From positions 6,840,001 to 6,872,000 of the forward strand of contig NC_008312.1 in assembly GCF_000014265.1 (NCBI RefSeq): 32,000 nucleotides of DNA, in the 5' to 3' direction. This DNA is from Trichodesmium erythraeum IMS101. GTDB lineage: Bacteria; Cyanobacteriota; Cyanobacteriia; Cyanobacteriales; Microcoleaceae. Positions within the stretch are counted from its first letter, which is position 1, and the number at the start of each line of letters is the position of its first letter. Positions 1 through 32,000 of the stretch are shown here, piece by piece. The position numbers and the translations under genes are program-made. The notes under the pieces are model-generated. The model saw only the letters and a list, made by a program, of their open reading frames with translations. It was not told the origin of the DNA and searched no databases.

Positions 1-2421
1 TGTTGAGCCACTATCAATAACTACAATCTCAAACAACCACGGTGTGACTTGCTCCTTCACCCTTTCTATTACCTGTTTAAGCAACTCACCACCGTTCAAG
101 GTTGGTATAAAAACAGAAGCTTTTGGTTTAGAGGGTTTTGCCTTAACAACTATGGAATTTGGCTTTTTTTCAAGAAGCCTATTTTGAATAAAACCGTTTA
201 TCTTAGCTACTTCTTGTTCCCATGTAAACTGTTTTACCCATTCTGTTGCTAAATGTGCTTGTTCTTCACGGGGAGTTTTTGAGTCCATTAACTCTACAAT
301 AGCATCAGTGATATCCAGAGGAGCCGGACCGGCTAACCTTACTACCCCTGGGGGAAATACAACTTCCGTACTTTCACCAGCCAGTTCTATCACTGGTAAA
401 CCACAAGCCATCATCTCTTGAGGAACTAATGAATAATTAGTTGATGAAAATACAATACCAATGTCACTATCTTGGTAAAGTTCCCTTAGCTGTTGGGCAG
501 TTAAAATTCCATGAGACTTAAACTGAAAAGGTGCACGATCAAAATTAGTATTCCCCCCAAAGAAATGCACTTCAAAATCTTCTCTATAAGTTGCTAACTT
601 TTCTAATGCCAGCAACCCCAATTCAACAGCTCTTCTCTCTGTGCCACGACGATAATAAAAGGCAATTTTGACAACATCATTAACTTTTTCATCTGTTTGA
701 GGAAAATAAACCGAAGTATCCACTGCTAGCCAAAACTTACAAGCCCAAGAACCGTATTTTTCAGACATTATTTTTTCTAGCCACGGCCCTGCACAAATGC
801 AATCTAGTTTATAACTATAAGTCAAATCAGCCAAAAGTGCTTTTGTTCCTTGGGGAGAAAAGAACCGCTCGTAGTCTTGAACAAAGTAAAATCTGTTGTG
901 GAAATTAGGATTGGAGACAGCAAACTGGACCGAACCCCAATCTGTGGCAATAATAACATCTCCTGCTGCACTCTCAAACTCTTCCCTGCCGATAATAAAC
1001 TTGACTTCTACCTGTAAAGTTTGAAAATACTTTAATATAGTCTCTAATGCCTCTGTTTCAAACTTATGAACAACTGGTTGGTATATCCAGAGAGTATTGT
1101 GATGACCGAGTTGACCTAGTAATTTGATAAATCGGAATATTGTCATGTGTCCCCCAGCACCGGGAGAAAAGTCACAAGTCACCCAATGTAGATTAAGACA
1201 ATTTAAGTCGAAATTGTGGGAGGCGGATAGTTCTGTGTATGAGTAGTCTATAAAAGCTCGCTTATCAGCTTCGTGTACTAACCGAACAAACCGATCTGTA
1301 TTATTTATTGTCCCTATCTCTGACTTGGAAAGTGCACTTGCCACACTTTTTGCTTTTGGCAAATTAGCCATGTCAGGATTTAGTTCTGTCGCCTTTTGAT
1401 AAGCTTCTTCAGCCTCCCCATCTTCCTCCAACTGCCATAAAACATCTCCCAACTGCTGCCAAACTATAGCCGACCTAGGATATAACTCCACAGCTTGACG
1501 CAGCTCAATCACAGCCTCCTCCCAATGCTCCAATTGCATCAAAGCATACCCAAGCTGGTGCCGAACTGGTGCGAACTTAGGATCAACCTCTACCACCAAA
1601 CGATACTCAACAATAGCCTCCTCCCATTTTTTTAACTGTAGGAAAGCATACCCCAGAGAATGGCGCACCTCCGCCCCATCAAAACCAAAATCTATCCCTC
1701 GTCGATACTCAACAACAGCCTCCTCCCATTGTTTTAACTGTCCCAAAGCCTTCCCTAAACCAAAGTACACCTCACCAGACTCCCCAGAGAAAGCTACAGC
1801 TTGACGATATAAAGCCACCGCTTCACTCCATCTTCCTAACTTACCTAAAGCTACTGCCCAACTGATACAGCAGTTAACCCGATATGGATAAATTTCCCAA
1901 CTCTGAGAATATAACTTTATTGCATCAGACCATTGCTCTTGACCAGACTTAGCTTCTGCCAAATAAAAATAACCCTCTGCCTGTAGAGCTCTTTCATATA
2001 ACGTTCCTACTTTTTCATCCAACACCCTCAATGCCTGATGAATACATTCAACTGCTTCAGACCATTGCCTCAACTTCACCAAGGCAGCTCCCAAACCTAG
2101 ATAAAACTCAGGCACATTTTTGTTTAAATCGATCGCCCGACGTAAGTAACCCACAGCTTCCTGAAACTGGCCTTGCCGACTCAATGTTATCCCCAATTTG
2201 TATAGAAAACAGTGGGATTGCGGATCTATGGCCACAGCCTGACGAAAAGAAGCGATCGCTTCTTCTATCCGCCCAGTTTTCTCAAGAGCTTCCCCTAAAT
2301 TTTGGTAAGACCAGGTAAACTGGGGATTTTCTTCTATGGCTTTTTGATAATAAGCGATCGCCGACTCGAATTTTCCCTCCCGTAAGAGTTTGTTTCCTTT
2401 AGCAAAAGAAGTAAGAAGCAT
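1..2421 (-). CDS. TPR-repeat + glycosyltransferase multidomain protein (N-terminus in window, C-terminus runs off the left edge)
   Basis: Absent from the ORF track because it has no stop in the window. My reverse-strand translation from ATG (2421..2419) is open for all 807 codons down to position 1: MLLTSFAKGNKLLREGKFESAIAYYQKAIEENPQF.... It shows about 8-9 TPR-like 34-aa units (W..A...Y..A....P pattern). A GT1/GT4-like part follows (FSPGAGGHMTIFRF; VFSSTNYSLVPQEMMACGLPVIEL), then the start of a GT2-like part (ASVFIPTLNGGELL...VVIDSGS). Two HIP1 sites lie inside. Confidence 0.8.
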   Translation of the reverse strand, partial: MLLTSFAKGNKLLREGKFESAIAYYQKAIEENPQFTWSYQNLGEALEKTGRIEEAIASFRQAVAIDPQSHCFLYKLGITLSRQGQFQEAVGYLRRAIDLNKNVPEFYLGLGAALVKLRQWSEAVECIHQALRVLDEKVGTLYERALQAEGYFYLAEAKSGQEQWSDAIKLYSQSWEIYPYRVNCCISWAVALGKLGRWSEAVALYRQAVAFSGESGEVYFGLGKALGQLKQWEEAVVEYRRGIDFGFDGAEVRHSLGYAFLQLKKWEEAIVEYRLVVEVDPKFAPVRHQLGYALMQLEHWEEAVIELRQAVELYPRSAIVWQQLGDVLWQLEEDGEAEEAYQKATELNPDMANLPKAKSVASALSKSEIGTINNTDRFVRLVHEADKRAFIDYSYTELSASHNFDLNCLNLHWVTCDFSPGAGGHMTIFRFIKLLGQLGHHNTLWIYQPVVHKFETEALETILKYFQTLQVEVKFIIGREEFESAAGDVIIATDWGSVQFAVSNPNFHNRFYFVQDYERFFSPQGTKALLADLTYSYKLDCICAGPWLEKIMSEKYGSWACKFWLAVDTSVYFPQTDEKVNDVVKIAFYYRRGTERRAVELGLLALEKLATYREDFEVHFFGGNTNFDRAPFQFKSHGILTAQQLRELYQDSDIGIVFSSTNYSLVPQEMMACGLPVIELAGESTEVVFPPGVVRLAGPAPLDITDAIVELMDSKTPREEQAHLATEWVKQFTWEQEVAKINGFIQNRLLEKKPNSIVVKAKPSKPKASVFIPTLNGGELLKQVIERVKEQVTPWLFEIVVIDSGST

Positions 2422-2602
2422 ATTGATTTTAAATTTGCTATTTTAGATATAGACTTTAACTTCAAAATTCAATTTATCTGTAAATATTTTAAAATTTTTA
2501 AACAATTAATTATTTATATATTTAGAATACACCAAATTATCATAAAACCCAATCATGTCTGAGCTTCCTAAAACACGTTATTCAAAATTAATAGCTTATC
2601 TA

Positions 2603-2623
2603 GGCTTTGTTGCATGAAAGTAG
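2603..2623. repeat. IS terminal inverted repeat (left end)
   Basis: GGCTTTGTTGCATGAAAGTAG; pairs with 3663-3683 (17/21). Confidence 0.75.
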
Positions 2624-2682
2624 TGATCGCCAAAAACTTCCTGATGGAAGTTAACTAGATTTTCACTTTGTGACTTTTGGGT

Positions 2683-3609
2683 TTACCTGTTTGAATCATA
2701 CGGTTCAGCATGGCACATTGTATGAACAACTCTACTGCTTGGGCTTTCGAATTTTCCTCGTCGTAACTGACCTCCAAAGCTCACTTTGAGTCTAAACATT
2801 GTGGTTTCTGATAGAGAACGCCGATGGTAACCACTTTCATGCTTCCATTTTTGGCGTCCTACCTTTCTGATTCTTCTGAGGTTTTCATCTCTGGGATGAG
2901 GTGGGCATTTGCAGTTGCCGTGTTGACCTATTACTGCATTTTTCCTGGGTGGAATTGTTACTTTTGCTCCTAGTTGGTTAGCTTTCTGGTAACATTTATA
3001 CTTGTCATAGGCTCCATCTCCTGATACTTGGGCTATTTCCCCATCTACTCCATTTCTCAAGTTCAGAAAATGCTTGTGAATCACTGACATCATTGGTAGT
3101 CACTACTCCACTGACAATCTCTCCTTTAGCCTCATTTACTCCTAGGTGTAATTTACCCCATGTACGCCGTTTACTGACACCATGAACTTTTGTTTTCCAT
3201 TCACCTTCTCCGTAAACTTTCACCCCTGTAGAGTCTACTACTGTACGGAATAGTTTCATTAGTTGGTATAACTGGCAGTTGGATATTCAGTTTGAGCAAG
3301 GGACGGGATACAGTGCTATGGTCTGGTACTGGTAAATCTAAGTCCATCAATTGAAATATAGATTCGACAAAACCTTCAGTCTGTCGTCCGGCCAGACCAA
3401 ACAATGATTGTATAGTGACCATAAATTCAATGGCCGTATTGCTATAGGTATTTGATGCCCCCCTACGTCCAGTTTTTTGTTGATTTACCCACTGCTCTAT
3501 GACTTCATCATTCAACCAAAATGTGAGGCTCCCTCTCTGTCTTAGGGACGCATCAGACCTACGACCAGTTGCTGAAGAGGTACTTATACTTGGACTTGGA
3601 CTTACTCAT
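2683..3609 (-). pseudogene. IS903-like DDE transposase, interrupted by frameshifts and in-frame stops
   Basis: The transposase is split over at least four frame segments: MSKSKSKYKYLFSNWS* (3609..3562), then ..ASLRQRGSLTFWLNDEVIEQW.. (ORF 3201..3515), ORF 3005..3259 (first DDE Asp, DSTG), and ORF 2683..3093 (DGAYD and ..SETTMFRLK). Confidence 0.8.
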
Positions 3610-3662
3610 CTCTACCCTTACTATAGGTTTCTTGTGCCACACGCTTATTGTTACCATATTTT

Positions 3663-3683
3663 CTATCTTTATACAACAAAGCC
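3663..3683. repeat. IS terminal inverted repeat (right end)
   Basis: + strand CTATCTTTATACAACAAAGCC, the reverse complement of GGCTTTGTTGTATAAAGATAG. Confidence 0.75.
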
Positions 3684-4792
3684 CCGAGGAATTGCAAGTT
3701 ACCACAGGAATTGAACACTTTTGTCCAGAAGTAGATAATTTAAAATATTTTCGCAGCAAGAACGCCGCTTTTGCCCAATATTTTGCAGATATGGAAGGTT
3801 TCGATCTAGTCCGAACGACTTGTATTTATATGAGAAGAGAGACTTCAGATATTTCAGTTTGGTACAACAACGAACTCATTCATCAATGTTCTGTTTTATT
3901 CGCTGGTCGTCATTTGTTATCAGATTTCTTAGAATTAAATCCCAATTTTTTTTCCCAACTATTCGAGCAGAATTTGAGAGACTGGAATCAATTAACAGAA
4001 GACAAATTCAGGGCAACGCTGGATGTATTTTTACGTCGAAAAAGCCAAAATTGGCTGAAAAATAAAAGAGACTTTGCCGAGGATGATCCTAAGTTCCAAG
4101 GCTTTATCCGCCTGATGGCAATTGGCATAGGGGGATTATACTACTATGTGGGAACAACATTGGGAGTGCTAGAACAGAAAGGAAAATACCAGAGTCGCGA
4201 AATTACTCCTGTTTATATTGGCGGAAATGGTTCTCAAGTGTTAAATTGGTTGGTTGAAGGGGGTAGGCTTCTTGCTGATTCAGAAATTAGCGATCTCCTG
4301 AGTCAGATGTTGAATAAAGGGTCTGGATTTAACGATCGCATATTGGAAAAAACGCGATTAAGTCAGAGACCAGAAGACGAGGTAGCTTGCGGTTTAGTAT
4401 TGGATCGTGCTAAACTAACAGGATGGAATAAAAAGACTAAAGAACCGTTGATAGAATGGATAGAAACCTTGAAGTTTGAGGGGAATATTCGGAAATTAAA
4501 AATTCCTGATTTAGTACCGTTAAGAACATTTCTAGATTATTTTCATGTATCTTTAAAGGAGTTAGAGATAGAGGAAATTCTCCCGCTACAGAATTACGAA
4601 CTGGGAGACGAACCAGGGGCAGAACCAGAATCTACTTATAACCAGACTCTCTGGCGAAATACCCAGATGGAGTTGACAAACATTTCATTGAAGATGAAGA
4701 GAGAAACTAATGACATTCTCCTAGAACCGCCCTTTATTATGGGACTGAAAGCTCTGTTAAAAGTTTTAGCTAAGGAGTGGGCAGATAAATAA
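3684..4792 (+). pseudogene. Probable 5'-truncated gene (uncharacterised; possible actin/Hsp70-like ASKHA C-terminal half) fused in frame to IS sequence
   Basis: ORF 3569..4792 starts at an ATG inside the IS. Its first 38 codons are IS-derived and the reading frame crosses the right IR at 3683. The native part begins ..PEELQVTTGIEHFCPE... The motifs ..TSDISVW.. and ..VYIGGNGSQVLNWL.. loosely resemble the phosphate-2 and adenosine motifs of actin-like ATPases, and no N-terminal half is present. Alternatively the native start is the internal ATG at 3791 (MEGFDL). Confidence 0.5.
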
Positions 4793-4979
4793 TCGTTTTT
4801 GGTTAGGAGTCTGGAGAAATTCCGCGTATGGTCTAATTTTCCCATTTGACTAACTACGTTAAATTATATCATTTTTTCAGCTTTTGCATTGAATTCAACA
4901 ACCGTAAACCTATAGCTCAGGGGTGGGGAGTTGAATGCTCCCACTATCTAATAATTAATTTAATTTTGACAGTCCTAAA

Positions 4980-5864
4980 TTAGTTAGGCTTTTCTCCAAC
5001 ACGAGTCCAACTAGAATGGGCAAACTGATGCACCTTAATGTTAACAAAGCCTGCTTCTTGCAGTAACTTATCTGGGTCAAGTTTTAGCCATTGCTCTTTA
5101 TAGGGTTCAAAAAAGCCTCTGTATGAGTGTAATTCCCCAGTCAGCGCATCTGTTACAACTAACCGACCACCTGGAGAAATAATTCGCCAGCATTCTGCTA
5201 AGATGACTTGCTTAACTTCGTCAGGGCATTCATGGAGAAGATAAGTAATATTGACGGCATCAACTGAATTATCTGGCAGTTCTGTTTTTTCCACTAAGCC
5301 GTGTTTCCAATGTAGATTGGGAATATCCTGGTGGTACAGGCGACCAACTATAATCATAAATGGAGAAGCATCCCATGCGGTAACTGTAGCAGAAGGGATA
5401 TAACGAGCAATAGCTGCTGCATCATCTCCAATACCTGCTCCCAAGTCTAAAATATAGCGAGCATCTTGGGGAAATAATTGGGCAATTTCGTCTCTGACTC
5501 CCAGTGATTTCCGTGGGTGGGCATTTTCTAATATGGCTTCCATTGCTATTCTATTGCCAACTGCGGCAGTTTCTGACAAGTATCCGCCCAGAACACTATG
5601 AAAAGGCTGAAGATAGTATTGAGGGTATTGAATTGTTTCAAAAGTAGATAATTCTGATTCCCAATCAATTTCGGCCAAATTTGGTGCTTCCTGAAACGGT
5701 ATCCTTGTCATCACTCGCATCATGGCATCCTTAGGTGCACGAGAGTATAATTCATTTTGAATCTGTTTTCTCTGTCTATCTAAGTCTAGAGTTTTCCAAC
5801 GAGGGTCAGGTTGTGATGCCAAATTGCTGAGAATTTGATCGACACTAGTTGCTGCAATTTCCAT
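4980..5864 (-). CDS. Class I SAM-dependent methyltransferase
   Basis: 294-aa ORF with SAM-binding motif I ILDLGAGIGDDAAAIA, followed by ..VTAWDASP.. and ..VDAVNITYLLHE.. (motifs II/III pattern). Confidence 0.8.
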   Translation of the reverse strand: MEIAATSVDQILSNLASQPDPRWKTLDLDRQRKQIQNELYSRAPKDAMMRVMTRIPFQEAPNLAEIDWESELSTFETIQYPQYYLQPFHSVLGGYLSETAAVGNRIAMEAILENAHPRKSLGVRDEIAQLFPQDARYILDLGAGIGDDAAAIARYIPSATVTAWDASPFMIIVGRLYHQDIPNLHWKHGLVEKTELPDNSVDAVNITYLLHECPDEVKQVILAECWRIISPGGRLVVTDALTGELHSYRGFFEPYKEQWLKLDPDKLLQEAGFVNIKVHQFAHSSWTRVGEKPN

Positions 5865-5871
5865 AGTTTTG

Positions 5872-5896
5872 TTCCTTTGAAAATTTCCTTTGAAAA
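5872..5896. repeat. 12-bp direct repeat TTCCTTTGAAAA x2 (13-bp period) in the methyltransferase 5' leader
   Basis: On the coding (minus) strand it reads ttttcaaaggaa a ttttcaaaggaa caaaact ATG, so an AAGGAA Shine-Dalgarno-like element is duplicated. Confidence 0.9.
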
Positions 5897-6112
5897 GTTT
5901 TTGAGCTGAACCTTTATTATTGTAAATGAGACTTACGCAAACACACTAATTATAATGCAAATAAATGTAAATATCTGAAATTACAACCAAAAATACATCA
6001 GATATAGAGGTACTGCGTAAGTCCTGGCAAATACTTGTAGTGAAGCTTTCCTAAAGTATTCTGCCAATTTCAATTATTAGTCATCAGTTTTCGAGTTCAT
6101 ATGTTAACTGCT

Positions 6113-7903
6113 TTAACGTTTGACCAGTTTTTTACTCATCTTCCGCAACCGAATTGACTCTGGTGTGATCTCAACCAACTCATCCGGCCCAATATATTCC
6201 AACGCCCGCTCCAAGCTCATTTCCACAGGAGCTTGTAACTGCACTAACTCATCCCCAGTTGCAGAACGATGATTAGTCAACTGCTTAGTTTTACAAACAT
6301 TCAAATCCAAATCTTGAGGGCGGTTATGCTCTCCCACAATCATACCTTTATAAACCTTTGTACCAGGGGTAATGAAAAATACTCCACGGTCTTCAGCATT
6401 TTTCAAGGCATAAAAAGTCGCCACACCTTCCTCAAATACAATAATTACTCCATTGCGTCGAGCTTCAATGTCACCAATTAAAGGACGATAATCTAAAAAA
6501 CTGTGATTCATAATGCCTTCCCCACGGGTAAGACGCATAAACTCACCCCGGAAACCAATCAAACCACGAGCAGGAACAGAAAAATCTAACTGAGTTCGAC
6601 CATTTGTACTCACCTGCATATTCTGCATTTCCCCTTTGCGCTGACCTATTCTTTCGATGCAACCACCGACAGCATCTTCGGGAACATCCATCACTAATAG
6701 TTCAAATGGTTCGCATGGCTGACCATTTATTTCCCGGTAAATAACTTGAGGTTGAGAAACTTGAAACTCATAACCTTCTCGGCGCATAGTTTCAATCAAA
6801 ATACCCAAGTGCAATTCCCCACGACCTGAAACAGAGAACTTCTCTGGAGAGTCAGTTTCTTCTACTCGTAATGCCACATTAGTTTCTAACTCTCGCATCA
6901 GGCGATCGCGTACTTGCCGAGAAGTTACAAATTTTCCTTCCTTACCAGCAAATGGAGAATCATTTACAGAGAAAGTCATTTGTAAAGTCGGTTCATCTAC
7001 TTTGATCAGAGGTAGAGCTTGAGGTTCGTTAGGACAAGTAATAGTTTCACCAATATTAGCATCACTAAAACCAGCAACTGCCACAATACTACCAGCAGCA
7101 GCTTCTTGTACGTCAATGCGTGCCAAACCTTGGAATCCCATTAATTTTGAGATTTTTGACTTAACAATTGTACCATCTTCTTTGACAATAGCAGCTAGTT
7201 GCCCAGATTTAATCACACCATTGTGGATACGACCTACCACTATTCTGCCCAAATATTCTGAATAGTCCAGAGTAGTCACCTGTAACTGGAGAGATTTTTC
7301 AGGGTCTCCCACTGGAGGGGGCACATGGTCTAAAATAGCATCGAATAAACACTGCATATCCTGTGATTCCGTTTCCAGGTCTTTTTTCGCGTAACCTCCC
7401 AAACCAGAGGCAAATAGATAAGGAAAGTCACATTGGTCATCATCTGCACCTAGTTCAATAAATAGGTCAAGAACTTTGTCAACAGCCCTGTGGGGATTAA
7501 CTCGGGGACGGTCGATTTTATTAACAATAACAATGGGCCGTAAACCTTTTTCTAGAGCTTTTTTGAGCACGAAGCGAGTTTGTGGCATTGGGCCTTCATT
7601 GGCATCCACAATTAGTAAACAACCATCCACCATACCCAGAACTCGTTCTACTTCTCCTCCAAAGTCAGCGTGACCAGGAGTATCGACGATATTTATGAGA
7701 GTATCTTTGTATGTAACTGCGGTATTTTTAGAAAGAATTGTAATCCCACGTTCCCTTTCTAGGTCGTTGGAGTCCATGACACAATCAGGAACTTCTTCTC
7801 CTTCCCGGAAGATGCCAGATTGTTTGAGGAGCGAGTCTACTAGGGTAGTTTTGCCGTGGTCAACGTGGGCGATGATGGCTACGTTGCGAATAGGAAGAGA
7901 CAT
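6113..7903 (-). CDS. typA: Translational GTPase TypA/BipA
   Basis: 596 aa. N-terminus [19 protein letters not shown] (G1), [14 protein letters not shown] (G3), NKIDR (G4). Length and C-terminal domain are typical of TypA/BipA. Confidence 0.95.
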
Positions 7904-7997
7904 AAGAAGTTTTTATTACGGATATTGGTTTTAGATTTCTTTAATTATTGTAGTTGATCTAAAGCACTATGGTGCTATCCGTAAGTCATAAGTTCTT

Positions 7998-8014
7998 AGT
8001 CAGAAGTCAGAAGT
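7998..8014. repeat. STRR-type heptamer repeat AGTCAGA x2.4
   Basis: agtcaga agtcaga agt, upstream of typA (divergent region). Confidence 0.8.
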
Positions 8015-8660
8015 AATTCCTCAGAGAATTTAAGCATCTATAAATGTCCGCACCCTATTCCCGTAGTGCTATAATTTAAAAATTACTAAAATTCAAAATT
8101 AACATATTAAAAATTAGGAGCCAATTTTCTATTCTCTGACTTTGCCAATACCAGTTTAATAGGGAGTCATAGAGGTCAGAACTACCCTCGTATTCTGAGG
8201 TATTGTGAGTACAATAACATTTACTGAAAAAAATTCAGGCTGTTTGACCTTTTCTTGGACAAAACTCCACGCTCTACAGACTTTACCCACCCCTGGGGGT
8301 GATTTAGGGCAGGTTACCCAACCTCTGTGGATCTGTTTTTTTGTCTCTTAAGTCCCTGAAAAAGATTAATTAATATTTTTTAAAAATTAAGATATGCATT
8401 CCCAAAAACAACTGAAAAGCTCTCCATTTATAGGGGAAGTTTTAAACCCAATTTTTAGGTGAAAAATGGTAAATGTGATTCAGAATTAATTATAAAAGTA
8501 ATCACTTACACAAATTATTACCATCCTTCTTACATATAGTTTTAATTAGTAACTTTAACTAAATTGCCAACACAAATAAAATTTATCTTTAGGTTCGGTG
8601 ATTAGTTTAGTGTTGTATAATTCTTAATAGTAAATATTTTTTTCTCTTTTCCTATCCTAC

Positions 8661-8674
8661 TCCCAATTCCCAAT
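8661..8674. repeat. STRR-type heptamer repeat TCCCAAT x2
   Basis: tcccaat tcccaat, 17 bp upstream of the sufE ATG. Confidence 0.8.
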
Positions 8675-8690
8675 TTTTGATTTTTAATCT

Positions 8691-9113
8691 ATGTCTTTAC
8701 CATCTTCATTAGAACGTATTGTTAAAAAATTTAAACGGGCATCTTCCAATAAGTTACGTTATGAACAACTACTTTGGTATGCCAAAAAATTACCTGATTT
8801 TCCTGAGGATAAAAAGACACCAGAAAATAAAGTTTATGGTTGTCAATCTCAAGTATATATTACTGCTAACTTAACTGATGGAAAAGTTTATTATCAGGGG
8901 GATTCTGATGCTCAGTTAGTTAAGGGATTAGTCGCTTTATTAATTGAAGGTTTGAATCAATTAACACCTCAAGAAATCACTCAAATAACTCCAGATTTTA
9001 TTGAAGAAACAGGTTTAAAAGTAAGCTTGACTCCTTCTCGTGCTAATGGTTTTTACAATATTTTTCAACTGATGAAAAGTAAAGCTAATTTCTATTCAAA
9101 TTTAAGAGAGTAA
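8691..9113 (+). CDS. sufE: SufE-family cysteine desulfuration (sulfur acceptor) protein
   Basis: 140 aa. Has the signature around the active-site Cys (..VYGCQSQVYI..) and ..GDSDAQLVKGL.. typical of SufE/BolA-associated Fe-S metabolism domains. Confidence 0.8.
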   Translation: MSLPSSLERIVKKFKRASSNKLRYEQLLWYAKKLPDFPEDKKTPENKVYGCQSQVYITANLTDGKVYYQGDSDAQLVKGLVALLIEGLNQLTPQEITQITPDFIEETGLKVSLTPSRANGFYNIFQLMKSKANFYSNLRE

Positions 9114-9680
9114 TAAGTGAGCAGGAACTTTGTAGCTTAAGGTAACTAATTATTAGTAATTTGGGAAACAGGGAGTTTAAAAGAACAAAAACAACTGTAC
9201 TGAGGTACCTCAAGAAATCCTATATAATATGTTCACTAAAGCCAAAGCTGAAAAGTCTTGACCCTTGTTTATACTTATAGTGATTGAGACAAACTTAGGA
9301 TGTTAGGCCATTTTTTTATGGCCATAAGTTAAGTATGTTGAGGTGATTAAGGATCAAAGAATTTAAAGATGAAAACTGTAGCCTTTTTTTTGTAGAGAAA
9401 GTCCTAGCTTTTGAAAGATAAGTGAAAAGCCGAAAAAGCTATCATTTCACCTCAAACCAGGGAAAAATATCAAGGGACAATTCCAACTCCCACCTCCAAT
9501 TGCCTCTATATTATAGATACCTCCTATTCCTCCATACTACTCCCTACTGCCAGCAAATAATAATAGAGTCTTTTTTTTAAAAAACTAGACAATTAAATTT
9601 TAACGAGCTTAGAATAAAGTAGTTTGATTTAATTATCCAATCAGTTTTTAAAAAATACTATACTATATATTGTATTGTAA

Positions 9681-10010
9681 ATGATTGGTGGAGGAAACAT
9701 TAAAAGTATGGACATGGAAGCCCTGAGAGAACGTACGGGGCTTACCCGTGCTGAGGTAGCATATCGCCTGGGTATCAGCGAAACCAGTGTTCGTAACTGG
9801 GAGACGGGGCGTACAGAACCAACTATGACCCCCCAAAAATTTCTAGAAATTCTGGATATTTTAAAATGCAGTCCAGAAGAATTAGCTTTGGCCAGCGATA
9901 AATCTATTAGTCAACGTCACAAGCGTAAACCAGGTAGACCTAGAAAATTTATAGACAATAATGATGAACTAGATGAGGCCAAAACCACAGAATCGGCAAC
10001 TGGCCATTAA
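9681..10010 (+). CDS. XRE-family helix-turn-helix transcriptional regulator with C-terminal AT-hook-like motif
   Basis: LTRAEVAYRLGISETSVRNWETGRTEP is a classic Cro/C1 HTH. KRKPGRPRKF (9921-9950) matches the GRP-core AT-hook. The start could be the downstream ATG at 9708/9714. Confidence 0.75.
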   Translation: MIGGGNIKSMDMEALRERTGLTRAEVAYRLGISETSVRNWETGRTEPTMTPQKFLEILDILKCSPEELALASDKSISQRHKRKPGRPRKFIDNNDELDEAKTTESATGH

Positions 10011-10347
10011 TGAAGTACTCAATAATCAGTAGGATATTTTTTTTAGGGTTGACAAGAAGATTTTAACCTTTCCTAAACCATCTAGCGGTTGGAGTTACCG
10101 GAGATGTTAACCCCAAGCTACTAAAAGCTGTTAAGGTAGTTCCTAGGCATAAATTTAGCTACTTGTGGAGAATTCCTGTAGAGAAATACTAAAAGTTGAT
10201 AGCTAATTAATTAAAAATTGGCTGAGTAATATTTACTCTAGAAATAGGTTTTGAGCGCCGTAACAGGGAATGTAACAAAAGTGATGCCGGGGGTTTTTCA
10301 GACTGTTGGTCAAGCAAAAAAACTTACAAACTATTAAGGAGTTTTAG

Positions 10348-11202
10348 GTGAAAATTTTGAATAAGCTGGGTTTATTAAAAAAAACACCAGATGAGGCAAA
10401 ATTACCAGTAGATGATATTCCTGAAGCTGTAAGAGATGAAGAAGAAAGTGCCAAACACCAATCTTTTAAGCCTCAGAAAATCTGGCAAATTTGGCAATTA
10501 TTAGCAATGGGGGCGATCGCTCTCATAATTAGTATTAGTTGGCATTTCCAATTTAACAAAACTCTCAACACATCTCCTGTCGTCCAAATGAAACAAAAAA
10601 TCAGCACAAAAGCAGTTGAAACATCTCCAACTCAATTAGAAACACCTTCACCTTCGCCATCTTTCAATTCTTCCATTAAGCAGAGAGAAAATATCCTCGG
10701 ACACTTGCCCTACAAAGAAGCATCTTGGCAAGAATTAACACCAGTTTTTGGCAATCAAAATATTAGACTGCGTTCAATTGCAGCAGAAAAATTTGATCTT
10801 ATGGCAGATGTAGCTTGGTCTGCAAATATCGAGTTGGTTCCTCTCTCAGGGTTTAGAACTGTGGGAGATCAACAATATTTATTCTTTGAGGTGAAAGCAG
10901 AGCGGGGACAGGAAACATCTAAAAGAGCAGAAGTTAGTGCCCCTCCAGGTTACAGCGAACATCATACAGGTTACGCTATTGATATTGGTGATGCTAGAAT
11001 GCCAGAGACTCATCTCGAAGTTAGTTTTGAAAACACAAAAGCTTTCCAGTGGCTGCAAGAAAATGCTGAGAATTATGGTTTTGAGTTATCATTTCCCAAA
11101 GATAATCCTCAAGGTATTAGTTATGAACCTTGGCATTGGAGGTTTGTAGGAGATAGTCATAGTTTAAAGACTTTTGAGGAGGCGAGGTCACTCAAGGAGT
11201 GA
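10348..11202 (+). CDS. VanY-like D-alanyl-D-alanine carboxypeptidase (peptidase M15B), N-terminal membrane anchor
   Basis: GTG start preceded by AAGGAG (10336-10341). Zn-ligand motifs SEHHTGYAIDI and YEPWHWRF. One TM helix (WQLLAMGAIALIISISW). Confidence 0.85.
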   Translation: MKILNKLGLLKKTPDEAKLPVDDIPEAVRDEEESAKHQSFKPQKIWQIWQLLAMGAIALIISISWHFQFNKTLNTSPVVQMKQKISTKAVETSPTQLETPSPSPSFNSSIKQRENILGHLPYKEASWQELTPVFGNQNIRLRSIAAEKFDLMADVAWSANIELVPLSGFRTVGDQQYLFFEVKAERGQETSKRAEVSAPPGYSEHHTGYAIDIGDARMPETHLEVSFENTKAFQWLQENAENYGFELSFPKDNPQGISYEPWHWRFVGDSHSLKTFEEARSLKE

Positions 11203-11334
11203 GTAGCAAATAGAAAATTAAGATTATAGCTTTCAGCATTTAGTATTTAGCTAGCCTCTTGCAGAAAAACTGGGTATATCAGCTCAACTCAAAAATATTG
11301 CTTGTTAAGGACTTTAATAAAATTAAATTGAATT

Positions 11335-12024
11335 ATGAGACAAACTTCACTTAATATTATTGCTATTGGTATCTTTGTTATGACCATGTCTAGCTTACTT
11401 GGACCGATATTTAATATATCTCCATTTTATATCGCGATCGCTACTTTTTCTGTGCTAGTATTAGCAACTATAGATACCTTGGGATGGCAAGGTCAAGGAA
11501 GTATGATTCTTGTAGATTTAGTAGCAGGAACATCCTCCGAAAAACGCGATCGAATTATTTGTCATGAAGCTGGACATTTTTTAGTAGCTTATTTATTAGA
11601 AATTCCTATAAGTGGATATGCTCTGAATGCCTGGGAAGCATTTCGGCAAGGTCAGTCATCTCAGGGAGGAGTTAGATTTGATGACCAAAAATTAGCTGCT
11701 CAGTTATACAGTGGTGTAATTTCTTCTCAACTTGTAGACCGATATTGTACAGTCTGGATGGCTGGTATTGCTGCAGAAAACTTAGTTTATGGTAATGCTG
11801 AGGGTGGAGCAGAAGATAGAACTAAGATTACAGCAATTTTGAGACAATTAAAACGTCCTGGAGAGTCTAAACTTAAACAAAGTTGGGCATCTTTGCAAGC
11901 TCGTAATTTGTTAGAAAATCATCAGTCTGCCTATAAAGCTTTAGTGAAGGCCATGACAGAAAGATCGTCCGTTTCTGATTGTTATCAAACCATTAAGGAG
12001 CATCTTTCTGTAGATCAGGATTAA
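11335..12024 (+). CDS. Membrane protein with FtsH-type (M41-like) zinc-peptidase domain, no AAA module
   Basis: Two N-terminal TM segments. HEXXH motif in HEAGHFLVAYLL, and WMAGIAAENLVYGNAEGGAEDR resembles the FtsH protease-domain signature. Confidence 0.65.
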   Translation: MRQTSLNIIAIGIFVMTMSSLLGPIFNISPFYIAIATFSVLVLATIDTLGWQGQGSMILVDLVAGTSSEKRDRIICHEAGHFLVAYLLEIPISGYALNAWEAFRQGQSSQGGVRFDDQKLAAQLYSGVISSQLVDRYCTVWMAGIAAENLVYGNAEGGAEDRTKITAILRQLKRPGESKLKQSWASLQARNLLENHQSAYKALVKAMTERSSVSDCYQTIKEHLSVDQD

Positions 12025-12047
12025 TTTACTATTTCCCAGCTCAAGGA

Positions 12048-15000
12048 CTAGCAATTCATTTTTGTACTTAACTCTTTTTGAACTCTTTCCCATTCATTTT
12101 TGCTTTGTAAGAAAATTTTCGTAGCTTTTTCTAAATCAAAATCTTCTCTAGACTCAATCACAGCAAGAGCCATCTTCTCTAACTCTTCACATAGTTTAGA
12201 AAAATTAATTGCCCCCAATAAAGCACTGCTAGTCTTGAATTTCTGAGAAGCTGTCTTTAATGCATTAAAATTACCCTTGTTGATATAATTCCTAATCATA
12301 TTTATATTTTTATTCCCATCAGTAAGATAATCTTGTATCAAAATAATTGGGGTATCTGGTTCATCATAATAAAGATTGCAAAATTTTTCTATAATTTTAG
12401 GATCGACAGCCAGTTGTTGATCGTTTAATAAATCTAAACCTGGCATTGTAATTTCTTTAGTTTCTGGTACATCTTCTATATTGCTTGGTATAACAATAGG
12501 CAACGTACTTTTGAGTGATATTATTTCATCTGACTGAGAAGTTGACTCTACCTGAAAGTTAGTAAAACTCGGCTTCTGAATAACTGGTTGCCTAGAAGAG
12601 TTAGTTTTAACTAATGTTGACCTGATAACAGAAGAATGACTCCTAACTGCATTTTCTAAATCCGTTTTGGAGCCTAATTTTTGGTTTCGTATTCTCTTGA
12701 ATTTATTTAAAACTTCTACTAATTTTTCCTGATCAACTGGTTTAGTCATATAATCATCCATACCAGCATTTAGATACTTCTCGCGATCGCCCGACCTTGC
12801 ATTAGCTGTCATAGCAATTATCCAAGGGCGTTTTTCTTCAGAGTATCTTTGACATATTTGATTAGTTATTCCTATCCCATCTCCATTATTCATCTGCACA
12901 TCCATTAATACCACATCATAGGATATCCGCTTCAAAGCATCCAAAAATTCTACTTTGTTAGCAGCTACATCTGCAAGGTAACCAATTTTTTCTAGTAAGT
13001 GTATTACAACTTTTTGATTCACTACATTATTCTCTGCTAACAATATACGAATATTAGTATAATCCCTATTTTTTTCACTTAAATCTTGAAAATCTTCCAT
13101 ATCTAAACTAGGAACTTTGTCGTTTACCTCTTCTTCCTTTCTAGTTCCAAATACTTCCAATAAAACATTATAAAACTGAGACTGTTTGATAGGTATATTC
13201 AAAAATCCAGCTAGACTAACTTTTGCTTCCTGAAGTTCTCGGGAAATATCTACTGTATCAATATAATTCAACATTAGTAATGGTAAAAATGACTTATCAT
13301 TCTTATTTTGTTTTGAGTTTTGTTCAGCTTCCAACTTGCGAATCTTTCTAGCTAATGTCAACCCATCCATATCTGAAATATCCATAGCAATAATTCCAAG
13401 ATCAAAAACTTTTCCCTGTTCCAAGTCGCTTAAAGCTTTGGTAGCAGAATCAGCAACTATAGGTATCATTTCCCATTGCTTAACTTGCTGTTTAATTTCC
13501 TCTTGATTAATAATATTACTTTCTACAACCAATATTTTCTTACCTCTTAGTAAACCATCAACTATTTCCGGAGAATACATTGCAATTGCCTTAGCTTGAA
13601 TAGTAAAATAAAAGATTGAACCTCTGCCACTTAGTTCTGGTTTAACAAAGTAATGCGGTGGATTTCCGGCAATATTTACTTTAGATTCAGGAGAACTAGA
13701 ATTATAAACATTTATTGGATTTTTTGGGAAATTAATGTCCCTACTATCCTCAATTTTTAAGAGAGATATTTGTTTTTTTTCCTCTGACAAATTCTTAATT
13801 TCTAATGGCTGAGAAACTACCCACATTTGACCACCCATCATTTGACTCAATCTTTGACTAATAACTAATCCTAAACCTAAACCATCATATTCTCTATTCG
13901 TGGCAGGAGACACTTGAGAAAAATCTTTAAATAAGTGATCTATTTGGTCTAGAGGAATACCAGCACCTGTATCCTTAACAGCAAATTGTATTTCATAGTT
14001 ATCTGTGATTTTGCCAGCCCCTTTAAAATCAGATATTTCCTCATAACTTATTGCTTCTAATTGACTATATTCCTGACTTTTTTCCGATTTTTTTATAGCA
14101 CTAATATAAACAACTATTTCTCCTGTTTTTGTGAAATTAATACTATTTTTTAGTAAATTAAACAATATATTAACCAGTTTTTTATCATCTGTTAAAATTA
14201 TTCTAGGCACATTTTTATCAATTAAATAAGCAAGTTCTAATTTTTTATTTTTTGCTATTATATCTAATGATTTTAGCAGATCTTCAACACAGCCTCTAAT
14301 ATCCAAAGGACTTAGTTCTAATTCTACTTCCCCAGATTTAATTTTAGTAAAGTCAAGAATATTATTAATCATATTTATTACTACATCTCCCCTGGCGAGA
14401 ATAGTCTTCACAAAATCTCTTTGTTTAGGATTTAATTTCATACTTAATAACAAACTTGTCATCATCATTACATCATTCATATTGGTCTGAGATTTGTGAC
14501 TCATCATTGCTAATAATTCCCCTTGAGCACGGTTCCTTACTTCTGCTACTTCTCGTGCTTTTTCTAAGGCTTGATTTTCAGCCTCTAATTCTTCTTTATG
14601 GGTAACTTCTGACTCTAATATTTGTGCTTTAGCTAATGTTAATCCTACCTGAAATGCCACCTCTTCTAATAAACTTATTTCATCCTGTTTCCACTGACGT
14701 ATATAATCACATTGATGTAAATGAATAATACCATTTGGTTTTCCTTGATAGGAGGTACGAATTGCCAATATTGATCTAACTTTTAGTTTCTGGTACATCG
14801 GTACATCTGAATTTAACAGAGGATCTGAAAATACATCTGGAGAGGCGATCGCTCTGTCTTCTCCTAATAATTTTTCTGTATAATAATTAGAAGTAATAAT
14901 CAGATCTAAACCCAATATTGATTCATGGTTTGTTTCCAAATACTCAGCCATACAAGGTAGATGTAAATCAGGTTCAGTAACATAACTATGAATTAAACAA

Positions 15001-17684
15001 CGGCTCACTTTAAATGCTCGTCCAATTTGAGTAACAGTAGTCTGAAAAATTTCTTTAGTATCTAACTTCGAGCAAATTTCTTGGGTAATTTGTTTAAGTA
15101 ATAAAAAGTGCTGATATTTATTTTCTAAAGCTTTTCTCTCATCTTCTCGCAACAACTCACCACCAATATAATTTGCCATTAGTTTTAAAACTTCTATATC
15201 TATAGAACTCCACTTATTCTTAGTAAGACGACTGGAAAAACTAAGAGTACCATAAACTATTCCTGATGCCAAAATTTTAGTGCCAATATAAGACTCGACA
15301 TGACGCACTGTGTGAGCAGGATGATGTCGCCATTGTGAGTTTTTCGCTGATTCAATAACGAAGGGTTCATCGTATTGTAATGCTTCCTGGTCAAATGTTT
15401 GTTCCAGGGTAAAAATGTCTCCTTCAGCTATTCCAAATAGAAAATTTTCTGGTAGATGAGCTGCAATAACTTTATAAAGTTCTCCTAAAACTTGCCCTAA
15501 TAAACCTATATCCATCCCAAAACGATGGCATCCCATTTCCAGTAATGCCACTATTTTGCTTTCAAAGGAAATATCTGCATTTGTAGTCACTTCATACAAT
15601 TCTTTGATTGCTTTTTGACTAGCTTGTAATTGTTGTTGGGTGGCAATATCCTCAGAAATATTACTTAGAGTACTTACTATACCAGTAACCTTGTTTTCCC
15701 TATCAAATACCAATGTACTCTTCATTTTTACTGGACAATAGCCTCCCGTTTTGGTTAACAACTGTAATTGATAGGAATCTGCAACTAATTTATTATGAAT
15801 AATAGCTAACTCTGTATTTTCTGGATGATTTTTTGTAAGAAAATTTAACTTATTTATATCTTCTGGATGAATATAGTCTAAAAAATTTTTTCCCAAGCTA
15901 TTTTTAGGTTTAAAACCAGTGATTTTTTCCCATGCTTGATTTAAAAAAATTAAGTTGCCGTGAATATCAGTTTCCCAAACTATTTCCGACAAATTATTAA
16001 TTATTTGGATATGCTTTTCTACTAGAAAACTTTGTTTTATTTCTGCCTCTTTTTCCTTAGTAATATCAACAAAAATTCCTACCATTCTCACTGGTTTTCC
16101 TGATTTCCATAAAGTTTGTCCACTATCAAAAATCCAGATGAAATTATTGTCTTTACCTTGAATCCGATATTTGATTTTATAAATAGTATTTTTTTTAGTT
16201 AAGTGTTCTTGAATAGCAGTATTAACTTTATCCCTATCCTCTGGGTGAATTCGACTTAACCATTCATCAAAACTAATTTTATGGGAAATTTCATGTTCTG
16301 TATAACCTAACATTTTTTCCCCCAAAGTCGAGTAGAAAATTTCGCCAGTTTCGATGTTCCAATCCCAGATTCCATCTTGATCTAATTTTAGAGTTATGCC
16401 TGTAGTTTCTGGCGCTGCTAGTTGGCTTTTTTCTAAATTGTTCTGTTCAATGGTGTATTGCTTAAGTTTTTTATTAGCTTGATGTAATTTTAAATATGTT
16501 TTTTCTACATAACTATAAAAGCGAATTAATGATTGATATAATGACTTATTTAGAAGTATTTGCCGAATAACTTTTGTAGGACTAATAAAATAATCAATTT
16601 TACCTATATAATTTTGCACAATTAGGGGCAATAAGCAATATTTTTTGTTGATCAAATCTACAGCTAATTCTAGGGTAACATCAGAACCTATTACTATTGG
16701 TGATTTATTACAAACTATCCCCGCTTTAACTTTATTAAAATCTATTTTTAATGCCTGTAGTTGTACTATATCTCTACTACTAATTGTACCTATAATTTTG
16801 ATTGATTTTTGAGAATTTGAACTTTCTTGATTGAGATAAATATCAGTCTCATTTTGATATTTTTTTTCTGTGGCTTCAATAATCAAAACATAACTCACAT
16901 TATGGGTAGACATCAGTTGGGTAATTTGTTTGATTGACAAAGAAAACGAACCTTGAATAACTTGAGATTCATGGGTTTTTTCTAGGTGATTAATTGGGAT
17001 AAAGTTGCCTGGTAACTCTAAAGATGAGTCGAAGGTTATTTCTTGAGGTAATAGTTGATTATTTGGATTTTTTAGTAAATTATTCTCAGATTTTAAACCT
17101 TTATTTACAGTATTATTTTGATTAGCAGATAACTTTTGTTGACTCTTAATTTTCTTTCTTGAGAGGATTGATTTTTCACCCTTTTTTTTGATATTGTTCA
17201 GATTTAAAAGAAAACTGTGACCAGTAATTAGACCTATAAGTCTCTCTAAGTTATCAACAATTGGTAGATGGTTGATTTTATGTTTTTCAAATAGTGCGAA
17301 CAGAGCAAAGATATCTGGAATTTCTGATAGTTGTGCTGTTACTATAGATCTAATCATAATTTGAGCAATTGGAAACCCACTTAGAGGAGCTCCAATAGAG
17401 GCTAATTGCACTAAGTCTCCCTCAGTAAATATACCAATAACTGGCCCTAAATATTGTAGCTTTGCATCTGGAGAATTGGAATGATGATTTCCCTTTGGGG
17501 ATCCAGGACTGCGATCGCCTGGAGTCACTATTTTTATAGAAGTAGAAAAAGATGGTTTTTCTGTAATTAGTACACAACTTGAACCTGTACTACTCATGGA
17601 AATAATTATATCTTCTACAGCAGTTTCTGCCGTAGCAGTAAGGGGATGGTAATTAATAACCTGACTGATAGAGGGAATAAGCAT
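12048..17684 (-). CDS. Multi-sensor hybrid histidine kinase (CBS x4 - PAS x2 - GAF x2 - HisKA - HATPase_c - REC - REC - Hpt-like)
   Basis: 1878 aa. CBS-like pairs at the N-terminus (..GIFTEGDLVQ.., ..INHLPIVDNLERLIGLIT..). PAS (DGIWDWNIETGEIFYS; IVWETDIHGNLIFLNQAWEKITGF). Two GAF-like blocks. H-box ..LAMMSHKSQTNMN... N box LLKNSINFT, G1 DTGAGIP, G2 GLGLGLVIS. Two receivers (..IIAMDISDMDG.., ..VVLMDVQMNNGDG..IIAMTANA..YMTKP). C-terminal Hpt-like helix bundle. Confidence 0.9.
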   Translation of the reverse strand: MLIPSISQVINYHPLTATAETAVEDIIISMSSTGSSCVLITEKPSFSTSIKIVTPGDRSPGSPKGNHHSNSPDAKLQYLGPVIGIFTEGDLVQLASIGAPLSGFPIAQIMIRSIVTAQLSEIPDIFALFALFEKHKINHLPIVDNLERLIGLITGHSFLLNLNNIKKKGEKSILSRKKIKSQQKLSANQNNTVNKGLKSENNLLKNPNNQLLPQEITFDSSLELPGNFIPINHLEKTHESQVIQGSFSLSIKQITQLMSTHNVSYVLIIEATEKKYQNETDIYLNQESSNSQKSIKIIGTISSRDIVQLQALKIDFNKVKAGIVCNKSPIVIGSDVTLELAVDLINKKYCLLPLIVQNYIGKIDYFISPTKVIRQILLNKSLYQSLIRFYSYVEKTYLKLHQANKKLKQYTIEQNNLEKSQLAAPETTGITLKLDQDGIWDWNIETGEIFYSTLGEKMLGYTEHEISHKISFDEWLSRIHPEDRDKVNTAIQEHLTKKNTIYKIKYRIQGKDNNFIWIFDSGQTLWKSGKPVRMVGIFVDITKEKEAEIKQSFLVEKHIQIINNLSEIVWETDIHGNLIFLNQAWEKITGFKPKNSLGKNFLDYIHPEDINKLNFLTKNHPENTELAIIHNKLVADSYQLQLLTKTGGYCPVKMKSTLVFDRENKVTGIVSTLSNISEDIATQQQLQASQKAIKELYEVTTNADISFESKIVALLEMGCHRFGMDIGLLGQVLGELYKVIAAHLPENFLFGIAEGDIFTLEQTFDQEALQYDEPFVIESAKNSQWRHHPAHTVRHVESYIGTKILASGIVYGTLSFSSRLTKNKWSSIDIEVLKLMANYIGGELLREDERKALENKYQHFLLLKQITQEICSKLDTKEIFQTTVTQIGRAFKVSRCLIHSYVTEPDLHLPCMAEYLETNHESILGLDLIITSNYYTEKLLGEDRAIASPDVFSDPLLNSDVPMYQKLKVRSILAIRTSYQGKPNGIIHLHQCDYIRQWKQDEISLLEEVAFQVGLTLAKAQILESEVTHKEELEAENQALEKAREVAEVRNRAQGELLAMMSHKSQTNMNDVMMMTSLLLSMKLNPKQRDFVKTILARGDVVINMINNILDFTKIKSGEVELELSPLDIRGCVEDLLKSLDIIAKNKKLELAYLIDKNVPRIILTDDKKLVNILFNLLKNSINFTKTGEIVVYISAIKKSEKSQEYSQLEAISYEEISDFKGAGKITDNYEIQFAVKDTGAGIPLDQIDHLFKDFSQVSPATNREYDGLGLGLVISQRLSQMMGGQMWVVSQPLEIKNLSEEKKQISLLKIEDSRDINFPKNPINVYNSSSPESKVNIAGNPPHYFVKPELSGRGSIFYFTIQAKAIAMYSPEIVDGLLRGKKILVVESNIINQEEIKQQVKQWEMIPIVADSATKALSDLEQGKVFDLGIIAMDISDMDGLTLARKIRKLEAEQNSKQNKNDKSFLPLLMLNYIDTVDISRELQEAKVSLAGFLNIPIKQSQFYNVLLEVFGTRKEEEVNDKVPSLDMEDFQDLSEKNRDYTNIRILLAENNVVNQKVVIHLLEKIGYLADVAANKVEFLDALKRISYDVVLMDVQMNNGDGIGITNQICQRYSEEKRPWIIAMTANARSGDREKYLNAGMDDYMTKPVDQEKLVEVLNKFKRIRNQKLGSKTDLENAVRSHSSVIRSTLVKTNSSRQPVIQKPSFTNFQVESTSQSDEIISLKSTLPIVIPSNIEDVPETKEITMPGLDLLNDQQLAVDPKIIEKFCNLYYDEPDTPIILIQDYLTDGNKNINMIRNYINKGNFNALKTASQKFKTSSALLGAINFSKLCEELEKMALAVIESREDFDLEKATKIFLQSKNEWERVQKELSTKMNC

Positions 17685-18242
17685 TTTGCAGTTACTCTGG
17701 TTATTTTGCTAAAAATTGTTAATGTGGGTTTATGTCCCGAAATAATGCTATTTTTGAGGTTTTCTTTACTGGGATTCTATAATTCTTAGGTCATACCCAT
17801 ACCTACTTTGGCGGTTTCCTAATTAATGTTAATTCCTACCTTTTGCGACTAATTATTTTAATTAAGAACGTAATTGTTAATTAACAACTTATCTAAAATT
17901 AATAATAAGATTTTTTAGACTATTTTATGTCGTCTGTACTCAATGATTTAATTTTCTATTAGACTCTCAGACTCGTCACTATCTCAGTTATCGTTTAAAC
18001 TTCTGGGCACGGAACTTCTTTTTTATATCGCGTAGAGAAACAGTACCTTAGATTGAAGCTAGAGGCTTAAGACCTAATTTTTTGGTCAAAGTCAGTATTG
18101 AAAATATCCTGAAACTTTATATATTAGTCTTAGCATTATTAATAAATGTTAATATTCACTCACCTATTACATATTATTTGCCATAAATATAGTTAATATA
18201 TTTTTTATAGCATATTAAAGTTTAGTATAGCAATCCTAAATA

Positions 18243-18268
18243 TAAGTTTAAAATCTAAGTTTAAAATC
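18243..18268. repeat. Perfect 13-bp tandem duplication TAAGTTTAAAATC x2
   Basis: 18243-18255 is identical to 18256-18268, about 190 bp upstream of exbB. Confidence 0.95.
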
Positions 18269-18459
18269 ACTGAACTTATTAAAAAATAGTTCCAACTCCA
18301 ATTCCTTCACCTAAAGTGTTTCCTACTTCCTGCATTAAAGCAGCCTAAACCTTTCACTTTTTAGATATCATTGCTATAAGTTTCTCAAAACTTAAATAAG
18401 AAGCAAACAGACAAGTATCAAGTAAATAATGAGTAAAAAACTGTTGGAGTAAATATACC

Positions 18460-19245
18460 GTGACTTTTGAAGAGCTGATTCAGAAGGGAGGCCCCGCTAT
18501 GTGGCCTTTGTTAGTTTTATCAATCTTGTCCCTTAGTACCATAATTGATCGCATCTGGTTCTGGACAAGTCTATTAATTAAGGAAAAACAAACGGTTAAT
18601 AGGGTATTAGAGTCGGCACGCCGTGACTGGAGCATAGCAACAGAAATGGCAAGACGTAACCAGAAACAACCTATAGGTCGTTTTTTATACGCACCTTTAC
18701 GACTACAACATCCAGAACCGGAAGTATTTAAGTTGGCACTGGAGGCTGCTGCTGATGATGAGTTGGCCTCAATGCGAAAGGGAGATAAGTTACTTGAAGG
18801 AGTAATTGCTTTGGCTCCTATGTTAGGCTTACTGGGTACTGTTTTAGGTCTTATTGGTTCCCTAGGATCAATTCGTCTAGGTGATCTGGGTACTTCTTCC
18901 ACTGCTGGGGTAACAGTAGGTATTGGTGAAGCTTTAATTAGTACAGCTACTGGTTTGGTAGTAGCTATTTTTAGTCTGGTATTTTATCGATTATTTCAAA
19001 GTTTATTGTTTAATCAAATGAAGGTTTTTCGGAAGGCTGGCAATGAGTTGGAGTTGCTCTACCGACAATATTGGCAACAGGTATTTTTAAGTAGTTCATC
19101 AGAAAATCAAAATCCTGGTTTTTCTACTTCATTTATTCAGAATACTCAGAATAATATAAATACTTTAGAACCAGATCAAAAACCCACAGATTTTTTATCT
19201 GAAAATGATCCTGAACAATCTCAAGATAATTCTCATGATCAATGA
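18460..19245 (+). CDS. exbB: MotA/TolQ/ExbB-family proton channel protein
   Basis: GTG start. ..[22 protein letters not shown].. N-terminus, and the conserved ..[17 protein letters not shown].. / ..[17 protein letters not shown].. TM2/TM3 signature. Has a Ser/Asn/Gln-rich C-terminal tail. Confidence 0.85.
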
Positions 19246-19381
19246 TTCAAAAGTTAGCAAATACTAAAAAAAAACTTATTGATTCATTAAAGCAAAATCA
19301 TCTTTAATTTTCTTTTATCAATTATTATATCAAGTCTCATTTATTAGCAATAATAAACATACTTTTGTCACATCAATTGCT

Positions 19382-19398
19382 CCTAATTCCTAATTCCT
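19382..19398. repeat. STRR-type heptamer repeat TCCTAAT x2.4
   Basis: tcctaat tcctaat tcc in the exbB-exbD spacer. Confidence 0.8.
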
Positions 19399-19498
19399 TT
19401 TTTACTACAGTCGGTATTTAAACAGATTTACACTTTCAAGGTTTGGGAAAAAAATGCTTAATTTAGTATTTCAATGAGAATGCTGAGTAGCAGAAGTA

Positions 19499-19533
19499 CT
19501 GATAACTAATAACTGATAACTGATAACTGAAAT
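19499..19533. repeat. Heptamer tandem repeat CTGATAA x5 (3 perfect)
   Basis: ctgataa ctaataa ctgataa ctgataa ctgaaat, ending 12 bp upstream of the exbD ORF start. Confidence 0.9.
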
Positions 19534-19544
19534 GACTGCTATGG

Positions 19545-20168
19545 ATGACTATAATTTCTCCTAGATATCTAAACCTAAAAATTATGAAGCTTAATCAAGA
19601 GTCTATTAGTGAAGAAATTAGGATTGAGTTAATACCTCTAATTGATGTAATTTTTTGTATTCTGACTTTCTTTCTTTTAGCTGCTTTGCAGTTAACCCGT
19701 CAACAAGCAATTAATGTTAATTTGCCAAAAGCTACCACAGGTAAACCTCAATCACAAGATATGTTACTTGTGAGTTTGGATGAAGTAGGAAAAACTTTTA
19801 TTGATAAACAACCTGTCAGTACTATAGAATTAGAAAAGTTTGTACGTAGATATAATAAGCTTTCTCCTAGGGGGGTTGTTGTATTATATGCTCCTAAGGA
19901 GGCCAAATATAATGATGTTGTGCAAGTTTTAGATTTGTTGCGAGAGGTGGGAGGCGATCGCGTGGCTCTAGCAACTTTGCCCGGTTCTCCTCAAACTGGT
20001 GCTGGTAATACTTCTGAGAATCCTGTGACTCCTTTTCAAGAAGATAACAAAAATAATCCAACAGGGACAACTGATGCTGATAATACTTCAGATAACTTGG
20101 TGACTCCTTCATTTCCAGGAAGAACTGTTGATCCTAATAAATATAAATTACCAAAAGCTCCTGAATAA
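19545..20168 (+). CDS. exbD: ExbD/TolR-family biopolymer transport protein
   Basis: ..IRIELIPLIDVIFCILTFFLLA.. TM signature and ..VVLYAPKEAKYNDVVQVLDLLREVG.. periplasmic domain. The real start may be the ATG at 19584 (MKLNQE). Long Pro/Thr/Asn-rich C-terminal tail. Confidence 0.8.
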   Translation: MTIISPRYLNLKIMKLNQESISEEIRIELIPLIDVIFCILTFFLLAALQLTRQQAINVNLPKATTGKPQSQDMLLVSLDEVGKTFIDKQPVSTIELEKFVRRYNKLSPRGVVVLYAPKEAKYNDVVQVLDLLREVGGDRVALATLPGSPQTGAGNTSENPVTPFQEDNKNNPTGTTDADNTSDNLVTPSFPGRTVDPNKYKLPKAPE

Positions 20169-20197
20169 TCTGAATCATCTACACAATAGGTTTATTT

Positions 20198-20232
20198 TAT
20201 TTGTCAATTGTTAGCTTCTATTTGTCAATTGT
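20198..20232. repeat. Two copies of TATTTGTCAATTGT spaced 21 bp start to start
   Basis: 20198-20211 and 20219-20232 are identical 14-mers, each containing the palindrome CAATTG. Confidence 0.9.
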
Positions 20233-20456
20233 CTGTTTTGAGCTGTTAATAATTTTCACCTTCGGTTGGTTCTGCTCCTTTATTAGTAGATCAGAAGCAG
20301 TAATGCTTAGTGCGGCGATAAGGCCCACTAGTAGTGGAGCAGGATGCTCCCACTACCATGGCTCATAATAAATATAATAATAATGGAGGACTATTCAAAT
20401 TTACCATCACCGACTTTTGAAGGAAACAGGTAATAGAATTCCCTACTCACTATTAT

Positions 20457-20780
20457 CTATTCTCTACTCCCTATATGATTTGAACCGACTTCGAGTAATT
20501 TTTCCAATCTTGCTGTTGACCAGTATTCTGTAGGGTAAGCGATCGCAAAAATAGAAGAAAGTCGAATTAACCAAGTCACCTGCTTAAAAGAATCATCTTC
20601 TTCGTCGTATTCATCTGGTGGCACTAGTACCATAATTTCTACAAAATCTTTTGTTAAAGTAACAGGAAAACCATAATAGGTTTCCTCGGCTTCGATGCGA
20701 ACTTTATTACCATTTTCTAATGCTTCTTGCAACCTTTGGTAGAGAAGATTAGACTTTTGACATTTGTCTTTTTTGGCCAC
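20457..20780 (-). CDS. Hypothetical acidic protein (107 aa)
   Basis: Clean ORF with GTG start and normal-looking composition, containing a HIP1 site (20539). I recognise no motif. Confidence 0.5.
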   Translation of the reverse strand: MAKKDKCQKSNLLYQRLQEALENGNKVRIEAEETYYGFPVTLTKDFVEIMVLVPPDEYDEEDDSFKQVTWLIRLSSIFAIAYPTEYWSTARLEKLLEVGSNHIGSRE

Positions 20781-21232
20781 AATTATTCTCCCTAAGTCTT
20801 AATCTGGCAATTTAGTACTTTTCAAAGCACCCATGTAAAACTGCGGAATTAACTCAGTAGCAGTCGCACTACTTTGCTACTCACCAAAGTTAATTGTCAA
20901 ATGCTACGCATTTAGGCCGCGGACATTGGTAAATTATGAAACTCATTCATAGATTACTTTTGCCTTTTTCCTACTCCCTCAAAAGGTTAAGGGGGCTGGA
21001 ACTTTAATTGGCGCCTAGTTTTTTATCTATTCTTAAGTTTTCACTTTGTTGGTAATTTGTTTGACTATCTTATCACTTAACTAAATTATGTTATTACAAA
21101 ATGTGTAAATGCCAACATCTCTAAAAATTAAACTTAATTTTTTTTTAGGTAAGTGTTAAGAATGTTTTAGCAAATGTCCCATTTTTAGATGAGTTTTAAA
21201 TTTGTTTACCATAAAAATTGATAATTGCTGGT

Positions 21233-21655
21233 TTATTTATCATAAAATTCGAGAATTATTCTAGTCATTGTTGCATAATTTTTGATAATTTCCATGGTTT
21301 GGGTCTGGGTATCTAATTTTTCTTGATTCACAGGAGCAAAATTGGTTAATAAGGTAGTTATTATTGCTATTGCTATTTTTAATAATCTATGCCATCTAAT
21401 TTTTGGTTTTCTTTCCCAGGGTATTTGATTATATTGAAAATAAATATCATCATTGGGGGACTTCAATAATAAAATGGGTTTATTACCGTGATTTTTGTTT
21501 TTCAAATGATGATTTTTTTTCGGATCACCTAATTTTGGCTTAAGTCTTAAAACATAATAGTTATTATTACTGTTGTATTGAATCAACAAGCAGTAATATT
21601 TTTTACATAGGTTTTGTTTTTTCATATTTTTTTTTCTAGAAATCTGTAATTTCAA
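21233..21655 (-). CDS. Hypothetical Lys/Asn-rich protein with one predicted TM helix (possibly starts at ATG 21625)
   Basis: ORF only, very AT-rich. Hydrophobic stretch LLKIAIAIITTLLTNFA. Divergent from the NTPase gene at 21868. It could be a chance ORF in AT-rich DNA. Confidence 0.3.
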   Translation of the reverse strand: MKLQISRKKNMKKQNLCKKYYCLLIQYNSNNNYYVLRLKPKLGDPKKNHHLKNKNHGNKPILLLKSPNDDIYFQYNQIPWERKPKIRWHRLLKIAIAIITTLLTNFAPVNQEKLDTQTQTMEIIKNYATMTRIILEFYDK

Positions 21656-21770
21656 GATATGAAATATTTTTTGATTCCGTAAGCCCCAAAAATTTCCCTC
21701 TGAAGAATCTGGTTAAGGGGAATTGGGGGAATATTATTTACCCTAGGCAAGTCAAAAGTTGAAATTTACA

Positions 21771-21784
21771 AGTCAAGAGTCAAG
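21771..21784. repeat. STRR-type heptamer repeat AGTCAAG x2 (degenerate third copy agtcaaa at 21750-21756)
   Basis: agtcaag agtcaag, about 85 bp upstream of the NTPase gene at 21868. Confidence 0.75.
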
Positions 21785-21867
21785 ATTCAAAAGTAAGAAA
21801 AAAGTGAGTTGGTATTAAAAGGTATATTTTTCGCTATACTAAGTAGGATCAAATATAAGTTTGGCTG

Positions 21868-22968
21868 ATGAATAATGGGCTACAATGGGATGATTTTCTG
21901 ATAATAATTGCTAATGAATATCGTTTGACTAAAGTAGAAAAAGAGTTCTTTTTTAAAAGATTTGCCAAGGAAAATTTGGAGAAGAAAGATGGAGAGATGT
22001 CTCGTCTTGTAATGGGGAATGATAGTCAGGAGCAAACTTATAGAAAACGAAAGAGTAATGTATATAAGAAATTTAAAGACATCATAAATCATGATGGAAA
22101 AGACAAGTTTCCAATCTTATTAAAAAAGTTAGAAAAAGAATATCAAAGTCGGTATTTTTCACAAGAAATTACTAAGTCTCCACTAGAACCTAAAAATAAA
22201 GTTTCTAATCCTTTTATTCCATTAAGTGGAGTTATAGATAATTCCTGGTTATTTTTTAATAGAGAGGAAGAAATTAATAGCATTTTTGAGGTACTTAATA
22301 GTGGTAGTAGTGTTGCTATTATTGGGGAGGGTGGAGTGGGAAAGTCTTCTCTTTTGAAGGCGATCGCTCAAAAAGCTGATAAATATCTTGAAAAACCTCG
22401 GAAGTCAATATATATAGATTTGCAAAATATTCAAAGTGATGATGATTTTTATACTGCTCTTTGTGAGAAGGTTGGTATTGAAATTTCTCGGGGATATCTG
22501 TTACAAAGAAATCTGAAGTTACACCGAATTTTGCTTTTGCTTGATGTGGTAGAAAATATTAGTTATGACTGGTTTACTAATAAATTGCGTAGTCAGTTAC
22601 GAGGGTTAGCAAGTAATTTTGAGCCTCCTTTACGTTTAGTTATTGCTGCTTCTAAATCATTGGATACTTTGTTTCCAGATAGCGGGGATAAAACTTCTCC
22701 ATTTGAAAATATTTGTATTGAAGAACATTTGAAACCTTGGAATGAAAAAACTATTCGTAATTTTATTAATGCTCGCCTTCAGGCTGATTTTTTGGAGCCA
22801 GAATATCAAGGAATTAAGTTTGGTGAGGATGAGATTTTACAAATTATTGAAAGTAGCAAAGGTTATCCCCGTAAAGTGATACATCAATGTCATGAATTAT
22901 TTAAGTCGAAGAGTTACAATTCTGGTTTGCTGAACAAGTCTTTTCAGGAGGGGGGAACTGAGTCTTAA
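21868..22968 (+). CDS. Small P-loop NTPase (STAND/archaeal-ATPase-like) with N-terminal HTH-like module
   Basis: Walker A IIGEGGVGKSSLL (G153 at 22324). Walker B RILLLLDVVE (D226 at 22543). ..SKGYPRKV.. resembles the GxP motif of STAND NTPases. N-terminal LTKVEKEFFFKRF...RKSNVYKKFKDI resembles a sigma70-region-4/LuxR-type HTH. Confidence 0.7.
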   Translation: MNNGLQWDDFLIIIANEYRLTKVEKEFFFKRFAKENLEKKDGEMSRLVMGNDSQEQTYRKRKSNVYKKFKDIINHDGKDKFPILLKKLEKEYQSRYFSQEITKSPLEPKNKVSNPFIPLSGVIDNSWLFFNREEEINSIFEVLNSGSSVAIIGEGGVGKSSLLKAIAQKADKYLEKPRKSIYIDLQNIQSDDDFYTALCEKVGIEISRGYLLQRNLKLHRILLLLDVVENISYDWFTNKLRSQLRGLASNFEPPLRLVIAASKSLDTLFPDSGDKTSPFENICIEEHLKPWNEKTIRNFINARLQADFLEPEYQGIKFGEDEILQIIESSKGYPRKVIHQCHELFKSKSYNSGLLNKSFQEGGTES

Positions 22969-23244
22969 CCTCTATTCCTGGAGAACCCACCCCTAACCCA
23001 GATCGTGGAGGGGGGTAAGTAAAAGCCTCTAAAACGTCTCTACAGAGGAACAGAGGATGTGTAAACCCCTAAATCGGACCCTGGAGGACCTGCCCCAAAT
23101 TCCGACTAGGAGGGGAAAGGTCGGTAGTCAGATACATTTGTCCTTTGATTTTTCTGCCATGGGAGTCCCTAAAATACCAACTTTTTGACTTTGAAGGACT
23201 GAAAACTAGGGACTAAAAAAAAGGCTAAGACTTTTATTTGTCAA

Positions 23245-23273
23245 TGCTTTTAGATTTAATCAGCTAGCCCTAA
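23245..23273 (+). promoter_or_regulatory. Shared upstream motif, copy 1 (45 bp upstream of the nuclease gene start)
   Basis: TGCTTTTAGATTTAATCAGCTAGCCCTAA versus copy 2 TGCTTTAATGTTTAATCAGCAAGCCCTAA: 25/29 identical, same orientation. Confidence 0.4.
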
Positions 23274-23290
23274 GAACCTGAGTCCTTATT

Positions 23291-23311
23291 TAATTTCTAA
23301 TTTCTAAATTC
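23291..23311. repeat. Heptamer repeat TAATTTC x3 (third copy taaattc)
   Basis: Lies immediately upstream of the nuclease gene ATG (23318). Confidence 0.75.
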
Positions 23312-23317
23312 TTAATT

Positions 23318-23929
23318 ATGTCCCAGCATTCTATTCTTCAGGAAAATAAGTCTTATACTTTCGGTTCTTATGTCGAGTTGCCTGATGAAACGGAAGATAT
23401 TTTGGCTGAGTTTAACTACAATTTTAAAAGAGCAAAATTTTCTTTGCCTACATCACATCGGCAGTTGAAGGGTTTACCGGAATTAGGCGGGCGAATAGAG
23501 GAAAGTTTGCCTTTGGTAAGTTTGAGTAGCGAGGCGGCACGGCCAGAAGTTTTAATTGCTCCGGTACTTTTGCAAGTGGCTCGCTATTGTCAATGTTGCC
23601 TCAGAATTGAATATCCTTTGAATATAAATGAACGATTAAAAAGTAATCTTGATTATTTACTACAAGCTAATTCTCAACTGTTAGTAATTGAGGCTAAAAA
23701 TGATGATATGACCGGAGGTTTTAGACAGTTAGCTGTTGAGTTAATTGCATTATCAGAATGGGAACGGGAACGGGATTTAATTTTTGGTTGTGTAACTATG
23801 GGAGAACTTTGGATATTTGGGTTTTTGGATAAAAAACAATGTTTAATTCAGCAAAATATTGATTCTTTGAGAGTTCCTGGAGATTTGGAGGTTTTAGTTG
23901 ATGTGCTTGTGGGGATTTTAGAAGGTTGA
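23318..23929 (+). CDS. Stand-alone PD-(D/E)xK nuclease-fold protein (HsdR_N-like)
   Basis: 203 aa. Motif LDYLL(x8)LLVIEAKNDD..GFRQL (D112, E125, K127, Q137; nt 23651-23698), followed by ..IFGCVTMGELWIFGFL... This matches the D...ExK...Q...TnG..W pattern of the type I restriction HsdR N-terminal nuclease domain. Confidence 0.6.
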   Translation: MSQHSILQENKSYTFGSYVELPDETEDILAEFNYNFKRAKFSLPTSHRQLKGLPELGGRIEESLPLVSLSSEAARPEVLIAPVLLQVARYCQCCLRIEYPLNINERLKSNLDYLLQANSQLLVIEAKNDDMTGGFRQLAVELIALSEWERERDLIFGCVTMGELWIFGFLDKKQCLIQQNIDSLRVPGDLEVLVDVLVGILEG

Positions 23930-23957
23930 AGGTATGGGTAAATTCTCTGTTTTTCTG

Positions 23958-23986
23958 TGCTTTAATGTTTAATCAGCAAGCCCTAA
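23958..23986 (+). promoter_or_regulatory. Shared upstream motif, copy 2 (162 bp upstream of the 918-aa gene start)
   Basis: See copy 1. The core TTTAATCAGC(A/T)AGCCCTAA is conserved. Confidence 0.4.
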
Positions 23987-24147
23987 TTAAACACTTATTA
24001 GTAAGAATATTTTTCTATGTTTTATAATGTTTTGGTGATATACTAAGATAAAAAAATTTATATTTTGAGGAAGGTAATTTATCTGCTGGTTGCTTTCCTG
24101 ACAACACTAAATATAGGTGATAGTGTGACTCTGCAGCAACTAATTAA

Positions 24148-26904
24148 TTGATGAAAAAAGATAATGACTCGGTTCCCCGTCTGGATCTAGCGCCACAGTT
24201 AAAGCGCCCCCTTTCTATTTGGAATCTTTTGGATTATTTGCGGTTGTTGTATTGGGTGTTTTTCTTTCCCCAGGCGTTGCCGTGGTATGTGGAAAAGCAT
24301 GGGGGGGGAGAAGGTTTGGCTGAACAAAAAACTTGGGAAAGCCAGTTAGAATTTCTGCGGCAGCATCCTAACCAGTTGAGGTTATTGTTTCAGGGATTAA
24401 TTTTGATTGTTTGTGTTCCTTTTTTGTTTTGTATGTTGCTGCAGCAAATAGGTTTTACTATTAATTGGTCCGACGTGGCGTTAGGCGTGGCGTTAGGCGT
24501 GGCGGTTGGCGTGGCGTTCGGCGTGGCGTTCGGCGTGTCGGAAGGCGTGGCGTTCGTCGTGGCGTTAGGCGTGGCGTTAGGCGTGGCGTTCGGCGTGGCG
24601 GTTGGCGTGGCGTTCGGCGTGGCGTTAGGCGTGGCGGGAGGCGTGGCGTTCGGCGTGGCGGTTGGCGTGGCGGTTGGCGTGGCGTTAGGCGTGGCGTACG
24701 GCGTGGCGGGAGGCGTGGCGTTAGGCGTGGCGTACGGCGTGGCGGTTGGCGTGGCGGTTGGCGTGGCGGGAGGCGTGGCGTTCGGCGTGGCGTTAGGCGT
24801 GGCGTTAGGCGTGGCGGTTGGCGTGGCGTTCGGCGTGGCGGTTGGCGTGGCGGTTGGCGTGGCGGTTGGCGTGGCGTTAGGCGTGGCGGTTGGCGTGGCG
24901 TTCGGCGTGGCAATGTGGCGTCCGGAAAACTGGTTAATTGGTGTGCCACTCAACTCGATCTCAATTCAAAATCGTAGTTTCCTCCTACCTAGAGTTACTC
25001 CTATTCCTTTACCCTTGCTAGAAACTCGCTTAAAACTTTGGTTGAAAAAAGATTGGCAACTAGGTCTAGAAAACATTGATCAGCTTTTAAAATATAGTTT
25101 ACAGTTTATTCCAGTGGTTAATGCTATTAATGAGGTGTTAGCAGAAATTCCCTCAGAACAGATAATTTATCGAATTTCTCAGCTAGCAGAACATCCCTAT
25201 GATTGGAAACTTGTAAAATTTGCCTCTGCATCTTTAGTGGAAGAGTTAAAATTAGAGTTTATTAAAGGATTAAATTGGTTTTTTTCTTTTATAAGTATAA
25301 GCACCTCGTCAGCACCAACTCGCTTAGATACTCCACCCCACGCAACAGCCGCAGGTTTCTGGCATCTCTACGAAAAAGAACCAAAAAAAGCAACAGCAGC
25401 GTTTGAGCAAGTACGGGATATCCTTTACGGCGAGGAAATGTTTCTACTAGCTCAAACCCTAACTCAATTTCAAACAGCAACATCTCCTGATACCATTGCC
25501 GAAATAAAAATTCCCAACTTTCCACCAGAACCTCATCTACGCCCCATCACCTGGAAAGCTATCAAAGACTTACATCGTGTTGTTGAAGATACCCGACTTA
25601 TTTTAACAGCAACCTCAAAGTCAGCTCGTTCCTTTGCCCTTGCCAGAGCTATCGGTCAATTAGCAGAAACCCTAAATAATGCAAACACACTTCCCCAAGC
25701 CGAAAAAGATTTAATTGTCGATATCGCTCAAAATTGGAAAGAAGCTTTAGAAAAAATTGCTAAAGATGTCGGAGATATATCTATTACTAAACCCGTAAAA
25801 AATCCCTACGTCATTGGGGACCCAGTAGAGGGAGACCTGTTTGTAGGTCGGGAAGATATTATGAGAGAACTTGAGCAACTGTGGGTTATGAGTTCTCAAG
25901 CACAGTCAGTTATGCTCTACGGTCATCGTCGCATGGGAAAAACATCAATTCTACGGAATATTGCCAAATCTTCCGGTGCAGATGCACAAGTTATTTATGT
26001 CGACCTCCAAAGTTTAGAAGCCATTTCCCTGGGAATGGGTGAAGTATTTTTAGCCATTAGTGATAGAATTTCAGATAATATAAGCCTTCCTTCACCAGAC
26101 ACAGAGGAACTACTAAGACTTCCCCAACGAACCTTTGAACTCTACTTAAAACAGGCAATTAAAAAATTAGACAACAAAAGCTTAATTATTGCCCTGGATG
26201 AATTTGAAAGTATTGAAAACCTAATCAACGCAGAACAACTTCCACCTAACTTCATGGCAGTATTACGGAGCTTCGTGCAGATGAGTCCGAAAATAGCCTT
26301 TGCCTTCGCCGGACTGCACACTCTCGAAGAAATGACACAAGATTACTTTCAGCCATTTTTTGCGGGCTTCATACCCATCCCGGTCAGTTTTTTGAACAAA
26401 GCCACAACCAGTCAACTCCTTGCCAACCCAGACCCAGACTTCCTCCTCGAATACGAACCAGAAGCAATGGATCGTATTTACGACCTAACATTCGGGCAAG
26501 CCTACCTGGTGCAACTCCTAGGATTTTTACTTGTCAGACGCTACAACAAGCAAGTATTCGAGGAAGGAAAACCCAAAAAAGGTATTTTTACCGTTGCCGA
26601 CGTGAATACCATTATTGAAGAAAATGAACTATTTGAAACAGGGCGCTATTATTTCACAGGAGTTTGGGGGCAAGCCGGGGAAAATGCACCAGGACAACAA
26701 AATATTCTCAGAGCTTTAGCCAACCATTCAGGAAACTGTAGCCGCGCCATGGTTCAGGAAGTTACAGGTTTAGAGCAAAAAATTATTAATGATGCTCTTG
26801 ATACCCTTTTTCGCCACGATGTCATAGTCGAAACGGAGGAAAACCTAAAATTTGCCGTAGAATTATTTCACCGTTGGGTAGTGAAATATCAACTTGAAAA
26901 ATAA
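24148..26904 (+). CDS. Membrane-anchored (GVAX)n glycine-zipper repeat protein fused to AAA ATPase (archaeal-ATPase/ORC-like) with winged-helix tail
   Basis: 918 aa. TM helix [20 protein letters not shown]. Residues 109-256 are 37 GVAX tetrapeptides. A ~300-aa helical linker follows. [28 protein letters not shown] + Walker [13 protein letters not shown] (25921-25947). Walker [11 protein letters not shown] (from 26182). C-terminal ..[41 protein letters not shown].. is wHTH-like. Confidence 0.8.
24472..24915 (+). repeat. 37 tandem in-frame copies of a 12-bp unit GGCGTGGCG+NNN (NNN = tta/gtt/ttc/gga/tac, once gaa, once atg)
   Basis: Read unit by unit from the sequence. The only core deviations are gac (unit 1), tcg (unit 6), gtc (unit 8) and gca (unit 37). 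The core is 8/9 G+C in an AT-rich genome. Confidence 0.98.
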
Positions 26905-27116
26905 GATCAGATCCAGAACAGCAAATTCAAAAAAAGTCTTTATTTGTAGTTGAGTTTTAGCCCTGTTCTCATATCCTGTTGAACACTGACACTTGAGAGA
27001 ATTTGGTCAGGAGAAAGGATACAGTAAGCAGGAAGAAAGAAAAAGCATCTGGTCGGGGTTCGGGGTGGGTACATTTCCTGTTTTTCTGTAGGGAAGTTTT
27101 GGTAATTTCTTAGTAA

Positions 27117-27144
27117 GCATTCAGCTATCAGCATTCAGCACTCA
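27117..27144. repeat. Heptamer repeat GCATTCA-like x4
   Basis: gcattca gctatca gcattca gcactca. Confidence 0.75.
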
Positions 27145-27475
27145 GGAAAATTCCCCTCCAAGAATAATTCCAACTCTGACAGAAAAAAAATGCTGAGTTC
27201 AAGTTAGTAATTTATGAGAATGGTGATTAAATAGTTTCCTGAAATTACTGAAGGGGTCAAAGTTTTAGATATCAAAAAATCTTACTTTTAACCTTGAAAA
27301 TTATGACTTTTAAGCTCGGTGAAACAGTATAAGTTTTGTCAAAAAAATTGAGTCATGAAAATATATCCACTGAGTTCAGGAGCTTACCCGAGAACCAAAA
27401 TATTTCTCATTCAAAAGTTTTAACAGCTCAAATCTTTATACTTAGTTATATTTTCAGCCCTACTATAAAAAAATC

Positions 27476-27513
27476 GTTATAATTAAATGAAATAGTTATA
27501 ATTAAATGAAATA
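27476..27513. repeat. Perfect 19-bp tandem duplication GTTATAATTAAATGAAATA x2
   Basis: Read directly: 27476-27494 is identical to 27495-27513. Confidence 0.95.
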
Positions 27514-27647
27514 TCTATACCTATCTTATGACTTTTAGCCGACTACAAACAAAAACTTTTTTTTTAGTAATTATCCCGAGAAAATATTATTTAATATGTA
27601 GCCAAAAATTGTAAAAACTCAAAAACTAGAAATAAATTATCAAACTC

Positions 27648-27667
27648 TTGCCCATTGCCCATTGCCC
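27648..27667. repeat. STRR-type heptamer repeat TTGCCCA x2.9
   Basis: ttgccca ttgccca ttgccc, about 145 bp upstream of the glycosyltransferase gene. Confidence 0.85.
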
Positions 27668-27811
27668 TAAAGCATAATCCTAAAAAGTGGTAAAATTTTG
27701 GAGAGAAATCAAAGAAAATTACCATGTTTTTCAAAGTGCTTTTATAGGCTCCTAGGTAGTAAATCTTGAGTTCCTAGTCCTACCTAATCATTTATAAGTA
27801 GAAAAAAATCA

Positions 27812-28915
27812 ATGTCTCGACCAACTTTATATATTGCCATTACTAATCATGGTTTTGGTCATGCGGTCCGTGTATCATCAGTAGCGAATTTGGTACAACA
27901 AATGTGTCCAGACGTTTTATTAATTATGGTGACAACTGCTCCCTATTGGTTACTAGAATCTTATATTTATGGTGATTTTATTTATCGTCCCCGTAGTTTT
28001 GACGTAGGAGTAATTCAATCAGATAGTATAACTATGGATAAACAAACTACCCTAGAAAAATTGCAAGAAATTAAAAAGAAAGAATATTCAATTATTGCTG
28101 GAGAAGTAAATTTTATCAAGCAAAATAAAGTAAATTTATTATTAGCAGATATCCCGCCCATAGCAGCTAAAATTGCTAAAAGTGTAGATATTCCATGTTG
28201 GATGTTGAGTAATTTTGGTTGGGATTTTATTTATCGTCCTTGGGGCGGTGAGTTCATAGAAATTGCTAATTGGATCAGTGAATGTTTTGCTCAGTGTAAC
28301 CGTTTATTTCGACTCCCATTGCACGAATCTATGAGTGCTTTTCCTAATATTTTTGATGTCGGTTTAACTGGGGGAATTCCACGTTATCAACCCGAAGAAA
28401 TTAGAGCAAAATTTAATATTCATGCAGAGAAAGAAAAAACTATTTTACTGACCTTTGGAGGTTTAGGTTTAGATAAGATTCCTTATGAAAATATTGGTGC
28501 TTTTCCCGACTGGCAATTTCTTACATTTGATAATGATACCCCTGAAATTCTTAACCTTATAAATGTGAGAAAAGAATCTCAAAAAAAAGAGATAAACTTG
28601 CCAAATATTCGACCTGTAGACTTGATGCCAATTTGTGGTAGAATAGTTTCTAAACCAGGATATAGTACTTTTGCTGAAGCCTTGCGTTTAGAAATACCTA
28701 TTGTGTCATTAATGAGAGAAGGTTTTGCCGAGTCAAAATTGTTATTAGAAGGAATTCAAGATTATAGTTATCATCAAATTTTGCCTCCAACAGAATTTTT
28801 TCATGATGATTGGGAATTTCTCAAACAACCCCTACAAGCACCCCGTAAATCTGATAAATTAGATAAAAATGGTAGCGAAGCGATCGCTAAATTTATTGTA
28901 GATTATATACAATAA
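27812..28915 (+). CDS. Glycosyltransferase (GT1/GT28 MurG-like fold), function unknown
   Basis: 367 aa. N-terminal LYIAITNHGFGHAVRVSSVA (the G-rich loop typical of GT-B UDP-sugar transferases) and C-terminal ..GRIVSKPGYSTFAEAL..IPIVSL.. donor-binding pattern. Contains a HIP1 site at 28880. Confidence 0.65.
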   Translation: MSRPTLYIAITNHGFGHAVRVSSVANLVQQMCPDVLLIMVTTAPYWLLESYIYGDFIYRPRSFDVGVIQSDSITMDKQTTLEKLQEIKKKEYSIIAGEVNFIKQNKVNLLLADIPPIAAKIAKSVDIPCWMLSNFGWDFIYRPWGGEFIEIANWISECFAQCNRLFRLPLHESMSAFPNIFDVGLTGGIPRYQPEEIRAKFNIHAEKEKTILLTFGGLGLDKIPYENIGAFPDWQFLTFDNDTPEILNLINVRKESQKKEINLPNIRPVDLMPICGRIVSKPGYSTFAEALRLEIPIVSLMREGFAESKLLLEGIQDYSYHQILPPTEFFHDDWEFLKQPLQAPRKSDKLDKNGSEAIAKFIVDYIQ

Positions 28916-29132
28916 TTAAGTTTAACCATCTAATTATATTAGGCCTCTAATATTAAACCTCAAAATTCCTGTTATATCTTCTTAATTTGAGAATAGGGGT
29001 TTAGGTACAAAGTCGATAGGGAGTAGGTTTCTTAGGAATAAGTAACTTAACCCTTAATAGCTAGAATAACAAAAAACATTATTCTTACTTAATTATAAAT
29101 TAATGACTTAAATTTTGAGGAATTGATATTAC

Positions 29133-30812
29133 TTGAAAATCTATTGGAGGAAAACAATTATGATACCTGAAATTAACCTGAATAACTTAATTCAAATTGA
29201 TCTAAACAGTATCATTTTAACTGTAGCTGAAGTCGGAGCCATCATATTAATCTTTTTGGTAATTAGATTTTTTTTCGGCAAAGCATATAAACAATTAATC
29301 AAAGTATCATCTATCAAAACAAATAAAAAAAACGTTGAAATTATATACAAAAATATTCTAACTTTTTTAACTATAAGTTGCTTAATCTCATGCTTATTAG
29401 TAGTCGGAGTTAATGGATGGCTGCTTTTTTATCAAAGAGAAAATTTAATCGAATACCAAACTTCTTTAATTAAAAATATTTCTTGGAATTATCTTATAGC
29501 CATAGGAATTAGAATCCTAAAAGTCTTAGGCATACTAATTATAACTAAATGGAGTATTCCATACATAAACAAATTTATAACCGGGTTAAAAGAGCGGATA
29601 AAAAAAATTGAATCTATCAACGCAAGTGACACCAGTATCGAAAAATTATTTGATTTTTTAAAGAGCAACTTTAATAATCTTATCTGGGTGTTATATTTGA
29701 TAATATCAGCTCAAATAATGCTCTTACCAAAAGTAGTTATTAACTATTTGTATATAGGTTTAAAGATTTACATAATTATTATTATAGGATTAATATTTAC
29801 TAAATCCAATGCTACAATTATTTATACTTTTGATGCTTTTAGCAAGAAATATTCCGAGAAAAAAAATATTTTTGGTTTCTACGAACGCCTAAAAAAATTA
29901 ATACCTCTTGCCAAACGATGTTTTGAATATATAATCTATACTGCTACAGCTACTTTAGTATTTAAACAAGTTGATTTTATTGCTTATTTAGCTCCTTATG
30001 GCACCAAATTTATAGGAGTTATTGGGGTTATATTTATGAGTCGTGTTTTTCAAGAAATTGGTCAACTTTTACTAGCACAAATACTCCTCAGTCAAACTGA
30101 TGCAGATGACTCATCTCAACAGAGAAGAAAAACATTTTTTCCTTTATTTAAAAGTTGTATTAAATACCTGATTTACTTTTGTACAGGCATAGTAATTCTT
30201 TATACTATTGGCATTGACCCGACTCCTATTTTAGCAGGTGTAGGAATCATAGGTTTTGCAGTTGGAATAGGAGCTCAAAGTCTCGTCGAAGATATAGTTG
30301 CAGGTTTCTTTATTTTGTTTGAAAATTATTACTTAGTAGGAGATTTTGTAGAGATAAATGGTATATATGGTGTTGTAACGGGCATAGAATTAAGAACAAC
30401 TCGTATTAATTATGAAGACAAAAATCATATTATCCATAACCGTGATGTTAAAGATATAGTTAATTATCCCAGTTTTGGTAATGCAGTAGTCATGCTCAAA
30501 ATTCCTTATCAAGTCAAGATAAGTCAAGTGCATAAAATTATAGAAAAAGTAGGAAATAAAATCCTAGAAGATTATTCAACAGATATAATTGAACCAACAA
30601 TAATAGAAGGAATAGAAGAGTTTTCTGAACATCAAATATTAGCTGAAATAGTGACAAAAGTTAAGCCAGGAAAACATTTAATGATTCAAAAAATTGTAGG
30701 TTTGATGATTAAAGAAGCTTTTGAGGAAGAAAATATTGATCTTAGAGTGGTTAACCATATCAAACTGAATAATAGTAAACCTATTCCCATATTTTTAAAA
30801 GGTATAGAATAA
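29133..30812 (+). CDS. MscS-family mechanosensitive ion channel (multi-TM N-terminal extension)
   Basis: Signature ..ILAGVGIIGFAVGIGAQSLVEDIVAGFFILFENYYLVGDFVEINGIYGVVTGIELRTTRI... The likely true start is the ATG at 29160, preceded by GGAGG (29146-29150). The track start at 29133 is TTG. Confidence 0.85.
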   Translation: MKIYWRKTIMIPEINLNNLIQIDLNSIILTVAEVGAIILIFLVIRFFFGKAYKQLIKVSSIKTNKKNVEIIYKNILTFLTISCLISCLLVVGVNGWLLFYQRENLIEYQTSLIKNISWNYLIAIGIRILKVLGILIITKWSIPYINKFITGLKERIKKIESINASDTSIEKLFDFLKSNFNNLIWVLYLIISAQIMLLPKVVINYLYIGLKIYIIIIIGLIFTKSNATIIYTFDAFSKKYSEKKNIFGFYERLKKLIPLAKRCFEYIIYTATATLVFKQVDFIAYLAPYGTKFIGVIGVIFMSRVFQEIGQLLLAQILLSQTDADDSSQQRRKTFFPLFKSCIKYLIYFCTGIVILYTIGIDPTPILAGVGIIGFAVGIGAQSLVEDIVAGFFILFENYYLVGDFVEINGIYGVVTGIELRTTRINYEDKNHIIHNRDVKDIVNYPSFGNAVVMLKIPYQVKISQVHKIIEKVGNKILEDYSTDIIEPTIIEGIEEFSEHQILAEIVTKVKPGKHLMIQKIVGLMIKEAFEEENIDLRVVNHIKLNNSKPIPIFLKGIE

Positions 30813-31076
30813 AACTATATTTTCTTACTAGAATGTATAAACAGTTAATTAAAGTTACATTAATTTAAACAAGGCAACAATATGTAAAAGTTATCTGCAA
30901 AAATTTTTAGGTATTATGTAAGTATTCAGCTATTAACTGAGTCCCTAGTAAAAAAACCTGATTCTTAAGTATATTTTTATTTAAAAAATATCCTTTAAGG
31001 TCAAAGGATGCGGCTTTTGTTGTAACATTTAAATTTAGCTAAATTAATAAGGCTTTGAGCAAGCTTCAAAAGCAAT

Positions 31077-31090
31077 AGCTGATAGCTGAT
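31077..31090. repeat. Heptamer repeat AGCTGAT x2
   Basis: agctgat agctgat, 37 bp upstream of yjbQ. Confidence 0.75.
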
Positions 31091-31126
31091 GGTTGAACCT
31101 TTAGAATACTACTAACCAAAAATAAT

Positions 31127-31543
31127 ATGACTCACTATCAACAATTACTGCAAGTTAATACTTCTGGTAAATCTTTATCTAAAATTACTTCTAAAGTAAA
31201 GGAAGCTGTACTTAAGTCAGGGGTAAAAACTGGTTTATGCAATCTATTTTTACGCCATACTTCCGCCAGTTTAATAATTCAAGAAAATGCAGACCCAGAT
31301 GTATTACTTGACTTAGAAAAATTTATTTCTAAATTAGTGCCAGAAGGCAATTATTATATTCATAGTGCAGAAGGACCTGATGATATGCCGGCTCATATTC
31401 GTAGTGTTTTAACTCATACTTCTGAACAAATTCCTATTAATAATGGCAAATTAGTATTAGGTACTTGGCAAGGAATTTATGTTTGGGAACATCGCCAACG
31501 TGGTCATCAGCGAGATTTAGTAATTCATATTAGTGGGGAGTGA
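31127..31543 (+). CDS. yjbQ: YjbQ/UPF0047-family protein (secondary thiamine-phosphate synthase-like)
   Basis: 138 aa. ..LFLRHTSASLIIQENADPDV.., ..EGPDDMPAHIRSVL.., ..LGTWQGIYVWEHR.. are the family signatures. Confidence 0.85.
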   Translation: MTHYQQLLQVNTSGKSLSKITSKVKEAVLKSGVKTGLCNLFLRHTSASLIIQENADPDVLLDLEKFISKLVPEGNYYIHSAEGPDDMPAHIRSVLTHTSEQIPINNGKLVLGTWQGIYVWEHRQRGHQRDLVIHISGE

Positions 31544-32000
31544 TTTTTGATTAATTAACCGATTTTATTCAATATATAGGATTTTTTCTCAAGTAATACT
31601 AACCAGGGAAGGCGATAACAATAACCAGATAAATAATACTATTTCTCAAAAATTTTATTCCTAGGTCGGAAATTGAAAATAAGTTTGGTTTCTTTGGTAT
31701 TACACAAAAAAAAAGGTAAAAAATCAGTTAAAAATATTAGAAGCCAGAGGTTTTTCCCTCTAAATAAAGCGTCTATTTTTAGATTTTATTATATTAATAT
31801 TCTTTGTAATAAAAGCTAGAGAAACTGTTTTTAATATTATCAAAAAAACACTTTCTCTAAACCTTAATAATATCAGGAGAGCAACTTATTAATCTCTATT
31901 CTATTGTGGATAAAAATTAGGGAACAAGTCGGGGAAAACCTATCTAATTTTCTGATTCCTATATATAGTTTTTTTCAAATTAAATCAACACCATAAATGG

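Follow-up and report, generated by a model that had tools for sequence, protein, structure and literature searches.

A (G-V-A-x)37 array under concerted evolution in the predicted membrane domain of an ATPase_2-type protein from a candidate immune-like gene pair of Trichodesmium and other cyanobacteria

A transmembrane glycine zipper corresponds to the pattern GxxxGxxxG. Solved members of the ATPase_2 family are soluble proteins, and coding tandem repeats that evolve in concert or behave as contingency loci are exemplified by the staphylococcal Ser-Asp regions, the ice-nucleation proteins and phase-variable simple repeats. Among the described systems closest to the locus presented here, CdzC/CdzD of Caulobacter (PMC5380434) and TelE (PMC10434224) are glycine-zipper toxins, while calcyanin (ccyA) carries a GlyZip region made of three motifs of ~50 amino acids, each marked by a Gly-Pro at its centre and by specific signatures (PMC8890360). 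NTPases of the nSTAND1 group bearing swappable TIR, caspase or trypsin domains at their N-termini have been described as counter-invader systems, and a two-gene operon of two NTPase genes with a variable module on one of them is known for nSTAND2 (PMC8195603). In the EACC1-protease-Avs systems, a constant membrane component rich in small residues stands beside a protease-carrying NTPase (PMC7159879; PMC12642450), and EACC1 is a proven latent pore former that is released by cleavage (PMC12642450).

The locus lies in a window of 32,000 nucleotides of Trichodesmium erythraeum IMS101 (contig NC_008312.1, positions 6,840,001 to 6,872,000), the whole stretch analysed, in which all coordinates below are counted. 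Its gene geneB (24148..26904, + strand; identified from the ORF, Pfam, homologs and Foldseek) encodes a predicted membrane-anchored AAA+ protein of 918 amino acids from a TTG start, or 917 from the ATG at 24151, in an intact reading frame. Within it, the (G-V-A-x)37 array with core GGCGTGGCG (24472..24915, +; amino acids 109-256; sequence, Tandem Repeats Finder and codon table) amounts to 444 bp, that is, 37 units of 12 bp in frame with the ORF. The unit is GGC-GTG-GCG-NNN with one codon per amino acid at each position, save for one GCA: position 1 is GGC in 35 units, GAC in unit 1 and GTC in unit 8; position 2 is GTG in 37/37; position 3 is GCG in 35 units, TCG in unit 6 and GCA in unit 37; and position 4 is GTT (11), TTA (10), TTC (9), GGA (3), TAC (2), GAA (1) or ATG (1). 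Tandem Repeats Finder describes the array by a period of 12, 36.5 copies and a score of 561, and it returned no second copy of the repeat elsewhere in the window. The G+C content reaches 72.5% in the array, with 237 G and 85 C, against 35.5% in the window. Outside the array, geneB uses GGC for 2 of its 34 Gly codons, GCG for 4 of 56 Ala and GTG for 10 of 42 Val, and because these codons are so rarely used in the rest of the gene, the codon uniformity of the array is far above chance expectation. The preliminary description of this DNA is therefore exact to the base regarding the 37 in-frame units, and its codon counts, its G+C of about three quarters and its G-skew are all right. The ladder of 148 hydrophobic residues that it called an unbroken GxxxG series holds in length and periodicity, but not as unbroken, as Gly occupies 35 of the 37 consecutive i+4 positions (unit 1 starts with D and unit 8 with V). 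Similarly, the mean Kyte-Doolittle hydropathy of 2.10 agrees with its hydrophobic character, but the 148 residues include D109, S131, E132, Y184 and Y196, of which D109 and E132 are the sole charged ones.

Along geneB, an N-terminal motif and one transmembrane (TM) helix precede the array, which is followed by a helical domain, an AAA+ domain and a winged helix. The N-terminal motif (24175..24288, +), the best conserved of its kind in geneB, has no Pfam match and shows invariant residues L12, L14, P16, L18, L22, N26, D29, L33, L34, Y35, W36, F38, F40, P41, Q42 and Y47 in an alignment of 66 sequences. A predicted TM helix (amino acids 77-100; 24376..24447, +) directly precedes the array, as indicated by a hydropathy segment at 84-97 and an AF2 helix at 74-100 with pLDDT ~75. 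Across the family, the array is bounded by a near-invariant W107 and an invariant W262, the latter belonging to a junction (W-R-P-E-N-W here; 24916..24933, +) whose consensus LRPENW closes the array in nearly all homologs; R258 is near-invariant in the 66 sequences and E260 in the 36-sequence alignment A1. The all-helical middle domain that follows (amino acids 257-560; 24916..25827, +) is conserved, with many invariant residues and confident AF2 helices over 291-541, and it has no Pfam match. The AAA+ domain (25840..26517, +), delimited by Pfam, alignment and fold matches, contains the Walker A motif GHRRMGKTS (amino acids 592-600; 25921-25947, +), in which G592-K598 and S600 are invariant and T599 near-invariant in 66 homologs, and the Walker B motif LIIALDEFE (amino acids 679-687; 26182-26208, +), with D684-E687 invariant in the same set. 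Finally, a C-terminal winged-helix-like domain (26680..26901, +) is indicated by AF2 helices with a beta hairpin at 866-902 and by Foldseek, and some homologs carry the PF09339 HTH annotation.

The Pfam family ATPase_2 (PF01637) matches amino acids 565-708 of geneB with 39.8 bits (cut-off 33.2; E 5.6e-10), and the best Foldseek hits in the PDB are 2qen (E 1.3e-8, TM-target 0.63) and 2fna (E 5.7e-8), then Orc1/Cdc6, with alignments of ~390 columns. Family score, Walker A and B motifs and a fold made of AAA+ core, lid and winged helix all agree, and these sequence and fold comparisons place geneB among the ATPase_2-type AAA+ proteins, with an ATPase that looks active and a winged helix at the C-terminus. 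The resemblance to archaeal ATPase_2 proteins (2qen, 2fna) and to Orc1/Cdc6 covers its C-terminal 350 amino acids (AAA+, lid and winged helix); in contrast, the solved ATPase_2 members, of ~350 amino acids, correspond roughly to this C-terminal module and are devoid of the N-terminal motif, the array and the helical middle domain. Sequence searches of the PDB gave nothing significant, whether the query was the family profile or the N-terminal 281 amino acids, and an exact look-up of geneB in a collection of 15 billion proteins gave no match, although the same gene is present in the independent assembly L096.

That the array is a very hydrophobic membrane segment, as previously proposed, is borne out by its predicted hydropathy. 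In addition, homologs without repeats present, at the place of the array, 2-5 discrete hydrophobic segments split by charged loops, so the region can be recognised as a membrane domain, and the array encodes most of the predicted membrane domain of geneB. Gly or small residues recur at i, i+4 and i+8 in a hydrophobic segment, at least three being required of a glycine zipper, and the array is one of the longest such segments known to us. Nevertheless, the Pfam families Gly-zipper_Omp, Gly-zipper_OmpA and Gly-zipper_YMGG matched neither the whole of geneB at E<=0.1 nor the array alone at E<=10, no NCBIfam model matched, and the calcyanin GlyZip signature is absent, as there is no Gly-Pro anywhere in the array. 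The array also has a sub-threshold match to Romo1. The structure prediction called for in the preliminary description gave helices, but with pLDDT <50 for the array, so that helix number, topology and packing are not fixed by AF2. Moreover, the corresponding region spans 32-303 amino acids in orthologs whose other domains are highly conserved, a range that fits poorly with any set number of membrane passes. An amyloid or beta form of G-V-A-x, with a small and a bulky face, is not favoured, given the orthologs with ordinary TM segments in place of repeats and the AF2 helices.

As in the glycine zippers of Cdz and TelE, Gly recurs at every fourth residue of a hydrophobic stretch, and the small-residue faces are expected to drive packing or oligomerisation. 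In contrast to known zippers, which have ~3 units, and to Cdz, with up to about a dozen, geneB has 37 consecutive ones, and they are fused to a predicted cytoplasmic AAA+ ATPase rather than secreted. Calcyanin is likewise cyanobacterial, with a long Gly/small-x3 periodicity and predicted compact membrane-embedded helical assemblies; unlike geneB, it has no perfect four-residue tandem array, no ATPase and no reported homogenisation at the DNA level, and no sequence relationship between the two was found.

The distribution of the array extends far beyond Trichodesmium. Of 8000 candidates scored, 996 are homologs of geneB at E<=1e-5, and a (G-V-A-x)n array of 8 to ~75 units occupies the same place in hundreds of cyanobacterial ones, so that the search of other cyanobacteria suggested in the preliminary description did recover arrays at the same position across orders. 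This conservation runs against its suggestion of recent duplication rather than an old protein-level repeat. Since the array is kept at the same position across cyanobacterial orders, between which geneB retains 50-58% identity and many invariant residues, the repeat is old as protein and young as DNA. G-V-A is kept at positions 1-3 across orders and in sister families, and arrays of the GVAx unit outside the geneB family recur with the same ATPase architecture. Some lineages have, in place of the array, TM segments without repeats or a different repeat, for instance (GIVMF)x5.

At the DNA level, the array of each homolog is homogenised to its own core 9-mer, as expected from the proposed recent duplication, loss or conversion of units, with lineage-specific cores GGCGTGGCG, GGCGTGGCA, GGCGTGGCT, GGTGTGGCA or GGAGTTGCC and, in sister families, GGCGTTGCA and GGCGTGGCT. 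Pooled over 72 loci, GGC accounts for 55% of the Gly codons in the array vs 17% outside, GTG for 68% vs 23% of Val and GCG for 54% vs 12% of Ala; the length of the array region is a multiple of 4 amino acids in 36 of 68 loci. Close relatives differ by whole units: nine between Nostoc linckia z15 and z18, five between two Planktothrix agardhii genomes and two between Nostoc DedSLP01 and ChiSLP02, with C-terminal flanks 100% identical over 467-547 amino acids in these three pairs. Overall, the indels among homologs comprise 1-9 whole units with C-terminal flanks 97.6-100% identical (assembly error being possible in some), relatives in a sister family differ by 5-12 units, and a relative of Trichodesmium has 17 units in another order with flanks 96.5% identical. 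Therefore, as arrays are homogenised and near-identical strains differ by whole units, the array is under concerted evolution, whole 12-bp units being gained, lost and copied so quickly that the array becomes uniform within each genome, and strains whose geneB is otherwise identical still differ in array length and unit order. This turnover would proceed through slipped-strand mispairing, or through unequal recombination of one GGCGTGGCG core with another identical to it. A diversity-generating retroelement (DGR) was dropped from consideration, given the lack of a reverse transcriptase by Pfam in 10 of the larger ORFs of the window, the lack of a second repeat copy and the whole-unit nature of the variation.

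Within T. erythraeum, the contig search gave only L009, which is truncated, and the comparison was therefore made via geneA, the gene upstream of geneB. No polymorphism of the array was found: all 37 units recur unchanged in L096 (GCA_018457135.1), an independent assembly whose geneB shows 0 differences from end to end, and a third contig, L095, has 5 units only and is probably a collapsed assembly. The predicted repeat-number polymorphism is thus seen, in its frame-preserving form and barring assembly error, in Nostoc, Planktothrix and the sister family, but was not seen in this species. The comparison with a contingency locus fits only loosely: copy number appears to vary among homologs, but gain or loss of a 12-bp unit keeps the frame and so provides no on/off switch. 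The suspected failure of short-read assemblies is real, as they break or shrink at the array: besides L095, L097 and L098 stop inside it (the L098 contig recurring in 12 samples), and of 36 N-terminal fragments of 76-203 amino acids, many labelled partial, most of those read end inside the array. Like the known coding tandem repeats, geneB shows DNA-identical units, in-frame copy-number differences between strains and difficult assembly; it differs from them in not being a surface or secreted protein, in a 12-bp unit without on/off switching and in synonymous codons retained across orders.

Upstream of geneB, geneA (21868..22968, +; Pfam, operon) encodes a 366-amino acid nSTAND1-like P-loop NTPase with a 110-amino acid N-terminal domain and a Walker A motif GEGGVGKS (22324-22347, +; from the sequence), and it is 100% identical to a protein annotated as ATPase [Trichodesmium erythraeum IMS101]. 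Its own nSTAND1 match is of 29.4 bits (cut-off 27.1) and spans only 40 residues; among 55 geneA proteins (54 geneB-adjacent orthologs and that of the window), 49 match nSTAND1, with a best E of 2e-12. The N-terminal domains of the 54 geneB-adjacent copies include Trypsin_2 (8), CHAT (7), TIR_2 (5), caspase (1) and HNH (1), a protease domain being present on 16 of them (~30%), and effector-domain swapping is also seen among the database homologs of geneA. Pfam detected no enzymatic effector domain on the geneA of the window, whose N-terminal domain is, by analogy with orthologs, probably non-enzymatic and HTH-like. A geneA homolog lies directly upstream of geneB on the same strand in ~60 loci, essentially every one with enough upstream DNA; the order also recurs in Nostoc and Okeania genomes and in sister families, and the array occurs alongside every geneA type. 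The two genes form an operon that is conserved among cyanobacteria, including many filamentous ones, and in which geneB invariably comes second. In the window, a PD-(D/E)xK nuclease gene (23318..23929, +; PADLOC PD_DExK, E 2e-24) lies between the two; among the loci compared, this nuclease is found only in L001 and L091, and a 203-amino acid gene occupies the same spacing in L092 and L095-L098. The insertion is specific to the Trichodesmium and Okeania lineages, and its belonging to the system is uncertain. The genes around the pair, among them ExbBD, a histidine kinase and MscS, do not make up a defence island; of the sister-family loci, one lies beside a transposase gene and another beside an antitoxin gene. 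PADLOC-DB v2 contains no catalogued system that covers this pair, geneA and geneB giving short P-loop matches only (PDC-S27, PDC-S01, mad8; E 1e-5 or weaker).

This organisation resembles the nSTAND1 systems in the nSTAND1 match and the swappable TIR, caspase and trypsin N-termini of geneA, and the nSTAND2 system in being a two-gene operon of two NTPases with a variable module on one of them (PMC8195603). It differs from both in that geneA and geneB keep intact Walker motifs and in that geneA is paired with an AAA+ protein of the ATPase_2 type whose membrane domain is built of repeats, a kind of partner absent from those descriptions. Unlike usual STAND proteins, geneA ends with its NTPase module, and no C-terminal sensor or superstructure repeats were detected on it. 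A constant small-residue-rich membrane component beside an NTPase that may carry a protease recalls the EACC1-protease-Avs systems (PMC7159879; PMC12642450); nevertheless, EACC1 is by description a small protein that crosses the membrane once and carries an autoinhibitory beta domain, whereas geneB has 918 amino acids, many predicted passes and its own ATPase, and only 16 of 54 geneA copies carry a protease. A published membrane-embedded NTPase of phage defence similarly acts at the membrane; it belongs to another NTPase family with another membrane domain, and its abstract mentions neither a repeat array nor a partner NTPase. In the literature, we found no description of the geneA-geneB family, of GVA repeats or of glycine zippers with STAND proteins. 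This pair is thus apparently an undescribed, widespread two-gene immune-like system of cyanobacteria.

As the N-terminal domain of geneA is swapped among trypsin, CHAT, TIR, caspase, HNH and HTH, we consider it fairly probable that the two genes form an NLR-like conflict or abortive-infection pair, with geneB as the membrane-embedded constant component and its array under concerted evolution. In such a pair, geneA would deliver the variable effector and geneB would be its constant membrane partner, whose (GVAx)n would form several tightly packed, Gly/Ala-faced TM helices that would hold the ATPase at the membrane and promote its association with itself. In response to a membrane-level trigger, perhaps the entry of DNA detected by the winged helix or a disturbance of the membrane itself, ATP-dependent oligomerisation of geneB and geneA would activate the effector, and it may also perturb the membrane. 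Against this reading stand the non-defence neighbours, the geneA of the window without an enzymatic effector, the lack of a PADLOC model and the conservation of geneB, which is unusually high for an immune gene and would also fit a housekeeping role. Indeed, geneA-geneB could be a membrane ATPase machine of membrane or thylakoid biogenesis, septal or filament biology or DNA handling, as geneB broadly follows taxonomy, the operon arrangement is stable and the surrounding genes are not defence genes. We find this quite unlikely: the effector-domain shuffling on geneA is typical of conflict systems (PMC8195603), sister-family loci lie beside transposase and antitoxin genes, and the fastest-evolving part of geneB is hypervariable. 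A different division of labour, with the array as the killing device, would make geneB the effector and geneA its sensor or co-effector, the zipper helices forming pores or disrupting the membrane upon ATPase activation. The extreme GxxxG ladder within an entirely hydrophobic stretch, the conserved junction directly after it, the sub-threshold Romo1 match and the protease domains on 16/54 geneB-adjacent geneA copies are all compatible with it, as are the glycine zippers needed for the toxicity of CdzC/D (PMC5380434) and TelE (PMC10434224) and the latent pore formers encoded beside protease-NTPase genes, such as EACC1 (PMC12642450). This possibility remains tentative and on the whole rather unlikely, since classical effectors (TIR, HNH, proteases) are already on geneA and the array is present whichever of them geneA carries; being in the constant component, it is not obviously the effector. 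Moreover, some orthologs replace it by an ordinary polytopic TM domain, so the Gly ladder is dispensable for the function of the family, and nothing about a pore can be read from the AF2 prediction for the array.

This replacement, together with the (GIVMF)x5 repeats of some lineages, the variable composition and 32-303 amino acid length of a region set among highly conserved domains and the whole-unit indels between otherwise identical proteins, could also mean that any hydrophobic span suffices. GVAx would then be a passive anchor, a slippage-prone neutral filler whose perfection comes from mutation dynamics. We regard this as unlikely, as G-V-A is retained at positions 1-3 across orders and sister families, GVAx arrays outside the family recur with the same ATPase architecture and the codons are conserved well past neutral expectation: the position-specific codons (GGC/GTG/GCG in the core and, for a fourth-position Gly, GGA) are retained across cyanobacterial orders, the core codons being conserved in 18-19 of 26 independent clusters and position-4 Gly being GGA in 12 of 16 clusters and also in sister families. 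Outside the array, GGC, GTG and GCG are the majority codon in 6, 4 and 1 of 56 loci, respectively. The use of the same synonymous codons across orders is not predicted by simple concerted evolution. GC-biased gene conversion is rejected as the cause of the GC-rich core, because the fourth codon is A/T-ending (TTA, GTT, GGA). These codon counts, together with an array RNA folding of -163.5 kcal/mol per 300 nt (z = -8.1 vs shuffles), would suit a core GGCGTGGCG selected as DNA or RNA besides its coding role, either as a G-rich or structured mRNA slowing translation for insertion or as a recombination motif. However, the folding energy of the natural core is unexceptional, ranking 9th of the 64 synonymous cores and 5th of the 8 GC-ending ones, so that selection for maximal or minimal RNA self-folding is not supported despite the z-score. 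In addition, lineages that switched to GGAGTTGCC, GGTGTGGCA or GGCGTTGCA kept the array, and no known motif matched, which makes such a nucleotide-level element improbable. A more speculative proposal, to which we give still less credence, is that the array serves an immune receptor as a hypervariable membrane module that renews itself. Selection on the nucleotides would keep, across cyanobacteria, the core GGCGTGGCG fit for recombination and the position-4 codons distinct, while in-register turnover of units would keep producing TM helices of new length and order, a variation that would tune recognition of phage membrane-active proteins or of DNA entry, or resistance to them; if true, this would be a repeat-based diversification of a TM domain, distinct from DGRs and phase variation. 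Finally, such repeats are error-prone, as the 5 units of L095 and the many contigs ending within the array illustrate, but an assembly or sequencing artefact, which the preliminary description had admitted, is scarcely credible here given the identical array of L096, the intact frame and the hundreds of homologs with arrays at the same position.

If the reading of geneA-geneB as a conflict pair holds, then a conserved NTPase pair, annotated only as "AAA family ATPase", is present in many cyanobacteria and above all in filamentous ones. Because the locus breaks or collapses in short-read assemblies, database entries of the geneB family are often truncated or show a wrong repeat number. The array itself represents a clear case of concerted evolution within a bacterial coding sequence, with synonymous codons conserved across orders, and a natural system for how very long Gly-x3 ladders sit in membranes. 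Trichodesmium, one of the carriers of this pair, is a globally important nitrogen fixer, and geneA-geneB offers a candidate, open to experiment, for immunity coupled to the membrane or for regulated cell death among bloom-forming cyanobacteria.

The stretch at 24472-24915 of the window is made up of a 12-bp unit, GGC-GTG-GCG-NNN, repeated exactly 37 times in frame, as read from the sequence with the codon table; Tandem Repeats Finder reports 36.5 copies with a period of 12 (score 561). The first codon is GGC in 35 of the 37 units (GAC in unit 1, GTC in unit 8), the second is GTG in all 37, and the third is GCG in 35 (TCG in unit 6, GCA in unit 37). The fourth position is filled by GTT (11), TTA (10), TTC (9), GGA (3), TAC (2), GAA (1), and ATG (1). 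The codon counts of the preliminary description all proved correct on recount. Its "unbroken" glycine ladder must be corrected, since glycine is present in only 35 of the 37 units, and its run of 148 hydrophobic residues has the right length but includes D109, S131, E132, and two tyrosines. The G+C content of the array is 72.5% vs 35.5% for the window, with 237 G vs 85 C. In the remainder of the array-bearing gene, hereafter geneB, GGC represents only 2 of 34 glycine codons, GCG 4 of 56 alanine codons, and GTG 10 of 42 valine codons; because of this scarcity, the homogeneity of the array does not reflect ordinary codon usage. The array is a real, perfectly homogenised coding repeat. It also produces spurious long ORFs in three other frames within 24390-24977, two on the minus strand (187 and 162 aa) and one on the plus strand (170 aa), and wrong-frame translations of comparable arrays are present in protein databases. 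Other tandem repeats of the window are located at 19498-19530 (ACTGATA, 4.7 copies, between the ExbB and ExbD genes) and at 27471-27519 (a 19-bp unit, 2.3 copies, upstream of the ORF starting at 27812). This ORF (27812-28915, +, 367 aa) and the one at 3569-4792 (+, 407 aa) had no Pfam match at E ≤ 0.001.

The geneB ORF (24148-26904, + strand) is intact and encodes 918 aa from a TTG, or 917 aa from the ATG at 24151. Its product starts with a basic stretch followed by a strongly conserved motif, a predicted transmembrane helix (aa 77-100), and the array (aa 109-256), which is closed by a WRPENW junction. An all-helical domain with a confident structure prediction (aa 290-540) is then followed by the AAA+ domain (Pfam ATPase_2, 39.8 bits vs a cut-off of 33.2), with Walker A GHRRMGKTS and Walker B LIIALDEFE, and by a winged-helix-like C-terminus. 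Among PDB structures, Foldseek ranks the archaeal ATPase_2 proteins 2qen and 2fna highest, followed by Orc1/Cdc6 and RuvB. The AF2 model displays the array as a helix, but with a pLDDT <50, and the N-terminal motif, the array, and the middle domain all lie outside any Pfam model. The protein is an AAA+ ATPase of the ATPase_2 type, and its hydrophobic region has the character of a membrane domain. Neither the exact 917-aa nor the 918-aa sequence had a match in a 15-billion-protein collection; a copy identical to window 24151-26901 was called at L096:8284-11037, a locus from the assemblies of that same collection.

Using the non-repeat part of geneB (aa 257-918) as a query, and scoring only the 8000 candidates sharing most words with it, we found at least 996 homologues at E ≤ 1e-5 among these candidates, the named matches being cyanobacterial. 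Identities reached 78% in Okeania and 52-58% in Planktothrix, Nostoc, Calothrix, Scytonema, and Gloeothece. A G-[VIM]-[AGV]-x ladder is found in nearly all full-length homologues, bounded by a near-invariant W107 and an LRPENW junction; at the protein level, the repeat is ancient. In the homologous loci, the region between W107 and the junction varies from 32 to 303 aa (median 131), and its length is divisible by four residues in 36 of 68 loci. In a minority of orthologues, this position is occupied by a conventional membrane domain, in which charged loops separate 2-5 discrete hydrophobic segments. We therefore read the array region as a probable membrane domain, for which these non-repeat orthologues are the best evidence at hand. 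Similarly, a 78% identical relative (P0002, locus L010) carries a non-GVAx hydrophobic sequence with another perfect repeat, (GIVMF)x5, and this region seems prone to generating new repeats. Therefore, as orthologues with other sequences at the array position exist, the perfect ladder is not strictly required. In P0013 (963 aa, from a Microcoleaceae MAG), the N-terminal ~150 aa of a geneA homologue (geneA being the NTPase gene upstream of geneB) are joined to geneB just before the membrane region; the junction could be genuine, through gene fusion or deletion, or result from misassembly.

To compare codons inside and outside the array region, 9 genomic and 80 metagenomic loci were fetched, 72 of which contributed to the pooled figures. 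GGC represents 55% of the glycine codons inside vs 17% outside, GTG 68% vs 23% of the valine codons, and GCG 54% vs 12% of the alanine codons. The core of each array is homogenised separately, to GGCGTGGCG in most lineages and to GGCGTGGCA, GGCGTGGCT, GGTGTGGCA, GGTGTGGCG, GGAGTTGCC, or GGCGTGGTG in others; as every array is homogenised to its own core, the lack of synonymous variation within an array is a rule of the family. Such uniformity is the signature of concerted evolution through the gain, loss, and copying of units. Among geneB-family proteins clustered at ≥90% identity, the differences consist of whole units only: 36 aa (9 units) between Nostoc linckia z15 and z18 (C-terminal 547 aa 100% identical), 20 aa (5 units) between two Planktothrix agardhii genomes (467 aa, 100%), 8 aa (2 units) between Nostoc DedSLP01 and ChiSLP02 (533 aa, 100%), and 4 aa (1 unit) between Nostoc 2RC and ZfuVER08 (C-terminal identity 97.6%). 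In a sister family, defined by a similar array and ATPase but a different N-terminal motif, four metagenomic variants share 685 identical flanking residues, with arrays 5-12 units apart. Taken together, these comparisons show an array under concerted evolution with whole-unit indels. The preliminary description had opposed recent duplication to an old protein-level repeat; the array is young as DNA, given its homogenised cores, but old as protein, given its shared position in nearly all full-length homologues.

Searching with the N-terminal 124 aa of geneB retrieved 36 fragments of 76-203 aa, many labelled "partial", and most of those inspected end inside the array. The whole-unit indels and these fragments therefore support, for the family, the earlier prediction that repeat number would be polymorphic and the earlier suggestion that short-read assemblies may collapse the array. 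Within T. erythraeum, breakage was again observed and polymorphism was not. GeneA of the window matches the IMS101 protein at 100% identity. The independent assembly L096 has the same 37 units, and the SPAdes contig L095 shows 5, namely units 1-4 followed directly by unit 37 between mismatch-free flanks, which is most simply explained by assembly collapse. Two further contigs (L097 and L098, the latter found again in 12 samples) terminate inside the array. A Trichodesmium-like metagenome contig (L093:628-1295), with flanks 96.5% nucleotide-identical to the window, contains 17 units, ordered differently and interrupted in unit 7 by an in-frame TAA; a pseudogene, an error of sequencing, or assembly collapse could each account for it.

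The synonymous codons of the core are also conserved across orders. Counting codons in register in the 56 loci with at least 8 units, the majority codon is GGC for the position 1 glycine in 42 of 56 loci, GTG for the position 2 valine in 47 of 55, and GCG for the position 3 alanine in 32 of 48. At position 4, the majority glycine codon is GGA in 14 of 19 loci and GGC in only 2, and the valine codons are mixed. The loci were also collapsed into 26 clusters at <70% C-terminal identity, giving GGC in 18/26, GTG in 19/26, GCG in 17/25, and position 4 GGA in 12/16. Outside the array of the same genes, these codons are in the majority in 6 (GGC), 4 (GTG), and 1 (GCG) of 56 loci. The pattern is stable over flanking G+C contents from 33% to 57%. 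Concerted evolution by itself leaves the array consensus free to change at an undiminished rate, so a directional force of some kind is needed. GC-biased conversion is an unlikely cause of the GC-rich core, as the codon at position 4 is A/T-ending. Strong self-folding is predicted for the array RNA (-163.5 kcal/mol per 300 nt, z = -8.1), but among the 64 synonymous cores the natural one comes only 9th by RNA folding.

GeneA (21868-22968, + strand) encodes a 366-aa P-loop NTPase. Where a locus includes sufficient upstream DNA, geneB is in essentially every case immediately preceded by a geneA homologue in the same orientation, which often abuts or overlaps it, and the order is likewise found in the Nostoc ATCC 53789 and Okeania genomes. 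An nSTAND1 match was obtained in 49 of 55 geneA copies. The N-terminal domain of the geneB-adjacent copies (n = 54) is Trypsin_2 in 8, CHAT in 7, TIR_2 in 5, caspase in 1, and HNH in 1, the remainder being HTH-like or unknown, and the geneB array is present alongside every geneA type. The gene neighbourhoods show a conserved two-gene operon with effector shuffling on geneA. nSTAND1 is the central NTPase of counter-invader systems with such effectors, and nSTAND2 forms a two-gene operon of two NTPase genes with the variable module on one (Kaur et al., PMC8195603). The geneA-geneB pair resembles these systems in its nSTAND1 match, exchangeable N-terminal effectors, and two-gene arrangement, whereas their descriptions do not mention a repeat-built membrane partner such as geneB (PMC8195603), and PADLOC has no model for the pair. 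Between geneA and geneB of the window, a 203-aa PD-(D/E)xK nuclease gene is located at 23318-23929 (+; PADLOC PD_DExK, E 2e-24). Among the loci searched by tblastn, it was found only in the Okeania loci L001 and L091, and not in about 55 others; a 203-aa gene at matching spacing is called in Trichodesmium L092 and L095-L098. This nuclease could be an extra effector specific to these lineages, or simply an unrelated insertion.

With the array alone as query, an exhaustive HMMER search (E ≤ 1e-3) retrieved 1944 proteins, many of them unrelated low-complexity sequences or wrong-frame translations. One class recurs, of geneB-like architecture but with another N-terminal motif (e.g., W.L.WLLFMQP..LH); its array is of the (GVAx)n or (GIAx)n type and is followed by a "PLP" helical region and a C-terminus matching AAA_22, nSTAND1, or ATPase_2. 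One member of this class is labelled Nitrospira. The sister-family genes at L102:2380-4908 and L103:4001-6367 have perfectly homogenised arrays, GGCGTTGCA x30 and GGCGTGGCT x22, with GGC for the position 1 glycine and GGA for that of position 4 (9/9 each). Both are located downstream of an NTPase gene, one bearing a TIR domain; therefore, the combination of array and ATPase after an effector-NTPase gene is wider than the geneB family. Five family or sister-family fragments (P0140, P0144, P0145, P0148, and P0428) are labelled as Aminicenantes, Thermoflexus, Anaerolineales, Clostridia, and Nitrospira MAGs, which reflects either a spread of the system outside the cyanobacteria or errors in binning.

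The geneA-geneB pair is probably an NLR-like conflict or abortive-infection system, of which geneB would be the constant, membrane-embedded component. The array would form several Gly/Ala-faced transmembrane helices that anchor the ATPase and promote its self-association, and the trigger, possibly DNA recognized through the winged helix, may be sensed at the membrane. A housekeeping function of the pair seems improbable. The preliminary description proposed that the array is a pore-forming or membrane-disrupting effector or anchor. The pore-forming reading is supported by analogy with glycine-zipper toxins and with EACC1, a membrane protein that forms pores once released by an adjacent protease-NTPase (PMC12642450). 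It is weakened because the classical effectors reside on geneA and the glycine ladder is missing in some orthologues, and we consider it a serious but less probable alternative. That the array is a neutral "hydrophobic filler" appears slightly less probable again.

We found no description of the geneB family or of its array in the literature, Pfam, NCBIfam, or the defence-system catalogue, and the source names are only "AAA family ATPase", "ATP-binding protein", and "conserved membrane protein of unknown function". The system fits within known kinds, namely glycine zippers, effector-shuffling NTPase conflict systems, and concerted coding repeats. What distinguishes it is the scale of the ladder, the breadth of an unannotated two-gene system, and a cross-order conservation of synonymous codons that concerted evolution alone does not predict.
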